Part shown: piece by piece, positions 1-64,000 of the stretch
Layout: every line of letters begins with the position of its first letter
Numbering within the stretch: position 1 is the first letter of the stretch
IMG/VR virus record: IMGVR_UViG_3300046167_000921
Location: 64,001 to 128,000 of that record
DNA: 64,000 nt
From: a virus
Direction: 5' to 3' (one strand)
Program-made: the position numbers and the translations under genes
Notes under the pieces: generated by a model
What the model was told of the DNA's origin: nothing
The model's input: the letters and a program-made list of their open reading frames with translations, nothing else
Database searches by the model: none

Positions 1-269
1 GTAAGGGCGATGCCCGCCGCCGCAGTATTCTCTACAGTAGTGAGAAGATAGACCGCGAGACCCGTGAGGTCAGTAGTCGTAGCGAAGTTGACATCGAGGG
101 CAACGTCCTGACTAATGTCCCTTGTATGGCCATAGAGATAAACGGGCCCTTTGAAGTTAGGGCTGATAGTAGCATTCGACTGTGTCTTATGCGGGTAGAG
201 ATCAGTGATCTGTACTGAAACACGTCCGTCAGTTGAGTTAGTTACTCTTGGGGTTGCAAGAAATGGCAT
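1..269 (-). CDS. Partial CDS (runs off left edge), paralog of 283..1038, probable virion structural protein
   Basis: Not in the ORF track. ATG at 269 with GGAG upstream. Manual translation MPFLATPRVTNSTDGRVSVQITDLYPHKTQSN...KGPVYL...GLAVYLLTTVE is open to the edge and aligns with the next gene. Confidence 0.75.
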   Translation of the reverse strand, partial: MPFLATPRVTNSTDGRVSVQITDLYPHKTQSNATISPNFKGPVYLYGHTRDISQDVALDVNFATTTDLTGLAVYLLTTVENTAAAGIAL

Positions 270-282
270 ATCTAATCTCCTA

Positions 283-1038
283 TTAGCTGTAGAGAGTACC
301 GTCATCGTTATAGACGGTAAGAAGAGGCGAGGTAGAGCGAACTCCTGCGAAAAGGTCGCCGTAGACGCCGTCTCTAACAGAAGTTAAGCCCGAGAGTGAA
401 CCCTCAGAGAATGAGATCTTCCAAGAAGAGTCTCTCGGCACAAGTGTTCTCATTGTAGAGCCGAGTGTGCCAGGCGAGAGTACAAGCTCTTTAACCCCGT
501 CTGCATCCTGAATGGGAACTCCTGCGTTCACGATGTAATCTTCACCCGCTAAGATCGCTAGTACTTCTACCAACGACCCTGTGCTGTTCGAGTTAGCGAC
601 GCTAACCCCATCGAGGTCAGTAGGTGCGTTAACAACATCCGCACCTGAAAGAATTGTGTTGATGTCTGCAGTCTGGAGGGTAGATCCAGCTCGGACTCTA
701 GCGACGATGTTCGTAGCCGCTTGTTCAGCTTGAACTAAGCTCAGAGCAGGGCCTGTACCCGCACCGTTAACATCTGCCGCAGGGTCAGCCTCTATGTGAG
801 CTATAAGATATGCTATGAGGCCGTTACTTCTTCTGAGAAACTCGATTGAAGTATCTGCGTTGACTTTCAGCACAGGGCGACCGACGCCTGTTGAACCGAC
901 ATTTGCAGTTCGGACATAGAAAGGGCCTTGCCCTCGCGGATCGTTGACGAGGTTTCTTTGAGACTCGTTGGGGAACAAGTCTGTGATCTGAACTGATCCG
1001 TTTTGGATTTCAGGTCGTCTTGCAATGATATATGGCAT
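283..1038 (-). CDS. Hypothetical protein, probable virion structural protein
   Basis: 251 aa, AAAGGAG RBS, Ala/Gly/Val/Asn-rich, putative late promoter at 1079-1090. Confidence 0.7.
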   Translation of the reverse strand: MPYIIARRPEIQNGSVQITDLFPNESQRNLVNDPRGQGPFYVRTANVGSTGVGRPVLKVNADTSIEFLRRSNGLIAYLIAHIEADPAADVNGAGTGPALSLVQAEQAATNIVARVRAGSTLQTADINTILSGADVVNAPTDLDGVSVANSNSTGSLVEVLAILAGEDYIVNAGVPIQDADGVKELVLSPGTLGSTMRTLVPRDSSWKISFSEGSLSGLTSVRDGVYGDLFAGVRSTSPLLTVYNDDGTLYS

Positions 1039-1078
1039 AGTAATCTCCTTTGTGGTTATGCTTTTACTACGCCGAAAT

Positions 1079-1090
1079 ATAAAACAACTA
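1079..1090 (-). promoter_or_regulatory. Putative late promoter TAG-N6-TAT
   Basis: TAG-TTGTTT-TAT, about 40 nt upstream of ATG 1038. Confidence 0.55.
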
Positions 1091-1813
1091 TTACCCTAAG
1101 TTTACGACAGAGCACCTCATCGTGAATTGAGGAGTTGAAGACTTCCCACCAAAGAAAAACTCACCTACAGAGCTTGAGGTCAAAGAGAATTCGTGACCTG
1201 GCTTTATAATCGTAGGTGACATACCAGGAGAGCAAGAGAAGTATAGATCTTCGCCCGCTACATCAGATAGGTTCTGAATATCAATAGACTGACTAAAATT
1301 AGGAAGGTGTATATTTAAACCCCCCGCGTCTAAGGAGTCTGGGAGACCCCCTCCAAGGTCTGGGGCTGTTGCGGTTGCTGTGAAGACAGGGCTTATGACG
1401 CCAAAGAAGTCGTAGGGAACTAGAGCGACAACAGGGCCGAAGTCGGTGAAAGCACCCGTAGATCGGATTTTACCTCTCGCTCTAAGGTAGCAAACCTCGC
1501 CGTTAGTCGGGATGCGAGCACCTACGAGTGGCGGTGCGGTCGCATAGTCGTCAAGGGTGAACATGAATCGAGTCTGATCTCGGTTTGAATCATCGACCCC
1601 AACCTTAGATTTGAGGATAGAAGGACTCTTGAAGGTGGAGTCGTATCTCATCTCGAACATCTTAACAGGGTTTGTAAAAGCGTCGTCTATATTTGAGGCT
1701 CCATGTATCTCGATAAGTTCAAGGCCTCTGAGGTTTCGGTTAGGAAAACTCATGTCGGTCATGTTCTTGGCTCTATAGTTAAGACTAGGTATTAATCTTC
1801 CTCTAGACATCAC
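1091..1813 (-). CDS. Hypothetical protein
   Basis: 240 aa ORF coupled to upstream gene. True start may be internal (MTDMSF). Confidence 0.65.
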   Translation of the reverse strand: MMSRGRLIPSLNYRAKNMTDMSFPNRNLRGLELIEIHGASNIDDAFTNPVKMFEMRYDSTFKSPSILKSKVGVDDSNRDQTRFMFTLDDYATAPPLVGARIPTNGEVCYLRARGKIRSTGAFTDFGPVVALVPYDFFGVISPVFTATATAPDLGGGLPDSLDAGGLNIHLPNFSQSIDIQNLSDVAGEDLYFSCSPGMSPTIIKPGHEFSLTSSSVGEFFFGGKSSTPQFTMRCSVVNLG

Positions 1814-2196
1814 TTACTCGCTTTCTCTTTAGCTATGAGGGTTTCATATGAAGATGTGTTCTTCCCCTTGGATTTAGCTAACCTCTGAGCCTCTGACCAA
1901 GAGTCTACTTTCTCTCCGTCTACGTTTGGAGCTAATGTGACATTGGGCTGATCTCGCTTCATCTCTGCTGTCCGAGACTCAAGGCGTTCATTCTTCTTAC
2001 GCATCTGGTTCTTGATACGATTGTTTTTGCCAGCCCAGCCGTCGCCTTTAAGTATGAAGTTACGGGTGGGTTGAAACACTTTTTTATTAGGTGTCTCGCA
2101 CTCAGTGCAAGGTTGCTCTTTATCGTGATCTCTCATAGAGACTCTCAGTTGGTAATCGTGTCCGCAACTACTGCAACGATATAAGTAAAAAGGCAT
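1810..2196 (-). CDS. FmdB-family zinc-ribbon protein
   Basis: N-terminal MPFYLYRCSSCG...PCTECE matches the MPxYxYxCxxC...CxxC pattern. Confidence 0.8.
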   Translation of the reverse strand: MPFYLYRCSSCGHDYQLRVSMRDHDKEQPCTECETPNKKVFQPTRNFILKGDGWAGKNNRIKNQMRKKNERLESRTAEMKRDQPNVTLAPNVDGEKVDSWSEAQRLAKSKGKNTSSYETLIAKEKASK

Positions 2197-2199
2197 AGT

Positions 2200-2607
2200 T
2201 TAAGCTCCGAAGTATTTCTCTAAGACAGCATAGATGTGCTTGCAGATCTTATGTGTCCCATTGGGGTCTTTCTTTTCTGGCCTGGTCTCCGTACCTTTAG
2301 TTGTACCATACAAGTAGTCTTTTTCTTTTGCGTGGTATTCTGGTCCTTGATACACCCAATATTTACAGGTGCAAGAGACTCTCAGGTCATCCCCGTTGGC
2401 CTCTACAGTAACATTGTAGTCGGCTACCTTGTATTTCTTAGGTTCGTCTTCAAGCTTACTCTTAAATTGTTGAACAATACCCTTGACGACTTTGCCCTTC
2501 TCTATGACATCTGGGTCAAGATTGTCTAATATGTCTTTTAGAGGTGCGGAGGTTTTTCTCATGTTCTGTCTCCCTGTGATATGCTCAAGGGGGGCAAGAT
2601 AGAACAT
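2200..2607 (-). CDS. SWIM zinc-finger protein
   Basis: VSCTC...ICKHIYAV (CxC...CxH). Confidence 0.7.
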   Translation of the reverse strand: MFYLAPLEHITGRQNMRKTSAPLKDILDNLDPDVIEKGKVVKGIVQQFKSKLEDEPKKYKVADYNVTVEANGDDLRVSCTCKYWVYQGPEYHAKEKDYLYGTTKGTETRPEKKDPNGTHKICKHIYAVLEKYFGA

Positions 2608-2610
2608 TTA

Positions 2611-3432
2611 TTAAACCTTGGAGAGAAGCTCCACAATTCTCATTACAATTTTCAAGTATTCACCTTCCCCCAGAGCTCTGTAGTTGGGGCTTCCAGCTAA
2701 GAGGGCATCACCCCAAACATCACCGCCCCAAAAAGAGGTACAGACATCCCTACAGGAAAAGCCTTTAATCTTCTCCCTAGAAGACACAGTAATGGTGCGA
2801 TCTTTTGAGTTATAGGCACAAATGACTCTCGATTCCCTAAAGAGGTCATTCACGAAATGCCCTTCTGTCTTTCGACAGAGAAGCCCTGTCGAGTACTCTT
2901 TGTAAAAAGTGGCCTGATCTAACTTCTCCCGAAGGTAGATCCTCGCTTTCCCCATTCTCTTTGCAATAAACCCATCGAGAACAGCTTCTCGAATAAAGGC
3001 AAAGGCCAACCGACAAAAATCCGTGACATCTATAAAGTCAACATCATCTTCAGAGATGGGGTCATTCTCTTCAAGCCACTGTAAGATTCCTTGGATCTTC
3101 TCATGAACCTCTTCGTCGCTTGAAGTCTGACCCGCTTTAACTTTAGAGACTTCTTGCCAAAAGGCATCTTCTTGAGGGAAATCGCCACTCGCCCTTAATA
3201 GACCTCCCAATGTTTCGAGGTCTAGAGACTTGACTAAGACGACATCGTTACTTCCAACGGAAGGGATGTCCTTATCTAAGCAGGGAGAGGGCTTATTCTC
3301 TGTCGGAGAAGTGTATTGGGTGCCCTTGCAGGTGTAAGACCCGTATTGAGCCTTGACTGTCAACACGGGAGGGTGTTTAAGGTCAACGGAGAGAGCCGCA
3401 CTTTTTGCATTTGGAGATACAATGACAATCAT
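2611..3432 (-). CDS. Hypothetical protein
   Basis: 273 aa ORF in operon, no confident motif. Confidence 0.65.
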   Translation of the reverse strand: MIVIVSPNAKSAALSVDLKHPPVLTVKAQYGSYTCKGTQYTSPTENKPSPCLDKDIPSVGSNDVVLVKSLDLETLGGLLRASGDFPQEDAFWQEVSKVKAGQTSSDEEVHEKIQGILQWLEENDPISEDDVDFIDVTDFCRLAFAFIREAVLDGFIAKRMGKARIYLREKLDQATFYKEYSTGLLCRKTEGHFVNDLFRESRVICAYNSKDRTITVSSREKIKGFSCRDVCTSFWGGDVWGDALLAGSPNYRALGEGEYLKIVMRIVELLSKV

Positions 3433-3437
3433 CTTAT

Positions 3438-3449
3438 TAGTCTTTCTAT
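3438..3449 (+). promoter_or_regulatory. Putative late promoter TAG-N6-TAT
   Basis: TAG-TCTTTC-TAT, 37 nt upstream of the helicase ATG. Confidence 0.55.
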
Positions 3450-3486
3450 CATCGGCAGAGGTTAAGTTTAAGGAACGGAGAAGAGA

Positions 3487-6400
3487 ATGACCAATTCAGA
3501 AACCAGAACCCAATTAGAGGTTTTTAAATTCTACCTAGCTCTATATGGATTCCACAATAAAGGAGGGTCTGAAAAGACCTTTCTTGCTGGAGCTTCTACT
3601 CTTAAGAGATATGTGGAACTCAGGAACGGGGTAATCAGAGATTTTTTATCCCCCTTAGCTGAAAGAGGATACCCCGCATTTAACACTCTCCCTAATAAGC
3701 TATCGAGAGCTCTTAAAGGGGCAGTGACGAACCCAGATCAAGTCTTAGCATTAGGTTCCATCTTCTATGACGTTTGTGTATTTTACAAGAGCAGAAGCAA
3801 CTTGATCCGAGAAATATCAGATAGGAAGAGCAGGGATATACTCAGCACTTGTGTTTATGCTTGCTATGACGAACAAGTATCCTTATCTATGCTCTTGACA
3901 GCACCCCCTTCTAGGCTAAAGTTACCTAACCGCTGGATTAAGAAAGCCTCTCTTCAGTTAGAAGAGGTATCTCAGGTAGAGATACACCTCAATGAACTTA
4001 AAGAGGTTCAAGTTATATCTGAAGAGATCAGAAGCCTGAATCTCAAGATTAACTCAGATACCATCACCGACCAAGAGAGAGCTGTACTTATATCTTTGAG
4101 AGAGAAAAAGATGAAGTCTCTCCAGAAGACTTCTGAAGAGATATCGAGTGAGTCTCCAGCCATCGCGGTCGCGAGCAGTATTATTAACAGCCCTGAAGAG
4201 CATAAGACCAAAGTAGGTCAAGAGCAAAAACTGACTCCCACCCAAGAAGATATCATCCTCTCTAAAGGAGAGACTTCTGTGCAAGCAGGTGCAGGGGTAG
4301 GTAAAACCAAGGTCGTAGCGAGCAAGGTTGCCTATACGGTTAAAGAACTCGATGTCTCCCCTGAGAACATGATTGTTGTCTCTACGAGCAAAGACACAGC
4401 CGACAATTTGAGGCAGAGGATTGTTAAGTATGGCGGGGAAGAAAGCATGGGCAGATTCGTAGGAGTCTCAACCGAAGCAGTCGCCTTCAGTATTGTTAAG
4501 GATTTAGGGATCATTGCAGATAAAGAGATCATTAAAGATGAAACATTGGAGGAGTGGGTAAAGCTGGCTGTAGATCTCGTCATTCAAGGTGACGGTTCCA
4601 AGGACTCACCCAATCAACCTCTTCTAAAGGGTGTTGAACTCGACCCCGAAAGTAGTGAAGACCCTAGACTAACACCTCTACTGATTAGGGTGGTGTCTAC
4701 AATTGCTAGGAAGGCGGTTAAAGAAAATTCTAAAGAACTGCTCTCGCTAGTAGCCCCCGCTATTTCGACATACTCTAAAGGGAAAATCAAGCTTGCCCCT
4801 AGGTCTAGTGAGGTGTGGCTAGATAAGGACTTTAGGTCTTCTATAAACCAGCACATAAAAAGCTCTGGCGGTAAAGAAGACCTAAGTCAATCTTCTCCAT
4901 ATGAGGGATTTCAAAGGTTTGCTTCAGAGAGTGCCAAACCTAAGCCTATTAAGGTGAGCAACCAATGGTTTAACTTGGGTATGGACCCTCTCCATAACAC
5001 CCATGAGGCAAACCTGAGTCAATTTACCATATTCATAAAAGAGAACAAGAAGAAGATGGTCTCTGCGTCTTCTCTCTGGGAGAAGAGGAAAAAGTCAGCA
5101 CCTCTTGATCTCACCTCGCTCAAAGACATGGTAGATTATGATATGAAGGTCGCGGTTTATGGTGCATATGAGTATGCGAAAGAGAAACAAGGTGCGATTG
5201 ACCAAGAAGACTTCTCTATCTTGGCTTGTCGTGCTCTAGTAGACAGGCCAGCTCTTCTAAAAGAGATGAATAGTAAGTACACCCACATCCTCATAGATGA
5301 GGCTCAAGATTTGAGCGGGGCGGATAAGATGATGTTCCGTCTCATTTCAGGTTCAGTGGACACTAAGACTCTTGAACCAAAGCAAATGACCTCTTCTAAC
5401 TTCTTTACGATAGGTGACCGTAACCAGAGGACTAAGAACGCATCTAGGAACGCATCTAAGAACAAGGTTTTGTCAACGAACATGAGGTCTCGGTCAAATA
5501 TCATAGAGGCCGCGAACAAGATTATCTCCGCGGAGGAATCCGCTTGTCGCCCCAACCCGATGAAAGAGGGCGGTGAAATCAGTTATTCGATCCACAAAGA
5601 CCTTAGAAGCCCAGGTGCAGACTTCCTAGCAAAGGAAGTCAAGGAGCAGGTTGAGGTTGAAGGGTGGGGTCACGAAGGTGGGGAGAACCACAAGTTTGGA
5701 ATTGCGGTCAGGTCTAGTAAAGAGATGGTCGCATACGCGGTTGAACTCATGCTTGAGAATGTCCCATATTACGCTAACAGAGACTTCCTAGATGAGACTC
5801 CAATTAAGGCCGTACTCTCTGCAATAGGACTCAGATCTCCCAACCCAACTCACGTTCAAGAGTCGATACTTAACTTACACAAATACTTGCAGTTGGATCT
5901 AGGCGGAGACTTTAACAATAAGCTGACCCGAGAGGCGGGAGGTGAGAGTCTTCTATCTTGGCTCCTAGTTCAAGAATTAGATGAGGGGGCTCTGAGTGAC
6001 AAGGAAACAGAGTATGTTTCTATGATCAAGAGCGTCCTAGACTTCGAGGGGGATACCCTCTCTTTGTTGAACTTTGTTACAAAGTCTCTTAAGGCATCAG
6101 AAGGTAAGACCCTAATGGAGTTGAGAGTTAGCTTCTTAACCCCCGCTGAACTCTTTATGCTTAAGGAGGAAATAGGAGGAGGTACTGTTAGTGCCTATAA
6201 TAAAGCAGAATTCTCACAGTCTGGTTTCGATGTCATTTATAGGGTCTTCGAGTATTGTGACTTTGACCTTGAGAAGAGCTTTAGGAAGATCGAGAGCTTA
6301 CAGAAAGTGTCTAAGATGTATTCTAAGGACAAGAATAAAGACAGGGTTCTTATCCGCTTGTGTAAGGATTGGAAAGGCAGAGAGTGTAGAGATCTCTATG

Positions 6401-6660
6401 TGGCAATGAGCCCCACGTACTTCCCTAGAATGGGAGAAGATATAAGGGAAGAAGAGACACTTGCTTACCTTGCTTTGACTAGAGCTCAAGAGAAGGTACA
6501 TATCCTTTGCGGAGACTACCCCTCTTCTTTCGTCAAAAAGGCATGTGTGCTCTCGAAAGAAGAGTTCATGGCTCAATCTAAGGAGTCTAAGCCTACACTC
6601 ACGAAAGAGAGTTCTGTTGACAGTATGATTAAGTGGCTATCTTCTAATGAGAGTGTTTGA
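3487..6660 (+). CDS. UvrD/PcrA-family (SF1A) helicase with N-terminal extension
   Basis: Walker A AGAGVGKT, Walker B LIDEAQD, motif III IGDRNQ, motif IV TNMRS, motif V KGRE, motif VI AYLALTRA. Confidence 0.85.
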   Translation: MTNSETRTQLEVFKFYLALYGFHNKGGSEKTFLAGASTLKRYVELRNGVIRDFLSPLAERGYPAFNTLPNKLSRALKGAVTNPDQVLALGSIFYDVCVFYKSRSNLIREISDRKSRDILSTCVYACYDEQVSLSMLLTAPPSRLKLPNRWIKKASLQLEEVSQVEIHLNELKEVQVISEEIRSLNLKINSDTITDQERAVLISLREKKMKSLQKTSEEISSESPAIAVASSIINSPEEHKTKVGQEQKLTPTQEDIILSKGETSVQAGAGVGKTKVVASKVAYTVKELDVSPENMIVVSTSKDTADNLRQRIVKYGGEESMGRFVGVSTEAVAFSIVKDLGIIADKEIIKDETLEEWVKLAVDLVIQGDGSKDSPNQPLLKGVELDPESSEDPRLTPLLIRVVSTIARKAVKENSKELLSLVAPAISTYSKGKIKLAPRSSEVWLDKDFRSSINQHIKSSGGKEDLSQSSPYEGFQRFASESAKPKPIKVSNQWFNLGMDPLHNTHEANLSQFTIFIKENKKKMVSASSLWEKRKKSAPLDLTSLKDMVDYDMKVAVYGAYEYAKEKQGAIDQEDFSILACRALVDRPALLKEMNSKYTHILIDEAQDLSGADKMMFRLISGSVDTKTLEPKQMTSSNFFTIGDRNQRTKNASRNASKNKVLSTNMRSRSNIIEAANKIISAEESACRPNPMKEGGEISYSIHKDLRSPGADFLAKEVKEQVEVEGWGHEGGENHKFGIAVRSSKEMVAYAVELMLENVPYYANRDFLDETPIKAVLSAIGLRSPNPTHVQESILNLHKYLQLDLGGDFNNKLTREAGGESLLSWLLVQELDEGALSDKETEYVSMIKSVLDFEGDTLSLLNFVTKSLKASEGKTLMELRVSFLTPAELFMLKEEIGGGTVSAYNKAEFSQSGFDVIYRVFEYCDFDLEKSFRKIESLQKVSKMYSKDKNKDRVLIRLCKDWKGRECRDLYVAMSPTYFPRMGEDIREEETLAYLALTRAQEKVHILCGDYPSSFVKKACVLSKEEFMAQSKESKPTLTKESSVDSMIKWLSSNESV

Positions 6661-7780
6661 GAAGGTCTGAGTCGCAAAGAGGGCAAGTTCCCGTGAGGTT
6701 AGACTTTAAGTCTTCAACCTCTTTTGTGATCTCAAAGATTCCTTCAACCATAGCCTCTACTTCAGAGTTTAGTGCTCTCCTCTCTTCTGCTTCTGAGAGG
6801 AGCGTGTCTTCAGGGACAGAGAGAGAGGGTATCTCAACCTGCTCAAGGGGTTCTAGCAAAGAGACAGAGGCTCTCAGCCCCCTCATGTGGTCGAGAACTT
6901 TTTGATATTTCTCGTGATCTTCGTTAGGCAGGTCGCTCGGGATTTCAGGGTAGCTCTCTAAACCTACGCCAATAACCATGATCTTGACAGACACGTCACT
7001 CCTCTTCTTCAACTGACCAATCAAGAAATCGAGTCTTTGAAAGCCGTCGAGGTTTAGCTCAGGGATATACACTTGAGAGCATTTAGATAATTCTTGTATC
7101 TCAGAGAGCCATTGGCTTCTATACCGCTCCACTTTCTCTAAAGACTCTATCTCAGCCTGTCTGTCTTGGATATCAGATTCTATCTGACCTATCTCAAGGA
7201 TAAGATCTGAAGCCTCCCCTAACCCATCAAACCCTTTCACCACACCCCTCTCAAATTCAAGATCTTCCCTCTTGAATTTTATCTTTGACTTTAGGGATTT
7301 AATATCAGAGCGAGCTAAGCCAGAAGCTTTTTCTAGGGTCTGGATCTTGTCCACATCCGAAAGAGCGGAAGAGAGAACATTTGGAGGGAGGTCTAAAAGG
7401 AATACTTGCTCGAATTGCTTCGAGACTTGTGGCCAGACCTCTTTTCCCGACACGTCTACGCCCACTACTCCAAGTTCCTTGACCTCATCTGGCACAGATG
7501 ATCCCACCTTGTCTATGAGCGTCCCGTTGACAGAGTAAGAATTGATGCCTTTGCCCTTCTTCCACTCTACGACACCATTATCATCAAAGGTGACTTTTAC
7601 GGTAGAATGCTTCTCCCCGACCCTTACATGAGAATGCCCTCTGGCATTGGAGAACACACCACATAAGGCTCTTGCACAGGCGGATTTTCCTGTGTTGTTC
7701 TGACCCGTGATGACGGTGAGTCCTTTAACCTCGAACTCAACATCTTTTAGAGATTGGTAATTTTGTATGTGGACTTTCAT
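6644..7780 (-). CDS. SbcC/Rad50-like ATPase, N-terminal half only
   Basis: IQNYQSL, Walker A GQNNTGKS, Q-loop, coiled coil, ends at CPLC hook. No signature or Walker B motif. Confidence 0.85.
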   Translation of the reverse strand: MKVHIQNYQSLKDVEFEVKGLTVITGQNNTGKSACARALCGVFSNARGHSHVRVGEKHSTVKVTFDDNGVVEWKKGKGINSYSVNGTLIDKVGSSVPDEVKELGVVGVDVSGKEVWPQVSKQFEQVFLLDLPPNVLSSALSDVDKIQTLEKASGLARSDIKSLKSKIKFKREDLEFERGVVKGFDGLGEASDLILEIGQIESDIQDRQAEIESLEKVERYRSQWLSEIQELSKCSQVYIPELNLDGFQRLDFLIGQLKKRSDVSVKIMVIGVGLESYPEIPSDLPNEDHEKYQKVLDHMRGLRASVSLLEPLEQVEIPSLSVPEDTLLSEAEERRALNSEVEAMVEGIFEITKEVEDLKSNLTGTCPLCDSDLLKHSH

Positions 7781-7833
7781 AGAAACTCCTCCTTTGTCTT
7801 ATTATACCTAGAAGGAGGAGACCTCCATACAGG

Positions 7834-9018
7834 TTAGCTATCTCCGAGAATGCCACCAAAGTCATCAAGATCGCCTGCGTCGGATTCAACTTCGGCAAGT
7901 CCTCCAGATCCACCATCACGTTTGTCTGAGAGATAGGGCTTTACTTGATTGAACATCGTCGCGAGCCAGCCTTCGGGAAGGAGGTTTCGGAAACCCTCTA
8001 GACCTTGACCTTTGTACTCTTGAGCGTTTGAGGGGTCAGACCAAGAGTACCAAGCACCCGCTTTCTTAACGACGCTTGCCTTCATAGCCAATTCAAGTAT
8101 CGTTCTCTCGTTGTCTACACCGACACCTGATGTGAGATAGTAGTCTTGCTGGTGATGCACTGAGTCTGATACCTTGCACTTGTCGAGACTAGCCCTTGCA
8201 ATATTACCTTTCACAGTCTCAACGACCTTCTGTTGCATTCCATCCCAATCCTTGCCCTTGTCTTTGCCTATAACTCGGAGCATCATGCGAAGACATGAGT
8301 AGTACTTCCAAGCATTACCGCCTTGAGCGTCACGGGTAGGCCCTGACCCGAAACCACCCATACCGCCCATCTTCTCACGAAGCTGTGATATGCCGATCAC
8401 AGCGGTCTTGCTGTCTGAAATCTTCTGCTTGAAGATCGGGAGGAACTGACTCCATTTTTGAGCGAGAAGGCCGACCTGCTGTTGCCCGCCAGGATCAGCA
8501 AAGAACTTCAGAGGAACGCCCGCACCGACGCTATCAACCACGATGAGGTCAACACCAGCAGAAGCAAACTTGACCATGAGCTTCATGCCTTGCTCAAGAG
8601 TCTCAGGCTGAAGCAACATGAACCGACTCTTATCTGTGACAGGTACGCCCAATGCTTGAGCGTAACGTGGTTCAACTTCGTTCTCAAAGTCGATGTACAC
8701 GCAAGTTCCCTCTTCACAAGCAGTCGCGGCTGTTTGTAGAGCTATGGTTGTCTTACCCGACCCTGCAAGGCCATAGATGTTTGTAATCTTCCCTCTGGGG
8801 ATACCTGGACAAGGTCTCACACCTTTGGTGTTTTCTTTGCCTCCGATAAGGTAGTCGATTGCAAGGCTACCTGTTGAGATGTGAGGGATTGATTTTGTGA
8901 GACTCTCAGTGTCAAGCTCTACTAGAGCCGAACCTTTTTGATCTTTCTCGGCTTCTCCGAGTATTGCAGTTAGGTCAGGTGTCTTTTTCTTGGTTTCCGC
9001 TACCTTCTTCTTAGGCAT
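7834..9018 (-). CDS. recA: RecA-family recombinase
   Basis: ISTGSLAIDYLIG, Walker A GLAGSGKT, IVVDSVGA, ISQLREK, GGNAWKYY, KKAGAWY. Confidence 0.93.
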   Translation of the reverse strand: MPKKKVAETKKKTPDLTAILGEAEKDQKGSALVELDTESLTKSIPHISTGSLAIDYLIGGKENTKGVRPCPGIPRGKITNIYGLAGSGKTTIALQTAATACEEGTCVYIDFENEVEPRYAQALGVPVTDKSRFMLLQPETLEQGMKLMVKFASAGVDLIVVDSVGAGVPLKFFADPGGQQQVGLLAQKWSQFLPIFKQKISDSKTAVIGISQLREKMGGMGGFGSGPTRDAQGGNAWKYYSCLRMMLRVIGKDKGKDWDGMQQKVVETVKGNIARASLDKCKVSDSVHHQQDYYLTSGVGVDNERTILELAMKASVVKKAGAWYSWSDPSNAQEYKGQGLEGFRNLLPEGWLATMFNQVKPYLSDKRDGGSGGLAEVESDAGDLDDFGGILGDS

Positions 9019-9127
9019 CTTTCTTCTCCTTAAGTTATGTGATATACACCGTTATATGATCTAGCCCATAAACCAACTTGTTTTTTCGGTAGGCTAGAGA
9101 ACTCTGTTGAAATAGAGAAGGATTACA

Positions 9128-9334
9128 ATGAGTTGTGAAATAGATGATATTATAAGAGAGATCTTAAACTCTACCCCAGACAGGTATTCGGGATTTCAGT
9201 CCTCAACGCCTCAAACAAAAAAGGTCAATGAAGTAAATATCATTGACCTTAAAGGGAAGCGTTTTAAGTTCCCTGGTAAGTTTGAGATGACAGAATCCAA
9301 CGGATCTGTCTCCTTCAAGGCGATCAAGGATTAG
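9128..9334 (+). CDS. Small hypothetical protein
   Basis: 68 aa, AAGGA RBS, fills the gap between two minus-strand genes. Confidence 0.55.
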   Translation: MSCEIDDIIREILNSTPDRYSGFQSSTPQTKKVNEVNIIDLKGKRFKFPGKFEMTESNGSVSFKAIKD

Positions 9335-9816
9335 CGGTTGTCTCCGCTACCTCCAATAACACCACGCTCTTTTCTACCTAAGAGCTTCTCCATGTTGTCT
9401 TCCGCGATCTGAGAGAGACTAAGATCCAGCTCTGCGGCTAAGCGAGCACAGTACCAGAGAACGTCACCGATCTCTGAAGCCATAGCTTGCTTCCACTCTG
9501 CGTCTGTCATCTTACTGTCGCCGTCTCGAATCCACTTCTTCATCTTGCCCGCGACCTCTCCTGCCTCAGAAGCGATACCTAATGAAAGATACTCTAAGGC
9601 TTTATTAGGAGGGTACTTCGCCGTTTCAAGAGTAGCCTCTTGGTAATCGTTGAAGGTCTCATCTGAAAAAGCCTGTGCGTCTTCAGATTCGATCCAATTT
9701 AAGATCGTAAGTTCTTGATCTTCTTCAGACATATCTGAAGTACAGACCAGCCTGTAGATATCATCACGGGTGACTGTGTAAGGTTGGCTGTCGTCTCCTC
9801 TGAGTAGATACTTCAT
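9331..9816 (-). CDS. MazG-like NTP pyrophosphohydrolase
   Basis: LGIASEAGEVAGKMKK...EIGDVLWY...N.EKL..RKERGVIGGSGDNR (ExxE...ExxD). Confidence 0.9.
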   Translation of the reverse strand: MKYLLRGDDSQPYTVTRDDIYRLVCTSDMSEEDQELTILNWIESEDAQAFSDETFNDYQEATLETAKYPPNKALEYLSLGIASEAGEVAGKMKKWIRDGDSKMTDAEWKQAMASEIGDVLWYCARLAAELDLSLSQIAEDNMEKLLGRKERGVIGGSGDNR

Positions 9817-10289
9817 CAGGGAACCCCCACGTTAGAGTCACTTGAGCCTTTATCTTTCTCTTCCTTCTTGTTTGAAGGGTACTCGACATCAGTTCTCCAA
9901 TTGCCATGTCTGCTCTCTTCTTCGGAGAAGTAGAAGACATCAGGAGTCTGCATGAAGTACTTCATCTCGCCTGTCTTCTCATCTTCTTTGCCCCCAATGA
10001 AGCAAAGAAGGTGGTCGATGAGTGCGGTACGCTGAGCTTCGTTGAGCTTGACCCAGCAATCATTACCGATGGTGAGTACGAACTGATACTCTCGCTCACC
10101 AAGCACTGAGAGAATTGCAGGTGCTTTTGCGGTTGTACCCAAGATAGGGCGATCACCCTTCCTGTTTGCCTTGTCTTTGAAGACGACAACGATGTCATCT
10201 ACGATATCGACGAGGTGAGGGTGGTGATTGGCTGTGAGATCGCGAATGATCTCGTGAGTTGAAGACGATGCTTTCCATCTTTGGCTCAT
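9816..10289 (-). CDS. Putative phage metallopeptidase-like protein (degenerate HExxH)
   Basis: Start moved to MSQRW (GGAGG RBS). YQFVLTI...W..L...QR.ALIDHLLCFI resembles phage metallopeptidase-like proteins but lacks the Glu and second His. Confidence 0.5.
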   Translation of the reverse strand: MSQRWKASSSTHEIIRDLTANHHPHLVDIVDDIVVVFKDKANRKGDRPILGTTAKAPAILSVLGEREYQFVLTIGNDCWVKLNEAQRTALIDHLLCFIGGKEDEKTGEMKYFMQTPDVFYFSEEESRHGNWRTDVEYPSNKKEEKDKGSSDSNVGVP

Positions 10290-10351
10290 AGTTCCTCCAT
10301 GTTTTAATGTGTTGTAAAGTGTGTCTCTTATAGAGTCTATTTTTTGCAAGA

Positions 10352-10591
10352 CTACTTTTTGTGAATTGCACTCTTGACCGAGGAAGTGAGGGTAGTCAAG
10401 AACCCTTCTAAAATAAGGAAAACTCTCAACATAAGGCTTGGCTTGACACACATATAAAACCTTATAAAAAGCTCCATCTGGTCAGGATTGAGCTTGGTTT
10501 CTTCATTAAATATGAAGGATGTGTCCCCATCTTCGTGCAGGATGATTACCACGTCATTCAGTGAAAAGCTATGTTTATTTTCGTCCATCAT
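10352..10591 (-). CDS. Hypothetical protein
   Basis: 79 aa, 4-nt overlap with upstream gene. Confidence 0.55.
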   Translation of the reverse strand: MMDENKHSFSLNDVVIILHEDGDTSFIFNEETKLNPDQMELFIRFYMCVKPSLMLRVFLILEGFLTTLTSSVKSAIHKK

Positions 10592-10917
10592 TCACCTAAT
10601 CTGTAACTTTCCCTTATGGCATGAAGGACTCTATTCCCTGTCTCATGAAAAGGTCGATCCCCAGAGGATTTCACACACCATTGTACTTTGCCGTATATGA
10701 CGAAATGATACCACCCAGAACCCTCTTCTAAAGTAAGGAGTACCTTCATCTTTGGGTCTTCTTCATGTATGAACTCAAGCATCTTCTCAAAAGGAGATAG
10801 ATATATGAGAGAGTACCCGACCTCTGTGAGAAGATGGGTCAAGTATGCCTCATAAGAGAGATTGCCCTCATATGAGTTACACACCCTCTGGCCATTTTCA
10901 ATTCTAGACAAAGACAC
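10588..10917 (-). CDS. Hypothetical protein
   Basis: 109 aa, GGGAGG RBS. Confidence 0.65.
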   Translation of the reverse strand: MSLSRIENGQRVCNSYEGNLSYEAYLTHLLTEVGYSLIYLSPFEKMLEFIHEEDPKMKVLLTLEEGSGWYHFVIYGKVQWCVKSSGDRPFHETGNRVLHAIRESYRLGE

Positions 10918-10963
10918 TACATTACTAAGCCTCCCTACCTATAATCCAAGTTCCATTTAAGAA

Positions 10964-11224
10964 CTATTCTTCGACTAAGTAGCCTCTCCTTTTAGCTAAC
11001 AATGCTACATGGGCAAGAGCTACGGGGTCGTGAGAGCTGACGACAATCTTGTTGTCGTTTACTAACTGAGAAGAACAGCCTGCAATAGAAGAGACAGACC
11101 TCACATACATCTCAGGGAAAGGAGATTCGTTGGCGTGGATCGTGATGTCATATTGATGTTTCATCACCTCTAGTATCCATTTGTCTACGATGTTCTTGGG
11201 TAGGATTGCCTTGTTTCCCGTCAT
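10964..11224 (-). CDS. Hypothetical protein
   Basis: 86 aa, 4-nt overlap with upstream gene. Confidence 0.6.
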   Translation of the reverse strand: MTGNKAILPKNIVDKWILEVMKHQYDITIHANESPFPEMYVRSVSSIAGCSSQLVNDNKIVVSSHDPVALAHVALLAKRRGYLVEE

Positions 11225-11796
11225 AGTATAACTCTTTTTCTCGGTTCCTTATCTGAGTCGCACCTTAACAAAGTTAAGTTGTCCCCTACGGTCTTCATAG
11301 ATAAGTAAATGTCTTCAAGGCTAGGAGCTTGAGATAAGGACTCCATGCACTTCAAGAACCGATACCTGACCTTCCCTTGAGTATCTCCTAGCATTCTAGC
11401 CACATGGCTTTGACTAGAGTGCAGGTACAGATAGACCAACACGTCTATGTCTTTCTTCTCTGTAAAGAACCCAGACAGTCGGGATCTGAGTTCCTCCTCA
11501 GTATATAAAGATATTTTCAAGTAGACTTTAAGTCTGTCTATACCCCGATTAATTCTGTAGTGTATGTTAGGCTGGGTGTACCCGAAGATCTTGCCTAATA
11601 GTGCCTGACTCACCCCTTTTAAGAGATGAAGCTCTACCATATCGGCCTCAATAGGAGATATGTGGCTCATGTGGTCTAATATCTCCTGAACCTGTAATGC
11701 CTTATGGGGGGCTACAAAGCTTGCAGAAGGCAGACTGTCAAGACCTTGTCCATTAGAGAAGATCTCTTCCATTAGCTTCGCGTCCATATCACACAC
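11221..11796 (-). CDS. Sigma-70 region-4-like tandem HTH protein
   Basis: SPIEADMVELHLLKGVSQALLGKIFGYTQPNIHYRINRGIDRLK and a second HTH SQSHVARMLGDTQGKVRYRF. No sigma region 2 recognised. Confidence 0.65.
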   Translation of the reverse strand: MCDMDAKLMEEIFSNGQGLDSLPSASFVAPHKALQVQEILDHMSHISPIEADMVELHLLKGVSQALLGKIFGYTQPNIHYRINRGIDRLKVYLKISLYTEEELRSRLSGFFTEKKDIDVLVYLYLHSSQSHVARMLGDTQGKVRYRFLKCMESLSQAPSLEDIYLSMKTVGDNLTLLRCDSDKEPRKRVIL

Positions 11797-12304
11797 TCTC
11801 TACAGACAGACAGTCTGCACTTATTATTATTTCAACACTCCTCATGTCTATAAGGAGTGAGTACATCCTGAGACTGTCTTTCTCAAAGAGATCAAGGACG
11901 GTGGCTTCAAAACCCTTGAATTCGCCGTCCTTGATCGCAACCTTGTCTCCAAAATCAAACCTAGCACCTAGTTCATCAGCTCTTTTCAGCATCGAGTTGA
12001 GGTCTCTGGTACTGATAACTCCTTTTGAGATCAAACCCGTTGACTCATCTATCTGACTAACCACATTCCGAATTAGGTACGTTCTTCTAAGATCGAAGTA
12101 GTCAGAAGCACCGTACCCTGACTTGATGAAGATATAACCCTCCATCACCCAGACGGGTTTTCCTCCGTGCTTGACTATCGGTATGAAGATGTCCCCTTCT
12201 TTAAAAGGAGACACTTCAAGCAAAGACCTTTTTAAAGTGCCTTGCTCTACTGCCTCTTCACCCTTGCTGGTTATTTCTAAGATAACCCAAGACTCTGATC
12301 TCAT
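11789..12304 (-). CDS. nusG: NusG/Spt5-family transcription factor
   Basis: NGN-like WVILEI..KGEE...IFIP...EGYIFI plus KOW FDFGDKVAIKDGEFKGFEATV. Confidence 0.8.
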   Translation of the reverse strand: MRSESWVILEITSKGEEAVEQGTLKRSLLEVSPFKEGDIFIPIVKHGGKPVWVMEGYIFIKSGYGASDYFDLRRTYLIRNVVSQIDESTGLISKGVISTRDLNSMLKRADELGARFDFGDKVAIKDGEFKGFEATVLDLFEKDSLRMYSLLIDMRSVEIIISADCLSVESV

Positions 12305-12331
12305 ATAAGACTCACTAAGAAGTTAGATTTG

Positions 12332-13504
12332 TTAAATATCTAACTTACTTTTTACCATTGTCGCGAACTTAGACAATGAAAGAGTTCTCATTTCTTCTCG
12401 GATTTGACCTTGTGGCTCTGTGAAGGCGGGTAAAGGAGCATTATTTTTGGGTATGCCCCCCTTCTTCCATTTCAGAACACTCACTTTTAACATTGCACTT
12501 GTGGGTCTGTATGGGGCAGAGGCAAGATCATCTGCAAGGGCAAGGAGTCCATCCTGATGCAGATCCCATGCTTTCGTGAGTATGTCCTTCTTCCAAAAAG
12601 GGGGAGGTTTGCCCGAACCATACCCTATAGAGATTGACCATGTGGCTGCGGTCAGCAACCTATCATAGACAACACCAACGGGCGTGGACATCAACAAGTC
12701 TTCAAGAATGATTAGGGACTGACTCACGTCGCTAATGAGAAGCTTGCAGATTTGATCGTTACGGTCTACATGCAGATACTCACGCACTCCTTGCACTGAC
12801 ACTTTACCCTCTTTAGAGGCAACGCCTTCAATCGCCTTCAGTGCATCGCGAATGTGTCCTTCGGTAAAGTCTGCAATGAGTACAAGAGCTTCCCTCTCGC
12901 TCTCAAACCCCTCTTCAGTACACACCATTTCGAGACGGTCTGCTATCTCTTCAGAGTTAACATGCTTGATGATGAATGCAGGAGCACATCGAGACAGGAC
13001 AGTTTGTCTCATCTTTTCAGGTTCTGTTGTTGCGAATATGCAGACAAGCCTCTTATCGAAAGATCCCTTGTCATTCTCCTCCATTGGCTTGAGGAGAGCG
13101 TCAAGAGCATCCTTCGATAGCTGGTGAGCCTCATCGAACAGGTACAGTTTTTTCGACCCTGAAAAAGAGGTGTAGTTCAGGTTCTCAAGTAGCTTCTTCA
13201 CGTCAGCTTTACCTGAGTTCGTAGCCGCGTCCACTTCAATGAAGGAATCGTGACTGCCGTCTAGCATTGCTTTACAAGAGTTGCATTGGTCGCAAGGGTC
13301 TCCCTTTACAGGATTCTCACATAATAAGGCTCTTGCCATAATGCGACCGAGTGTTGTTTTCCCTGACCCGTAAGGGCCAGCGAACAAATAGGACTGCCTC
13401 CACCCAGCTTCACTTGAAATGAACCCTTTGAGGGTCTTTATCGTGTCTTTTTGACCGAGAACGTCTTCATATGTTCTCGGTCGGTATTTCGTATCTAATG
13501 ACAT
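12332..13504 (-). CDS. dnaX: DNA Pol III clamp-loader gamma/tau subunit (gamma length)
   Basis: KYRPRTYEDVLGQ, GPYGSGKT, CDQCNSC, FIEVDAA, LFDEAHQL, TVLSRC, GHIRDAL. Confidence 0.93.
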   Translation of the reverse strand: MSLDTKYRPRTYEDVLGQKDTIKTLKGFISSEAGWRQSYLFAGPYGSGKTTLGRIMARALLCENPVKGDPCDQCNSCKAMLDGSHDSFIEVDAATNSGKADVKKLLENLNYTSFSGSKKLYLFDEAHQLSKDALDALLKPMEENDKGSFDKRLVCIFATTEPEKMRQTVLSRCAPAFIIKHVNSEEIADRLEMVCTEEGFESEREALVLIADFTEGHIRDALKAIEGVASKEGKVSVQGVREYLHVDRNDQICKLLISDVSQSLIILEDLLMSTPVGVVYDRLLTAATWSISIGYGSGKPPPFWKKDILTKAWDLHQDGLLALADDLASAPYRPTSAMLKVSVLKWKKGGIPKNNAPLPAFTEPQGQIREEMRTLSLSKFATMVKSKLDI

Positions 13505-13540
13505 ACATATCTCCTTTCATTCTTTTATAGAATCGGAGAT

Positions 13541-13879
13541 TTAACGCCTCCTCTTTCTTTTAGGATTGCGAGCTTCGTAGTCTACCCTAGCCTTTTGCTT
13601 CCTGCACTTGTCGGAGCAGTATTTTTTTCTATCAGACGCTACCTTGTTAGAACAGCCATAATTCTCGCAAGAGCGGGTTGACTCAATTATTACAACTTCA
13701 TGTCTGACTTCTTCTCTTCTCCCTGGACAATTGTGATACCAGCATTGGGTTTTCTCTTCTTTGAAGCCATACGAATTGAGTTGAGTACGACATCTCCACC
13801 TCCGCACCTCCAACCCATCTTCGTACCATAACACATTGCACTTACTTTTCCTGAGAGGCGTTACTTCTATCTCATCCAT
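13541..13879 (-). CDS. Cys-rich hypothetical protein (probable Zn finger)
   Basis: CENYGC...KYCSDKCR. Confidence 0.6.
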   Translation of the reverse strand: MDEIEVTPLRKSKCNVLWYEDGLEVRRWRCRTQLNSYGFKEEKTQCWYHNCPGRREEVRHEVVIIESTRSCENYGCSNKVASDRKKYCSDKCRKQKARVDYEARNPKRKRRR

Positions 13880-14002
13880 TTAAAAAAACCTTATCCACCT
13901 AGTTGTTTCTGTAGAGGTGTTATACCAGCCTCAAAAAAATGTCTTTCAAATATGTCATTGGGGGTATAAGTAACCACAATCAAGAAAGGGAGCATACTAA
14001 AG

Positions 14003-14737
14003 ATGAGTACGGATTTTCAAGACCGAAGAGTAGACATTTACAACGACGGTGTTGGCGGGGTCGCCCTGATTCAACACATGGGAGATGACCTCACAGTCGT
14101 TAACGCGGCTAGAGCCTCTCTAGACAAAGTGAGCACCGAGTGGTCTGAAAGAGAGGCAAGGCTCTCCAGCTTTCTTGTGAGAGAGGGTCACACATCAACA
14201 GTCGAACACAACGTCATCACTTTTTGGATCAAAGTGCCGATGTTCGTCGCAAGGCAACAGATGAGACACAGGACATTCTCCTACAATGAGATCTCAAGAA
14301 GGTACACCTCAGAGAACCTTGAGTTCTACTTTCCAAAAGAGATGAGGATGCAGGATACTAAGAACCGTCAGACGAGTCTTGATGAGACGTTCAATCCCGT
14401 GATTGAGTTCGAGCCTTCCCTCAAAGTGGATTCCTCTTCTGCAATCAAGAACCACACCGCTGACGCCGTGATACTCTATAATAAGATGATTGATCAAGGT
14501 GTAGCCCGAGAGCAAGCGAGGATGGTCTTACCTCAGAACATATACACAACTTATTGGGCTACGGGATCTCTTCACAATTGGGTGAACAGCTTCATTGCGA
14601 AGAGAGACCATGAAGATGCACAATGGGAGATCAAGCTCTTGGCCAGAGAGATCAGTAGGCAGATACAATCAATATGGCCTAAATCACATGAGAACTTTGT
14701 TAAGCATGGGAAGATCCCCGCAGTACAAGAGGGTTGA
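14003..14737 (+). CDS. thyX: Flavin-dependent thymidylate synthase
   Basis: ThyX motif RHRTFSYNEISRRY, GHTSTVEH, EQARMVLP, AQWEI. Confidence 0.95.
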   Translation: MSTDFQDRRVDIYNDGVGGVALIQHMGDDLTVVNAARASLDKVSTEWSEREARLSSFLVREGHTSTVEHNVITFWIKVPMFVARQQMRHRTFSYNEISRRYTSENLEFYFPKEMRMQDTKNRQTSLDETFNPVIEFEPSLKVDSSSAIKNHTADAVILYNKMIDQGVAREQARMVLPQNIYTTYWATGSLHNWVNSFIAKRDHEDAQWEIKLLAREISRQIQSIWPKSHENFVKHGKIPAVQEG

Positions 14738-14818
14738 ATTCCCCCCTTTTATACCTCCCCCTCTTCCTGTATCATATAAACAAATAATGCAAACACAGAA
14801 AGAGGAGAAGCCACCAAG

Positions 14819-15793
14819 ATGATTAATCTTATCTGGAGGACAGATGTACACATGGCCGACAAGACTCCAAGAAGGAGATTAGGCTCTTGGACAACAGATG
14901 TCGTGAGAAAACTTAAGTGGGTCGGTGAACTAGCAAAAGAAACAGGGGCAAATGCTGTCTTAGACGGCGGTGACTTCTTTGATGTTAAGTCACCCTCCAA
15001 GAACTCACACTCTCTCGTTAGAGAGGCATTTAACGCCCACAGCGATTACCCTTGCCCTGTCTATGGATTAGTGGGCAATCACGATGTTAAGTACGGTAAG
15101 TACGAATACCTGCCTGAGCAACCGCTAGGGGTCTTGTTCTCCTCTGGTGTCTTTAAGGAGTTTGGCGATAACAAGGAGATTGTCTTTGAAGAAGACGGAG
15201 TAAAAGTCAGAGTAGTTGGGATACCATATCACGGAACTTTGTATGACTTTGAAAGACTATCCTCTGTGGAAAGAGGAGATGAAGACTACCTCTTAGTTGC
15301 TTGTCACCTCTTGGCTCGAAAAGGTAAGACAGGGACGATGTTTGAAGGGGAAGATATAGTAGGATATGACTTCCTAGACACGGTCTCTCAGGTAGATGGA
15401 TGGTTCTTCGGGCATTGGCATAAAGATCAGGGAGTCGTGAAGCTTCCTAACGGAGCTACCGTAGTAAATGTAGGTTCGCTCACAAGAGGCTCTCTACACC
15501 TAGACGACCTTGATCGGAAGCCCTGTGTGGTAGAGGTCAAGATGACCAAAGAGAGTATCGAGTTCGTTAGGCACAATGTGCCTGTGAGACCCGCATCTGA
15601 GTGCTTCAAGATAGAAGAGGCAGTAAGAGAAAAAGACGACAGCCAGAGAATGACTGACATAGTGGATCGAATGAAGAAGATCGCGACACAAGGCTGGACA
15701 GAATTAACATTAAAAGAGCGAGTAATGTCCATTAGCACGGCATCTAATGGTGCGAAGGAGCTTGCTAACTCTTATTTAGACAAGGTAACTTAA
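14819..15793 (+). CDS. SbcD/Mre11-family metallophosphoesterase nuclease
   Basis: DVH, GGDFFD, GNHD, GHWH, NVGSL. Confidence 0.85.
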   Translation: MINLIWRTDVHMADKTPRRRLGSWTTDVVRKLKWVGELAKETGANAVLDGGDFFDVKSPSKNSHSLVREAFNAHSDYPCPVYGLVGNHDVKYGKYEYLPEQPLGVLFSSGVFKEFGDNKEIVFEEDGVKVRVVGIPYHGTLYDFERLSSVERGDEDYLLVACHLLARKGKTGTMFEGEDIVGYDFLDTVSQVDGWFFGHWHKDQGVVKLPNGATVVNVGSLTRGSLHLDDLDRKPCVVEVKMTKESIEFVRHNVPVRPASECFKIEEAVREKDDSQRMTDIVDRMKKIATQGWTELTLKERVMSISTASNGAKELANSYLDKVT

Positions 15794-15795
15794 AT

Positions 15796-16305
15796 ATGAT
15801 TGTAAGTGAAAGAAACAAAGAAGGGTTATTAGAGGATCTCGGAAAGTACCTTCAAGAGTACCTGAGCCTCTCACAGAAGATCTCGTTCAACGGAAACAAG
15901 TCCGACAGGGCGGACTTGAACGAGTATGCAAGCACGATTCTCGATGTCCTGACACAAAAGTCTTTGTCGGGCAAGTCTCTAGAGTGGGATTACGAGAAGT
16001 TCCGTGAGGCGAAAGGAGGCTGGGTTGAGACAGGAGCTTCTGTAGAGGAGATCATTGAAACAGTAACCTATAACATAGGTGTGTATGAAGGCTCTTTGAG
16101 TACAGGAGAGAAGTGGGAAGTAGAAGAGATGAAGTCTAATGAAATCACCTTCGCCCCTGTACTCTCAGACATAACCGTCAAGCTCAGCGATCTCTCTGAG
16201 CTTAAAGAGAACTACCCTCAGATTAAGAACATTCACTTAGTTAGCGACGCTAAATTGGGAGAGGTCAACATTCGCCTCAAGCTCTTTTTGGACGGATGCG
16301 ACTAA
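15796..16305 (+). CDS. Hypothetical protein
   Basis: 169 aa directly after the SbcD-like gene. Confidence 0.6.
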   Translation: MIVSERNKEGLLEDLGKYLQEYLSLSQKISFNGNKSDRADLNEYASTILDVLTQKSLSGKSLEWDYEKFREAKGGWVETGASVEEIIETVTYNIGVYEGSLSTGEKWEVEEMKSNEITFAPVLSDITVKLSDLSELKENYPQIKNIHLVSDAKLGEVNIRLKLFLDGCD

Positions 16306-17685
16306 AGCAGAGTTCATTTGAACGTGTTCCTTGATCTCCTCATCAATAGGTTCTTCACCTGAGAGAATCTTGTATATCAAGGTGGCTCCTTCTCCGTTCT
16401 TCATATAGTCTTCAAGATCAGCCTTTAATGTGAGCATGGCTTTAGCTTGTACTATCTTTAGGGATATAGGAAGTGAAGCAGATGACCCTTTTTTGCCTCC
16501 TCCTGAAAACTTGTTCTTTATAGCGGTGAACATGTTCGCCATGCCTTCAGTCGCTTTGTCATACCACACTTCAGCCTCGTCGAAGAATTTCTTGCCTGCT
16601 TGGTCTGACATAGTTCCAGATAGATAGAGACCTTTCTCAATAGCGGGTCGTACTTCTAGCTGAAACTCCTTATGCACCTCTAGCATCTGATCTTTCATCT
16701 CTTTCCAACTCAGATCTGGGTTGTCCATGATGTCCTGAATCTTCTCGTTATACCGAGACTCCATTTTTTCGGGTGTTACGGCACCCGCAAAGATGTCTTG
16801 AGTTACGAGCTTGAATTGATTTGTACTTCGACCATCAAAAAACTTTTTCAACGCCGTCCCAAACACTATAGCTATCACGGTAGATATCAAAAATCCTGTC
16901 CCTTTAGCTAACAAACCTTCGCTCTGGCCGATAAAAAGTTTTGCAATAAATCCATTGAGACTACCCCCTAATCCGGGGATGATTCCGAAGTGACTTATTA
17001 TAAGGAAAATGCCAAAGGGTAATATCACCCTTAACAGCATATCTTGAGCCCAAACAGCGGCAATAGAAAGAACCTCGACAGATTGATCGAACGCTTTCAA
17101 GAAACTGGTCTTGAAGAGTTCGAAATTTTTGCTTGGACTCAACTTCTGATCACTAGCTCTCCAATCATCAACAAAACTCTTCAAGGCGAGAGGGACGCTC
17201 TTAAGAGCATTCAGACCGACAAAGACGAATTTTGAGACAATACCCCTAGTAATGCCAAGAAAGAGTGCTTTGTGCCAGCTTCGTTCATAACCAGGGGTCT
17301 TGAACGCACTACGAACACCCTCTGCGATTTGAATCACATCTGCCTCGTAGAGCTCTATCTCACTTGAAGGAGCACGGATACGGTCTTCATCATAGATCAA
17401 TATCTGTAGTTCGTAAAAGTCCTCGGCCTCTTTGAGTTCTATCGTCTCCTTGGTGATCTCTCCCGCTTTAAACTTTGGATACCACGAACCTATCTTTTGC
17501 TGGGCATACCTCTTCTTCTGGAGCAGTGGGTATTCCTTCTCGGCTCTCTCCTCTTCTATTTCAAACCAGCCTCGAAGAACCCAATACCCTATTGTCTCGC
17601 CTTTTCTATAAGGGTGAGGACCCCTCCAAGATTTCATGGCGTCGTCAAAGGGTGCCCATTCTTTTTTTGTTAGATTCACGATCAT
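16237..17685 (-). CDS. Hypothetical membrane protein
   Basis: 482 aa with central hydrophobic stretches (VILPFGIFLIISHFGIIPG; GFLISTVIAIVFG). Promoter-like TTG-TTTCTT-TAT at 17722-17733. Confidence 0.65.
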   Translation of the reverse strand: MIVNLTKKEWAPFDDAMKSWRGPHPYRKGETIGYWVLRGWFEIEEERAEKEYPLLQKKRYAQQKIGSWYPKFKAGEITKETIELKEAEDFYELQILIYDEDRIRAPSSEIELYEADVIQIAEGVRSAFKTPGYERSWHKALFLGITRGIVSKFVFVGLNALKSVPLALKSFVDDWRASDQKLSPSKNFELFKTSFLKAFDQSVEVLSIAAVWAQDMLLRVILPFGIFLIISHFGIIPGLGGSLNGFIAKLFIGQSEGLLAKGTGFLISTVIAIVFGTALKKFFDGRSTNQFKLVTQDIFAGAVTPEKMESRYNEKIQDIMDNPDLSWKEMKDQMLEVHKEFQLEVRPAIEKGLYLSGTMSDQAGKKFFDEAEVWYDKATEGMANMFTAIKNKFSGGGKKGSSASLPISLKIVQAKAMLTLKADLEDYMKNGEGATLIYKILSGEEPIDEEIKEHVQMNSALVASVQKELEANVDLSQFSVAN

Positions 17686-17736
17686 AGCAGTAGCCTTTCT
17701 GGTTTTTGGTATACGTCACTCATAAAGAAACAAAAA

Positions 17737-18108
17737 CTAAACCTTCCACTTTGGGTCTACTACCCAAGGATGGTTGACTCCTTCTCCCCTACATAAGGGA
17801 GAGTCTTTAACCGACCAATGACACCTAGCTTTACTTCTCTTGCCCTTCTTGAGTGCATGTTCTGCTTTCAAGGCTTCAGATCGAGATGTGTAAGGGCCAT
17901 AACAAGCACGGGCGACCCAAGGACGATGTTTAGAGGTATATTTACCACCTTTGGGATTTCCTTGTTTACCATTAGCGTAGAGTCCGTTATGTTCTCGAAG
18001 CCTTCGTGCGGGATCTGTGGTCATACCGACGTAGAAAAAGCCTGGTAAAGGCTTGCCTTTCTTACCCACCCTAACATTCTCGCTCTGTATAACATACACC
18101 CAATACAT
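17737..18108 (-). CDS. GIY-YIG nuclease
   Basis: YWVYVI...FYVGMTTDPARRLREHN...SEALKAE. Confidence 0.9.
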   Translation of the reverse strand: MYWVYVIQSENVRVGKKGKPLPGFFYVGMTTDPARRLREHNGLYANGKQGNPKGGKYTSKHRPWVARACYGPYTSRSEALKAEHALKKGKRSKARCHWSVKDSPLCRGEGVNHPWVVDPKWKV

Positions 18109-18131
18109 ATTTACTCCTTTTGAGGTCTGAC

Positions 18132-18590
18132 ATGAACACTGACGACATACTCAACTCGACAGCCCATTTTTTGAAAGAATACTTTGATATGGAAGATTGG
18201 AGTGTTGATGAAACTCCGCCTTCATTTACCCTCTTCAATCTTTATACGAAAGACGAAGAAGAGTGGGCATATCATTTCTTGCCCGTCAAAGACCTTTGTG
18301 GCGTCGAGCCTGAATTCTTGGCTCCGACTTTAAAGTCTGCACTTCACGAAAGCACCGAAGGAGAGAACCTTGCGTTTTTCGGGGTCTGTCAGGCTCCCGA
18401 AGGCGATCTCGAAGGCAGACTAGACCCCGAGTCAGAGTACTTCTTCCTTATACTGTATCTGGCAGACAAAGATTCCTTTTACGGTAGTCTTTATGATTTT
18501 GATATGGCTGAGCTAGGGTCTCTTGATGTGTTCCAAGCATTCCCAGAATTAATGGAGGTAGACTTCTCTACCGAAGATATTGTCCACTAA
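18132..18590 (+). CDS. Very acidic hypothetical protein
   Basis: ATG 18132 with GAGG RBS. About 35 Asp+Glu versus 6 Lys+Arg in 152 aa (hand count). Confidence 0.65.
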   Translation: MNTDDILNSTAHFLKEYFDMEDWSVDETPPSFTLFNLYTKDEEEWAYHFLPVKDLCGVEPEFLAPTLKSALHESTEGENLAFFGVCQAPEGDLEGRLDPESEYFFLILYLADKDSFYGSLYDFDMAELGSLDVFQAFPELMEVDFSTEDIVH

Positions 18591-20046
18591 GGTATCTTCT
18601 AGTGATTTGGGAGGCTGACTTTTTCTTAGCTTCTTCATTTAGTTTACGGACGAAGTCCTTTGAGTTACGTTCGATGTCGCGGATCATATTTTTCACCTCT
18701 TTCATATAGCCTTTTTGATCAAACACCCCTTTTTCGTCTATGAACTTACCTATGGCTTTAGCTTCATCTTTACCGAATACGTTAAATACCGAACTGAGAG
18801 CTTCTTCAAGAACTTTCTCAGGGTCTACCTTAGCCCCCACCCTAACTCGGTCGAGTTCATTAAGCTGGAATAGGTTAGCGAATATTTCGGGGACTGTGAG
18901 TACAGCCCAAGCTCCGCCCGCCACCGCTTTCCCTGAAGCCGAGAGACCTGCATACATTAAGCCTGTCATGGTACTTACTCCAAACCTAGCCGTCTGATCT
19001 AAAAGAGATTTAGAAGCCTCCCCTAATGCTTCCATAGCCCCCTTTTTGGCTTTGACTAGACATTCCGACACCTTATGCTCCTCCCCCTTCTTCAACCGCC
19101 CTTTGAACATCTCTCCGACCGCGTAAGAAATATTCTCCTTCATACTATTAGTATTTTCTTCCGTGGGGTTGGCAAACTCACTGAAACCTTTAGAGAATGC
19201 TACTGAGGGCTTAGGTATCTTTCTTGAGAGATTTTTGGTCACATCTTTCAGTATGTCTAACGGAAAATGGATAACCTTCCCGACCAAGTTCTTACGAGTA
19301 TCGAAGACCTTGCGGTACTTTTTATCGTTCATGTCCATTTTTTTGTCGAGCCAAGTCTCAGTCGTTTTGTTTTTCTCTTCTTTATCCCGCTTCTTCAGGA
19401 AAGACTTTGCTTTGTCATGAAAGGGGCTATCAGGATCAGAGGCGTAACTCTTTACCGTAGACAGAGAAAGCTTTCGCCCTTGAAATCGAACTTTATCCGC
19501 ACCCGCATTACCCACAATAGAGGAGGCCATGACCTGTCTCCCTTCGGGAGTTATTTCTCGATCAATCATAAGTGCTGGTCGGCGTACAAGAAAGTTAGGC
19601 CACTTCTCAAACCATTTCGAATAGAACTCGTCCTCACACACCTCCCTTATCGTCTTGTCTGGATTAGGGATATTAGGATCTGCGATATGTACGATGTAAT
19701 TGCCTTTTTCACCTGTCACATCAAAGATGAGACTAGCGTGACTCCAATCCCTTCCTTCAGGATTCCATGCGATAAGAACAGGCTTTCCTTGGTCTGTCCA
19801 TTCTTTAACTTGGGTGAGTGTCGCAGGGGTAGTGAGCGTAGCTCTGCACCCAAAGTATTGAGCACAAGCTAATACTTCTTCCCACCTAGACCCTTGCATC
19901 GGTTTTGCACCTATGATTTCATTGACCTGCTCTTCTGTACATTTAACACCGAGTGCGTTCAGTGCCATGCAAGTAGAGGTCGAGACACAAGTGAATTGAG
20001 TCATCTGTCGGATTGGTGTTACGTTCGCTCTCGCGGATCTTCTCAT
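18568..20046 (-). CDS. Peptidase C39-like domain protein with long C-terminal region
   Basis: Papain-like Q...C...H...D: RQMTQFTCVST...WSHASLI...HIADPN. Confidence 0.75.
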   Translation of the reverse strand: MRRSARANVTPIRQMTQFTCVSTSTCMALNALGVKCTEEQVNEIIGAKPMQGSRWEEVLACAQYFGCRATLTTPATLTQVKEWTDQGKPVLIAWNPEGRDWSHASLIFDVTGEKGNYIVHIADPNIPNPDKTIREVCEDEFYSKWFEKWPNFLVRRPALMIDREITPEGRQVMASSIVGNAGADKVRFQGRKLSLSTVKSYASDPDSPFHDKAKSFLKKRDKEEKNKTTETWLDKKMDMNDKKYRKVFDTRKNLVGKVIHFPLDILKDVTKNLSRKIPKPSVAFSKGFSEFANPTEENTNSMKENISYAVGEMFKGRLKKGEEHKVSECLVKAKKGAMEALGEASKSLLDQTARFGVSTMTGLMYAGLSASGKAVAGGAWAVLTVPEIFANLFQLNELDRVRVGAKVDPEKVLEEALSSVFNVFGKDEAKAIGKFIDEKGVFDQKGYMKEVKNMIRDIERNSKDFVRKLNEEAKKKSASQITRRYLSGQYLR

Positions 20047-20083
20047 AATACGCTCCCTTTTTATTTATTACGAAGAGGCGACT

Positions 20084-20095
20084 ATAAGTAAATTA
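20084..20095 (-). promoter_or_regulatory. Putative late promoter TAA-N6-TAT
   Basis: TAA-TTTACT-TAT, about 37 nt upstream of ATG 20046. Confidence 0.5.
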
Positions 20096-20629
20096 TTAGA
20101 AAGGCGTATGGCTCAACACAGGATCTGGGTAGCTTTTTAAGAAGCGTGCAAAGTGGACTTGTGACACTCTAAGATTGAATATAGGGATATTACATAGATG
20201 TGCGGCACGAACCGCATACCTTGTGCCTCCTGACTCTTTCCCTACCATCAGAGGATCTCCCTCACAGTAGAAGACAACAAACTTAACAGGGTCTAACCTG
20301 TCAGGGTCGTCCCCGAAGATCTGGTACATATTCCTTATGATCAGAGATCGGGTGTAAGGCTTCATCCTGTTAAGAGGATACTCCCAGCATACCTCTTTAG
20401 CCTTTTCGACAGCCCATTCATGTTCTAGTATGTCTCTGGATCTTGAGAGCCATATCTGCTTTGAACCTTTTTCAATATCACACCCTGCCTCAAAAGCGGA
20501 GTCTGCTCCTTTAGCTCCCCCAGACCTCAAGACGAGTCCTTGACGAGAGCAAGCCCTCCCAATCTTCTGCATCATCTTGAGGCAGGTGTCGGGTGTGTTC
20601 CTATTTCCGATACCTGCGTAATAACTCAT
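20096..20629 (-). CDS. SLOG-superfamily (DprA/YpsA-like) protein
   Basis: YAGIGNRNTP, LRSGGAKGADSAFE, GGTRYAV. Confidence 0.8.
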   Translation of the reverse strand: MSYYAGIGNRNTPDTCLKMMQKIGRACSRQGLVLRSGGAKGADSAFEAGCDIEKGSKQIWLSRSRDILEHEWAVEKAKEVCWEYPLNRMKPYTRSLIIRNMYQIFGDDPDRLDPVKFVVFYCEGDPLMVGKESGGTRYAVRAAHLCNIPIFNLRVSQVHFARFLKSYPDPVLSHTPF

Positions 20630-20642
20630 TTTACAAGTCCTT

Positions 20643-20686
20643 AAAAAAGAAGACCCCCCAACACCACAAAAGGTGAAGGGGGGTCT
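20643..20686 (-). terminator. Intrinsic terminator after SSB-like gene
   Basis: AAGACCCCC/GGGGGTCTT stem followed on the minus strand by CTTTTTT. Confidence 0.65.
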
Positions 20687-20737
20687 TAAGTATCATCTGA
20701 AGGAGTCTAGGACTGTCCTTCGGACAGGAGACTCATC

Positions 20738-21496
20738 TTACTTGATGAGGTCGTCCAAGAGGTCTTCGGCTTCGAAGTTAGCTGTAAAACCACTTGCTGA
20801 AGCAGTAGGTGACCCGACAGAGTTGCTAGAACTCTGTGCGAACTTCTCAACAAGCTCATCATATGTGAAGACATTGACGAGGCTGTTGATAGATTCCTCA
20901 GCGAATTGCCCTCGTCTCACGATCTCGTTAAATACTTCAGGCTTGGTCTGCGATAGAACCCTCAAGAGACTCTCCTTGCGTGGGGTGAATGTCATCTGAT
21001 GCATGTCATTCGTCACGCTGATCTGAAGATCATGCTGAGAGAAGGGGTAGTCATGGACGAGTGCTTGAAGTTGCTGGAGCTTTGACTTCGTAAAGCCGTA
21101 GGTCTTGACTTGGAATTCTCCGTTTGAGAGGCGGTTCTTATCAACCTGACCCTTGTGGTCCAAAGGCCACAACACAAGTGTGGTGTATGCCTTGGTTTGA
21201 GCCTTCGCGGGTGATCCGTCGCGATTAGCGGGAATCCCCGGAATTGAAGCGAAGCGTGGCTCTTTGACGAGGAACTTCCCAACCCCACGACCACCCCACA
21301 TTGAAGTGAGTGCAGTCATATTTGGATTTGTGGGAACTTCATCATTCTCAAATTGAAGAGATCCCTCTTTGAGGCCTGGGAGTGAGATGAAAGAAACTCG
21401 GTACTGATCACCCTTCTTGGGCTTAAGCTCTGTTCCTTCGGTGTCTAGTGCGGGGGGCGTTTCTTTGCCGAGTGTAAACTCTGTGAATTCTGACAT
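20738..21496 (-). CDS. Probable single-stranded DNA-binding protein (gp32-like)
   Basis: Beta-rich, aromatic-rich core, Ser/Ala linker, acidic-hydrophobic tail EAEDLLDDLIK. Confidence 0.55.
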   Translation of the reverse strand: MSEFTEFTLGKETPPALDTEGTELKPKKGDQYRVSFISLPGLKEGSLQFENDEVPTNPNMTALTSMWGGRGVGKFLVKEPRFASIPGIPANRDGSPAKAQTKAYTTLVLWPLDHKGQVDKNRLSNGEFQVKTYGFTKSKLQQLQALVHDYPFSQHDLQISVTNDMHQMTFTPRKESLLRVLSQTKPEVFNEIVRRGQFAEESINSLVNVFTYDELVEKFAQSSSNSVGSPTASASGFTANFEAEDLLDDLIK

Positions 21497-21602
21497 CAGA
21501 AATTCTCCTTGTATATGATAGAAATGAGCTCAGTGATGTTCAGACCATTCTGACTTCCATGTCGCTCAAGTTACTTATACAAAAGAAGACCGTTCCCACA
21601 AA

Positions 21603-21887
21603 TTATTTTCCACCTAGCCGAAAACTTATCTCTTCTTCACATATGAGAGCCAGCACCTCAATCAGAACATCCTTAAGAGTGGGGTACTTGACGACCTCGT
21701 TCAAAAACCACAGGTCTCCCTGTTTCTTCAAGTATAGGTCTTGACCACCGTGAGTTCTAATAGAAATCTTAGTGGGTGATCTAGACACCTTGACTCGTAG
21801 GGAAGTTTCGATGCTACCTCTAGGGATTGTACCTATGTCAGAGGCAAACAAACTTTTAACAATATCGAATGCCTCTGGAATAGTCAC
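21603..21887 (-). CDS. Hypothetical protein
   Basis: 94 aa, 3 nt after upstream stop. Confidence 0.6.
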   Translation of the reverse strand: MTIPEAFDIVKSLFASDIGTIPRGSIETSLRVKVSRSPTKISIRTHGGQDLYLKKQGDLWFLNEVVKYPTLKDVLIEVLALICEEEISFRLGGK

Positions 21888-21890
21888 AGT

Positions 21891-22478
21891 CTACCTTACT
21901 TTCTTGTCTAGGCTAATATTAAGGTCATATTCCTTGCCTACAAACCAGCCAATAACAAACATCACTACTCCATAGAGGAGACTTCCGAGTAGGCCAGCTT
22001 CCTTATCGTGCGATGCAGATTTTCTAACCCCTATCACCTTAAACAGGTATTTGAGTACACAGCCTAGTATGAAGGTCGCTAGGCGAATGATATTTTTTCC
22101 AAGGAAGAAAATAAGTCCTGCATTTTTGCGGAGAGAGGCTCTACGGACAAGAGGGTTGTCGAGGACGATCTCTGGATTCTTCTTTGCTTTGATCAAGAAC
22201 TCCACCTGCTTGATAGGATTAGGGCCTACCTGAGCACTGAGCTCTTTCATAGCCTGCTCGTATTCGCGTGTCTTTGACACCTTTATGTAACTCTGGGCTA
22301 TTTTTTTAGGAGACCCTGCTCTTTTGAACGTTGAGGCGACATCCCGTTGCACACGCTTGAAGATTTCGATCTTCTCTTTGATCTTCTCTTTCACATCGGA
22401 GAGAAATGCTTGCCTCTCAAGTTGAGCGATCCTATTTTCAAGAACGGCGATTTTCTGTGATGCTGTTAGTTGTCTCAT
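21891..22478 (-). CDS. Hypothetical protein with coiled leader and two hydrophobic segments
   Basis: Start moved to MRQLTAS (AAGGG RBS). Five [KR]xA[SG] motifs. Confidence 0.7.
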   Translation of the reverse strand: MRQLTASQKIAVLENRIAQLERQAFLSDVKEKIKEKIEIFKRVQRDVASTFKRAGSPKKIAQSYIKVSKTREYEQAMKELSAQVGPNPIKQVEFLIKAKKNPEIVLDNPLVRRASLRKNAGLIFFLGKNIIRLATFILGCVLKYLFKVIGVRKSASHDKEAGLLGSLLYGVVMFVIGWFVGKEYDLNISLDKKVR

Positions 22479-22517
22479 GCTGTTACCCTTTCTTAGGTTC
22501 ACATGAGAGGGGGGGGT

Positions 22518-22529
22518 ATAAAAGAACGA
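22518..22529 (-). promoter_or_regulatory. Putative late promoter variant TCG-N6-TAT
   Basis: TCG-TTCTTT-TAT, 40 nt upstream of ATG 22478, followed by a C8 tract. Confidence 0.45.
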
Positions 22530-23072
22530 TTACATTTCTTCGATCTCTTGCCTGAAGTCATCAGCCCAGTCTTCAATGTCCTTTCCAAAGGTCTTTAAGA
22601 GACGGCGGCCGTCAGGAGATGAAGAGAAGAGTTTCCAGCCCAGATTACTTTTAATGCGACCTGCGTCCAAGTAAGCTTTAAGTTTTTTAACGTCAAGCTT
22701 GTCTCCTTGCTTTCGCAGAGAGATCAAGATAACGGGGTTCTTTGGGGTCTCTGGGATTTTCCTGAAGATTATGGAGAGACAGAATTTATTGTGTCTGAAG
22801 TCTACCACATAATCAAAGATCTCTACCCTAGACCCTTTTCTGCGACCTGCGAAGTTAGAGAACACAGAGTAATACTTCATCAAATGGGTAGAAAACGTGT
22901 CTCCTACCTGATCTGTAGGGTCATCAAAAGTCTCTTCGAAATCTCTTTCGTAAGGTTCCGCTTGTTCGTCAAGCCAATCTTGGAATCCTTCTTCGATACT
23001 TGTTATAAGAGTCTCAGATATGCTGTCCGCAACTCGCTTCGATTTGCCGAACAAGTTTCTTATGTACTTCAT
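22530..23072 (-). CDS. Hypothetical protein
   Basis: 180 aa ORF with purine-rich RBS. Confidence 0.65.
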   Translation of the reverse strand: MKYIRNLFGKSKRVADSISETLITSIEEGFQDWLDEQAEPYERDFEETFDDPTDQVGDTFSTHLMKYYSVFSNFAGRRKGSRVEIFDYVVDFRHNKFCLSIIFRKIPETPKNPVILISLRKQGDKLDVKKLKAYLDAGRIKSNLGWKLFSSSPDGRRLLKTFGKDIEDWADDFRQEIEEM

Positions 23073-23131
23073 AGGTGGTTGCCTTTCATCGTTGGTATGA
23101 ATTAATATTAACTAACTATAAGGAGTCTAAT

Positions 23132-23701
23132 GTGAGAGTTGTTGTTGAGGGGTTGATTGGTGTAGGTAAGTCCACGTTTACAACAGAAGCGAGTAGGATT
23201 CTCCAGCTTCAAGCTCAATATGAGTCTGTGGATGATAATCCTTTCTTAAGCAAGTTCTATGAAGACACCCACAGATGGGGCTACACTCTTCAGATGCACT
23301 TCTTATATGACAGACTAGATAAGCACATGACTAAGGACATGATATTAGACAGATCTATCTGGGGAGATCTCTGTTTCGCCAATATCCTGTTTCAAGATGG
23401 AATACTTACCGAAGATGAGCATCAATCCTATATCAAGCATTTTCAGATCGCTCAGGCGTTTGTGCCTCATGTAGATTATTGCATACATCTTCATATTGAA
23501 GTTGAAGAAGCACAAAAAAGAATAGCCAAGAGGGGTCGTGACTTTGAGTCTGGGATCACTGCTGACTATTTACATAAGTTACAGGATCAACTCGATCAGT
23601 TACCCTCTTGGCTACCCAAGAGTACTCAATATATTAGAGTTGATTGGGAAGATATGACTCTCCCTGAGATGAGGAAGAAGATTGAATCAATCCCTATTTG
23701 A
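23132..23701 (+). CDS. Deoxynucleoside kinase
   Basis: GTG start with AAGGAG RBS. VEGLIGVGKST, DRSIWGD, lid RIAKRGRDFE. Confidence 0.92.
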   Translation: MRVVVEGLIGVGKSTFTTEASRILQLQAQYESVDDNPFLSKFYEDTHRWGYTLQMHFLYDRLDKHMTKDMILDRSIWGDLCFANILFQDGILTEDEHQSYIKHFQIAQAFVPHVDYCIHLHIEVEEAQKRIAKRGRDFESGITADYLHKLQDQLDQLPSWLPKSTQYIRVDWEDMTLPEMRKKIESIPI

Positions 23702-24218
23702 AAGTAAGGATACTTACGCCATCTTCACGATGGGTAGAGGGTCTTGAACTTTCCCATAGCTTCGGGTTACGAATGTCCAAGAAAGAAGCTCCGTTTCGAG
23801 AAAGTTCCGCTGAAGTGTCAGGCAGAGCATTAAGCCTTTTTTGAAGCTGTGCAGGCTCGTTAGACCACCCTCCGATTACCTTCAAGGTAACTCCATCACG
23901 ACTCGGCTTCACAATGGTTTTCACGCTAGATGGGTAGGTGCCTTCTACTAGACTCGCCACGACAAGGGCAGACCAAAAAGCGTTTGTATTCTTGTCGTTA
24001 ACGGTGTGTACGAAAGAACTCGATCCGTCATCTTCTTTGATGACGATTAATTTTGAGGGGTTGACTGTCAACAAGACGTAGTGATCTCCTGCAAAAACAA
24101 TGTCCTCCTGCCACTCGATCTCGCCGTCCCAACCGTACTTTTCGTGAAGTTGATCTTCTACCCTTGGGTCTAGTTCCCCATGTTCTGTGTATCTCGTTCT
24201 TTTTGCTGTATTTTTCAT
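23694..24218 (-). CDS. Hypothetical protein
   Basis: Start moved to MKNTAK (AAGGG RBS, just after upstream stop). Confidence 0.6.
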   Translation of the reverse strand: MKNTAKRTRYTEHGELDPRVEDQLHEKYGWDGEIEWQEDIVFAGDHYVLLTVNPSKLIVIKEDDGSSSFVHTVNDKNTNAFWSALVVASLVEGTYPSSVKTIVKPSRDGVTLKVIGGWSNEPAQLQKRLNALPDTSAELSRNGASFLDIRNPKLWESSRPSTHREDGVSILTFK

Positions 24219-24225
24219 ATTTCCC

Positions 24226-24942
24226 TTAGTTGGGTGCCGACCCGAAGAACAGGTAGCCTTTGACTTTCCCAACCTTAACTTGATTGCGAACACCTTTTAC
24301 AGTGTATGTAGGCAACTTCGACGATTCCTGATAAGAGATCGACCCAAATTCTTGTACTTTTTTGATATTATACTCTTTCCCTGGCACAGTGTTTCGGCTG
24401 TTGGGGTTAGAGAGGTAGACACTGAGAGCCTCCGTCGCTTCCTTCAACGTGGGGTACTTTTCGCCGTTAGGGAAAGTGTAGTAAAAAGAACCTTTTGACT
24501 TTGTGCGAGTTAGATTCCTCTTACCTGCTTCAGCAGTTTTATTAATCGAGTTAATCTTGACCTCGACGGTCGTACCTTGCCTCTTTCGCCCGCCCCTCAT
24601 CTTCGCAAGTATGAGATCTGTGGCTTCGCCTCTATCTCTTGCTTTTACTGTGACTTCAAACTCCTTTGAAGCCACAACCTTCTCTTCGCCGTAGGCAATT
24701 GCCCCTGCGTAATCCCATTTGCCATATTTATACGGCGGTCGGCTCATCGCTTCATTAGCCATGTTGTGAGCTTGTCTTTGTGTGACGACTTCTTTGGTAT
24801 GCATTACGAAGCCATCTTTTAGGCCGATGTGACCTCCATAGGGACTATTGCCATAGTAACTTTTTGCGTCCCTTACTAGCTCCTTGAAGACCACACTCGC
24901 GTTTGACCCTCGACCCTCATCTACGAAATCTGTTGATCCCAT
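24226..24942 (-). CDS. Hypothetical protein
   Basis: Start moved to MGSTDF (AAGGAG RBS). Promoter-like TAG-TTTTTT-GAT at 24986-24997. Confidence 0.65.
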   Translation of the reverse strand: MGSTDFVDEGRGSNASVVFKELVRDAKSYYGNSPYGGHIGLKDGFVMHTKEVVTQRQAHNMANEAMSRPPYKYGKWDYAGAIAYGEEKVVASKEFEVTVKARDRGEATDLILAKMRGGRKRQGTTVEVKINSINKTAEAGKRNLTRTKSKGSFYYTFPNGEKYPTLKEATEALSVYLSNPNSRNTVPGKEYNIKKVQEFGSISYQESSKLPTYTVKGVRNQVKVGKVKGYLFFGSAPN

Positions 24943-25009
24943 GTTCTCCTCTTTTCTGGTATTGATTTTATAGGTATTACCTATTATCAAAAAACTACAA
25001 GGGGACGAG

Positions 25010-26611
25010 TTAAATAAGGGAGACTTGACCTTTGAACTTGTTGTTTTCAGAGGCGTAAATAGCACAGCTCTTAGGGTCTACCTGTTCCCTCAAGTTAGCG
25101 GGGGAGGTTCGACCCTTGCGGATTGTAGTTGCTTGTCTTCTTAGTGCCTCTTCTGACCTCAGGGGCAAGCTGTCCATTGTATTTGGAGTTGCCCATATAG
25201 AGTCCTCTATATCTACGCCTCTCTCCTCAGCTTCAGCTTGTACTTGAAGCGGAGGTCTGAAGGTCTCTTTGCCTTGCTCTATTAGGCTCTTTTGTCTCTT
25301 AAGGTGGGCTTCTAAAGTCACCCCATTTTGCAGGGCTCGCGGAGTTGCCCATATAGAGTCCCCTATATCGACACCTCTCTCTTCAGCTTCGGCTTGTACT
25401 TGAAGAGTAGGTGCAAAGGTCTCCTTGCCCTGCTCTAAGCGACTTCTCATTCTTGATATGTAGTGCCGTAGGTTCTCACCCCTCTGTGAAGCTGGGGGAG
25501 TTGACCAATTCTGCCCACAGGTCGGTGAATGCTCTTCTTGCAGTATCTGGGACAACTCCATTTCCAAGCATTCTGAGCTCGTCCGTTCTATTGTCAAAGG
25601 ACTCGTACAGCTTGGCTGCACCCATCCTATCGGAAGCCCCATCAACGTCTCTACCCATCTCGGATTCAACTTCATTACGGCTGGATGTGAACCCTTCGCT
25701 TTTCTTCGAACCGTCTTCGTCAGAGTTATCTCTTTGTGATGTATTTCCTGCGTTGTTGGAGTTGGCCAATTCTTTTCTTGCATTGTCGCTTGGATCTGCA
25801 CCCCTAATGTCACCTGTTTGAGTACCCCGTTCTTCCGATAGGCTCTCCCCTCCCCTTTCCATGTTTCCCCCGCCTTCGTATATACTTCCTCCACCCCTAC
25901 TTCTGTCGTAGCTGGGCTTCTCCATAGTGACTCTTGGAGGCTCCCATGAGTATTGCTCTCTTCCTCTTGAGGAGGGGTATACAGAGCCACTTGTGTCTCG
26001 GTTTCGTTCAATGAGCTCATTGACCCATTCCAAGCTTTCTCTTTCGGTACCTCTTTTAATACCAAGTATGAAGACTCGTTTCCTCCTATGTGGAGCACCG
26101 ACTTCTCTCGCTGAGAATACCCCTGCCGTCGCCTCATAACCCACCCTTTCCAATTCTCGAAGCACATGGAGCAGAACCGATGCCCCTTTTGGGTCTGACC
26201 ATCCTTCAGAGCTGAGTTTTGCGGAGAGGATTCCTTCGACATTTTCAAGGAAAACAACGGAAGGTTGGCAAACTTTGACTCCTCTGAGGATGTGTGGGAA
26301 GAGGTGTCTAGGGTCGGAGTCTGCTTGTCTTCGTCCTGCGGCAGAAAAGGGCTGACAAGGGAAGCCTCCTGAGATGAGATCCACTCTTCCACGGAAGATT
26401 TCCCAATCGAGGGTTTTAAGATTCGTCCATACAGGTGCTGCCTCAATAAGCCCTTTTTCCATCTTCGAGACCAAGTTGCAGACTGCGAAGGCTTCGATCT
26501 CCACAAAAGTGACTGTTCTGATAGATCCGAGAGTTCTTTTGAGTCCAAGATCAATCCCTCCGTAGCCTGCACAGAGGGAGAGATGTTTAAGTTCTTTGGT
26601 ATCACCCACAT
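25010..26611 (-). CDS. Alternative-frame protein overlapping the C5-MTase, putative beta polypeptide with motif IX and W-x-T-P repeats
   Basis: 533 aa open frame whose ATG has the GGAG RBS. Contains NWPTP, WSTP, two WATP and KLNPRWVETLMGLPIGW. Confidence 0.65.
   Translation of the reverse strand: MWVIPKNLNISPSVQATEGLILDSKELSDLSEQSLLWRSKPSQSATWSRRWKKGLLRQHLYGRILKPSIGKSSVEEWISSQEASLVSPFLPQDEDKQTPTLDTSSHTSSEESKFANLPLFSLKMSKESSPQNSALKDGQTQKGHRFCSMCFENWKGWVMRRRQGYSQREKSVLHIGGNESSYLVLKEVPKEKAWNGSMSSLNETETQVALYTPPQEEESNTHGSLQESLWRSPATTEVGVEEVYTKAGETWKGEGRAYRKNGVLKQVTLGVQIQATMQEKNWPTPTTQEIHHKEITLTKTVRRKAKGSHPAVMKLNPRWVETLMGLPIGWVQPSCTSPLTIERTSSECLEMELSQILQEEHSPTCGQNWSTPPASQRGENLRHYISRMRSRLEQGKETFAPTLQVQAEAEERGVDIGDSIWATPRALQNGVTLEAHLKRQKSLIEQGKETFRPPLQVQAEAEERGVDIEDSIWATPNTMDSLPLRSEEALRRQATTIRKGRTSPANLREQVDPKSCAIYASENNKFKGQVSLI
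25185..25436. repeat. Imperfect direct repeat, two copies of about 96 bp, period 156 bp
   Basis: 25185-25280 and 25341-25436, encoding EQGKETFxPxLQVQAEAEERGVDIxDSIWATP twice. Confidence 0.9.
25476..26609 (-). CDS. DNA cytosine-5 methyltransferase (alpha polypeptide)
   Basis: LSLCAGYGG (I), GGFPCQPFS (IV), FLENV (VI), PHRRKRVFI (VIII), LRMLGNGVVP (X). GTG start. Confidence 0.92.
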   Translation of the reverse strand: MGDTKELKHLSLCAGYGGIDLGLKRTLGSIRTVTFVEIEAFAVCNLVSKMEKGLIEAAPVWTNLKTLDWEIFRGRVDLISGGFPCQPFSAAGRRQADSDPRHLFPHILRGVKVCQPSVVFLENVEGILSAKLSSEGWSDPKGASVLLHVLRELERVGYEATAGVFSAREVGAPHRRKRVFILGIKRGTERESLEWVNELIERNRDTSGSVYPSSRGREQYSWEPPRVTMEKPSYDRSRGGGSIYEGGGNMERGGESLSEERGTQTGDIRGADPSDNARKELANSNNAGNTSQRDNSDEDGSKKSEGFTSSRNEVESEMGRDVDGASDRMGAAKLYESFDNRTDELRMLGNGVVPDTARRAFTDLWAELVNSPSFTEG

Positions 26612-26738
26612 TGTTTCTCCAATGGCGATTAGTGTATTTCTTTATACCATCTCAAAAGAATTCCAACACGACCTCCAACGCCTCGAACCTAGGAGTGGCC
26701 TTTTTAATTATTTGGATTAGCTTTTTTTATGTCCCATG

Positions 26739-26993
26739 CTATCTTCCGATTGCTATCGTGCTGCCGTCCTCATCACGGATGATCCTCGCTCGGACTCTTC
26801 TTGTGAGTAGGTCATGCCTGCTGAGTACCATCCCTGTGAGGTCAGCCCCCTTAAGGTTCGATCCTTTGAGGTCTCTTTCCCCTGCCCTTATCTTCTCCAG
26901 AGGAGACTCAAACAGACCAAAGAGAGCTTCCTTCTCAAGGGAAGCTATTCTTAAATCAAGTTCTTGCAGGGTCTCTCTCGCTGTCTTTCTCAT
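26739..26993 (-). CDS. Short pentapeptide-repeat protein
   Basis: RDLKGSNLKGADLTG after leader RETLQELDLRIASLEKEA. Confidence 0.7.
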   Translation of the reverse strand: MRKTARETLQELDLRIASLEKEALFGLFESPLEKIRAGERDLKGSNLKGADLTGMVLSRHDLLTRRVRARIIRDEDGSTIAIGR

Positions 26994-27028
26994 GGTTCTC
27001 TCCTCTTAGTAGTAGGGAGAGGGGTTAG

Positions 27029-27040
27029 ATAAATAAACTA
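27029..27040 (-). promoter_or_regulatory. Putative late promoter TAG-N6-TAT
   Basis: TAG-TTTATT-TAT, 36 nt upstream of ATG 26993. The TAG is also the upstream stop codon. Confidence 0.5.
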
Positions 27041-28111
27041 ACGAGAAAGGAGGTGGGTGAGGTCGGGTGGGAGACTATTGGCTAGATGGTAGTTTTTGGT
27101 TAAGAGGAGCTGCTCTAGGGTCAGATTTCTAGCCCCTTTGAGGTTCGCACCCTCAAGGTCAGCTCCTGTGAGCTTCGCGTCTCTGAGGTCAGCCTTTGTG
27201 AGGTCAGCCCCACGAAGGTCAGCCCGTCTGAGGTATACCCCTCTGAGGTCAGCCCCTATGAACTTTGCCTCTCTGAGATCAGCCTCTATGAGGTTAGCAC
27301 CTTCGAGGTCTGTTCCTTCGAGGTAAGCCCCTGTGAGATCAGCCCCCCTGAGCTTCGCCTTTATGAGGTCAGCCCGCTGGAGGTTCGCCCTACTGAGGTC
27401 AGCTCCCGTGAGGTTCGCACCCTCAAGGTCAGCACCACTGAGGTTAGCACCACTGAGGTTAGCACCCTCAAGGTCTTTTTCCCCAGATCGGGCTAAAGTC
27501 TCCCAGCTTGAAAACATCCTTTTTACACGATCAATGACCCCCGCTTCCCTCTCAAGGGAAGCGACTCTTAACTCAAGTTCTTGTAGGGTCTCTCTCTGGA
27601 GCTGGTTGAGCATCTTAGATGCGTCACTCCCTCTCTTAACAGGATTTTTAGGCTTCCTCTTTCCTCCGACCCTTTCAACAGAAAGGGTCTTCCCTTTCCA
27701 ATCATAAGTGATCACTATCTTTCTTTTTCGAGGACCTGGAGACCCGATGATCTCAATGTAATCAAAACGCTGAGTAACCATCTTTATATCGAGAGTATTT
27801 ATTTGAAGTTTTAAGCTACGCAAAGCGTCATCAATACGATCATCTAAATCAGCCCAATTCTCGTCTACCTCGCTCCTATCGGCAATGAAGATTGCGATGT
27901 CTTCTGTTGTAGCGTGTTGCGGAAGACCAACCTTGCTCGCTCTTTTTACCTCTTTTCGGGTTCTCTCCTCTACCGTCTCACCCTTGTGGGAGAATTGGTC
28001 AGAAATAGACAGAGGTATCCCTCCTGCATTCTTGAGATGAGTTCCTGTCAGATCTGCATCTCCAAGTTTCGCACCTTCAAGTGCTCTTTTTACGTCATTT
28101 GGATTAGCCAT
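27038..28111 (-). CDS. Chimeric pentapeptide-repeat protein
   Basis: About 20 A(D/N)Lxx repeats in the C-terminal part. N-terminus homologous to 28162..28899. Confidence 0.9.
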   Translation of the reverse strand: MANPNDVKRALEGAKLGDADLTGTHLKNAGGIPLSISDQFSHKGETVEERTRKEVKRASKVGLPQHATTEDIAIFIADRSEVDENWADLDDRIDDALRSLKLQINTLDIKMVTQRFDYIEIIGSPGPRKRKIVITYDWKGKTLSVERVGGKRKPKNPVKRGSDASKMLNQLQRETLQELELRVASLEREAGVIDRVKRMFSSWETLARSGEKDLEGANLSGANLSGADLEGANLTGADLSRANLQRADLIKAKLRGADLTGAYLEGTDLEGANLIEADLREAKFIGADLRGVYLRRADLRGADLTKADLRDAKLTGADLEGANLKGARNLTLEQLLLTKNYHLANSLPPDLTHLLSR

Positions 28112-28112
28112 G

Positions 28113-28167
28113 ATTATGCTCCTTGTTACTTGTGTTCACAAAGAGAGGCTCGATAGAGAAACTATCG
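28113..28167. repeat. 55-bp exact direct repeat, copy 1 (promoter motif + RBS)
   Basis: attatgctccttgttacttgtgttcacaaagagaggctcgatagagaaactatcg, identical to 28901-28955. Contains TAG-TTTCTC-TAT (minus) and AAGGAG. Confidence 0.95.
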
Positions 28168-28899
28168 GTTGAGATCCTTCTTCAAGGCTTTGATCTCTCT
28201 TTGAAGCTCTCTATTCATCCGAGAAGCTACGCGGATCTGAGAAGCTTTGCGACCTCCCTTTTCCTCTTTCTCTCTGCGGGCTTTTTCTTCGACCGTCTCT
28301 CCCTTGTGGGGGAATTTATCAGAGATAGACAGAGGTATGCCTTTCGCATCTGATAGACCCGCACCTGATAGATCCGCACCTCTGAGTTTAGCTTTTCTGA
28401 GATCCGCCTCAATGAGATCCGCACCTAGGAGCTTCGCACCTCTGAGATCCGCTCTTACTAGCTTCGCACCTGTTAGATCCGCACCTGTGAGTTTAGCATC
28501 CTTAAGATTCGCATCTGTGAGATTCCCACCGCCAAGTTTCGCACCTGCGAGTTTAGCATTCCAGAGATACGCATTTCTGAGATCCGCATTTGTGAGATCC
28601 GCACCCTCAAGATTCGCGTCCTCAAGATTCGCACCCTTGAGATCCGCATCTATGAGAACCGCTCCTATAAGTTTCGCACCAAAAAGATTCGCTCCTGTTA
28701 GATCCGCACCTGAGAGCTTCGCTCCTATAAGTTTCGCACCAAAAAGATTCGCTCCTGTTAGATCCGCACCTGAGAGCTTCGCACCGTCAAGATCCACACC
28801 TTCAAGATTCGCTTCAGTTAGATCCGCATTTCTGAGATCCGCACCTGATAGATTCCTATCACCCGCAAGTGCTCTTTTTACGTCATTTTTATTAGCCAT
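28162..28899 (-). CDS. Pentapeptide-repeat protein
   Basis: More than 30 consecutive A(D/N/K)Lxx repeats. Confidence 0.95.
   Translation of the reverse strand: MANKNDVKRALAGDRNLSGADLRNADLTEANLEGVDLDGAKLSGADLTGANLFGAKLIGAKLSGADLTGANLFGAKLIGAVLIDADLKGANLEDANLEGADLTNADLRNAYLWNAKLAGAKLGGGNLTDANLKDAKLTGADLTGAKLVRADLRGAKLLGADLIEADLRKAKLRGADLSGAGLSDAKGIPLSISDKFPHKGETVEEKARREKEEKGGRKASQIRVASRMNRELQREIKALKKDLNR
28661..28780. repeat. Exact 60-bp tandem duplication (four pentapeptide units)
   Basis: 28661-28720 is identical to 28721-28780. Confidence 0.95.
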
Positions 28900-28900
28900 A

Positions 28901-28955
28901 ATTATGCTCCTTGTTACTTGTGTTCACAAAGAGAGGCTCGATAGAGAAACTATCG
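28901..28955. repeat. 55-bp exact direct repeat, copy 2
   Basis: Identical to 28113-28167. Confidence 0.95.
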
Positions 28956-29046
28956 AGTCAGAGGGGCTTCGCACTCACAAGCTGATGCCGACTTTAAAGT
29001 AGTTATAGAAAGGTATATCTGAGAGATAAGTTATCTCAAACGCCCA

Positions 29047-30018
29047 TTATGCCGAGATATTTGACCAATCCCATTCGCCAACTAAACCATCAGCCGAATA
29101 TTGTGTAACCACCGACTCAAAGAAATTAGAGTGGTCATCGCCACTTACGACCCAATCAAGCCACTTGAGAGGGTTGGTCTTTTGACCAAAGATAGGCTTG
29201 AGTCCGAGTTGTAGAAGTCTACGGTCAGCAAGGTAACGAACATAGGTCTTAACCTCATGTGAAGTGAGCCCCTCAAGTTGAACGCCTCCGAATATCAAGT
29301 CCACCAGAGCATCTTCGAGTTCTACAGCCTTTTCATAGTTGGTGTAGATATAACTCTTGAGTTTATCTGTCACTACTCGCGGGTGTTCTTTGCAATACTC
29401 TTGGAAGAGCTTCGTCATCCCCTCAACGTGGATGCTTTCGTCACGAATCGACCATTCAACGATCTCGCACATCCCCTTCATCTTCCCAAACCTTTGGAAG
29501 TTGAGAAGCATGACAAAAGCAGAGAATAGGCTCATGCCTTCGTTACATACAGATCTCGCTAGCTCGAATGCGAGATGTGTTGCTTTCCCTAGCCCCTCTG
29601 GGGCATTGGTCATAAACTCAATCTTCTCACGCATAGCCTCAAACTCAAGAAAAGCAGAGTATTCCTTCTCTGCAAGTCCGAGTGTATCATTGAGGAGAGC
29701 ATATGCTCTCTGGTGTGTTCCTTCACGGTTGGCGAAGGAGAGCAGCATATTGCGGATCTCATTGTTTCTGAATGAGCTGATGAAGAGGTCACAATAGTTT
29801 CCTCCGACAGCTACGTCAGACTGAGTGAATATACGGAGAATCTGCGTGATGAAGTCTTTCTCTTCAGCAGTGAGTTTCCCACCCTTCCATTGGTTTACGT
29901 CTTCTTGGAGCTTTGCCTCCCAACTCCCCCAATGGATCTTCTCATGTTGTTCTGTTGTGATCATAGCCCAAGGGTATTTGAAGGGCTTAAATGTAGTGCT
30001 GTATTCAGTAAGGCTCAT
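29047..30018 (-). CDS. nrdB: Ribonucleotide reductase class Ia beta subunit
   Basis: FTQSD, EGTHQRAY, NEGMSLFSAF, WSIRDESIH, NFFE. Confidence 0.95.
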   Translation of the reverse strand: MSLTEYSTTFKPFKYPWAMITTEQHEKIHWGSWEAKLQEDVNQWKGGKLTAEEKDFITQILRIFTQSDVAVGGNYCDLFISSFRNNEIRNMLLSFANREGTHQRAYALLNDTLGLAEKEYSAFLEFEAMREKIEFMTNAPEGLGKATHLAFELARSVCNEGMSLFSAFVMLLNFQRFGKMKGMCEIVEWSIRDESIHVEGMTKLFQEYCKEHPRVVTDKLKSYIYTNYEKAVELEDALVDLIFGGVQLEGLTSHEVKTYVRYLADRRLLQLGLKPIFGQKTNPLKWLDWVVSGDDHSNFFESVVTQYSADGLVGEWDWSNISA

Positions 30019-30044
30019 TGTTACCTCTATCTGTTATTGAAGTC

Positions 30045-30136
30045 GCCCCAAACAAAAATCGACACCTGCGTTTGATTTCACAGGTGTCGATTTTGAGCGA
30101 CAGGATATCAAAGCTGTGTCTAGTATACAGCTTTCA
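30045..30136 (-). ncRNA. Candidate structured small RNA or attenuator leader upstream of nrdB
   Basis: Hairpin AAAGCTGT/ACAGCTTT (30110-30134) and 14-bp stem AAAATCGACACCTG/CAGGTGTCGATTTT (30055-30094) with U-tract. Promoter motif at 30137-30148. Confidence 0.4.
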
Positions 30137-30148
30137 ATATAAGAACTA
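30137..30148 (-). promoter_or_regulatory. Putative late promoter TAG-N6-TAT
   Basis: TAG-TTCTTA-TAT, not overlapping a stop codon. Confidence 0.45.
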
Positions 30149-30156
30149 TCGGGCGA

Positions 30157-30813
30157 CTAGGGAAGTTTCGGGTTGATCGTTCTAATCAGAGCCTCTAGCT
30201 TATCGTCGTTCTTCCAAGCAGAACGTGCTGAGATCTCATTCATGAAACCCGCTTCCATGAGTTCGTTTGCATAGACTCGAACTCTCTGAGGAGTAGAGTT
30301 CCAGCTCCCTGCACCGCTCACACCTTCTGTATAGTCATAGCTGGGCATGGGTACAGAAAACTCCCACGGAAGTTCGAACATGTCATCTCCCTTAGGACTC
30401 TTCCATCCAATTACAGTCTTCACCTTGCGGTTTGAAGAGAAGGGGAGGATCGGTTCATTAGCCAACAACTCATTGCTATACTTGGGCTTGATGCTTGGAG
30501 CAGTCGCAATCGTGATGTGAGGATACCGATTCGTCACATACGCGGAGAGCTTTGAAGGCACGTCAAGCAAGATCGCGAGAGCCTTGTCATCTAACACATA
30601 ACCCTTGATCTTCAGCTCAATTGAAGACCCAATCAGACCCTCAAGAGGAAGCAAGTTATTGGCGACGCTCTTCTTGTAGAATTCAATCGTCATGTGGTGA
30701 GCGTGTGTCGTCCAATCGCTTGGGACGGAGATACCTTGTCCTCCGAGCCACATGAGGAGGGCTTGTGGGTTGAGTACGACTGCTTGAGAGAAAAGTACTT
30801 TCGTCTTCTTCAT
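30157..30813 (-). CDS. 2H-phosphoesterase-family protein
   Basis: Two HxT motifs, HHMTI and PHITI, about 60 aa apart. Confidence 0.75.
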   Translation of the reverse strand: MKKTKVLFSQAVVLNPQALLMWLGGQGISVPSDWTTHAHHMTIEFYKKSVANNLLPLEGLIGSSIELKIKGYVLDDKALAILLDVPSKLSAYVTNRYPHITIATAPSIKPKYSNELLANEPILPFSSNRKVKTVIGWKSPKGDDMFELPWEFSVPMPSYDYTEGVSGAGSWNSTPQRVRVYANELMEAGFMNEISARSAWKNDDKLEALIRTINPKLP

Positions 30814-31103
30814 AACTTGCTCTTTCTTCTATAATATGACACGTCTAAGACTCGACAGATCTCCTTGAATAATTCTTCAAGTGACACATCGGCTTCAAAA
30901 AATAGGTCTTCCCCATCACCTACAAGGAAAGTGACCTTGTCTCTTCCCTCAACCATCTCTGCGTAGTAGGTCTTCTTGCAGTTGGCTTTTTTTATCTCGG
31001 CAAGAAGCTCGTCAAGAGTCCAATTGTGTTCTTTGCCCACTAAGCGATATGCGGGCATACCGTGCTTGCGAGTATCGTAGACTACAATCTTCAATTTGAC
31101 CAA
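30810..31103 (-). CDS. Hypothetical protein
   Basis: 97 aa, overlaps both neighbours. Confidence 0.55.
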   Translation of the reverse strand: MVKLKIVVYDTRKHGMPAYRLVGKEHNWTLDELLAEIKKANCKKTYYAEMVEGRDKVTFLVGDGEDLFFEADVSLEELFKEICRVLDVSYYRRKSKL

Positions 31104-31798
31104 TCCTCCAAAAGGGAATCGAGGTTTATATCATCGGTGTTAGTTCCGACATCCTCTAGAGAGATATTCTCAACTTGAACAGGTTGCAGATCCATCTGAG
31201 GGAGAGTTTTTGCAGGTGCTTTTGCGGTTGTCTCCAACAAATCCCCTAGAGTATCTTCGGACTTCTTCCCTGTTGAGTTGTCGAAGTCTGAAGAGATCAT
31301 CGTCTTCGTACCCCACCTCTGCCCTAAAGCGATCTGTTCCTGACAGAGCTTGAGCTGATCTCGAAGCCTGCCTTGCAGGTCTTTGAGGTCTGTTCTCTTG
31401 GCTTTGATCACTGTAATGAGATCTTCGAGGTCGTGAGACTTGAGAGTGAGATCGTTAATCTTAGACTGAATGTGTACAAGCCGAGTTCCAGCTAGGGCTT
31501 CTCGCTCTTTTTGGCTTCGACCCGAGCGGACATGTGGGTCGTGGGCAATCAACTGTGTCTGCTCGATGTTGTATTCCGTCTGTCTGATCAACAAGCCCCT
31601 CTTGATCTTCTGGAGGTTGTGAGACACCTCCATGAATATCCTCTCGGTCTTTGATAGATGACCTCGTACTTCGGAAGTCTTCCTGTTGAGTTTTGAAGGG
31701 CCGAACTCAATAGGATCGGCATCTAGTTGCAGATCCATACTTGTTAGTTGGCTGTATACTCTGTCGATATACTCTTGGTCAATGCTCATCTTTCTCAC
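31091..31798 (-). CDS. Coiled-coil hypothetical protein with acidic tail
   Basis: Heptad-rich, ends DDINLDSLLEDWSN. Confidence 0.7.
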   Translation of the reverse strand: MRKMSIDQEYIDRVYSQLTSMDLQLDADPIEFGPSKLNRKTSEVRGHLSKTERIFMEVSHNLQKIKRGLLIRQTEYNIEQTQLIAHDPHVRSGRSQKEREALAGTRLVHIQSKINDLTLKSHDLEDLITVIKAKRTDLKDLQGRLRDQLKLCQEQIALGQRWGTKTMISSDFDNSTGKKSEDTLGDLLETTAKAPAKTLPQMDLQPVQVENISLEDVGTNTDDINLDSLLEDWSN

Positions 31799-32099
31799 CT
31801 TCCAATAAGATCTTGTAGTTGTTGCTGATCTCTCTCATCTCGTTATTCATCTGATCCGCCGTGATCAGATGATTCGCAGCGGCTTGTTTGAGTGCGAGCT
31901 GGTTTACTTGAAGAGACAATAGGAGAGCCGCAACTCTTGACTCTTCTACGGTTAAACCCTCAGAGGGAAGATCCCCGTAAGAGGAAGTCAAGGACATAAA
32001 AACATCCCCCTCTCTGGTCTTGATTATTCGCGAACAGGCGATGGAGGACACTTTCTCTTTACTCTTAATCATCTCTATCTTGCTTTTAAGACTACTCAT
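31779..32099 (-). CDS. Hypothetical protein
   Basis: 106 aa, GGGAG RBS. Confidence 0.7.
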   Translation of the reverse strand: MSSLKSKIEMIKSKEKVSSIACSRIIKTREGDVFMSLTSSYGDLPSEGLTVEESRVAALLLSLQVNQLALKQAAANHLITADQMNNEMREISNNYKILLEGEKDEH

Positions 32100-32162
32100 T
32101 TTATTCTCCCTATGTGATTTGTTGTCACATCACTTATAGAAAGTGGCGAGAGCCATCGGCGT

Positions 32163-32294
32163 TTATTTGTCCGTATTGTTATACTTACCTGAGATGTACT
32201 TGTGGTGAGTATACAACACATAGAAACAGATCACGGAGAATGAGAGGGCAGATACTGAAAAAGCGAGGAGACAGATGTACATTAGAATTATCAT
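32163..32294 (-). CDS. Small single-TM protein (43 aa), below ORF-track cutoff
   Basis: TAATG coupling to upstream stop. MIILMYICLLAFSVSALSFSVICFYVLYTHHKYISGKYNNTDK. Confidence 0.55.
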   Translation of the reverse strand: MIILMYICLLAFSVSALSFSVICFYVLYTHHKYISGKYNNTDK

Positions 32295-32698
32295 TAAGTG
32301 AACTTCTTTACTGTCAAGACAGGGTCTATACCATCCACCTTAGTAGCCATTCTGTAGCGTTCTTTGTAAATCAGCCCCCCAAACTTGTCCTGCTTACTTT
32401 TACTCACTATCGTGTAGCTTTCCTCTCCCACATAAACTTTGAGTTGGTCTACAGTTTTCTTAATGAGTTCTTTATCTTGCTCTAGTTCTTCCTTGATTGG
32501 ATGATCTATGAGAGCTAAAACTCTGTTATGTAAGGTTCTTGCTTCAACTTCATCGACCCTATCAAGTAGAGTGTTCTTGTATTCCGAGACGCCTGATTCT
32601 CTAGTCCCCTTGATTATGCCTTTGTAGTTACCAAGAACAAGAGGGTCATACTCCACTCTACTCAGGAAACTTTCTCTAGGTACTTTTCTTGTAATCAT
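32294..32698 (-). CDS. Hypothetical protein
   Basis: 134 aa ORF. Confidence 0.6.
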   Translation of the reverse strand: MITRKVPRESFLSRVEYDPLVLGNYKGIIKGTRESGVSEYKNTLLDRVDEVEARTLHNRVLALIDHPIKEELEQDKELIKKTVDQLKVYVGEESYTIVSKSKQDKFGGLIYKERYRMATKVDGIDPVLTVKKFT

Positions 32699-33246
32699 AG
32701 TTATTAACTTTATTCTTCGAAGTCGTGTTACTTGTAGTGTTGTTATTCCTATAGTTGTTCTTATAAGTCTTCTTAGTATTAGTAGAAGTGTTCTTGTTAG
32801 TATTGTTAGTCTTTTTGTTCTAGATATTACACCTTCCGATACTACGTATCTTAACCTGTACTATCTATACTAGAGTCTTACATCTCTAGTAACTTATATG
32901 AAAGTTAGGTTAGTGCCTGATACATAGCAAGAGAGTTACTAGGGTTAGTTTCCTATCCTGATCCCAACGGAGTTATGAGACCTAGTCCTCTCCCTGAAGG
33001 CATACCCTTTTCCCAGAGGGAAGAGAGGGTATTTATGAGCCTCCTTACGAACGAACAGTTTTTTTTAGGCTAGGTGCGTACTACGACGTAGCTTATCCCA
33101 CCTAGTAGGCGTTACCTACCTCCCTGCCCTGTAAGAGGCTGGGGGACTGACTCCCCTTATACAACAAATCAGAGGCAGAGCAAGAAAAATATTTCAGCTC
33201 AGGCGTGTGGGGGAATCTATAAGAGCTGTAGAAAGTGAGGTGAGAT
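32699..33246. other. Largest non-coding stretch: strand-skewed TAG/GTT-rich tract plus hairpins (candidate origin or RNA)
   Basis: No ORF of 60 aa or more. Hairpins at 33002-33032, 33070-33105 and 33142-33156. Confidence 0.4.
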
Positions 33247-33837
33247 ATGATAATCATTCATCATGGGACAGGGGTAGAAAGCGGTTTAGCGGAGGTTCTT
33301 GAGGACAAGAACCTCGTAAAGCCCCCTTATGAAAACCTAAAGACAGACAATGTGCGAGATCTTGTGGATACGTTCTCGAAGATTTGGCCAATTAGTAACC
33401 CTGTGCTTGTAGCGGGGCCTCTTGATGAGGCAGACCCTTCAGTGCTGGATATTTTGCTGAAGAGGATTGAAGAACCCTTACAGGGATCTCCTGAGTTGGT
33501 TCTCTGGGCTAGAGACTATGGCACAGTGCCTCATACCATTAGATCTCGATGCGGAGAGCAGTATCATTATCAGCCTGTAGGTCAGCACACCCTGTATGAG
33601 CACGCTGAGAGTATGCTAGAAGCCGTTTTAAGCAATAACCTAGTAGGTATTACAGATATACTGAGAAGTGTCGAGGGGAAGCAATCTCGTGACTTTTTGG
33701 ATGCGTATGTGGAAGTGGTCTTAGAGAAAGGTGAGCTTCAGGTCTATGAAGCTCGTCTTAAAAGAGTGCTTCGCAGGAAGCGTGTGAGTCAAGTAGCCCT
33801 ATATGGTTATTTTTTAGGGGGTGTATCTTGTCCGTAA
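33247..33837 (+). CDS. holB: Clamp-loader delta-prime-like subunit (short, P-loop eroded)
   Basis: LDEADPSVLDILLKRIEEP...VPHTIRSRC (SRC motif). Confidence 0.75.
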   Translation: MIIIHHGTGVESGLAEVLEDKNLVKPPYENLKTDNVRDLVDTFSKIWPISNPVLVAGPLDEADPSVLDILLKRIEEPLQGSPELVLWARDYGTVPHTIRSRCGEQYHYQPVGQHTLYEHAESMLEAVLSNNLVGITDILRSVEGKQSRDFLDAYVEVVLEKGELQVYEARLKRVLRRKRVSQVALYGYFLGGVSCP

Positions 33838-34748
33838 TGGTTTTACATGGGAACAACAAAGGTTACTTACAGCTTCGCTCTACAGAGATCCTTCAAGAGT
33901 ATCGGGCGAATGGTTATGACGTTCGTGAGGTGGACTACAAGAGTAAGAACTCAGTACATGAGGCTTTCAGCTCAAGTATGTTTGAACTCAACCCTGTCTT
34001 GGTTTTGATCCACAACCCTACTAAGGTGAAGGGTCTAGCTACGTACTTGAAAGACCCTAAAGACAGAGAGGTTCTTGTTGTTTACGACAAGAGTTCTTTA
34101 CCGAAGCTGTTGAAGGGCTTCATGACTCAGACCTTGAATGAGCCGAAGTACGATAACGAGAAGAGGGAGTGGTACTCTAATTTCGTGAAGGAGTACGCGA
34201 AGAAGAGTGGCAAGACTATTTCTACGGATCTTTGTGTCGCTATTGTCAGCAAGGTCGGGAGAGATCTGGGTTTACTTAGATATGAGGTATTAAAGTATGT
34301 GACTTTAGCTGGGGATGAAGAGGAGATTTCACCGCGTATGGTTGCGGGGGTGTTCTGTGACCTTCAGGGTCCTGAATCTTCGGACTTGATTGATGCGGTT
34401 ATAAGACAAGATCGAAAGGGGTTCTTGAAGGTTTGTGGTCGCATAGAAAAAAGCTCTTCACAAGATCAGACGATGTCTGTATGTAATGGTCTGTTGTTTT
34501 ATACACTGAAGCAACTCCTCGATGTGTCTGTCCGCCTTGAAGACAAGAAATCTTCGGAAACTATCTCGGCAGAGCTTGGGAAGAATCCTTGGTTGGTAGA
34601 AAATATTTTAAGACCTCAAGCCCTTTCTTTGGGTCTCGGTAAGATTATCCTTTTGATAGGAGTTCTATATGAATGTGAAGACTCCGTTCTTAAGGGCTCT
34701 CGTAATCCTTGGGTCAAGTTTAAAACGAAGATGGTGAGTGTCTTATAG
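33837..34748 (+). CDS. holA: Clamp-loader delta-like subunit
   Basis: VLHGNNKGYL, FSSSMF, VGRDLGLLRYEVLKY, LGKNPWLV. About 300 aa, TAATG-coupled to the holB-like gene (alternative TTG start at 33828). Confidence 0.75.
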   Translation: MVLHGNNKGYLQLRSTEILQEYRANGYDVREVDYKSKNSVHEAFSSSMFELNPVLVLIHNPTKVKGLATYLKDPKDREVLVVYDKSSLPKLLKGFMTQTLNEPKYDNEKREWYSNFVKEYAKKSGKTISTDLCVAIVSKVGRDLGLLRYEVLKYVTLAGDEEEISPRMVAGVFCDLQGPESSDLIDAVIRQDRKGFLKVCGRIEKSSSQDQTMSVCNGLLFYTLKQLLDVSVRLEDKKSSETISAELGKNPWLVENILRPQALSLGLGKIILLIGVLYECEDSVLKGSRNPWVKFKTKMVSVL

Positions 34749-34769
34749 AGACACCGTAAGGAAATAAAT

Positions 34770-36494
34770 ATGTACTCTTTTTCTGATCACGCAAAGGCTC
34801 TACTTGGGACTTATTACATGAAGGACGAGGACGGCTCCACCGAAGAAGCATTCCACAGAGCCGCATATGCCTATGCTTCGACACCCGAGCTGGCTCAGAG
34901 AATTTACGAGTACGCATGTAAGGGCTGGTTTATGTTCTCAAGCCCCATCCTCTCCAACGCGAATGGGAATGGTATGCCCATCTCTTGTTTTCTCACATAT
35001 GTGGAGGACACAGTCGAAGGACTCATCGAACACACGGAGGAGTTGCGTTGGATGAGCGTTATGGGTGGCGGTGTCGGTGGTCATTGGGATCACGTTCGAT
35101 CAGTAAGTAAAAAATCACCTGGCCCAATTCCTTTCTTGAAAACGGTGGACTCTGATATGGTAGCTTACAGGCAGGGTCAAACACGCAAAGGATCTTACGC
35201 GGCGTATTTGGATGTCTCTCACCCAGATCTCATTGAGTTCCTCAACGTCCGTATGCCTACAGGGGGTGACCCCGCACGCAAGTGTTTCAACATCAACAAC
35301 GCGGTGAACTTGACGGACGAGTTCATGACCGCTGTGATGAGTGGTAGTAAATGGGATCTGGTTGACCCAGCGGATAAAACTGTCAGGGACACTGTTGACG
35401 CAAGAGAGCTTTGGCAGAGAATTCTTGAGGTTCGTTTTCGTACAGGAGAGCCATACCTTAACTTTATTGATGAGGCAAACAGGCACTTACCTCAGCCTTT
35501 AAAGGACAAGGGTCTTAAGATTCACGGGTCTAATCTCTGTAACGAAATCCACCTTCCCACAGGTGTGGGTCGTTCAGCGGTCTGCTGTCTATCTAGCCTC
35601 AATGTTGAGATGTTTGATGAGTGGAAGGACACATCTATCGTTGAGGACTTGATTGAGTTCCTTGACGACGTACTTCAGTTCTTCATTGAGAACGCACCTG
35701 CTCAATTGGGGAAAGCTGTCCGCAGTGCTCAATCTGAGCGTTCACTTGGCTTGGGTACGATGGGCTTCCATGCATACCTACAAAAGAAGGGTCTTCCTTT
35801 CGAGTCAGTGTTTGCGGTCTCTGCGAACCGAAAGATTTACTCGACGATCAAAGAACGGGCTGTTGCTTCTTCTAGGAGGCTCGCAGAACTCAAGGGGGAA
35901 TATCTTGATGGGGTTGGTTCGGGCATGAGGAACAGTCACTTGCTGGCCATCGCCCCGAATGCGAATTCGGCTATTATACTTGATACAAGTCCTAGCATTG
36001 AGCCTTGGAAGTCTAACGCTTTCACCCACCGTACTAGAGCGGGGTCTTTTTTGCAGTTCAACAAGTATCTTAGAGCGGTGTTAGAGTCTCATCAGGAGAG
36101 ACTACCTGAAGAAGACAGAGAAGAGTGGATAGACGATCAAGTTCAATCTATCATCTTAGCTCAGGGCTCAGTTCAACACTTGGATTACCTGACCGTCTCT
36201 GAGAGGGACACTTTCAAGACCGCTTTTGAGCTTGATCAGATGTGGGTTGTTGAACATGCAGGTGTGCGTCAGGAGTGGATCTGCCAAGGCCAGAGCGTGA
36301 ACCTCTTCTTCCCTGCGGGTTCAGACAAGAACTATGTTAATGCTGTCCACTTGAGTGCGTGGAAGAAGCAACTGAAGGGGTTGTATTATCTTCGCACCTC
36401 TGCTGGTGTTGTGGCAGACAAGGTGAGCGAGAAGATTGAGCGTAAGGCTTTGAAGGACTATGACATAGACGAGTGTATTAGCTGTCAGGGCTGA
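34770..36494 (+). CDS. nrdA: Ribonucleotide reductase class I alpha subunit (no ATP cone)
   Basis: FSSPIL, ISCF, GGGVG, GSNLCNEI, LAIAPNANS, C-terminal CISCQG. Confidence 0.95.
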   Translation: MYSFSDHAKALLGTYYMKDEDGSTEEAFHRAAYAYASTPELAQRIYEYACKGWFMFSSPILSNANGNGMPISCFLTYVEDTVEGLIEHTEELRWMSVMGGGVGGHWDHVRSVSKKSPGPIPFLKTVDSDMVAYRQGQTRKGSYAAYLDVSHPDLIEFLNVRMPTGGDPARKCFNINNAVNLTDEFMTAVMSGSKWDLVDPADKTVRDTVDARELWQRILEVRFRTGEPYLNFIDEANRHLPQPLKDKGLKIHGSNLCNEIHLPTGVGRSAVCCLSSLNVEMFDEWKDTSIVEDLIEFLDDVLQFFIENAPAQLGKAVRSAQSERSLGLGTMGFHAYLQKKGLPFESVFAVSANRKIYSTIKERAVASSRRLAELKGEYLDGVGSGMRNSHLLAIAPNANSAIILDTSPSIEPWKSNAFTHRTRAGSFLQFNKYLRAVLESHQERLPEEDREEWIDDQVQSIILAQGSVQHLDYLTVSERDTFKTAFELDQMWVVEHAGVRQEWICQGQSVNLFFPAGSDKNYVNAVHLSAWKKQLKGLYYLRTSAGVVADKVSEKIERKALKDYDIDECISCQG

Positions 36495-37177
36495 CTGTCT
36501 AAGAACCTTTGAGCTACTCTTTCGGCGGAGGAGCTTCTATCCCTAAAGAAGTTCTTAACTGACCCAAATATTCCTCTTTGGTCTATGATTGCGGCCTTAG
36601 CTTCTATGAAGAACTCATTTACCGTCAAGCCTATGTTAGTTGGCCAGCCGTCAATTGCTGTGATGTAAAGCTTCCTCCTTAAAAAGGGGTCGGTTTTTTT
36701 CAGCCTCTTGAGGTCGGTGAGAAGCTGGGTTATTTCATCCTCTTGAGCCTCTTTCGCAGATCGCACTAACTCTTTAATTTCATTAATGAGTGATTGCAAA
36801 GCTTTATTTGAAATCTCTTCCCTTCTCTCAGTTGTCGTGACCATTCCGTCAGGCCATTTGAGTGTAGAGTACTTGAAGTAGAAGCCTTTTTTTTCAAGGT
36901 AGGGGATGTCTTCTTCTTCTATCTTATAGCCTGACAGGTCGCTGTCGATGAATTTAGTGTCAGCGGGGAAGGCTTCCCTGCCTGCACTTGTCAGTATGGA
37001 TTTGTGTACGCTCTTGTGAAAGATGCATCCTTTGAAGACTAGGCTTCTTGGATTTGCTTTTTGAAGTATTTCTTCAAAGATACCTCTCCGTATTTCAGAG
37101 AAGTCGTGTTGGGTGAAAAGCATTTCCCCCGCTTTGAGAGACTTCAAGAGGACTAAAGATTTTTCTGCCTGTGGCAT
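36485..37177 (-). CDS. Hypothetical protein with C-terminal RVAQRF tag
   Basis: 230 aa, AAGGAG RBS, ends SSAERVAQRFLDSQP. Confidence 0.7.
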   Translation of the reverse strand: MPQAEKSLVLLKSLKAGEMLFTQHDFSEIRRGIFEEILQKANPRSLVFKGCIFHKSVHKSILTSAGREAFPADTKFIDSDLSGYKIEEEDIPYLEKKGFYFKYSTLKWPDGMVTTTERREEISNKALQSLINEIKELVRSAKEAQEDEITQLLTDLKRLKKTDPFLRRKLYITAIDGWPTNIGLTVNEFFIEAKAAIIDQRGIFGSVKNFFRDRSSSAERVAQRFLDSQP

Positions 37178-37205
37178 GGCTCACTCCTTTTTCTATATCT
37201 GATGT

Positions 37206-37217
37206 ATAAAGAAACTA
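37206..37217 (-). promoter_or_regulatory. Putative late promoter TAG-N6-TAT
   Basis: TAG-TTTCTT-TAT, 29 nt upstream of ATG 37177, back-to-back with 37237-37248. Confidence 0.55.
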
Positions 37218-37236
37218 AAACAAGTCGCTTTTCCAA

Positions 37237-37248
37237 TATCTCCCTTAT
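37237..37248 (+). promoter_or_regulatory. Putative late promoter TAT-N6-TAT
   Basis: TAT-CTCCCT-TAT, 35 nt upstream of ATG 37284. Confidence 0.55.
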
Positions 37249-37283
37249 TAATCATATAAGTTAACTATAAGGAGATACGAAAT

Positions 37284-38171
37284 ATGAAAGTTACATCAAA
37301 AAAATTAGGGAAGACCACCTTCTATGGGCTAGAGACTCAAGGCGGAGCCTTCATGGGTGTCTATTTCCTCAAGCCTGTTTTCGAGGGGCGGAGTATCATC
37401 GCATACCAGCTCATACGGACAAAAAACTCAAGGTTTTCGAAGATTGGCCCTCAGCATACCATTCACTTTTTACTCAAGGGTCGGGTGGATGCCCAACTCT
37501 ATAGATACAAGAACGTCTCAGCCGCAACAGGGGATGTTCTCGAACCTGCTATGTTCAACACCACTTCTTCTGCTAGAAGAAGGATCTACTACCTAGCAGT
37601 GCAGTCAATTAAGAGTATCTGTCGTCAGATTGACTTCAGCGGAGATTATGATGTAGAAGTAGCTAGTACCATGTATGAGTTTAATAGTGTACTAGAGGCG
37701 AATAAGAGACTTCGAGAAGGTGATTCAATAGGTGGCTACCTAAGAACCGACCTGAAAAGAATGGGTCTATCTACACCTCGTCTCTCAGACAGCCCTAACT
37801 ACCCAAAAGTGGGAGACTTCCTTGTCCCCTATAGTAGATGGAATTTCTCCCACTTCTTGATGGTGGTAAGTGTAGATGAAGCCTCAGATACCATCAAAGT
37901 CCTTCCGACAAAACCAGAGCTTCTAAATCCTGAAGATCGAGATGATTTCTCATGGGAAGCGGTCTTTAAACCAACCTCTGAAAAGTCCCGTCCTTCGTCA
38001 CGAGAGATAACTCTTTTCGTCAAAGAGGATGGTGGTGGTCTACGGATAAAGGGTAGTCTGGGAGACAAATCCCGTTACTTCCAAATGCTAAAAGGTCAGG
38101 TTAAGCTTGACGGGCGAGGTAATTACGTCACTCAGATGAAGGGCTACCTAGACGTATCTAATGAGTGGTGA
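37284..38171 (+). CDS. Hypothetical protein
   Basis: 295 aa, AAGGAG RBS. Confidence 0.7.
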   Translation: MKVTSKKLGKTTFYGLETQGGAFMGVYFLKPVFEGRSIIAYQLIRTKNSRFSKIGPQHTIHFLLKGRVDAQLYRYKNVSAATGDVLEPAMFNTTSSARRRIYYLAVQSIKSICRQIDFSGDYDVEVASTMYEFNSVLEANKRLREGDSIGGYLRTDLKRMGLSTPRLSDSPNYPKVGDFLVPYSRWNFSHFLMVVSVDEASDTIKVLPTKPELLNPEDRDDFSWEAVFKPTSEKSRPSSREITLFVKEDGGGLRIKGSLGDKSRYFQMLKGQVKLDGRGNYVTQMKGYLDVSNEW

Positions 38172-38173
38172 GG

Positions 38174-39850
38174 TTAGAACCTACCGCCGTCTTCCTTCGG
38201 TTTCGAGTACTTCAGGTCGAGGTTTGAGGCAATTTTCTCTAAAACATCTGTGTTCTCAGCCATAGCTCTACCCGCTTCACCATAGACGCCTCGTAGAACT
38301 TCGTTGAATTGAGAATCGTTCAATGTCCACATATCACGCTCCAGCTTCGCTTTTGTAGTTACGGGGTCAACATTGAGCAGTTCTAGGATCACATCTATAT
38401 CAAGCGATCCCTTTTGGTAGAGGTTGAAGAGAGCATCGAATGTGTCTTGATTGTCTCTGAGTCCAAGACGGGTGAAGCTCAGGGTGGGGTGGAGTACGAC
38501 CTCTTCCCCATCTTCATCTTCCTCAATGAAACCCATACGTCTACACATAGGTTTGAGGATGTTCTCCTCGACCATCTCTTGGAGAACTTCCCTCATAAGC
38601 ATATAGCGAGTATTGATGACCTCTAGATTGATTCTATCTCCTGAGTAGCTGGACTCACCAGACAAGAGAGACTCAGTTACACCTAACCCTGCATACATCT
38701 GTCTGTCGGTCATGTCATATTCACCTGAGAGTTCGAGCAGGCGAGAGTCTGCTCCCATCTCTTCCCAACTAACTTGGAAGTTAGCGATGATAGAATAATC
38801 GGGGTCTTGGAGTGCAAGATCGACCTGCTCTCTGAGAGCTTCAACGTCATTTGCATCCATATCCTCTGCATACACAAGGCGGATAGGTGTCATATGCCTA
38901 GAGGCAATGGAGGTCTGAGCTTGCCTTAGCTTGTCCCTATAGACAAGAATGCGGAGACACCTTTCAAGCATAGAGTGTCCTCTGGGTTCATATTGTGATT
39001 TCTTCCTCGCCATGTAGTAGACAAATGAGCCTTCGTCAGGGTCTGTGTTAAGCCTGATGTTCCTGCCCTCTCGTATGGCTTCAACCACATCATCGGGCAT
39101 AGAGTCTACAATCCTTGTAGCGGAGGGGTCTTGTAAGGACGCTCTCTCAACAATGTCTTTTGTCTTGCTATCTGGGATAAGCTCAATGATCTTCTCACTT
39201 GTGAAGGGAAAGCTTTCCATGTGAACTTGCTCTGGAGGTAGGACTCTGATTCCCGTCCAGCCTTTATAGTTCTTTTTGAGCCAGCGGTACGCCCTTTCAT
39301 TTGAGTCTGGATATTCTTCCCACTCGATCACCGCCTCACCTGATTCTTTTAGGACGTTTCGTTCTCGGTGGGTTACTGACTTGGGCATATCTGGGTTGCT
39401 GTCCTCACAGAACACGAAGACCTCACCGAGGAGGTTGTATTCGTGCAGTATTTCTATGAGCCTATGAAGCAGTCCTGTCCTCCTAGACCACTTTTCACAG
39501 AAGCGTAGAGCTTCATTAGCCATGTCTCTATTACGAGATCGGGGCAACCCAAGTCTGATCTTAGAGAGAGGCAACTCTGTGTGTAGGTCTACCGCCTGTC
39601 CTACAAAAGGGTCGGTTCTGTAGAAGAATCTGAAATAGTTACGCTGCTCATCTTGGGATTGGGGTAACTCTAAGAAGTCTGTAGACAGTTCAGGTGAGTA
39701 GAAGTTTCCTCCTGAACCCATCATAGAACCAGAGGTGGTCATTGCGACTTTAACCCTAGACCGCATATCGCTTGGGTCGAGCTTCTTTGTGATCGCTTTA
39801 GACCTACTCTTGACTTTCCCTATTTCTGTGCCGAGATCCTCTTCACTCAT
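38174..39850 (-). CDS. Portal protein
   Basis: 558 aa. FFYRTDPFVGQAVDLHTELP, GEVF, long helix RILVYRDKLRQAQ, YAGLGVTESLLSGE fit a portal-like layout. Phage context supports it. Confidence 0.75.
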   Translation of the reverse strand: MSEEDLGTEIGKVKSRSKAITKKLDPSDMRSRVKVAMTTSGSMMGSGGNFYSPELSTDFLELPQSQDEQRNYFRFFYRTDPFVGQAVDLHTELPLSKIRLGLPRSRNRDMANEALRFCEKWSRRTGLLHRLIEILHEYNLLGEVFVFCEDSNPDMPKSVTHRERNVLKESGEAVIEWEEYPDSNERAYRWLKKNYKGWTGIRVLPPEQVHMESFPFTSEKIIELIPDSKTKDIVERASLQDPSATRIVDSMPDDVVEAIREGRNIRLNTDPDEGSFVYYMARKKSQYEPRGHSMLERCLRILVYRDKLRQAQTSIASRHMTPIRLVYAEDMDANDVEALREQVDLALQDPDYSIIANFQVSWEEMGADSRLLELSGEYDMTDRQMYAGLGVTESLLSGESSYSGDRINLEVINTRYMLMREVLQEMVEENILKPMCRRMGFIEEDEDGEEVVLHPTLSFTRLGLRDNQDTFDALFNLYQKGSLDIDVILELLNVDPVTTKAKLERDMWTLNDSQFNEVLRGVYGEAGRAMAENTDVLEKIASNLDLKYSKPKEDGGRF

Positions 39851-40071
39851 TTCGTACTCCTCTTGACGACGGCTTTGGCAACCTTCTTCAGTAAGGCGAT
39901 GTTCTTCGGGTCGCCGTCAAAGAATAATACCCACGACCCCCCCATATGGGAGAAAACTGAGCTGATATGTTCCATCATCTTCCTAGAAGGCTTACTAAGC
40001 TTATGGTGTCTCGCTAGGATATAGGAGATGACCCTAAGGTCTGCTCTTTCATTATCTCTGAAGTGACTCAT
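39847..40071 (-). CDS. Hypothetical protein coupled to portal
   Basis: 74 aa, AAGGAG RBS, 4-nt overlap with portal start. Confidence 0.65.
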   Translation of the reverse strand: MSHFRDNERADLRVISYILARHHKLSKPSRKMMEHISSVFSHMGGSWVLFFDGDPKNIALLKKVAKAVVKRSTK

Positions 40072-40099
40072 CTACTTTCTCCTTTTTTGGTGAGGTGCT

Positions 40100-40111
40100 A
40101 TAGATAAGCTA
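40100..40111 (-). promoter_or_regulatory. Putative late promoter of the portal operon
   Basis: TAG-CTTATC-TAT, 29 nt upstream of ATG 40071. Confidence 0.55.
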
Positions 40112-40372
40112 TCGCTTGATATAAACCCCATGCCTGATTTTGCTCAAGATATCAAGCCTTTTCATCGTCGCAAGCTCCTGCCTAACAGCAGTTTTGAGCT
40201 TGACTCTTTCATTTGAGCTTAACTCAATGGAGGTGGTCACTTCCCCCCTTGTTAGTGAATACTCTTCACCGAGACCATATACGCTTATGACGTGGTTTAG
40301 GCAATCTTCTATGGTCGCTTGCTCTTTTAGGAAAGTCAACAAGGCTTCTCTTATAGAGGGGCGACTAAGCAT
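40109..40372 (-). CDS. Hypothetical protein (possible winged helix)
   Basis: Start moved to MLSRPS, overlapping the upstream stop. Confidence 0.55.
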   Translation of the reverse strand: MLSRPSIREALLTFLKEQATIEDCLNHVISVYGLGEEYSLTRGEVTTSIELSSNERVKLKTAVRQELATMKRLDILSKIRHGVYIKR

Positions 40373-40901
40373 CGTGTATCCTATTGTATAGTTTGAGCCA
40401 TTGACTTTCTTTTGAGTCAATGGAAGAAAGCATATTGAAAGCTTCCCATAATCTGAGAGAATTGTCGAGATCAATGTCTTTGGTCTTGGATCTGAGAAGC
40501 CTCTCAGTCCTTGTCGTTATAATGGATAGGCTATCTACAACAGGTTCGTCTTTAAAATGGTCTTCACTTGATGCTTTAGAGTAAACCCACACGGGGAGGT
40601 CGTACTTTACCTCTAAAGCTTTGCAGGCTTGGCTGAAACGCACTCCTTCAATTTCCATGACAGTGGAGATAGCATCTCTTGTTTTACCGCAAGCGAAGCA
40701 GTACCATGAGTTTGAATCGGGGTAGGCTCTTGCGGAAGGTGAATTATCTGACCCGTCGCCGTGCAGGTTACATCTGAATTGTTGTTCTCTCGGAGAGTCT
40801 ACAACATCGTAGTTGTAGGAGTGTAAAACAGAGAATATAGAGACCTTCTCCTTAATTCTTTCGGATCTTTTCACTAATGCCTCCTCAGGCGGTTTCCCCA
40901 C
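40365..40901 (-). CDS. Stand-alone DnaG-type CHC2 zinc-binding domain protein
   Basis: RCNLHGDGSDNSPS...WYCFACG...DAISTVMEIEGVRFSQAC. No TOPRIM domain in 178 aa. Confidence 0.8.
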   Translation of the reverse strand: MGKPPEEALVKRSERIKEKVSIFSVLHSYNYDVVDSPREQQFRCNLHGDGSDNSPSARAYPDSNSWYCFACGKTRDAISTVMEIEGVRFSQACKALEVKYDLPVWVYSKASSEDHFKDEPVVDSLSIITTRTERLLRSKTKDIDLDNSLRLWEAFNMLSSIDSKESQWLKLYNRIHDA

Positions 40902-40974
40902 ACTATTTCGATGGGGTATAAGGGCTTCTAAGTAGTCGCGTCTTTATTATTGTAATGTACGATATACATCCTGA

Positions 40975-40986
40975 TATCCCTTTTAT
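40975..40986 (+). promoter_or_regulatory. Putative late promoter TAT-N6-TAT
   Basis: TAT-CCCTTT-TAT, 41 nt upstream of GTG 41028. Confidence 0.55.
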
Positions 40987-41027
40987 ACATCTCGCCAGAT
41001 GAAGCAGTATTATATTAGGAGGCTTTC

Positions 41028-42377
41028 GTGGCTAGTAAAAACGTGCCTGTTGACAAAAAACTCTGGAGTCAGATTCAATCTCTAGCTAAAGGTGAGAGAA
41101 AGTCACCAGTTACCAAAGGTGGAGAGACTGCAAACCCTGTTAATGGGGGTGCGGGCTTTAAGGTCTTTCCGTCTGCTTACGCTAACGGTTGGGCTCTTGC
41201 TCAGTATAAGAGGCTTGGAGGCAAATGGAAGAAAGAGGCGTCTTCCAAAGGCAAGCTAGTTCTTCTAGGGAGAGACTCGGGAGCTATGGTGTACTCTTTC
41301 TACTTCCTCCGTCTCTCACAAGACTACTTCTATCATTACACTTACAAAGATAGAGCTGAAGAAATCTTAGAAGATGGATACCTTCGACCAAATTTCTATA
41401 CCGACCAAGCAGGGGCTGTTGGAGTATTTGCAATATCTGGGACATATGGTCAAGAGGTGACTCGCGTGCAATTGAGCGGGACACGCAAACACCATATGGG
41501 CAATATCGTTGCTATTAAATTCAAGACTAGGACTCTCCCTAAGTACGGCTTTGTGGAAGAAGTAATTTGGGATAAGCCCGTGAAGCTAAGAGACGTAGAA
41601 GTTGTGCCTGTTTCAGAGGTGCTACAAGATCTCAAGTCTAATGCGGACATAGGAAGTCAGTCCAAAGTCTACTACGACCTTAAGAAAGCCATACAGGTGA
41701 AGAAAGAAGTGCAAGAAGGTAAGAAAGCTTCTCACGGGAAGCCTCGTAAGTGGGATGAGAGGCATTGTAAATCTAAGACTTGTGGCGAGATGGGCTTCTC
41801 TGAAAAGGCGTCTTGCAAACCCTATAAGGATTGTTATCGGAAAAACGCATCTGGTATGATACCCCCACCTCCCCGTACTCGCGATCTCATGTCTCAACTC
41901 CCTAAGATTTCCTATCAATATGAAAACAGGTACAATAATAAGGGAATTCAACCCTACCTTGACCGCTGTTATTGGATGGTTTTTGACGGCGTATTAACAA
42001 GTCGTGGATACCCGAGCCAAGCACCTGAGATCAAGGGTCTGGGCGAGAGTCTAGCCCCCTTGATCTCATCTTTAAAAGAACACTTCAACCTCTTAAGACC
42101 AGAGCAGTTTGCCAAGTTGAATGGAGTTCCTTTTAAATGCGATTACCTAGAAACAGCACAAACACCTTCTTATCCCTCTGGGCATACGACCCAAGCGTAT
42201 TACATAGCTCACAAGTTGTCTGACAGATACCCTCACCTCAAGTCTGAGTTTTTCTCCGTCGCTAAGATGGTGGCGGAGTCTCGAGTTGATCGGGGGGTTC
42301 ACTTTTTCTCGGATAACGAGGCGGGGGTTCAGTTAGCTGAGAAGTTACATACCAGAGATCAGAAAAGCTTTAACTAG
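41028..42377 (+). CDS. Multidomain protein: small N-domain, ART-like domain, Cys-rich domain and PAP2 phosphatase/haloperoxidase domain
   Basis: PAP2 motifs LKEHFNLLRP, PSGH, SRVDRGVHFFSD. ART-like YHYT...ILEDGYLRP...GVFAIS is less certain. Confidence 0.7.
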   Translation: MASKNVPVDKKLWSQIQSLAKGERKSPVTKGGETANPVNGGAGFKVFPSAYANGWALAQYKRLGGKWKKEASSKGKLVLLGRDSGAMVYSFYFLRLSQDYFYHYTYKDRAEEILEDGYLRPNFYTDQAGAVGVFAISGTYGQEVTRVQLSGTRKHHMGNIVAIKFKTRTLPKYGFVEEVIWDKPVKLRDVEVVPVSEVLQDLKSNADIGSQSKVYYDLKKAIQVKKEVQEGKKASHGKPRKWDERHCKSKTCGEMGFSEKASCKPYKDCYRKNASGMIPPPPRTRDLMSQLPKISYQYENRYNNKGIQPYLDRCYWMVFDGVLTSRGYPSQAPEIKGLGESLAPLISSLKEHFNLLRPEQFAKLNGVPFKCDYLETAQTPSYPSGHTTQAYYIAHKLSDRYPHLKSEFFSVAKMVAESRVDRGVHFFSDNEAGVQLAEKLHTRDQKSFN

Positions 42378-42378
42378 T

Positions 42379-42390
42379 TCGCTCCCTTAT
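42379..42390 (+). promoter_or_regulatory. Putative late promoter variant TCG-N6-TAT
   Basis: TCG-CTCCCT-TAT, 38 nt upstream of ATG 42429. Confidence 0.45.
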
Positions 42391-42428
42391 AGTTTTTTAA
42401 TGGCTTACTTCAAACATAGGAGGTAGTC

Positions 42429-44351
42429 ATGTCACGAAAAGCTGTTAAAAGAGATGACCCCAAGCTCAAAAACACGGGCAAAGGCGGTCTAGATACTTGG
42501 TTCTCTGGTCATGGTGGAGGCAAACCCGATGAGAGAGCCACTTGGGGCGATTGGGTGGCGATCACCCCCGTAAAGCACACCATCGAGAAAGAAGACGGTA
42601 AGAAGAAAACTTATGAACCAGGTGACATTGTTGGCCCATGTGGGATATCTAGTGAACCAGAGTGGTCATCCCTTACAGGAAAAGGTAAAAAGCCACTCAA
42701 GTGTATGCCAAGAGAGAAGGCACATAAAATGCCCAAAAAAGACAGAGCTCAACTCGCGAAGAACAAGAGGAAGCAGGAGAATAAGAGCAAAGGTAAAAAG
42801 CCTGTTAACACTCCTACTTTCTCTGAAGAGGCAAAAGAGATTAAGAAATCCGCGTCGAGGGTCGCTTCGAGATACTTGAGGTCGGACTTCTATAGACAAG
42901 TATCTCCCCCAGACGAGCTTTCAAGCCTATCCCAAGGTACGCCCGCCCATAGAACAGAGGACTCTAGACCACAAAGTAGTAGTCTCCCTAACGGAGACTT
43001 CGCAAGGGATATAGGTAGACCTTCTCCTGACTCTCCTTCTTTGAAGCACAGAGACCTGCAGGATCAGCCTAAACCATCGAGTGGGCTTGATCTTGGATAC
43101 GTGCATGATAGCGGGTCTGGCTCTGCGAGAGTAATACCTTATAATTCTGGCTTCTCAAACAACTCGTCGCCCAACAGAAAAGCTTCTCTTTCTAGGGACA
43201 TGGAAACCGCGATCTACGAGTCTTTTTTTGGGTGGTATGATATACCTGTAAAAGGCAAAACGTCCACTAACGGCATGAAGCTGTCTGTATTAGGTAAGAC
43301 CCTAGAGGATATCTACAAGGCATATGGTCTTGTAGGGGGTTATCTTAAAAAAAATCGCATTGGTCATAAGGTGGCGACTCGCAGAAGGGTAGAGGAGGCT
43401 CGATCTCCGCAAAACCGCAAGATCCTCACCATCTACATACCCGACGGGGAAGAATGGCGTGGTATTGCAGAAGAGGTATCTCAACTCCTACATAAGGGTC
43501 GGTATGTGGGTTGGCAGAATATTCCAACTCCCCCTCTTTACCAACATTATGCCAACGCTGTATTTTACAGGAATGATAGGGATTCATCAGGTGCGTATAT
43601 CCCTACCCGCAGATCCGCAGGTTCGCAACCCGCACAAGATTTAGGCGGGGTCAGCACTTGGGTGACTAAAAACAGGCAAGACCAAATTAACCGAAACACC
43701 GAACCTCTGAAGACAAGACCAGATTACGGTGATGGCTCTCCTGATCGAGCCCGAGTCTTGCCCCTCCCAGACGGACACCCGAAAGGAAGGGACGAGATAC
43801 GGCAAGGCCCTGGGGTTATGAACACACCCCCTAGCTCATCGGGTCAAGGTTTGGCAAATAGACCTCCCAAGAACCCTAATTCTATCTCTGAGAAGCCTCT
43901 CCATCAAAGACCTCGATCTAGTGGCATTCCAGGAGATCAATACGGACACCCTTACATAGATCAGTCCGCTTCAACAGGCCTGAGGAGACGTGGTGTTCAC
44001 ATGAAGCAGGTTAAGATGGAAGTGGAAGAGATTTGGGACGTTGACGCTGACGGTAACCTTATTAAGGTCGGTCTTAAGTCTGTTCTCCCTCCAAGGGTGA
44101 GGCAAAGAGAGCAAAGGGGCGAGGTCAAAAGAAAAACTAAGATAGACCACAAGAGGAAGACTACTGCCGAGAAAGCTAGGGATTCCCTTAAAGCGAAGAG
44201 GCGATACAAAAGAAACCCTAGTAGACACATCCGATATCAAGAAAGACGCAGGAAAACACCTAGTCTTTTTAAACGCATGCCATCAGGGGGAGTGTCTTCT
44301 CAAAAACAAGTTCAAGACCGAGACAAAAAAACAAGGGAGAAAAGAAAATGA
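42429..44351 (+). CDS. Large basic, low-complexity multidomain protein
   Basis: 640 aa. N-domain GGLDTWFSG...KCMP, internal KSASRVASRYL, Pro/Ser/Gly-rich and Lys/Arg-rich tail. Confidence 0.7.
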   Translation: MSRKAVKRDDPKLKNTGKGGLDTWFSGHGGGKPDERATWGDWVAITPVKHTIEKEDGKKKTYEPGDIVGPCGISSEPEWSSLTGKGKKPLKCMPREKAHKMPKKDRAQLAKNKRKQENKSKGKKPVNTPTFSEEAKEIKKSASRVASRYLRSDFYRQVSPPDELSSLSQGTPAHRTEDSRPQSSSLPNGDFARDIGRPSPDSPSLKHRDLQDQPKPSSGLDLGYVHDSGSGSARVIPYNSGFSNNSSPNRKASLSRDMETAIYESFFGWYDIPVKGKTSTNGMKLSVLGKTLEDIYKAYGLVGGYLKKNRIGHKVATRRRVEEARSPQNRKILTIYIPDGEEWRGIAEEVSQLLHKGRYVGWQNIPTPPLYQHYANAVFYRNDRDSSGAYIPTRRSAGSQPAQDLGGVSTWVTKNRQDQINRNTEPLKTRPDYGDGSPDRARVLPLPDGHPKGRDEIRQGPGVMNTPPSSSGQGLANRPPKNPNSISEKPLHQRPRSSGIPGDQYGHPYIDQSASTGLRRRGVHMKQVKMEVEEIWDVDADGNLIKVGLKSVLPPRVRQREQRGEVKRKTKIDHKRKTTAEKARDSLKAKRRYKRNPSRHIRYQERRRKTPSLFKRMPSGGVSSQKQVQDRDKKTREKRK

Positions 44352-44950
44352 ACAACCTCAAAGTACTGCAGTTACTTTTAGTGGCACTCCGCTCAGCCCA
44401 TTGGTCGCATTGGACGAGCCATTGGCAAGTTAAGGGTTCTTCTTTTTATGGAGACCATGAACTCATGGAGAGGTTATATGCGGGCTTAGTTGATGAAATT
44501 GATACCTTAGCAGAGAAGATCGTATCTAACTTTGGCTCAGATTCTGTCAACCCTGTAGAACAAGCCCAAGCTATGGCTAATGTCATGATGCCTGTTGCAG
44601 AAGATAGGTCGAACCAGAGTCCGCTTGAGCGAGCTTTGTTTGTCGAGGACGCCCTCCAGATCTTCTTCAAAGCAGCTTACAACTACCTGAAGAAGAGCGG
44701 TTTTTTAACGCTGGGTATGGATGATTTCATCATGTCAATGGCGAACAACCATGAAACCAACCTATACTTGCTCAGGCAAAGACTCAATAAAAACCCTTCA
44801 AAGACAGCCTTCAATAAGTACAACCCCACGGAGCTAGTTGGCCAGCTTTTAAAAGTATTAAGCAGTCATGGTCTCCATGAGGCATACGAACACATAAAGA
44901 GACACAAGGTTCCTCAAGTTGTTGATGACGCTTGGGTTAACCGAGATTAA
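44348..44950 (+). CDS. Dps/ferritin-like protein
   Basis: HWQVKGSSFYGDHELMERLY...EIDTLAEKI (Dps-type H...H...E...D...E). Confidence 0.75.
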   Translation: MNNLKVLQLLLVALRSAHWSHWTSHWQVKGSSFYGDHELMERLYAGLVDEIDTLAEKIVSNFGSDSVNPVEQAQAMANVMMPVAEDRSNQSPLERALFVEDALQIFFKAAYNYLKKSGFLTLGMDDFIMSMANNHETNLYLLRQRLNKNPSKTAFNKYNPTELVGQLLKVLSSHGLHEAYEHIKRHKVPQVVDDAWVNRD

Positions 44951-45028
44951 AAAACTTTTCGTGACTGCCCTCTTTTTTGATAATACTTAACATAAGTAAT
45001 CAATCTAGTTAAAAAAGGCACGTTGAAA

Positions 45029-45553
45029 ATGAAAAGAAAAATTGTTGAAGTAAAAGTTGAATTGGCCAAGTTCATGACTCACTTATTGGCTCCGTTCTAC
45101 GGCAAGCCTCAGGATGAGGACGGCAACGCCCTGCCAAGCAAGCGAGAGAAGAGCTGGTCGTTCTCACTGCACAACGCAAAGAACAACACGCATCTCACCT
45201 TCACGGCAACTCGAGCAAGGGGCGAGTACGAGAGTGACCCTGTTAAGGTTAGCCTCTCATGCACCAACTATGATCGTGTGATCGCCACAGTAGGGAAGAA
45301 CGCCTTCACTCCAGAATTGGCATACACCGACCATGAGAAGTTGGGGCTTGAAACCTTGAAGTGGGTCGTCGATGCCTCGAACGAGGGTTGGGATTGCCCT
45401 GATCACATTCGGGTCATGGCGGAGAGTCGTTGTGCGAGGTGTAGACTCGCACTTACCAACCCGACATCTGTCGAGTGGTTCTTCGGACCTACTTGCCGAA
45501 AGCGTGTAGGTATCGTGGCGACTAACTCAAAGACTGCAAAAGCAAAAAAGTAG
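45029..45553 (+). CDS. Hypothetical protein with C-terminal DUF6011-like Zn motif
   Basis: RCARCRLALTNPTSVEWFFGPTCRKR. ATG 45029 (TTG 45023 alternative). Confidence 0.65.
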   Translation: MKRKIVEVKVELAKFMTHLLAPFYGKPQDEDGNALPSKREKSWSFSLHNAKNNTHLTFTATRARGEYESDPVKVSLSCTNYDRVIATVGKNAFTPELAYTDHEKLGLETLKWVVDASNEGWDCPDHIRVMAESRCARCRLALTNPTSVEWFFGPTCRKRVGIVATNSKTAKAKK

Positions 45554-45562
45554 TTCTGCTTT

Positions 45563-45580
45563 GACCCCTATGGGGTCTTT
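45563..45580 (+). terminator. Possible intrinsic terminator
   Basis: GACCCC-TAT-GGGGTC-TTT just after the stop. Confidence 0.45.
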
Positions 45581-45816
45581 AGAGGGACTCACCCTCGTCG
45601 CATTGTTGCCTTGATCCCTCATCTGGTGAGGTGAGTTCTTTATATGCTCCATAGAAATACGGGGCATACCCCAAGATTAATATGGACGTGTACAGGTAGG
45701 TCATAATGCACCTCAATCTTCGGAGGCTGAGAGAAGAGGTGCATATACCTGACTTTTTCTTTAGGGTAAAGAAAAAAAAACCGAGACCCTCAAACTTATT
45801 GATAATATAAGTATAG

Positions 45817-45849
45817 TTAGTTTAGTTTAGTTTAGTTTAGTTTAGTTAG
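45817..45849 (+). repeat. Microsatellite TTAG(TTTAG)5TTAG
   Basis: Read directly. Abuts an AGGAG RBS. Confidence 0.95.
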
Positions 45850-45858
45850 GAGCACAGC

Positions 45859-45939
45859 ATGAGCATCGGAATTCTCAGCCTCGTTTTCTACGCCACCCTT
45901 CTCGGGATCGCTCTCGCAGATGCGGATTTATCGGCTTAA
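45859..45939 (+). CDS. 26-aa hydrophobic peptide
   Basis: AGGAG RBS 6 nt upstream. MSIGILSLVFYATLLGIALADADLSA. Confidence 0.45.
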   Translation: MSIGILSLVFYATLLGIALADADLSA

Positions 45940-46004
45940 AAAAAATAAAAAAAAAGAAAAGAAAAGAAAACGAGCAAACTTCCTGTGGGGGGAGTTTTAA
46001 GAAG

Positions 46005-46032
46005 ACCCAGACTTTATAGTCTGGGTTTTTTT
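46005..46032 (+). terminator. Intrinsic terminator at a convergent junction (possibly bidirectional)
   Basis: ACCCAGACT-TTAT-AGTCTGGGT followed by T6. Confidence 0.8.
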
Positions 46033-46047
46033 ATGCCTTCTGGCAAG

Positions 46048-47901
46048 TCACTTTCCCCGATTTATCCTATCTTTGAGGCTGTAGGAAGAAGGCGACCGAG
46101 GAGCTACTCTTCTAGGGTCGCTCCCTCCTCTGCCTGAGTATCTGCCCGCTGTGGCAAAGGTCTTCCCTCCAGCCATCGGGTGGGAGTAGTTTGACCTGCC
46201 TTTCGCGAAGTATCGGGTCTTCCCGATACTGTTTGAAGCGAGCCATGTCATTCTGACAATCGCATCTGACATATCGTCGTGCTTACCTGCGACCTGAGGA
46301 GCTTCTACTGTGATCAGGTGCTTTGAGTGTACTGTCTGTTGCAGTTCTAGCATCTCAACAATATAAGGCTCGTTTCCATCTTGGAGGGGGTCTTTTCTGT
46401 TATAGAGCCTCAGCTTCTTATCCCACATCATATCTTTGAAGTTCTGGTACATCTGAGAAGTGATTTGCTTCGTCATGTTAACCGAGGTGAGTTGCTTCAA
46501 GCCCCTTTTTTCGAGGGCTTGCTGGAAGGGGATGCCCGCCCATTGGTCAAAGATCCCTTCAGCGAAGTAGAACTTGTTAGAGAACCCCAGCACCCAATCT
46601 GCGACATCATCAAACTCTAGTCTCTCTTTGTCCACATAAAGACCTTCTCCCGCTTTGATCATATCGACAAGGTCTAATACGATGCGTCCGTCTTCTTCAA
46701 TATGTCCAATTGCAATAGCACTGCCGTCACCTACAAGTGCGAGGTCAATACCTACAAAGTGAGGTCTTCTGGCGGGTGCAGACCTGTTAGCTGAGAGGGA
46801 GGGGTCTACACAAGCGAGTAGGTCTTCCTCTTTCTCTATCCAGCCTCTTGTTCTATCCGTGAACTCGCCTCCGTACTCTGTGAAGAAGACTGCAGGGTTC
46901 TTGAGGTAGTGTTTCTCAAACTCTTGAGCTGGTACGGTAGGGTTGACCTCCCATGTAGGAGCTTGGACAGACAGGATATTATCAGCCGCCTGTCCTCCTC
47001 TCATGCCGATTTGGAAGATAGTATAAAACAGACCCTGTCTGCCAAGGGGAGAAGAGATAAGTATAACCCTACCCTCAACCTCCCCTATAGGTACAGTTGG
47101 ATTATCGGGGTCTTTCGCGGAGTAGGCTGATGTTGAAGGTACAACCGCGTTATAGACTTCCTCCGCCCCTGATTGTCCCGTTTCGGTAAAGTGGGCTACC
47201 TCATCAAGGATGACGCATATGTTACCTGCACCACGAAGACCTTTAGCGACACAGGATCTGAAAGTGACCTTCAGTGTGGCTTTAGCTGTAGGGTCTTCTA
47301 TGTAACGCCCATACTTCTCAACGTCAGCGGGTGTCTGAAACCTAGCATAGCTAAGAGTGTTATTCGCGGTGTAAGGCCCAAAGAATGCACAATTCCGATA
47401 GTGTCCAGACACCTCTTGATAGAGTAGGCCTGCTTGGTCTTTGTCTGTAGCTACAGAGATTATTTGTATGTTGTTGGATGCTGGCAGGCCGTAGAACTTT
47501 TGAGGGTTCTCTTTTTTGATGAGCTTATATGTCTCGTAGGCGGCGATGCACGCGGATATTGTAGTCTTCCCAGACCTCCTGCCTATGGAGAGAACCATCT
47601 CTCGCCTCTGCTTGCCTGGTATAACCTCTCCTATGTTGCATCTGCCTTCATCAAAAAGCTTTTTGAGGTAACTCTTCTCCGTGTGTACTTCTACGTTCTT
47701 CCTTGACCAATCAGAGATCTCGAAAGTCTCTGTGTCATCAAGCTCCAGCCCGTAGTGAGCTTTCAAAATAACTCTCTGCACAGGGAATAGGTTCATTTTT
47801 AAGCCCCAAGGAGACTCCACGAACTCTATGATATTAGCATCTTTTTCGGATCTCTTCCCAGCTTTGGCACTTGCACTGATTGCAACTGAGGAAAGACTCA
47901 T
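46048..47901 (-). CDS. Terminase large subunit
   Basis: Walker A IGRRSGKT, Walker B CVILDEVAH, ISSPLG, RNase H-like nuclease FVGIDLA...FDQW...HDDMSDA. Confidence 0.9.
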   Translation of the reverse strand: MSLSSVAISASAKAGKRSEKDANIIEFVESPWGLKMNLFPVQRVILKAHYGLELDDTETFEISDWSRKNVEVHTEKSYLKKLFDEGRCNIGEVIPGKQRREMVLSIGRRSGKTTISACIAAYETYKLIKKENPQKFYGLPASNNIQIISVATDKDQAGLLYQEVSGHYRNCAFFGPYTANNTLSYARFQTPADVEKYGRYIEDPTAKATLKVTFRSCVAKGLRGAGNICVILDEVAHFTETGQSGAEEVYNAVVPSTSAYSAKDPDNPTVPIGEVEGRVILISSPLGRQGLFYTIFQIGMRGGQAADNILSVQAPTWEVNPTVPAQEFEKHYLKNPAVFFTEYGGEFTDRTRGWIEKEEDLLACVDPSLSANRSAPARRPHFVGIDLALVGDGSAIAIGHIEEDGRIVLDLVDMIKAGEGLYVDKERLEFDDVADWVLGFSNKFYFAEGIFDQWAGIPFQQALEKRGLKQLTSVNMTKQITSQMYQNFKDMMWDKKLRLYNRKDPLQDGNEPYIVEMLELQQTVHSKHLITVEAPQVAGKHDDMSDAIVRMTWLASNSIGKTRYFAKGRSNYSHPMAGGKTFATAGRYSGRGGSDPRRVAPRSPSSYSLKDRINRGK

Positions 47902-48569
47902 TTCTCCCCCATCGCTTTCTTTGCGTCATTCATCCAATCGGGGTCGTCTACCATATTCCCGAACACGGCAAAGATGCTCTCCGCCAATTCAGGTCTTACT
48001 CCAGCCTCATCGCAAGACTTCCTGAAGGTCTCTGCGATATGCCCAAAGACTTTTTTGAACGCCTTTGAATCTAAGTCTATGGACTTGGATGACATGATTT
48101 CTTTTTTCTTCAGCCAAGTGTCTCCGACAGCCCTTAATGCATTAACTCTTCGCAAAGAGATCTGGGAAGTCTTCTCGCCTCTCCTTTCCGCCTCTTCTCG
48201 CTCGAAAGCCAAAGAAGCGGACTCTTCTGCGAGACCCACAAGAACTTGTGTGAGAACGTGTTCAGAGTCGGGGTTTGTTTTAGTCTCACCCAGCACTTTG
48301 TCGGACTTTACTTTAGTCTTCTTCCTTTGTTGCAAGCTATTTAGATTAACCGCAGAAGAAGAGCTAGGCGAAGCTGGGTTTGTTATTGGAGAGGATGTGC
48401 TGGGTGATCCTGGTTTGCCGTACATAACATATGGCTCTCCTGTCTTAGGGTTGATCTGCACGTCATCTTTGTCTACTAGCTCCGAGGGCTTCTTCCATAC
48501 GAGCTTTCCGTATTCATCTTTTACTTGTACTCTGGTAGCCCCATGAGGGATAGGTATTCTAGTAGGCAT
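47898..48569 (-). CDS. Probable terminase small subunit
   Basis: Immediately upstream of TerL with a 4-nt overlap, helical C-half. Positional inference. Confidence 0.45.
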   Translation of the reverse strand: MPTRIPIPHGATRVQVKDEYGKLVWKKPSELVDKDDVQINPKTGEPYVMYGKPGSPSTSSPITNPASPSSSSAVNLNSLQQRKKTKVKSDKVLGETKTNPDSEHVLTQVLVGLAEESASLAFEREEAERRGEKTSQISLRRVNALRAVGDTWLKKKEIMSSKSIDLDSKAFKKVFGHIAETFRKSCDEAGVRPELAESIFAVFGNMVDDPDWMNDAKKAMGEK

Positions 48570-48586
48570 TTTTCAGCACTCCTTTC

Positions 48587-49246
48587 TCAGGAGATGTCCA
48601 TAGGGGACATGCCTCCCTTTCTTAAGATATTAACATACGCCCCCTCGTTTACAGGGTCATATAGTATGTTACCATCAGAGTCCTCTAAGACGAAAGGTGG
48701 ATCTCCACCTAAGAGGAGGTACGTGTAAGAGTAGACTCTAATGAAGAGGTCGTCAAACACCCCTCTGCTGTAGACAAGAACATGATTCAAGTTATTCGGG
48801 TCTATCTCAGCTTTCAGGTTGACTTTCATATCATTAAGTATGTTAGCGAGGTCTTCCGCCACGTCGTTGACATCCCCCGCTCCTTCCCCTTCAGCTTGAC
48901 CAAAGTAAGATCCTGCTTTGAGTGAACTAAGTCTATCTAAATCTTGAGAGTTTTGACCTATAATCTGAATCTCGTCTGATTTGTAGTAAGGGGGGGCGTT
49001 ACCTAAGTTCGGGTTTCCGAAATCGGTAGACTCCACTTTAATTCTCAACAAGGCTTCACGGCTCTTGGTGTTACCTAAGAGAGCATCGCCTGTGTTTGAG
49101 CTAATTACTTGAGTCTCAAAAACCTGCCTCAAAGGGACAGGGTTGCCTGACTCTCCTTTTGAAGGGTCTGAAGACCTAGCATGGTGTGCAACAAGCATCT
49201 TGAAAGAGGGGGAAGCCACAACTCGTTTCTGGTAGGAAGAATACAT
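48587..49246 (-). CDS. Hypothetical protein (head/packaging operon)
   Basis: 219 aa, GGAG RBS. Confidence 0.65.
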   Translation of the reverse strand: MYSSYQKRVVASPSFKMLVAHHARSSDPSKGESGNPVPLRQVFETQVISSNTGDALLGNTKSREALLRIKVESTDFGNPNLGNAPPYYKSDEIQIIGQNSQDLDRLSSLKAGSYFGQAEGEGAGDVNDVAEDLANILNDMKVNLKAEIDPNNLNHVLVYSRGVFDDLFIRVYSYTYLLLGGDPPFVLEDSDGNILYDPVNEGAYVNILRKGGMSPMDIS

Positions 49247-49256
49247 CTACAAGCTC

Positions 49257-51557
49257 CTATAGGTCAAAGCCGCCGAAGAGGATGTTTCCGAGATCCTTAT
49301 CTTTTGGGGCTTCTACGTTTAGTTGAATATGCTCACTCGAGGAAAGGTTGAATTGGTTAGGGTCATAAGTGTTACTAAAGAGAGATGCAATTTTCTCACT
49401 GTCTGTAGAGTTCGCGATCCTAATCATTTCTTCCTTATAGTCTGCGGGGTTCTCTACGACCTCAGACACGGAGGCCACAATCACCTTATTGTATTTCTGG
49501 CAAGTTCCCTGAGAGTTGAAGACACAAGAACCACACTTGCTAGTTTTTAACAAGGTAGGGATCTGGTTTGCTCTGTGTATTAAAGCACCCTTATCGCACC
49601 CTTCAGTCCCATTGGACAGGTATGCCTCTGCGTCTACATAGGCGTGTCCTGAGAGACCTTCGTGCTCATCTCTTAGGGAGGCGATCTTAGATTGGTACTC
49701 ATGTACTACGTTCTCGTTGAATCTTGAGGTAAGAAGAATATTTAACTCTTCACCGACCGCTCCTTCACTCATTTTTCTCTTTAGCCAAGAAGAGACTTTC
49801 TGCTCAGTGGCACTTACAACATTAGATTTTTTATGACCCAGCACATGAGCAGTTTCTTCTCCCACATACACATTAGACTCGCTTGGTGTCGCCGCGAATT
49901 CGAAAGCTTTTCTCACGAAGTCGTTAGGGTCTTCTATAGAGCTTATCTTTTCATATTGCTCTTTGCCCAATAGTCCCGTCGATAAGAGCTTATCAACTTT
50001 TGCATTGGCGGCCTTCCAAGAATTCGCGTTGGCTCTCTTCTCTCTACTAGGGAGAGGCTCTACTGCTTTGTTTCGAGCCTTAGTCATCCTATGCTCTGTT
50101 AGGCTATACTCTTGATAAGACCTCTGCTCTGCAGGTCTGGCTATGACTTCAAGAACAGAGGCAAGCTTGTCTTCGGGTGTCTTCTTTCCTTGGATAGCTT
50201 CCCCTACTTCTTCGTAGGAGATCTCACCCGCCCTTAAGAGTTGAGATATCTTTAACATAGCGGATTTCTGACGCTTTGCGTATTCTCGTTCTTCTTTACG
50301 GGGTACACTTGCTTCCCTAGAGATCTTCTCTTTCTTCATATTGAAATATGAAGTACTCTCACCTTGCCCGCTATAATCTGATGCCGCCGACGGTCGGCTT
50401 GCCATCCTATACAAAAGGTTTATCTTCTCTGTAGGAGTTCCTTTAGAGTTTAGGGCCTTTGTTGTCTCGCTCTCGCCGAGAAACCCTTGTGAGACGAGCT
50501 GTCCTGCAATCTTCTCAAGTCTCCTTTGAGCGGTCGAAGTTTCTCTGTGTTCCCTTGAATCAACCTTTTCAACAATAGTAGAGGTTTTCTTCAGGTTACT
50601 AGTGCCGTCATGGTTAGGAAACCAAGTCTGTGTAGCAACAGACTCTGGTTGCTTGCTCATTTGAGAGAAGAGACTCTTGATCTTCTCTTTGTAGCTTGAG
50701 CCTGCTTCCTTCTCTATGCCACAAGCTTCAAACTTAGGCTTGAGCAAAGAGTGGGCTTTCTTCCAAGATATATCTTTAACACTAGCGACAACTTCCATCC
50801 CCAAGAACCTGTCAAAAGGAGTTCCTTTGGCGATCAGGTACATGCATGAAGCACACTTCTTGTTAATTTCCGCATCCCACTTTCCATTGAAGATACCTGG
50901 GAAGTGGCTCGCTCTGATGTAGACCTTTCCGTATAGACCTGAATCTTTCGAGAGCCTCCCCCTTAGCTCCTTGTCCTCTACCGATTTGAGATCTAGGTTG
51001 TCAAAAGCGAGCTTCCTGTATGCCTTTTCTTTTTTTTCTCGGTAAGAGTCACCTGGTAACTTGCTTTGTTCTTTTCGGTATGGGTTTAAATAAGGCTCAT
51101 TCTTATGGTTGGTGTTAGGGATGATAGTCGTACCATCAGTAGAGGCAGAACCCCATAGCTCTTGAAGGGCTTTGAGGTTGCTTGCCTCAGGGTCATTGAG
51201 GTTTCCCTCTTCCATATTCTTAATAACTTCTTCAAGGGATCTTACACCCTTAAGGTCGGGCTCGGGTTGTGAAGCAAGCCAAGAGTGATCCACAAGGTTA
51301 ATGTCTTGACCTGCGTCTCTTGTGAGTTCCGCCATATTCAAGTCGGCTTCGACAGCTAAGCCATCAGGCATATCAGAGTGTAGATTACCATCAGGAGGGA
51401 CGATACCTCGAGGTAAACCTGCGATCCCTTTAGCTTCAGGGAGGCGTGCTCCGTCGAGGACACCATCATTATATTCGGTGTCGAAGTGGAAGCCGTCTAA
51501 CATGTAGTTAGAACCGTTTGTAAGGGAGAATCCTCCATTGGGTGTCTTGCTACTCAT
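49257..51557 (-). CDS. Large putative virion/head protein with internal repeats
   Basis: 766 aa. Three helical repeats of about 45 aa, two GLxGxxY motifs, Cys clusters KCASC and KCGSC...TC. Confidence 0.7.
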   Translation of the reverse strand: MSSKTPNGGFSLTNGSNYMLDGFHFDTEYNDGVLDGARLPEAKGIAGLPRGIVPPDGNLHSDMPDGLAVEADLNMAELTRDAGQDINLVDHSWLASQPEPDLKGVRSLEEVIKNMEEGNLNDPEASNLKALQELWGSASTDGTTIIPNTNHKNEPYLNPYRKEQSKLPGDSYREKKEKAYRKLAFDNLDLKSVEDKELRGRLSKDSGLYGKVYIRASHFPGIFNGKWDAEINKKCASCMYLIAKGTPFDRFLGMEVVASVKDISWKKAHSLLKPKFEACGIEKEAGSSYKEKIKSLFSQMSKQPESVATQTWFPNHDGTSNLKKTSTIVEKVDSREHRETSTAQRRLEKIAGQLVSQGFLGESETTKALNSKGTPTEKINLLYRMASRPSAASDYSGQGESTSYFNMKKEKISREASVPRKEEREYAKRQKSAMLKISQLLRAGEISYEEVGEAIQGKKTPEDKLASVLEVIARPAEQRSYQEYSLTEHRMTKARNKAVEPLPSREKRANANSWKAANAKVDKLLSTGLLGKEQYEKISSIEDPNDFVRKAFEFAATPSESNVYVGEETAHVLGHKKSNVVSATEQKVSSWLKRKMSEGAVGEELNILLTSRFNENVVHEYQSKIASLRDEHEGLSGHAYVDAEAYLSNGTEGCDKGALIHRANQIPTLLKTSKCGSCVFNSQGTCQKYNKVIVASVSEVVENPADYKEEMIRIANSTDSEKIASLFSNTYDPNQFNLSSSEHIQLNVEAPKDKDLGNILFGGFDL

Positions 51558-52114
51558 TTCTTCTTCCTTTCACTCAAGAAGTCCCTACTAGGGTCTTTTG
51601 GAGAGTCATCCTCTTCCTGTTCCTGCAAAGCCCAGCCTTCTGGGTCTCCCTTGATTTCTTCAATATCTTCCATAACTTGAACTAGTACTTTCTCTTGTTC
51701 AAGTTGCCAATGGTCAGCAGTGACTTCATCGTATAGGGTGTCGGACAAGGCAGAAAGAGCTTCGACAATATTCATGTATTGCCGCCTCATCGCCTTTATC
51801 TCCATAATGTAGCCTCTGCCTCCAAGATTTCCGTCTGGGGAGATGTCCCTAGACTTAATCTTAGCGAAGGTAGAATACGCACTCATGGCGTGACCTAAAG
51901 CGGATAATGTGGCCCTAAGTACTTTAGCTAGGTTCTTATTGCACTTCTTATTGTATTTGTGCTCAGGGTCCATGAACCGAGAACTAGGGGGGTGTTGCCC
52001 CCAAGCCCAAGCATTAGAATCATCTCCGTGATCTTTGATAAAGCGGACTTCGCCCGCCGTCTTAACTCGTCTTGAATATTTCCGAGCTACGCTTTTTGGG
52101 TCTGCCTTACTCAT
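51554..52114 (-). CDS. Hypothetical protein with N-terminal SVARKY/KTAG tags
   Basis: Start moved to MSKADPK (GAGG RBS). Confidence 0.7.
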   Translation of the reverse strand: MSKADPKSVARKYSRRVKTAGEVRFIKDHGDDSNAWAWGQHPPSSRFMDPEHKYNKKCNKNLAKVLRATLSALGHAMSAYSTFAKIKSRDISPDGNLGGRGYIMEIKAMRRQYMNIVEALSALSDTLYDEVTADHWQLEQEKVLVQVMEDIEEIKGDPEGWALQEQEEDDSPKDPSRDFLSERKKK

Positions 52115-52154
52115 CTGACTACCTCTCAATATCTGTTACTGAGAGAGCAGGCTT

Positions 52155-52166
52155 ATAAATGAGATA
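52155..52166 (-). promoter_or_regulatory. Putative late promoter heading the head/terminase operon
   Basis: TAT-CTCATT-TAT, 41 nt upstream of ATG 52114. Confidence 0.55.
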
Positions 52167-52314
52167 TTGAAGATCAGCACCTTATTGATCCTCAAAGAGT
52201 GAAACCTGTCTTTCTTTGACTTCTCCAACCTCGCATTCTCGACTCTGATTCCGACGTAGGATGTTTTGGCAACCAACGGGGGGGTCAAGTATAAACCCGA
52301 AGGCACACCTTCAA

Positions 52315-53271
52315 CTATTTTACCTCGGTGTTTACGATGTCATTAAGTCTGGACTTAAACTCTTCAGTCCAGCTCTTCTCCGCTGGAACATCTTTGGAAG
52401 AGGAGATGAAGTACAACTTGCCTACGCTAGGGTTAATTGAAGTGTATCCTCTGCCGTCTCTTTCATTGAGAAGGAAGTAGAAGTCACCCTGCTTGTTATA
52501 GCCTGCGGAGATGACCTCCCCTTCGTAATATATAACGGAGTATTCAGAGAGCTTGCTATCCATCAGGTCATTGAAGTTTCCATGTAGAGTTGTCTTCTTC
52601 TCCCTACTTTCGAGCATCGTTTGTGTCAAATCTCTACGAGCTTGGGGGGCTGGAGATTTACCGCCTCTGTCGTATACAACAGCAAACAGGGGCTTTGTGG
52701 CTGTAGATCCTAAGTAAGAATTAATGTTCCTAAATGCACGGTAGAGACCCACTTTGTCATGTGGTGCGAGGCTTTTCTCCCTCATCTGCTCAAGAACCTT
52801 CTCTTGCTTCTCAAGGTTGCCAGATTTCTCTGCGGCCTCGAGTTTATTTTGCAACCCTCTGATCCTTACAGGCAAGACTGCCTTGAATTTGAATTTATTA
52901 CCAGGCTTACCCGTCCTCAGGTCAATCGGTGCGACTTCAATCGTGCAATCTTCTCTTAGGTCTCTAGGTCTGGTGATATCGAGGATCACGCAGTACATGG
53001 GTTTTTCAGGCGTGTGCGTAAGTAAGCCACAGTTTTTAATATTCTGCGGGTGCGTGCATTTCTTCCCCTCGACCTTGACTACTTCTCCTACTTCGAGTGC
53101 TCCTTTCCTTTGGGTCTTTATAGATCCCTTTGGGTTAATGAAGACTCCTTGGGAAGAAAGATACGACTTTACCTCAGACTCGGTCATGCCTGTCGGGTTT
53201 GATAGCTTACCCCACGCCGCGAATGCTGCAGGGTCATTTGTGAGTGCGTTTGCACCTGATTCTTTTTTCAT
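52315..53271 (-). CDS. Hypothetical protein
   Basis: 318 aa, AAGGAG RBS. TAA-TATATC-TAT at 53306-53317. Confidence 0.7.
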   Translation of the reverse strand: MKKESGANALTNDPAAFAAWGKLSNPTGMTESEVKSYLSSQGVFINPKGSIKTQRKGALEVGEVVKVEGKKCTHPQNIKNCGLLTHTPEKPMYCVILDITRPRDLREDCTIEVAPIDLRTGKPGNKFKFKAVLPVRIRGLQNKLEAAEKSGNLEKQEKVLEQMREKSLAPHDKVGLYRAFRNINSYLGSTATKPLFAVVYDRGGKSPAPQARRDLTQTMLESREKKTTLHGNFNDLMDSKLSEYSVIYYEGEVISAGYNKQGDFYFLLNERDGRGYTSINPSVGKLYFISSSKDVPAEKSWTEEFKSRLNDIVNTEVK

Positions 53272-53413
53272 GATTCATTCTCCTTTGGTCACCATTCTGT
53301 TGAGTATAGATATATTATAAAAATACCTGATTGGGGCGAACAATAATATGTGTTAGATGAGCTCCGCTTATATGGAGGAGATAGGTTGCTCTAAATTCTG
53401 TTAGGAGACTCAA

Positions 53414-54703
53414 ATGCAGAAAGCCGTGATCCTCGACACAAGTGTTCTTATCCACGACCCTCAATCAATCAGATCTTATGCCGAAGACGTAAAGGTGCTG
53501 ATACCGATTTTTGTGGTTATGGAGCTGGACATACTGAAAGATACAAGCCGAAGAGAGAAAGCTCATGTTGGTGCTCTCGCTCGAAAGGCATCTTCAATCA
53601 TTCTTACTATGATAAAGGAGGGAACACTCGAGGTCGTCTCTCATGAGGAAGAGATCAACATCAAGTCTCTAGATCGAGCTTCTCAGATTCGATATGTAGA
53701 CTTGCTCATCTTGCAAACCTCTATCTTCTTTAGTAAGAAGTACGACCTAAAGCTAGTGTCTAAGGATGTTAACTTGAGGATCATTGCTGAGTCTTACGGA
53801 ATACTCTCAGAAGACTTTACCTCCGATTCTTCGACTTCAAACATCTACGACAGTCTTGGACTCAAAGAGTTTGTTCCAGATCATGTGTTGACCTCTTCTC
53901 TGGTGAAGTCTTATTGGGAGGGTGCAGTACGTATTCCTTTTGACCTTGACTTCAAGGCCTTCCAAAACGAATACTTCTGGTTCTTAGACAATAGGCAGAA
54001 GACGCATCTCTTCCAATTTAGAGACGACACTCTTTTCCCGATACACAAATCAGAACACCGCGTGAAGCCACGGAATCTAGAGCAACGTGCGGCTCTCGAT
54101 CTTTTGATGGACTCAGAGGTAGAGTTGGTCGCCCTTCTAGGTAAAGCAGGTACGGGGAAAACATATCTCGCCCTCGCATCTGCCTTAGAGCAGACTGCTC
54201 GGTATCACCGAATATTGCTCTCTAAGCCTGTCGTCGATGTTGGTAAAGGCATAGGCTTCCTTCCAGGTTCTATGTCAGAGAAGATGGAGCCTTGGATGCA
54301 GAGCTTCTTTGATAACCTCGACCAGATTAACCCTATGTGGGACACCTCACCATTGGGGCTGGAGGCAGGCTCGAAGGAGACCTTCTTAGAAAAAAACCAA
54401 ATTGAGATACAACCGATACACTCCATAAGGGGTCGTTCTCTCAAGCAGGCTTATATGATCATAGATGAAGCTCAGAATCTCACTAAGCATGAGATCAAGT
54501 CTATAATCACCAGAGCGGCAGAAGGCACAAAGGTTGTTCTTCTTGGAGACCCTTATCAGGTTGACCACCCTTACTTGGACACAAACTCTAACGGCCTTGT
54601 CTATGTCATTGAAAAAATGAGAGGTCAGTCGATCTTTGGCTGTGTGAGTCTTCATAAGTCAGAAAGGTCAACCCTCTCCGATATTGCCGCTGATCTTTTG
54701 TAA
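53414..54703 (+). CDS. PIN-domain PhoH-family ATPase (PhoH2-like)
   Basis: PIN VILDTSVLIHDP...VSKDVNLR. PhoH GKAGTGKT, IRGRSL, IIDEAQN, LLGDPYQVD, ERS.LS. Confidence 0.92.
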   Translation: MQKAVILDTSVLIHDPQSIRSYAEDVKVLIPIFVVMELDILKDTSRREKAHVGALARKASSIILTMIKEGTLEVVSHEEEINIKSLDRASQIRYVDLLILQTSIFFSKKYDLKLVSKDVNLRIIAESYGILSEDFTSDSSTSNIYDSLGLKEFVPDHVLTSSLVKSYWEGAVRIPFDLDFKAFQNEYFWFLDNRQKTHLFQFRDDTLFPIHKSEHRVKPRNLEQRAALDLLMDSEVELVALLGKAGTGKTYLALASALEQTARYHRILLSKPVVDVGKGIGFLPGSMSEKMEPWMQSFFDNLDQINPMWDTSPLGLEAGSKETFLEKNQIEIQPIHSIRGRSLKQAYMIIDEAQNLTKHEIKSIITRAAEGTKVVLLGDPYQVDHPYLDTNSNGLVYVIEKMRGQSIFGCVSLHKSERSTLSDIAADLL

Positions 54704-54712
54704 TTTATCTAT
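54701..54712 (+). promoter_or_regulatory. Putative late promoter TAA-N6-TAT
   Basis: TAA-TTTATC-TAT, 28 nt upstream of ATG 54741. The TAA is also the phoH stop. Confidence 0.45.
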
Positions 54713-54740
54713 AATACTCTGGTTGAAAAAGGAGTATTAG

Positions 54741-55301
54741 ATGTTAAGTATGATCGAACGAATTGTGTTGAATAGGTTTCTTAATAAAAAGAAATACAAT
54801 CAGAGGTCTGTGTACGGTTTCTTGTGTAGGAAGATCTTTCTCGCTTCTCATAAAATTGTGTCGAAGAAAGAGGTTGAGGTTCTAGGTTCGTCTTTGTCTT
54901 CATATAGAGAAGGTGTGCCACAATACAACACCCCTATTAAGGTAATATCGGGGTTCGAGTCCATTGTTAAAATTACAATAGACCCAAAAGACCTTTTTAA
55001 CGTACCTTGGCTATCCAAGGAACTCAAGATCTTAGCGGTAGCTCTTACGAAGTCGGGTAAGAAGTATCTCAAGTCCTTGCCCGTGGAAGTAACTGCAGAA
55101 CTTCTCGGCTTTGAGGAACACGAGGACATTCGCGTGCCACTAGGTTACGTAGTGGATGAGGTTTTTGACGACGAAACAAGGTACGGGTTTGGGGTAACCT
55201 CCATCGGGAAGACCCCTTCGGGGAAATTGGAATTTACCCTCAAGATGAATGTGGTGACTTACCCTTCTCTAAGAAGTGAGAGTCTTTACCCTGACTTCTG
55301 A
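54741..55301 (+). CDS. Hypothetical protein with N-terminal RIVLNRF tag
   Basis: 186 aa, AAGGAG RBS. Confidence 0.65.
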   Translation: MLSMIERIVLNRFLNKKKYNQRSVYGFLCRKIFLASHKIVSKKEVEVLGSSLSSYREGVPQYNTPIKVISGFESIVKITIDPKDLFNVPWLSKELKILAVALTKSGKKYLKSLPVEVTAELLGFEEHEDIRVPLGYVVDEVFDDETRYGFGVTSIGKTPSGKLEFTLKMNVVTYPSLRSESLYPDF

Positions 55302-55485
55302 ATTGAATCGCGAGGGTTTCTCCTTCCATGTGGACATCAAAAGTCCCTTCATGCAGGAATAGCTCCTTGCCTCCTATCTTAACCGATACCTTGTTAAAAC
55401 CTTTTGCTTCAATGGGGTCTACGCCTATGAGTATGACAGGCAGAGTCTTCTCCTCATAGCTTGAGTGGATTCCCTTTGTCATCAA
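55240..55485 (-). CDS. Possible small hypothetical protein
   Basis: Fills the gap between 55301 and 55454, beta-strand-like sequence, start uncertain. Confidence 0.35.
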   Translation of the reverse strand: MMTKGIHSSYEEKTLPVILIGVDPIEAKGFNKVSVKIGGKELFLHEGTFDVHMEGETLAIQFRSQGKDSHFLEKGKSPHSS

Positions 55486-55957
55486 AGAGCCTTTCTACTT
55501 CATAAGAACCGTCTTCTCCCATTTTAACAGTCCAGAGGTCTTCTGAGGACTTGTGTATGAGGGCAGGTTGTTCAGAGGCAAAGCACATAAGAGAAGGCCC
55601 GCTTAAAACTATAAAGTGTTCATCGAGGTTAGCTACTTTCATGCTAGCGACTTTGAGGAAGTCAGAGGGTATCCTGTCAATCTTGTTGCGGTTATCGAAT
55701 CGGACAAAGATTTCACCCTCTAAGCTCGTTATCTCCCCGTCGGGGGTGTCTACTGCGACAACGGTACCCTTTGTGCCTGACGAGGGTAATTGGCTTGGTA
55801 GTATAATGCCGTTGTTTGTGTGGGCTACCACCCTAGTACCTTGTTCAAAGGAGGGCGTTGCTGTCCGTCTCTTTCTGTCCGTCAGGTCAGAGATGGTGGT
55901 CGAGAGTATAGAATCCAGACCTGAAGTCTTCGATGGGTTCGCAAATGAAATGTTCAT
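55454..55957 (-). CDS. Hypothetical protein
   Basis: Start moved to MNISFAN (AAGGAG RBS). Contains LKVASMKVAN. Confidence 0.65.
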   Translation of the reverse strand: MNISFANPSKTSGLDSILSTTISDLTDRKRRTATPSFEQGTRVVAHTNNGIILPSQLPSSGTKGTVVAVDTPDGEITSLEGEIFVRFDNRNKIDRIPSDFLKVASMKVANLDEHFIVLSGPSLMCFASEQPALIHKSSEDLWTVKMGEDGSYEVERLFDDKGNPLKL

Positions 55958-55986
55958 AACTTTTCTCCTTTTCTTACTCCCTATTA

Positions 55987-55998
55987 ATAAAGGGAATA
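55987..55998 (-). promoter_or_regulatory. Putative late promoter TAT-N6-TAT
   Basis: TAT-TCCCTT-TAT, 30 nt upstream of ATG 55957. Confidence 0.55.
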
Positions 55999-56271
55999 TT
56001 AACCAACGAAGCACAATAGGTAGTTCACACATAGAAACTGAGATCCTTTTGCGTCTAAGGGTCTATTGTCCTTGCTAATCTGTATTTCTGATCTCATATG
56101 ACAATCAGTGTCGAAGAAAATCGTGCTTCCTTCTTTTTCCTCGCACATACCCCTGACAAACCACAGGTAGTGCTTCATCTTGAGTTCTAATATCTTGTCT
56201 GTTACTTCTCCAAAGTCTGTTGACAGGTACTCTTCTATCTGCCCTTTACTTTTGAACACTATCCTATACAC
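55999..56271 (-). CDS. Hypothetical protein
   Basis: GTG start with GGAGG RBS, 90 aa. Confidence 0.6.
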   Translation of the reverse strand: MYRIVFKSKGQIEEYLSTDFGEVTDKILELKMKHYLWFVRGMCEEKEGSTIFFDTDCHMRSEIQISKDNRPLDAKGSQFLCVNYLLCFVG

Positions 56272-56346
56272 ACTTCCTCCTTTTTTTCTGTTTGGGTGCG
56301 TGTGGTTTCTTATAAGAGGGTAGAATGTCTATGATAGGAGAGTAAC

Positions 56347-57279
56347 ATGAAAAGATTATATTGGTCACATATTAGTATGGTGAGGAAATGCCCTCTAAGA
56401 TATCTTTGGTACAAAGGTCACCCCGACCACGATCTTGGTGCGGGCTTCGGTAAGCCCAAGCCTTTGGCTTTTGAGGAGAGACCTAGTGAGCATTTTAAGC
56501 TCATGGGGTCGGTCTTATCAAAGGTGGTGGAGGTTATGTATAATGATCGACTCTTAGAGAACCCAAAAGATTGCTTGTCAAAACTTACAGAGATTGCTCA
56601 AGGGGAATTTGAAGAGCTGGAGCAGACTCATCACATCATGTGGACGTATCTCACAAGGGAAGAAGCCATGAAGGTTTGTCTCGACGGCGTTCGGAACTTC
56701 TTAGAGATTGTCAAAGACCACAAGATGATCTCTAAGACCTATGCTCAGTCTGAGCTAAGTATGACACCCCAGATCAATAAAAGCCTGAAAGTATGCGGTA
56801 TCGCAGACCTTGTATACCGAGACTTAGACGGGAAACTTTGGATACTTGATGGTAAGAACGCCTCTACACCTATGAAGTATGAAGATGAAGACCAATTGAA
56901 ATGGTACGCTCTCTGTTTCAGGCTTGAGTATGGTGTTTTGCCTGATAAGCTGGGGTTCTTCTACTTTAGATATCCGAAGTCGAACCCTCCAAAGAAGAAC
57001 CCAAGCCCTAGTTCTGAGTGGACAGGGCTGGTTGAAGTTTCTTTAACTGAGGATGACATCAGGAGACTAGGTAACGAAGCAATCGAAACTCACAGGCTCA
57101 TTGAGCGGGGAGTTTTCGAGGCAAACCCTGTACCCAAAAACTGCTCTTTCTGTGACTTTGAGAATATCTGTGAAGCGAGGCAGGAGCAAAAGAAACTTAA
57201 CGCAGCTAAACGTAAGCCAAAAGAGCCGAAAGAATATGAGAATTACAAGGTGCTTACATTAGGGAGTATGAAGCTATGA
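56347..57279 (+). CDS. PD-(D/E)xK nuclease (RecB/Cas4-like) with Cys cluster
   Basis: GIADLV...WILDGK...QLKWY. Cys at N-terminus (KCP) and C-terminus (CSFCDFENIC). Confidence 0.85.
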   Translation: MKRLYWSHISMVRKCPLRYLWYKGHPDHDLGAGFGKPKPLAFEERPSEHFKLMGSVLSKVVEVMYNDRLLENPKDCLSKLTEIAQGEFEELEQTHHIMWTYLTREEAMKVCLDGVRNFLEIVKDHKMISKTYAQSELSMTPQINKSLKVCGIADLVYRDLDGKLWILDGKNASTPMKYEDEDQLKWYALCFRLEYGVLPDKLGFFYFRYPKSNPPKKNPSPSSEWTGLVEVSLTEDDIRRLGNEAIETHRLIERGVFEANPVPKNCSFCDFENICEARQEQKKLNAAKRKPKEPKEYENYKVLTLGSMKL

Positions 57280-57536
57280 ATACAGAGGCGATATTACACA
57301 AAAAGCAAGATCTTCTATCTCGTAGAGAAAGACTGCTTGGTAAACTAGAGGCGGCTAGAGAGAATCTTTCCAAGATAGATGAGAGGTTGAGGGAGAAGGG
57401 TATAGATCCAGAATCCCTTGAAGACGAAATCAATCGGCTTCGATCAGAAAACGAAGCCCAAAAAGCCAAACTGACTCAGGCACTAGAGCTTGCAGAATCG
57501 GTTATTGAAAAAATAGAAAGTAGAGTAAGAGGATGA
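57276..57536 (+). CDS. Small coiled-coil protein
   Basis: 86 aa, almost continuous heptads, coupled to both neighbours. Confidence 0.7.
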   Translation: MNTEAILHKKQDLLSRRERLLGKLEAARENLSKIDERLREKGIDPESLEDEINRLRSENEAQKAKLTQALELAESVIEKIESRVRG

Positions 57537-58738
57537 AAATATCTATATCCACCCAAGACCTAAAGTCCGCAGTCACGTTAGCTTCTAACACACTAGGCGT
57601 GGCTTCTGATATCACTAGCCACTTCGTATTTGTGAAGGATGGGAATGGGGCTAGCGTAATGTCTTGCTCTCTCCCTCGAACCTTCTCTAAAGTTCCTTTG
57701 TTAGGTGCTCAGGTAACAGGGGAGGGTTCTTTCACCGTTGAAGGTAAGAGACTAATCCAAATGTTGGGTGCTGTAACAGGAGTGGTCAACATTGAAATGG
57801 GTGACGATAAGAATGTGAAGTTCACTCTCCCTAATGGACAGCTTGCGTTGACGAGCCTAGACCCTGACTCATTTCCTTCATGGTTGTCCCGTGTAGATAC
57901 GGCTTCTCAAATGAAGGATACGAAGGTCTCCGCTTCAATCTTGTTCGACACATTCAACTCTTTGAAGAGTTATGTCTCTACAGAAGAGAGCAGGTCTGAG
58001 TTGGCTCAGTTGTATGTTGACTCAGGTAAAGCTTATGCTTGCGATGGCTTTGGGATGTCTGTCGCTCGATCTGAGAGCCTTGACGACCTGTCTTTGAAGA
58101 TCCACACTAAGGATATTTCACCACTCTTAAAGTTCCTCAAGAGTAAGGAATCGGATCAAGTAGAGATCCTCAAGGGGGATCAATCTTCTTTCTTTAAGGC
58201 AGAGGACGGAAGTCTCTTTGGCTTGATGGATATCCCTTCCAATTATCCTAAAACAATCCTCAGCTACGCGGAAGCCTTCGATTGGGTGCCTCAGAGAGTA
58301 TGGGGTGTCAAGAAGGGGAGTTTGAACACCGCGATCAAGTTCTTGAGAGCAGGTGCGGATAAGGATGATCTGAAGGTTAGCCTTACTGATGAGGGGGATA
58401 TGCTTCCCTTAAAGCTCTCAATGCGACCTAGCAACGGAAGAGGCGAGCTGAGCTACAGCTTGAGTCCCGCTTCTCTCGAAAACCCAGACCAAGCAATAGA
58501 GCTCTTCACATCACCTGATGAGAAGATGTTTGTTGAGAGGTCTCGTAAAGGAGAGACGGAGGAGTCTTTTGACTCATTCTCTTTCAACTACCAATATATG
58601 ACCCGTGCGATAGAGTCTATGTCTTCTGACAACATCTTCATCGGGTGTAACCGAGAGAACAACAAGGGCTATATGATCTTTAAGGTTCTTCAAGACTCTG
58701 GTGTAGAAACCGTAAGTGTCGTAGGTTGGATGGTCTAG
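57533..58738 (+). CDS. dnaN: DNA polymerase III beta sliding-clamp-like protein
   Basis: MKISISTQDL...GSFTVEGKRL...LTSLDPDSFP...AYACDGF...SFNYQY. About 400 aa, three-domain size. Confidence 0.75.
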   Translation: MKISISTQDLKSAVTLASNTLGVASDITSHFVFVKDGNGASVMSCSLPRTFSKVPLLGAQVTGEGSFTVEGKRLIQMLGAVTGVVNIEMGDDKNVKFTLPNGQLALTSLDPDSFPSWLSRVDTASQMKDTKVSASILFDTFNSLKSYVSTEESRSELAQLYVDSGKAYACDGFGMSVARSESLDDLSLKIHTKDISPLLKFLKSKESDQVEILKGDQSSFFKAEDGSLFGLMDIPSNYPKTILSYAEAFDWVPQRVWGVKKGSLNTAIKFLRAGADKDDLKVSLTDEGDMLPLKLSMRPSNGRGELSYSLSPASLENPDQAIELFTSPDEKMFVERSRKGETEESFDSFSFNYQYMTRAIESMSSDNIFIGCNRENNKGYMIFKVLQDSGVETVSVVGWMV

Positions 58739-59353
58739 ATGGACATCCGATCCCGACTCTCTTACCTAGAGGTGTTACACAAGAGCTCAGTCTCACGGGT
58801 GCGTTCTTTAGAGACGGAGGTCGGACTTCTTGAAGTTTCTCTTGATCTCGCTAATGAGGCGAACCTCATCCTTGACCGTCTTGCAGAAGACGAGGTTACT
58901 CAAGGTGTCTCAGCCTATGTGTGCCTCTTAGAGGAGGGGTTGAAGGCAATCTTCCCTGAGCAAGAGGTAGGTTTGCACGCAGAGGTCTTGAAGCTCAGAG
59001 GTAAGGTGTCTGTAAGACTCAAAACCAGCTTTAAAGGCGAGGATGGTATAGAAGTGGTGGGTGAGGGTCTGGATTCCTTTGGCGGTGCTGTGGCGACAAT
59101 CCAGAGCCTTCTCTTGAGGGTGTCTCTGGTCTTGAAGAGAAACCTCAGACCGCTCTTGGTACTTGATGAGACTTTCCCTTCAGTAGATGTCGGTCGGTCT
59201 GAGATCTTAGTTGGATTTCTAAAGGTTCTTTGCCAGAGACTCAATATGGACATTCTCTGTATTAGTCACGATTCTACGATTGCAGATGGTGCTGACATAG
59301 GTTACAAAGTCACTGCTTCTAAGACAGGGGCGAAGATTAAGAGAATCACATGA
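58739..59353 (+). CDS. SbcC/Rad50-like ATPase, C-terminal half only
   Basis: Short coil, signature-like SFGG, Walker B LLVLDE, D-loop FPSVD, H-loop ISHD. No Walker A. Confidence 0.85.
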   Translation: MDIRSRLSYLEVLHKSSVSRVRSLETEVGLLEVSLDLANEANLILDRLAEDEVTQGVSAYVCLLEEGLKAIFPEQEVGLHAEVLKLRGKVSVRLKTSFKGEDGIEVVGEGLDSFGGAVATIQSLLLRVSLVLKRNLRPLLVLDETFPSVDVGRSEILVGFLKVLCQRLNMDILCISHDSTIADGADIGYKVTASKTGAKIKRIT

Positions 59354-59757
59354 AGACCGCAGGTAAGATTAAGCATAAGCTCCGACAAGTTCGCCATAGG
59401 CTATTGCAGAAAGCGATACGGACGGGCTTGAGTAAGAAGCCTTGCAACTGTGACCACGCGGGTCTAGTTAGAGGGAACTCATCCGAGCCTTTGTTTCATG
59501 TGTGCCTCCTTGACTCTGACAAGCCGAGGGAGTGGGAAGGTACGATATGTGATCCTTCCGTCCCTAACACTTGTCCTTTTTTCAAAACCTTTAGAGAGAA
59601 AGATCGGATTATAGAAGAGTTCAATCGCGACTTCGATGCTTTGCTTTCTCAAAAAGATATTGGCTCCATAGCCTCTCAGTATCCAGATGTGGCGGCTCTT
59701 CTTTGGGTTCTCGCAGGGGAAGAAGATGATAGAAATACTGAAACTGAAGAAAAGTAA
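59350..59757 (+). CDS. Cys-containing hypothetical protein
   Basis: 135 aa, PCNCDH...CLL...ICD...CPFF, 4-nt overlap. Confidence 0.65.
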   Translation: MKTAGKIKHKLRQVRHRLLQKAIRTGLSKKPCNCDHAGLVRGNSSEPLFHVCLLDSDKPREWEGTICDPSVPNTCPFFKTFREKDRIIEEFNRDFDALLSQKDIGSIASQYPDVAALLWVLAGEEDDRNTETEEK

Positions 59758-60154
59758 GACACCACTTGTGTTAGAAGTTGATGTCCCGCCTCTTTGTAGG
59801 CCACTTCTGGTAGGCAACCCCTCTAAGGATTCAGTCCTTAGGTGGGTTGAAGCTCCTTCCAAGAGAGACACCGTTTTAACTTGGGGTCAAGAGTGTCCTG
59901 TAGAAGAAACGGTAGCTCGGATGGTCACTATGGTCATAGAGAGAGGTGCTAAAGAAGGTTGGGGCATAGAACAACCCTCTTTAGCTTCTGCCGTAGAAAG
60001 ACTTCGCTCTCTTGGGATAACAGAAGTGGAGTCTAAGGAGGGTCTTGTATACCCTAAAGACCCTTCTTTCTTAGGCTCTGTGATCGTCATAGGCGACCGC
60101 TCGTTTCCTGTTCTCCACAATGTGAGAAGAGGATTTTGCGTAGTTAGGTCTTAA
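59726..60154 (+). CDS. Hypothetical protein
   Basis: Start moved to MIEILK. Confidence 0.6.
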   Translation: MIEILKLKKSKTPLVLEVDVPPLCRPLLVGNPSKDSVLRWVEAPSKRDTVLTWGQECPVEETVARMVTMVIERGAKEGWGIEQPSLASAVERLRSLGITEVESKEGLVYPKDPSFLGSVIVIGDRSFPVLHNVRRGFCVVRS

Positions 60155-61080
60155 GAGTTACCGAGCTCTTTCTCGATAGCCGCCTTAACGCCCTTAGTCT
60201 CAACACTGATGATAGACTCTAGTACATCAGGCTGGTCGCCGTACATATCAATAGCGATCTTTGCCCTCTTAGACCAATGCTTTGAGGTGTCCCACTCGAT
60301 TCCATTTGGAAGCATCTTGATCTTAGAGTTGTCTTTGCCTACAGGTACGGCACCCTGTGTAGGGTTTACCTCTCCTTCGATAGCTTGAAGGATCTGTGCA
60401 TTCTCTAAGGCCTGTTCGTCGATTTCCGAATCTTTTTCGGGAGCTGGGGGAGGGGCATCCTCTAGCGAGATATCATCTTCGATGTCAACACTTGCAGTTT
60501 TGACATGGGTGACGTGTGCTTCAAGGTTCTCTAACTTCGAGATTTCGGCACTCGCTTGAGACCCATCAGAGATCACAGTTTTCTGCCTAGAAGAAGTGCT
60601 TAACTTGATAGTTGAGAGGGACTCTGCCTCTTGCATCTCAGAGATGCCGTCATTCATAGACCCTGCAACTTCTGCACCTGACTTGTTGTCTACTTTGGCG
60701 ACAGTGATGATGTCTTCGTCTTGATTTTCAATGACGACAGGGAACTTAGACCCCTTCTTTTTCTCAGGTTCTTTGAGCCTTGTGACGGGACGCTCCTCGT
60801 CATAGACATTCTCGACAGCCATTTTCTTCGTTTTAATCTCAGGCTTCGGGGGTTCAGGCTCAGGCTCTGTGTTTTCTGAAACAATTGAGAGCCAACCACG
60901 CTTTACTCCAGCTTTCAGCTCGGGCATTTCAGTCACCTGCCCGCCGAACTTGAGTGAGAAACCATCGTATTCTACGACATCGCCTTCGTAGATATTCCTC
61001 TCAAGCCTGCCCAAGTGGATAACCGAGTTCGCTCTCAGCTTAACAAAAGTGCCTCTTTTAAAAATGGTATGAGAACTCAT
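60151..61080 (-). CDS. Hypothetical protein, acidic/Pro-rich middle
   Basis: 309 aa, AAAGGAG RBS. Confidence 0.7.
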   Translation of the reverse strand: MSSHTIFKRGTFVKLRANSVIHLGRLERNIYEGDVVEYDGFSLKFGGQVTEMPELKAGVKRGWLSIVSENTEPEPEPPKPEIKTKKMAVENVYDEERPVTRLKEPEKKKGSKFPVVIENQDEDIITVAKVDNKSGAEVAGSMNDGISEMQEAESLSTIKLSTSSRQKTVISDGSQASAEISKLENLEAHVTHVKTASVDIEDDISLEDAPPPAPEKDSEIDEQALENAQILQAIEGEVNPTQGAVPVGKDNSKIKMLPNGIEWDTSKHWSKRAKIAIDMYGDQPDVLESIISVETKGVKAAIEKELGNS

Positions 61081-61089
61081 GAGTATTCT

Positions 61090-61135
61090 CCTTTATGTTG
61101 GTTTTAAGTTCTCCTTATTTATACCAACATAAAGG
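61090..61135 (-). promoter_or_regulatory. RBS-occluding hairpin with TATAAATA in the loop
   Basis: Perfect 12-bp inverted repeat CCTTTATGTTGG/CCAACATAAAGG. The downstream arm covers AAAGG of the RBS of 60151..61080. Confidence 0.6.
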
Positions 61136-61154
61136 CGAGATACCATAGTTTTTC

Positions 61155-64000
61155 TTAAGCACCTACAGTGACGCTAGAGATAAGAGACCAATTCGTCCCA
61201 TTGTAGATGAAAGTAGCTGATGAGTAATCGTTGCTGAGAGTAATATTGCTACCTGTCGCGAGAGCGAGGCCGTCCGCAGTGCCTGAAGTTCCATCGTCAC
61301 TTAATATAAGGTTACCTCCACCACTCTTTTGGATCACCAAGATCGACCCTGTCTCTCCGCCTGTGATCGTTGAGATGGTATTGTTCGCACCGTCAGGGGT
61401 GACCTTATGGTACGACTTCGTGACAGCAAAAGTAATGTCTCCGTTACCAAGAGATATTGTCGAGGTATCTAGGACAGCTTGCCCGCCTACAGCCAAATCA
61501 CTTGAAGTGATCACTCTTTGACCTGCATTAATTGTAAGGGCAGTGGATGCCGAGTTACTGCTCGACCCAGACCCGCTCGGAGATGCTGTCTTAAATACAA
61601 TTGACCCGCCGTCAGCAGAACCCGTACTCAAGCCTCCTGATAAGGTAAGATCTGCACCTGTAAGATCCGCCCCTGATGCTTTACCGCCTCTTACCATAGA
61701 GGTGTCAATAGGAGCCAGCTCAGAATCTGTTACGGTAATGTTCAGGTCTGTACCTAGAGAGAGATCTGTACTGATACCGTGAAATACTTTGTAGACTCCA
61801 TCTTTTGCGTCTGCATCGGTTTCTTCTGGTTGGTAGATCATGCCTGCATATCGAGCGGCGGCGAGATTATTGCCGTATTTGGAGTACCAACCGAGATCTC
61901 TTGTGGCAGAGTCGTTATTTTGACCCAAGTAGATCATGCGGTCAGCTAGTTTGACTGCCGCACCTGTACCACTGAAGTTACCTGTAACGGTAACATTGCC
62001 TGAGATAAGAACACCTTGTGCCGATGAACCTATGAGGGTCGGGTTGTCTTCGATAGCTATTGTAACTGCACCGTCGGTGTTTGTAACGCCAATCTCATTA
62101 GCCGTTCCAAGAATGGAGAGTGCGTTATTTGTCTTCTGGTCAAAGCTGTATGTAGATCCCCCTCCCGAGTCTGTAGTTAACGTGTAGAGCACGTCTTCTT
62201 CAGTAAGCAGAATCTCAGCGTTGCCGTCTCCCCTATCCGCTTTCCAAGTGTCTGCAGTCTCATCATAGTGCAATGTCGCATCTGTCGAAGAACCTCTGTT
62301 TACAGTGATACCTACGTTTTGTGAAGGAGCTACACCCCCTGCTAGATCACTATTTAATGTGATTGTACTTAAGCCATCACTTGTGACATTTACGGAAGTT
62401 AATGTCGCCACGCCTGCGGTCAGCGTGCCTGTGGTCGTAAGGTTCTCATTGTCAAAGCTGATGGTGCCAGAAGCAGAGGTGATCAGCCCACTTGAAATGG
62501 AAATCGCACCGCCTGCGTCAGAGTCAGCAATGAGAGTATTTGCCACTTGGACATTACCCGCGTTGTTGAACTGCCAAACATTCTCGGACTCATCCCAGAA
62601 GAAAACAGCGTCCGTGCCAGCCGAAGGTCTTGATACGGTGATCCCGAAGTCATGTGCGTCGAGTTCCGCTGTGTCATCCGAGTTGAATGTGATCGCACCC
62701 AAGCTAGGGGTGTCAATCTGGATAGCACCAGACGAAGTCTTTACATTACCAGAAGCAGTGACCGTAGATTCTGTGCTTACCTCACCTGATGTGGCAACGG
62801 TGAAGTTAGGGTCTGTTGTGATCGTTCCGCCGACTGTGACCTGAGTCTCAGAGTGGAGCTTGCCTCCCTTTACGACAAAAGACCCTTCTGAGTCATCCCA
62901 ATCAAACTGCACGTTTGCTGTCGTATCGTTCACTTTGAAGATAGATACGTCGGCATCCGCACTGTCTGAGTTCAAGAGGATTGCAACACTATTGGTGGGA
63001 GACGCTTTAATATTTAAAGTGTCATCGAGTGTACTTTGACCCGTGACCGTGAGAGTTGTTCCCACGCTTAGGTCTGAACTCGTCGCGGTACTCTGATTGA
63101 GCGTCAAAGACTCGGCGGTAGTGTTTACAGTAACGTAAGCCTCCCCCGCATCACCTTGCTTAATAACGAAAGCATCGGTGTCATTGTCAGCGAGTTCAAC
63201 CACAATTCCATCGCCGTCGTTGTCCGACAGCGTATTGATCGCTAAGCCTGTCAAGGTCGTTACACCTGTGACATTAAGAGTAGAAGCGAGACTCAAGGCA
63301 CCTGCCGTTGTTAAAGTCGCGGTTGTAGTTCCCGCTGAAGTTGTATCGCCTACGGTTAAGGCGTTTGCTCCTGCTTTGCCTTGAAGGTGGAGGCCAGAAA
63401 CAGAGTTAATGTTAAACTCGTCATTGTCCTCATCCCATTCAATCAAGGCATTAGTCTCAGTGCCTCTTTCAACTGTTATCAGCTTAGCGTCGCTCTCTTC
63501 GCCATTTCCTGTAAGGTCTGAGTTGAAGACGATACCGTTAGTGTTCGACTCTACGTTCACCTCCCCCTGTAGGGTAGTTAGACCACTAAAGGCAGTAGGT
63601 TGAGCTAAAGTGATTAGTTCAGATCCCTCGGTGGTGTTGAAGGTCATGTATGAGTCCGCGTCACCTCCAGCACCGAGATCTTTAATTTCAAGAGCGTTGG
63701 CGATGTTGTTCACCAAGTTGATCTTAAAGCTCCCCGTCCCTGTAGAACTTGCTCTCAAGTCATCGGTTTTAAATTGACCCGTTACGGTGGTGATGCTGTT
63801 CGTAGTGTCTACGTTTACAACGTCAGTGCCGTTTGCTTTCTCTACTACTAGGGCGGCGGTGTTATCTGCTTTTACGTTGACTGTATTAAGTATCGAAGTG
63901 ACACCTGTATTACTTACGCTAAAGACATCAGCACCAACATTGATTCCTGCATCGGGTTCGAACACCGCTGTTGTAACAGTGACCTTTGGTGTGGTGGTGT
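61155..64000 (-). CDS. Tail-fibre/beta-helix-like structural protein, partial (5' end beyond window)
   Basis: Thr/Gly/Ser/Asp-rich beta repeats. The frame stays open upstream of 63965 to the window edge (TTTPKVTVTTAVFEPD). Confidence 0.75.
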   Translation of the reverse strand, partial: TTTPKVTVTTAVFEPDAGINVGADVFSVSNTGVTSILNTVNVKADNTAALVVEKANGTDVVNVDTTNSITTVTGQFKTDDLRASSTGTGSFKINLVNNIANALEIKDLGAGGDADSYMTFNTTEGSELITLAQPTAFSGLTTLQGEVNVESNTNGIVFNSDLTGNGEESDAKLITVERGTETNALIEWDEDNDEFNINSVSGLHLQGKAGANALTVGDTTSAGTTTATLTTAGALSLASTLNVTGVTTLTGLAINTLSDNDGDGIVVELADNDTDAFVIKQGDAGEAYVTVNTTAESLTLNQSTATSSDLSVGTTLTVTGQSTLDDTLNIKASPTNSVAILLNSDSADADVSIFKVNDTTANVQFDWDDSEGSFVVKGGKLHSETQVTVGGTITTDPNFTVATSGEVSTESTVTASGNVKTSSGAIQIDTPSLGAITFNSDDTAELDAHDFGITVSRPSAGTDAVFFWDESENVWQFNNAGNVQVANTLIADSDAGGAISISSGLITSASGTISFDNENLTTTGTLTAGVATLTSVNVTSDGLSTITLNSDLAGGVAPSQNVGITVNRGSSTDATLHYDETADTWKADRGDGNAEILLTEEDVLYTLTTDSGGGSTYSFDQKTNNALSILGTANEIGVTNTDGAVTIAIEDNPTLIGSSAQGVLISGNVTVTGNFSGTGAAVKLADRMIYLGQNNDSATRDLGWYSKYGNNLAAARYAGMIYQPEETDADAKDGVYKVFHGISTDLSLGTDLNITVTDSELAPIDTSMVRGGKASGADLTGADLTLSGGLSTGSADGGSIVFKTASPSGSGSSSNSASTALTINAGQRVITSSDLAVGGQAVLDTSTISLGNGDITFAVTKSYHKVTPDGANNTISTITGGETGSILVIQKSGGGNLILSDDGTSGTADGLALATGSNITLSNDYSSATFIYNGTNWSLISSVTVGA

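Follow-up and report, generated by a model that had tools for sequence, protein, structure and literature searches.

An uncultured marine jumbo phage carries three consecutive genes (P0001 to P0003), and the question is whether the short [KR]-x-Ala-Ser/Gly motifs recurring along their products are sites at which a protease with basic-x-Ala specificity cuts modular cargo, as a preliminary description of this DNA had proposed. The window analysed comprises 64,000 nucleotides (positions 64,001-128,000) of the 177-kb fragment IMGVR_UViG_3300046167_000921. The sequence comparisons point to P0001-P0003 as polyvalent cargo polyproteins, predicted to be packaged and to be cut by the resident prohead protease, a reading to which we give a probability of about 0.55.

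P0001-P0003 are flanked by the portal and large terminase genes, which is a virion and packaging neighbourhood, and the same arrangement is found beside the portal gene in a relative (L002). The stop codon of P0002 and the start codon of P0003 overlap (ATGA). Of the late promoter motif earlier ascribed to nearly all of the motif-bearing genes, the sequence upstream of position 41028 shows no more than a TTTTATA-type element, at a distance of about 45 nt. Modules A, C and F-I match no family in Pfam and module E merely resembles DUF5872, with a likeness to DUF5872 clusters of 0.91-0.92 in Atlas features. Module D has been assigned to the PAP2 family (PF01569) over residues 346-436 of P0001 (E 1.4e-8), and P0003 matches phrog_3636 (E 3.3e-11) and also DUF5856. 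Module B is possibly ADP-ribosyltransferase-like, as a lead only; its Atlas leads to DarT, PARP and Arr clusters all score below 0.9 and its similarity to Tox-ART-HYD1 (E 0.047) fails the Pfam family cut-off.

Table 1. Genes, modules and junction motifs of the locus, and other genes of the window referred to in the text
Feature	Position (nt)	Strand	Description
P0001	41028..42377	+	449 aa, modules A-B-C-D; limits from homolog coverage profile
Module A	41034..41231	+	aa 3-68, PSAYANGW...GGKW; 55 homologs; pLDDT 68-93
Junction KEAS	41232..41243	+	P0001 aa 69-72; 49 internal alignment ends within 6 residues
Module B	41259..41672	+	aa 78-215; ADP-ribosyltransferase-like as a lead only
Junction KKAS	41721..41732	+	P0001 aa 232-235; 19 alignment ends near
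Module C	41739..41837	+	aa 238-270, four-Cys mini-domain; 43 homologs
Junction KNAS	41841..41852	+	P0001 aa 272-275; 33 alignment ends near; pLDDT below 50 at 271-273
Module D	41859..42347	+	aa 278-440, PAP2 phosphatase domain; pLDDT 76-98
P0002	42429..44351	+	640 aa, modules E-F-G-H-I
Module E	42468..42830	+	aa 14-134, DUF5872-like; 94-100 of 120 homologs
Junction element KSAS-RVAS-RYL	42846..42878	+	P0002 aa 140-150; site and RVAxRYL mini-helix
Module F	42879..43175	+	aa 151-249; conserved, low-complexity; end NNSSxLRxA
Junction RKAS	43176..43187	+	P0002 aa 250-253; 16 alignment ends near
Modules G and H	43194..43604	+	G, aa 256-295; H, aa 337-392
Junction RSAG	43611..43622	+	P0002 aa 395-398, then S-QPAQDL; 24 alignment ends near
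Module I	43626..44330	+	aa 400-634; conserved, very basic, apparently disordered; 63 homologs
P0003 (module J)	44348..44950	+	Dps/ferritin-like DNA-binding protein
Portal protein	38174..39850	-	phrog_16240, E 1.3e-33
Large terminase subunit	46048..47901	-	phrog_2, E 4.9e-25
203-aa protein	21891..22502	-	five [KR]xA[SG] motifs (0.37 expected), two hydrophobic helices
766-aa multi-site protein	49257..51557	-	six [KR]xAS (0.82 expected) and three [KR]xAG

The motifs of P0001 (KEAS, KKAS and KNAS) and of P0002 (KSAS, RVAS, RKAS and RSAG), which had been described as lying at domain junctions, are all present and coincide with real module boundaries. The homolog coverage profile was computed ahead of any module definition, and boundaries were located from the internal ends of BLAST alignments with about 120 homologs of shuffled architecture, counting ends within 6 residues of a motif. 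Such ends make up 101 of the 139 in P0001 (about 13 expected) and 79 of the 172 in P0002 (about 12 expected), and they cluster at all seven motifs. Coverage of P0002 rises from 38 to 57 homologs at residue 397, by RSAG. Two boundaries of P0002, at residues 290 and 337, carry no motif, the latter with 13 alignment ends. The overlay on predicted linkers agrees with the earlier proposal as well, since all three P0001 motifs fall in segments with AlphaFold pLDDT below 50; KEAS opens one at residues 69-96 and KKAS lies within another at 207-241. An ortholog with 74% identity to P0001 (P0132) has KKGS in the place of this KKAS.

In P0002 KSAS starts at residue 140 and RVAS at residue 144. The RVAxRYL element recurs ahead of modules E, I and A and often follows [KR]xAS(/G); R[VI]Ax[RL][YF] occurs 94 times among the homologs against 0.5 expected, in sequences whose relatedness means that motif counts among them are not independent events. 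With module limits drawn by the analyst, the short inter-module linkers of the homologs contain 20.8 [KR]xAS per 1000 residues vs 0.14 within modules, the permuted control [KR]xSA reaching 8.0 per 1000 in the linkers, and a canonical [KR]xA[SG] is found on 110 of 242 (45%) distinct module tails. The tail of module F has RxA[SG] in 23 of the 38 distinct cases with more protein after it. Some homologous polyproteins are devoid of a canonical motif even where the protease, assigned to the same contig by length, keeps its sites. In the module-tail test the P1' Ser/Gly was not lost significantly more often where no module follows.

Across about 200 homologs the ten modules are found in permuted orders, fusions and gene partitions. 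A 95%-complete relative (G005) encodes nine of them (D is absent), split as G-H-F-B and A-C-E-I-J, with two canonical junctions and others that read KQGS, KSAM and KKGS. Orders such as F-A-C-E-I-J and E-D-F-I are also represented, and in relatives module J follows module I or module A in one chain, joined by KKAS/RRAS. Fusions to SOD, GNAT, the CCA-adding enzyme, ART-PolyVal (PF18760) and InPase (PF18823) have been identified, the last two being partners of P0002 homologs. Stand-alone module A proteins begin with M-SKNVP, a start that falls precisely on the Ser proposed as P1', and that of P0001 itself reads (M)A-SKNVP.

The proteome encoded in the fragment contains 92 [KR]xAS against 35.8 expected from within-protein shuffles, which is 2.6-fold over, and 75 remain after masking one paralogous tail family; G005 has 118 against 52.3. 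In both genomes these composition-controlled shuffles give z of 9-10, and the permuted motifs used as controls are either flat or depleted. The enrichment test that the preliminary description had called for thus succeeds for the Ser form and fails for [KR]xAG, which is not enriched overall in the genome (34 vs 30.4 expected); a number of AG sites nevertheless have an AS counterpart in an ortholog. The [KR]xAS excess is concentrated in about 22 multi-site genes, headed by a scaffold-like protein encoded beside the protease (10 vs 0.7), the protease (4 vs 0.39) and the 766-aa protein (6 vs 0.82). The five motifs earlier noted in the gene at 21891, and KRAS and REAG in the pentapeptide-repeat protein (27038-28111), are present. 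In the 766-aa protein four sites are position-conserved in the G005 ortholog of 41% identity, with AG and AS interchanging. P0001 and P0002 by motif count alone reach nominal significance only (P = 0.005 and 0.02, respectively). Genes with one motif are at background (29 vs 26.7 expected), so the single motifs of the genes at 51554, 55454 and 60151, correctly reported but taken for members of a code, belong to the background, as do those of RecA and PhoH, for which this had been foreseen. Codon use at the sites is that of the genome, which argues for selection on the peptide rather than on a motif in the DNA. No [KR]xAS-type site is present in the major capsid protein.

The head protease, which was to be found, is encoded outside the window, about 60 kb upstream of P0001-P0003 and some 18-20 kb before the window start. 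This protein (P0127) matches phrog_18299, 'head maturation protease' (E 1.7e-14). Its model aligns over residues 48-266 with the VZV protease (Z 9.2) and T4 gp21 (Z 8.7) in VIA-align, and assemblins or gp21 fill the first 35 rows of a structure search. As judged from the model, P0127 has the herpesvirus-assemblin/T4-gp21 fold in a divergent form. The likeness to assemblin is at the fold level only; a Pfam search up to E 1 gives no family for P0127, and Peptidase_S77 and S78 (PF03420, PF04586) have no match in the genome. P0127 has R-V-A-S and K-x-A-S sites of its own within W-D-K-[VI]-R-x-A-S (residues 21-28) and P-x-x-W-x-x-K-x-A-S (residues 266-275), situated in disordered segments on either side of the core. 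Both sequences, and the Ala of each site, are near-invariant among 115 protease homologs. The proteases of relatives have KxA[SG] sites behind the core, two or three in tandem, and those of Tunturi_5 and phage G have KVAS at the equivalent place.

T4-like cyanophages share modules with this locus. All their distinct module A heads read [LIV(F)]-x-E|KNVPTNP, with Glu in 18 of 18, and Glu occupies P1 in 25 of 28 DUF5872-like heads and in 5 of 5 CWxGY heads. In their module A and DUF5872-like proteins [LIV]xE is found 326 times against 227 expected and [KR]xAS is at background (25 vs 25.4 expected). Peptidase_S77 is encoded in four of the five cyanophage records tested and a P0127-type protease in none of the four re-tested, S-BM3 included. 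The window genome and G005 have the reverse pattern, a P0127-type protease without Peptidase_S77. The junction motif tracks the protease family in the two lineages compared.

P0001-P0003 are built from ten autonomous modules of a large mosaic 'polyvalent' family of uncultured marine phages, and we propose that the [KR]-x-Ala-Ser(/Gly) junctions are cleavage sites of the phage's own prohead protease, with the scissile bond probably between Ala and Ser. Head maturation would break the precursors down into their individual modules, which would then travel with the DNA, packaged in the capsid and delivered to the host. The RVAxRYL element may serve as a tag. Since the junction motif also flanks the phage's own head protease, P0001-P0003 are most likely precursors that this enzyme processes. 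Points against this reading are that neither P0001 nor P0002 starts with a capsid-targeting leader that could be recognised, that the canonical motif is in a minority among the homolog junctions and missing from some homologous polyproteins, from other junctions of G005 and from two boundaries of P0002, and that the major capsid protein lacks it. The core idea is supported by several independent computational lines, namely the conserved sites around the protease core, the 10-site scaffold-like neighbour, the shuffling of modules and splitting of genes right at the motifs, and the x-x-Glu junctions on the same modules where the protease is Glu-specific. The basic-x-Ala protease acting on modular cargo, as first put forward, is thus supported in part, its Gly variant being left without overall enrichment.

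The strongest competitor, which we consider unlikely, is that the junction peptides ([KR]xAS with RVAxRYL) stay uncut and act as conserved linkers or docking tags, perhaps binding scaffold, portal or DNA, so that tethered modules are loaded like beads on a string and the likeness to the protease and scaffold motifs reflects shared binding rather than cleavage. The conservation of RVAxRYL far exceeds what a simple cut site requires, the canonical motif is kept at just 45% of junctions, and flexible linkers would also allow free shuffling of modules. A generic linker or tag is however not expected to switch to x-x-Glu along with a Glu-specific protease, nor does it suit a motif placed around a catalytic core, in disordered segments and in tandem repeats, in the manner of autocleavage sites. 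It appears improbable that another protease does the cutting, either ahead of packaging or once injection has taken place. A zincin module of about 240 residues with HELVH is found at the start of P0021, P0022, P0056 and P0064 among relatives, autoprocessing by embedded metallopeptidases has been predicted by Iyer et al. 2017 (PMC5512222), and a host protease could also be considered; but a homolog of the HELVH module is found neither in the 177-kb fragment nor in 95%-complete G005, which has the same module set bar D, and the motif is common to the prohead protease and the scaffold-like protein and co-varies with the prohead protease family.

An equally improbable explanation is that the motifs are functionless, arising from K/S/A-rich linkers and inherited with the modules, and code-like because the homologs are related. 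This would fit the nominal significance of P0001 and P0002, the raised [KR]xSA in linkers and the decay of junction motifs in several lineages. It does not fit the z scores that survive composition control in two genomes, the occurrence of the motif in unrelated proteins (protease, scaffold-like, 766-aa and tail family), the positions conserved at 41% identity or the near-invariant Ala of the protease sites. Least probable is a site of post-translational modification, for instance by a basophilic Ser kinase. The consensus of such kinases fits a basic residue three positions ahead of Ser, and LVRRASL in the gene at 21891 resembles Kemptide, the classic PKA substrate. Strict Ala before Ser is however no kinase determinant, orthologs replace the Ser by Gly or the Ala by Gly, and the corresponding junctions of T4-like phages have Glu at their end and no requirement for Ser.

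The design had been called undescribed, which holds only in part, as mosaic polyvalent proteins with predicted packaging and processing (PMC5512222) and multi-site processing of head and ejection proteins by the prohead proteases of phiKZ and SPN3US (PMC5694885) are already known. The polyvalent proteins that Iyer, Burroughs, Anand, de Souza and Aravind (2017, PMC5512222) described from phages and conjugative elements are mosaics of several unrelated, freely recombining domains, effector-type enzymes included, are encoded beside virion genes, and are predicted to be packaged and delivered with DNA, some being processed proteolytically. P0001-P0003 resemble them in domain make-up and gene setting, with PAP2 in P0001 and the enzyme fusions of homologs as the effector repertoire, and would do so in packaging and processing. 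Unlike many of them, the fragment and G005 have no embedded zincin peptidase, which is frequent though not universal. In text searches of the paper neither RVAxRYL nor a defined motif that links junctions to the prohead protease came up.

As in T4 (gp21; CTS of IPI-III/Alt) and phiKZ, 201phi2-1 and SPN3US (gp175/gp245), one short motif marks many head proteins, including the scaffold and the C-terminal linker of the protease, with tandem sites after the catalytic domain. The tandem KxA[SG] of relatives parallel the tandem AxE sites of SPN3US gp245, which undergoes C-terminal autocleavage (PMC5694885). Processed cargo is ejected into the host in T4/phiKZ-class phages (PMC5694885), and packaging and ejection are predicted here. 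Those enzymes cut after Glu (L/I-x-E, S/A/G-x-E, A-x-E) and following N-terminal propeptides, whereas cleavage here would occur at [KR]-x-Ala|Ser and between autonomous shuffled modules.

The herpesvirus assemblin is a maturational protease that cleaves an Ala-Ser bond at its M and R sites. In its model P0127 has the same core fold (Z 7-9.2); the putative P1 Ala and P1' Ser match, as would self-processing at sites flanking the catalytic domain. It differs in a basic rather than hydrophobic P3, in a sequence identity of about 10%, and in proposed substrates that extend beyond the scaffold to cargo polyproteins.

The T4-like cyanophage protein T4-GC119 (e.g. SBM3_00185 of S-BM3) has DUF5872-like and PSAYANGW modules, both represented in the present phage, in a single chain, and its gene adjoins terminase and tail-sheath genes; the literature knows it only as the hypothetical product of a gene in a mobile cassette (PMC3037559). 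Junctions in this protein read [LIV]-x-Glu, compared with [KR]-x-Ala-Ser in the present phage. What is new is that in T4-like cyanophages, where the protease is of the Glu-specific gp21 type, [LIV]-x-E takes the place of [KR]xAS between the shared modules.

Three adjacent genes encode the candidate cargo proteins P0001, P0002 and P0003, made up of modules A-D, E-I and J respectively. With a probability of about 0.55, we infer that they are polyvalent cargo polyproteins that would be packaged and processed by the prohead protease at [KR]-x-Ala/Ser, the slash marking the proposed cut. The genes are flanked by a primase zinc-finger gene and the portal gene at one end and by the large terminase gene at the other, in a 177,493-bp IMG/VR viral contig (estimated completeness 57%) of which the window is bases 64001-128000. 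Pfam assigns a PAP2 phosphatase domain to the end of P0001, a weak DUF5856 match to P0003 and nothing else, and P0003 is a Dps-like DNA-binding protein according to PHROGs. This Dps-like module occurs in relatives as an in-frame fusion behind KKAS or RRAS junctions, and the ATGA overlap of P0002 and P0003 suggests translational coupling. Module B (YHYT...GYLRPNF...GVFAISG...EEVIWD) weakly resembles ADP-ribosyltransferases, with a match to Tox-ART-HYD1 of Pfam (E-value 0.047) and Atlas leads to DarT/PARP/Arr. Among 50,697 phage records, no match has been obtained with the region in a nucleotide search or with module E in a protein search, and module A matched only the T4-like Synechococcus phage S-BM3 in a protein search. 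A pattern search of viral contigs for P0002 gave no locus.

Positions of the genes and other features considered in the analysis
Feature	Position	Strand	Remarks
P0001	41028-42377	+	449 aa
P0002	42429-44351	+	640 aa
P0003	44348-44950	+	200 aa; ATG overlaps P0002 stop
Portal gene	38174-39850		
Large terminase gene	46048-47901		
Module B	41259-41672		
ATGA overlap	44348-44351		
Pentapeptide-repeat gene	28162-28899	-	
Antisense ORF	28247-29002	+	spurious
Five-motif protein	21891-22502	-	
Acidic protein, head module	L001:9731-11560		genome 45730-47559; 609 aa
Tunturi_5 gp328	L003:3091-5574		
S-BM3 protein SBM3_00185	L005:1033-2046		338 aa
ORF with split module A	L002:8543-11536		997 aa; insertion at aa 51-356

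The preliminary description had placed [KR]-x-A-[SG] motifs at the domain junctions of late proteins. Each motif that it listed is present at its position, and the placement at junctions is borne out by the coverage profile along P0001 and P0002, which was made before the module limits were drawn and steps exactly at the motifs. The homologs of P0002 (the best 120 of 208 found) are partial-query matches with varied extra domains. Internal alignment ends fall within 6 residues of the motif Ala in 101 of 139 cases for P0001 (about 13 expected) and 79 of 172 for P0002 (about 12 expected), and the P0002 boundaries at aa 290 and 337 have no motif. The AlphaFold model of P0001, made with 34 aligned sequences and confident for modules A, C and D, has all three motifs in segments of pLDDT below 50, which total 27% of the chain. 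In the homologs, [KR]xAS is found at 20.8 per 1000 residues of the short inter-module linkers as against 0.14 inside modules, a permuted control motif reaching 8.0 in the linkers.

Module orders including F-A-C-E-I-J, A-C-E-F-I, E-D-F-I-J, I-A-J and many others have been identified in homologs, as have fusions to superoxide dismutase, GNAT, CCA-adding enzyme, 2'-5' RNA ligase, ART-PolyVal and InPase domains. A 95%-complete relative genome of 296.6 kb, G005, encodes nine modules, every one except D, in two genes of order G-H-F-B and A-C-E-I-J (locus L002). The proposed cut also marks gene starts: nine proteins consisting of module A alone start with M-SKNVP, others with MKTA-S or MRVA-S and P0001 with (M)A-SKNVP, and internal copies of the module read LRNA-SKNVP. 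For loss of the P1' residue where a module ends the protein, the difference among homologs is not significant. The homolog set also has 94 copies of another junction element, R-V-A-x-R-Y-L, against 0.5 expected, usually two residues after KKAS and ahead of modules E, I or A. The module A of L002 is split after PSAY, in its most conserved stretch, by an insertion of about 306 residues that begins CVPLH, ends ...ITGN/S and looks like an intein.

The enrichment left for testing in the preliminary description holds for [KR]xAS, with 92 sites against 35.8 expected genome-wide from within-protein shuffles (75 after masking of a paralogous C-terminal tail family), but not for [KR]xAG (34 against 30.4); reversed and permuted control motifs are at expectation in the same genome-wide shuffles. 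Only multi-site genes account for the [KR]xAS excess (15 two-site genes against 3.6 expected and 7 with at least three sites against 0.6), one-site genes being at expectation (29 against 26.7), and the single motifs at 51554, 55454 and 60151 and in RecA and PhoH are therefore regarded as noise. Per-gene counts are only nominally significant, at three against 0.4 for P0001 and three against 0.6 for P0002. G005 has the same pattern (118 against 52.3), and its top-ranked motif genes encode the protease, the product of the gene after it and the ortholog of a 766-aa protein of the window. Four sites are conserved in position between the latter two proteins (41% identity), an AG site of the window protein aligning with AS in G005. 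Chance or composition is rejected as the source of the excess by the shuffles and permuted controls in two genomes, and a DNA-level motif by the codons at the sites, which follow genome usage and thus point to selection on the peptide. A TTTATA-type element upstream of genes is weakly enriched.

Two other proteins of the window also carry such motifs. The pentapeptide-repeat protein, whose gene is shorter than the ORF antisense to it, has a shared C-terminal tail, RKASQIRVAS...REIKALKKDL. The other has five [KR]xA[SG] motifs around two hydrophobic helices and contains LVRRASLRK, close to Kemptide, the classic PKA substrate; its leader ENRIAQLERQA-F resembles the RIAxLE[KR]xAS leaders of other proteins in the window genome.

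A search for the head protease has identified P0127 (452 aa, phrog_18299) outside the window. It is encoded in the head module L001, about 60 kb upstream of P0001-P0003, and is followed by a 609-aa acidic protein, a 193-aa ORF and the major capsid protein. No Pfam family or PDB sequence match was obtained for P0127, and no Peptidase_S77 or S78 is found in the window genome. Its AlphaFold core (residues 48-266) aligns in VIA-align to the proteases of VZV (Z 9.2) and PRV (Z 8.9) and to T4 gp21 (Z 8.7); rows 1-35 of the structure search contain herpesvirus proteases and gp21 only, and Foldseek alone gives weak E-values. Two motif sites in disordered segments beside the core are near-invariant among 115 homologs of 46-77% identity, namely W-D-K-[VI]-R-x-A-S at aa 21-28 (Arg and Ala in 115/115, Ser in 102/115) and P-x-x-W-x-x-K-x-A-S at aa 266-275 (Lys in 104/115, Ala in 98/115, Ser in 71/115). 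The remaining two sites are inside helices and unconserved. The clade counts over 1,400 homologs in the databases, and relatives occur in phage G, Tunturiibacter phage Tunturi_5 and cluster C mycobacteriophages; KVAS is found at the equivalent point after the core in the Tunturi_5 and phage G proteases. Behind the core, P0127 relatives have two or three KxA[SG] sites in tandem, which mirrors SPN3US gp245 with its tandem AxE sites and autocleavage at the C-terminus (PMC5694885).

The 609-aa protein has EF-hand matches (PF13202, E-value 1.8e-9, aa 308-367), DHHMGMED-type acidic repeats and ten [KR]xAS sites, and may be a calcium-binding scaffold that gets degraded. In Tunturi_5, gp328, annotated as a DNA ejection protein, has five [KR]xAS against 0.85 expected and the gene after the protease four against 0.54. 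BLAST finds no homologs of the Tunturi_5 head proteins in the window genome.

The S-BM3 protein matched by module A is encoded beside gp15 and gp16 and also holds a DUF5872-like module. Among the best 80 of 581 related IMG/VR stretches (L006-L085), which form our set of T4-like cyanophages, module A heads read [LIV(F)]-x-E/KNVPTNP with Glu at P1 in 18 of 18 distinct cases, and Glu precedes DUF5872-like heads in 25/28 and CWxGY heads in 5/5. Proteins of these best 80 have 326 [LIV]xE against 227 expected, with [KR]xAS at background (25 against 25.4). Peptidase_S77 is encoded by four of five cyanophage records tested and a P0127-type protease by none of four re-tested, S-BM3 included; the window genome and G005 have the reverse pattern, a P0127-type protease without Peptidase_S77. 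T4-type proteases cleave after Glu (PMC5694885). In S-BM3 and L006-L085, polyprotein-like T4-GC119 genes also have modules separated by [LIV]-x-Glu, which predicts gp21 processing for a protein described only as hypothetical; the part of the supplements of Sullivan et al. 2010 available to us contains no T4-GC119 virion proteomics.

The main alternative is that the junctions are tags or linkers which are never cut. The canonical motif is kept in only 45% of distinct homolog junctions, those of G005 are mostly near-canonical (KQGS, KSAM, KKGS) and in the ortholog P0132, 74% identical, Gly replaces Ala at both aligned sites; these observations count against the reading of processed cargo polyproteins, as does the finding that no targeting leader is visible at the N-termini of P0001 and P0002. 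Between the two phage groups the same modules have different junctions, each matching the resident protease, which is difficult to account for if the junctions are not its substrates, a comparison made over two lineages with related sequences within each. Cutting of modular cargo at basic-x-Ala, as first proposed, is kept as the best reading, matched to P0127 and to the module boundaries. As for the enzyme, Iyer et al. 2017 propose processing by embedded metallopeptidases (PMC5512222); the embedded zincin is present in the polyproteins of some relatives but has no homolog in the window genome or G005, and has been rejected here.

More tentatively, at slightly less than even odds, the boundaries may carry a portable cut code rewritten for each prohead protease, [KR]-x-Ala/Ser in the assemblin-fold clade of marine jumbo phages and [LIV]-x-Glu/ in T4-like cyanophages. 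In that case a large common pool of small modules would be loaded as precursors, cut within the head and then injected, its members being DUF5872, PSAYANGW, four-Cys, basic DNA-binding tail, Dps, PAP2, SOD and tRNA-repair enzymes. Herpesvirus assemblin has Ala/Ser specificity, and the P0127-type clade would then provide a phage protease sharing it.

The mosaic design, virion-gene context and predicted delivery have been described by Iyer et al. 2017 (PMC5512222), and processing of ejection proteins at several sites by the prohead protease is established in phiKZ-like phages, always after Glu (PMC5694885). The Ala-Ser junction code and its link with a hitherto uncharacterised clade of assemblin-fold proteases are new, as are the RVAxRYL element and the switching of junction motif with protease type. 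The isolated 309-kb Tunturi_5 is a cultured system where the motif could be tested, and the cyanophage counterpart opens the idea to testing in phage-host pairs in culture. Should the reading be correct, a prohead-protease clade that is widespread but uncharacterised would gain its first known specificity, and phage and herpesvirus proteases would be linked by substrate preference besides fold. The packaged cargo of uncultured jumbo phages and the starts of the mature proteins would become readable from sequence, the pool indicating DNA protection (Dps, SOD), tRNA repair, a phosphatase and a possible ADP-ribosyltransferase as injected functions.
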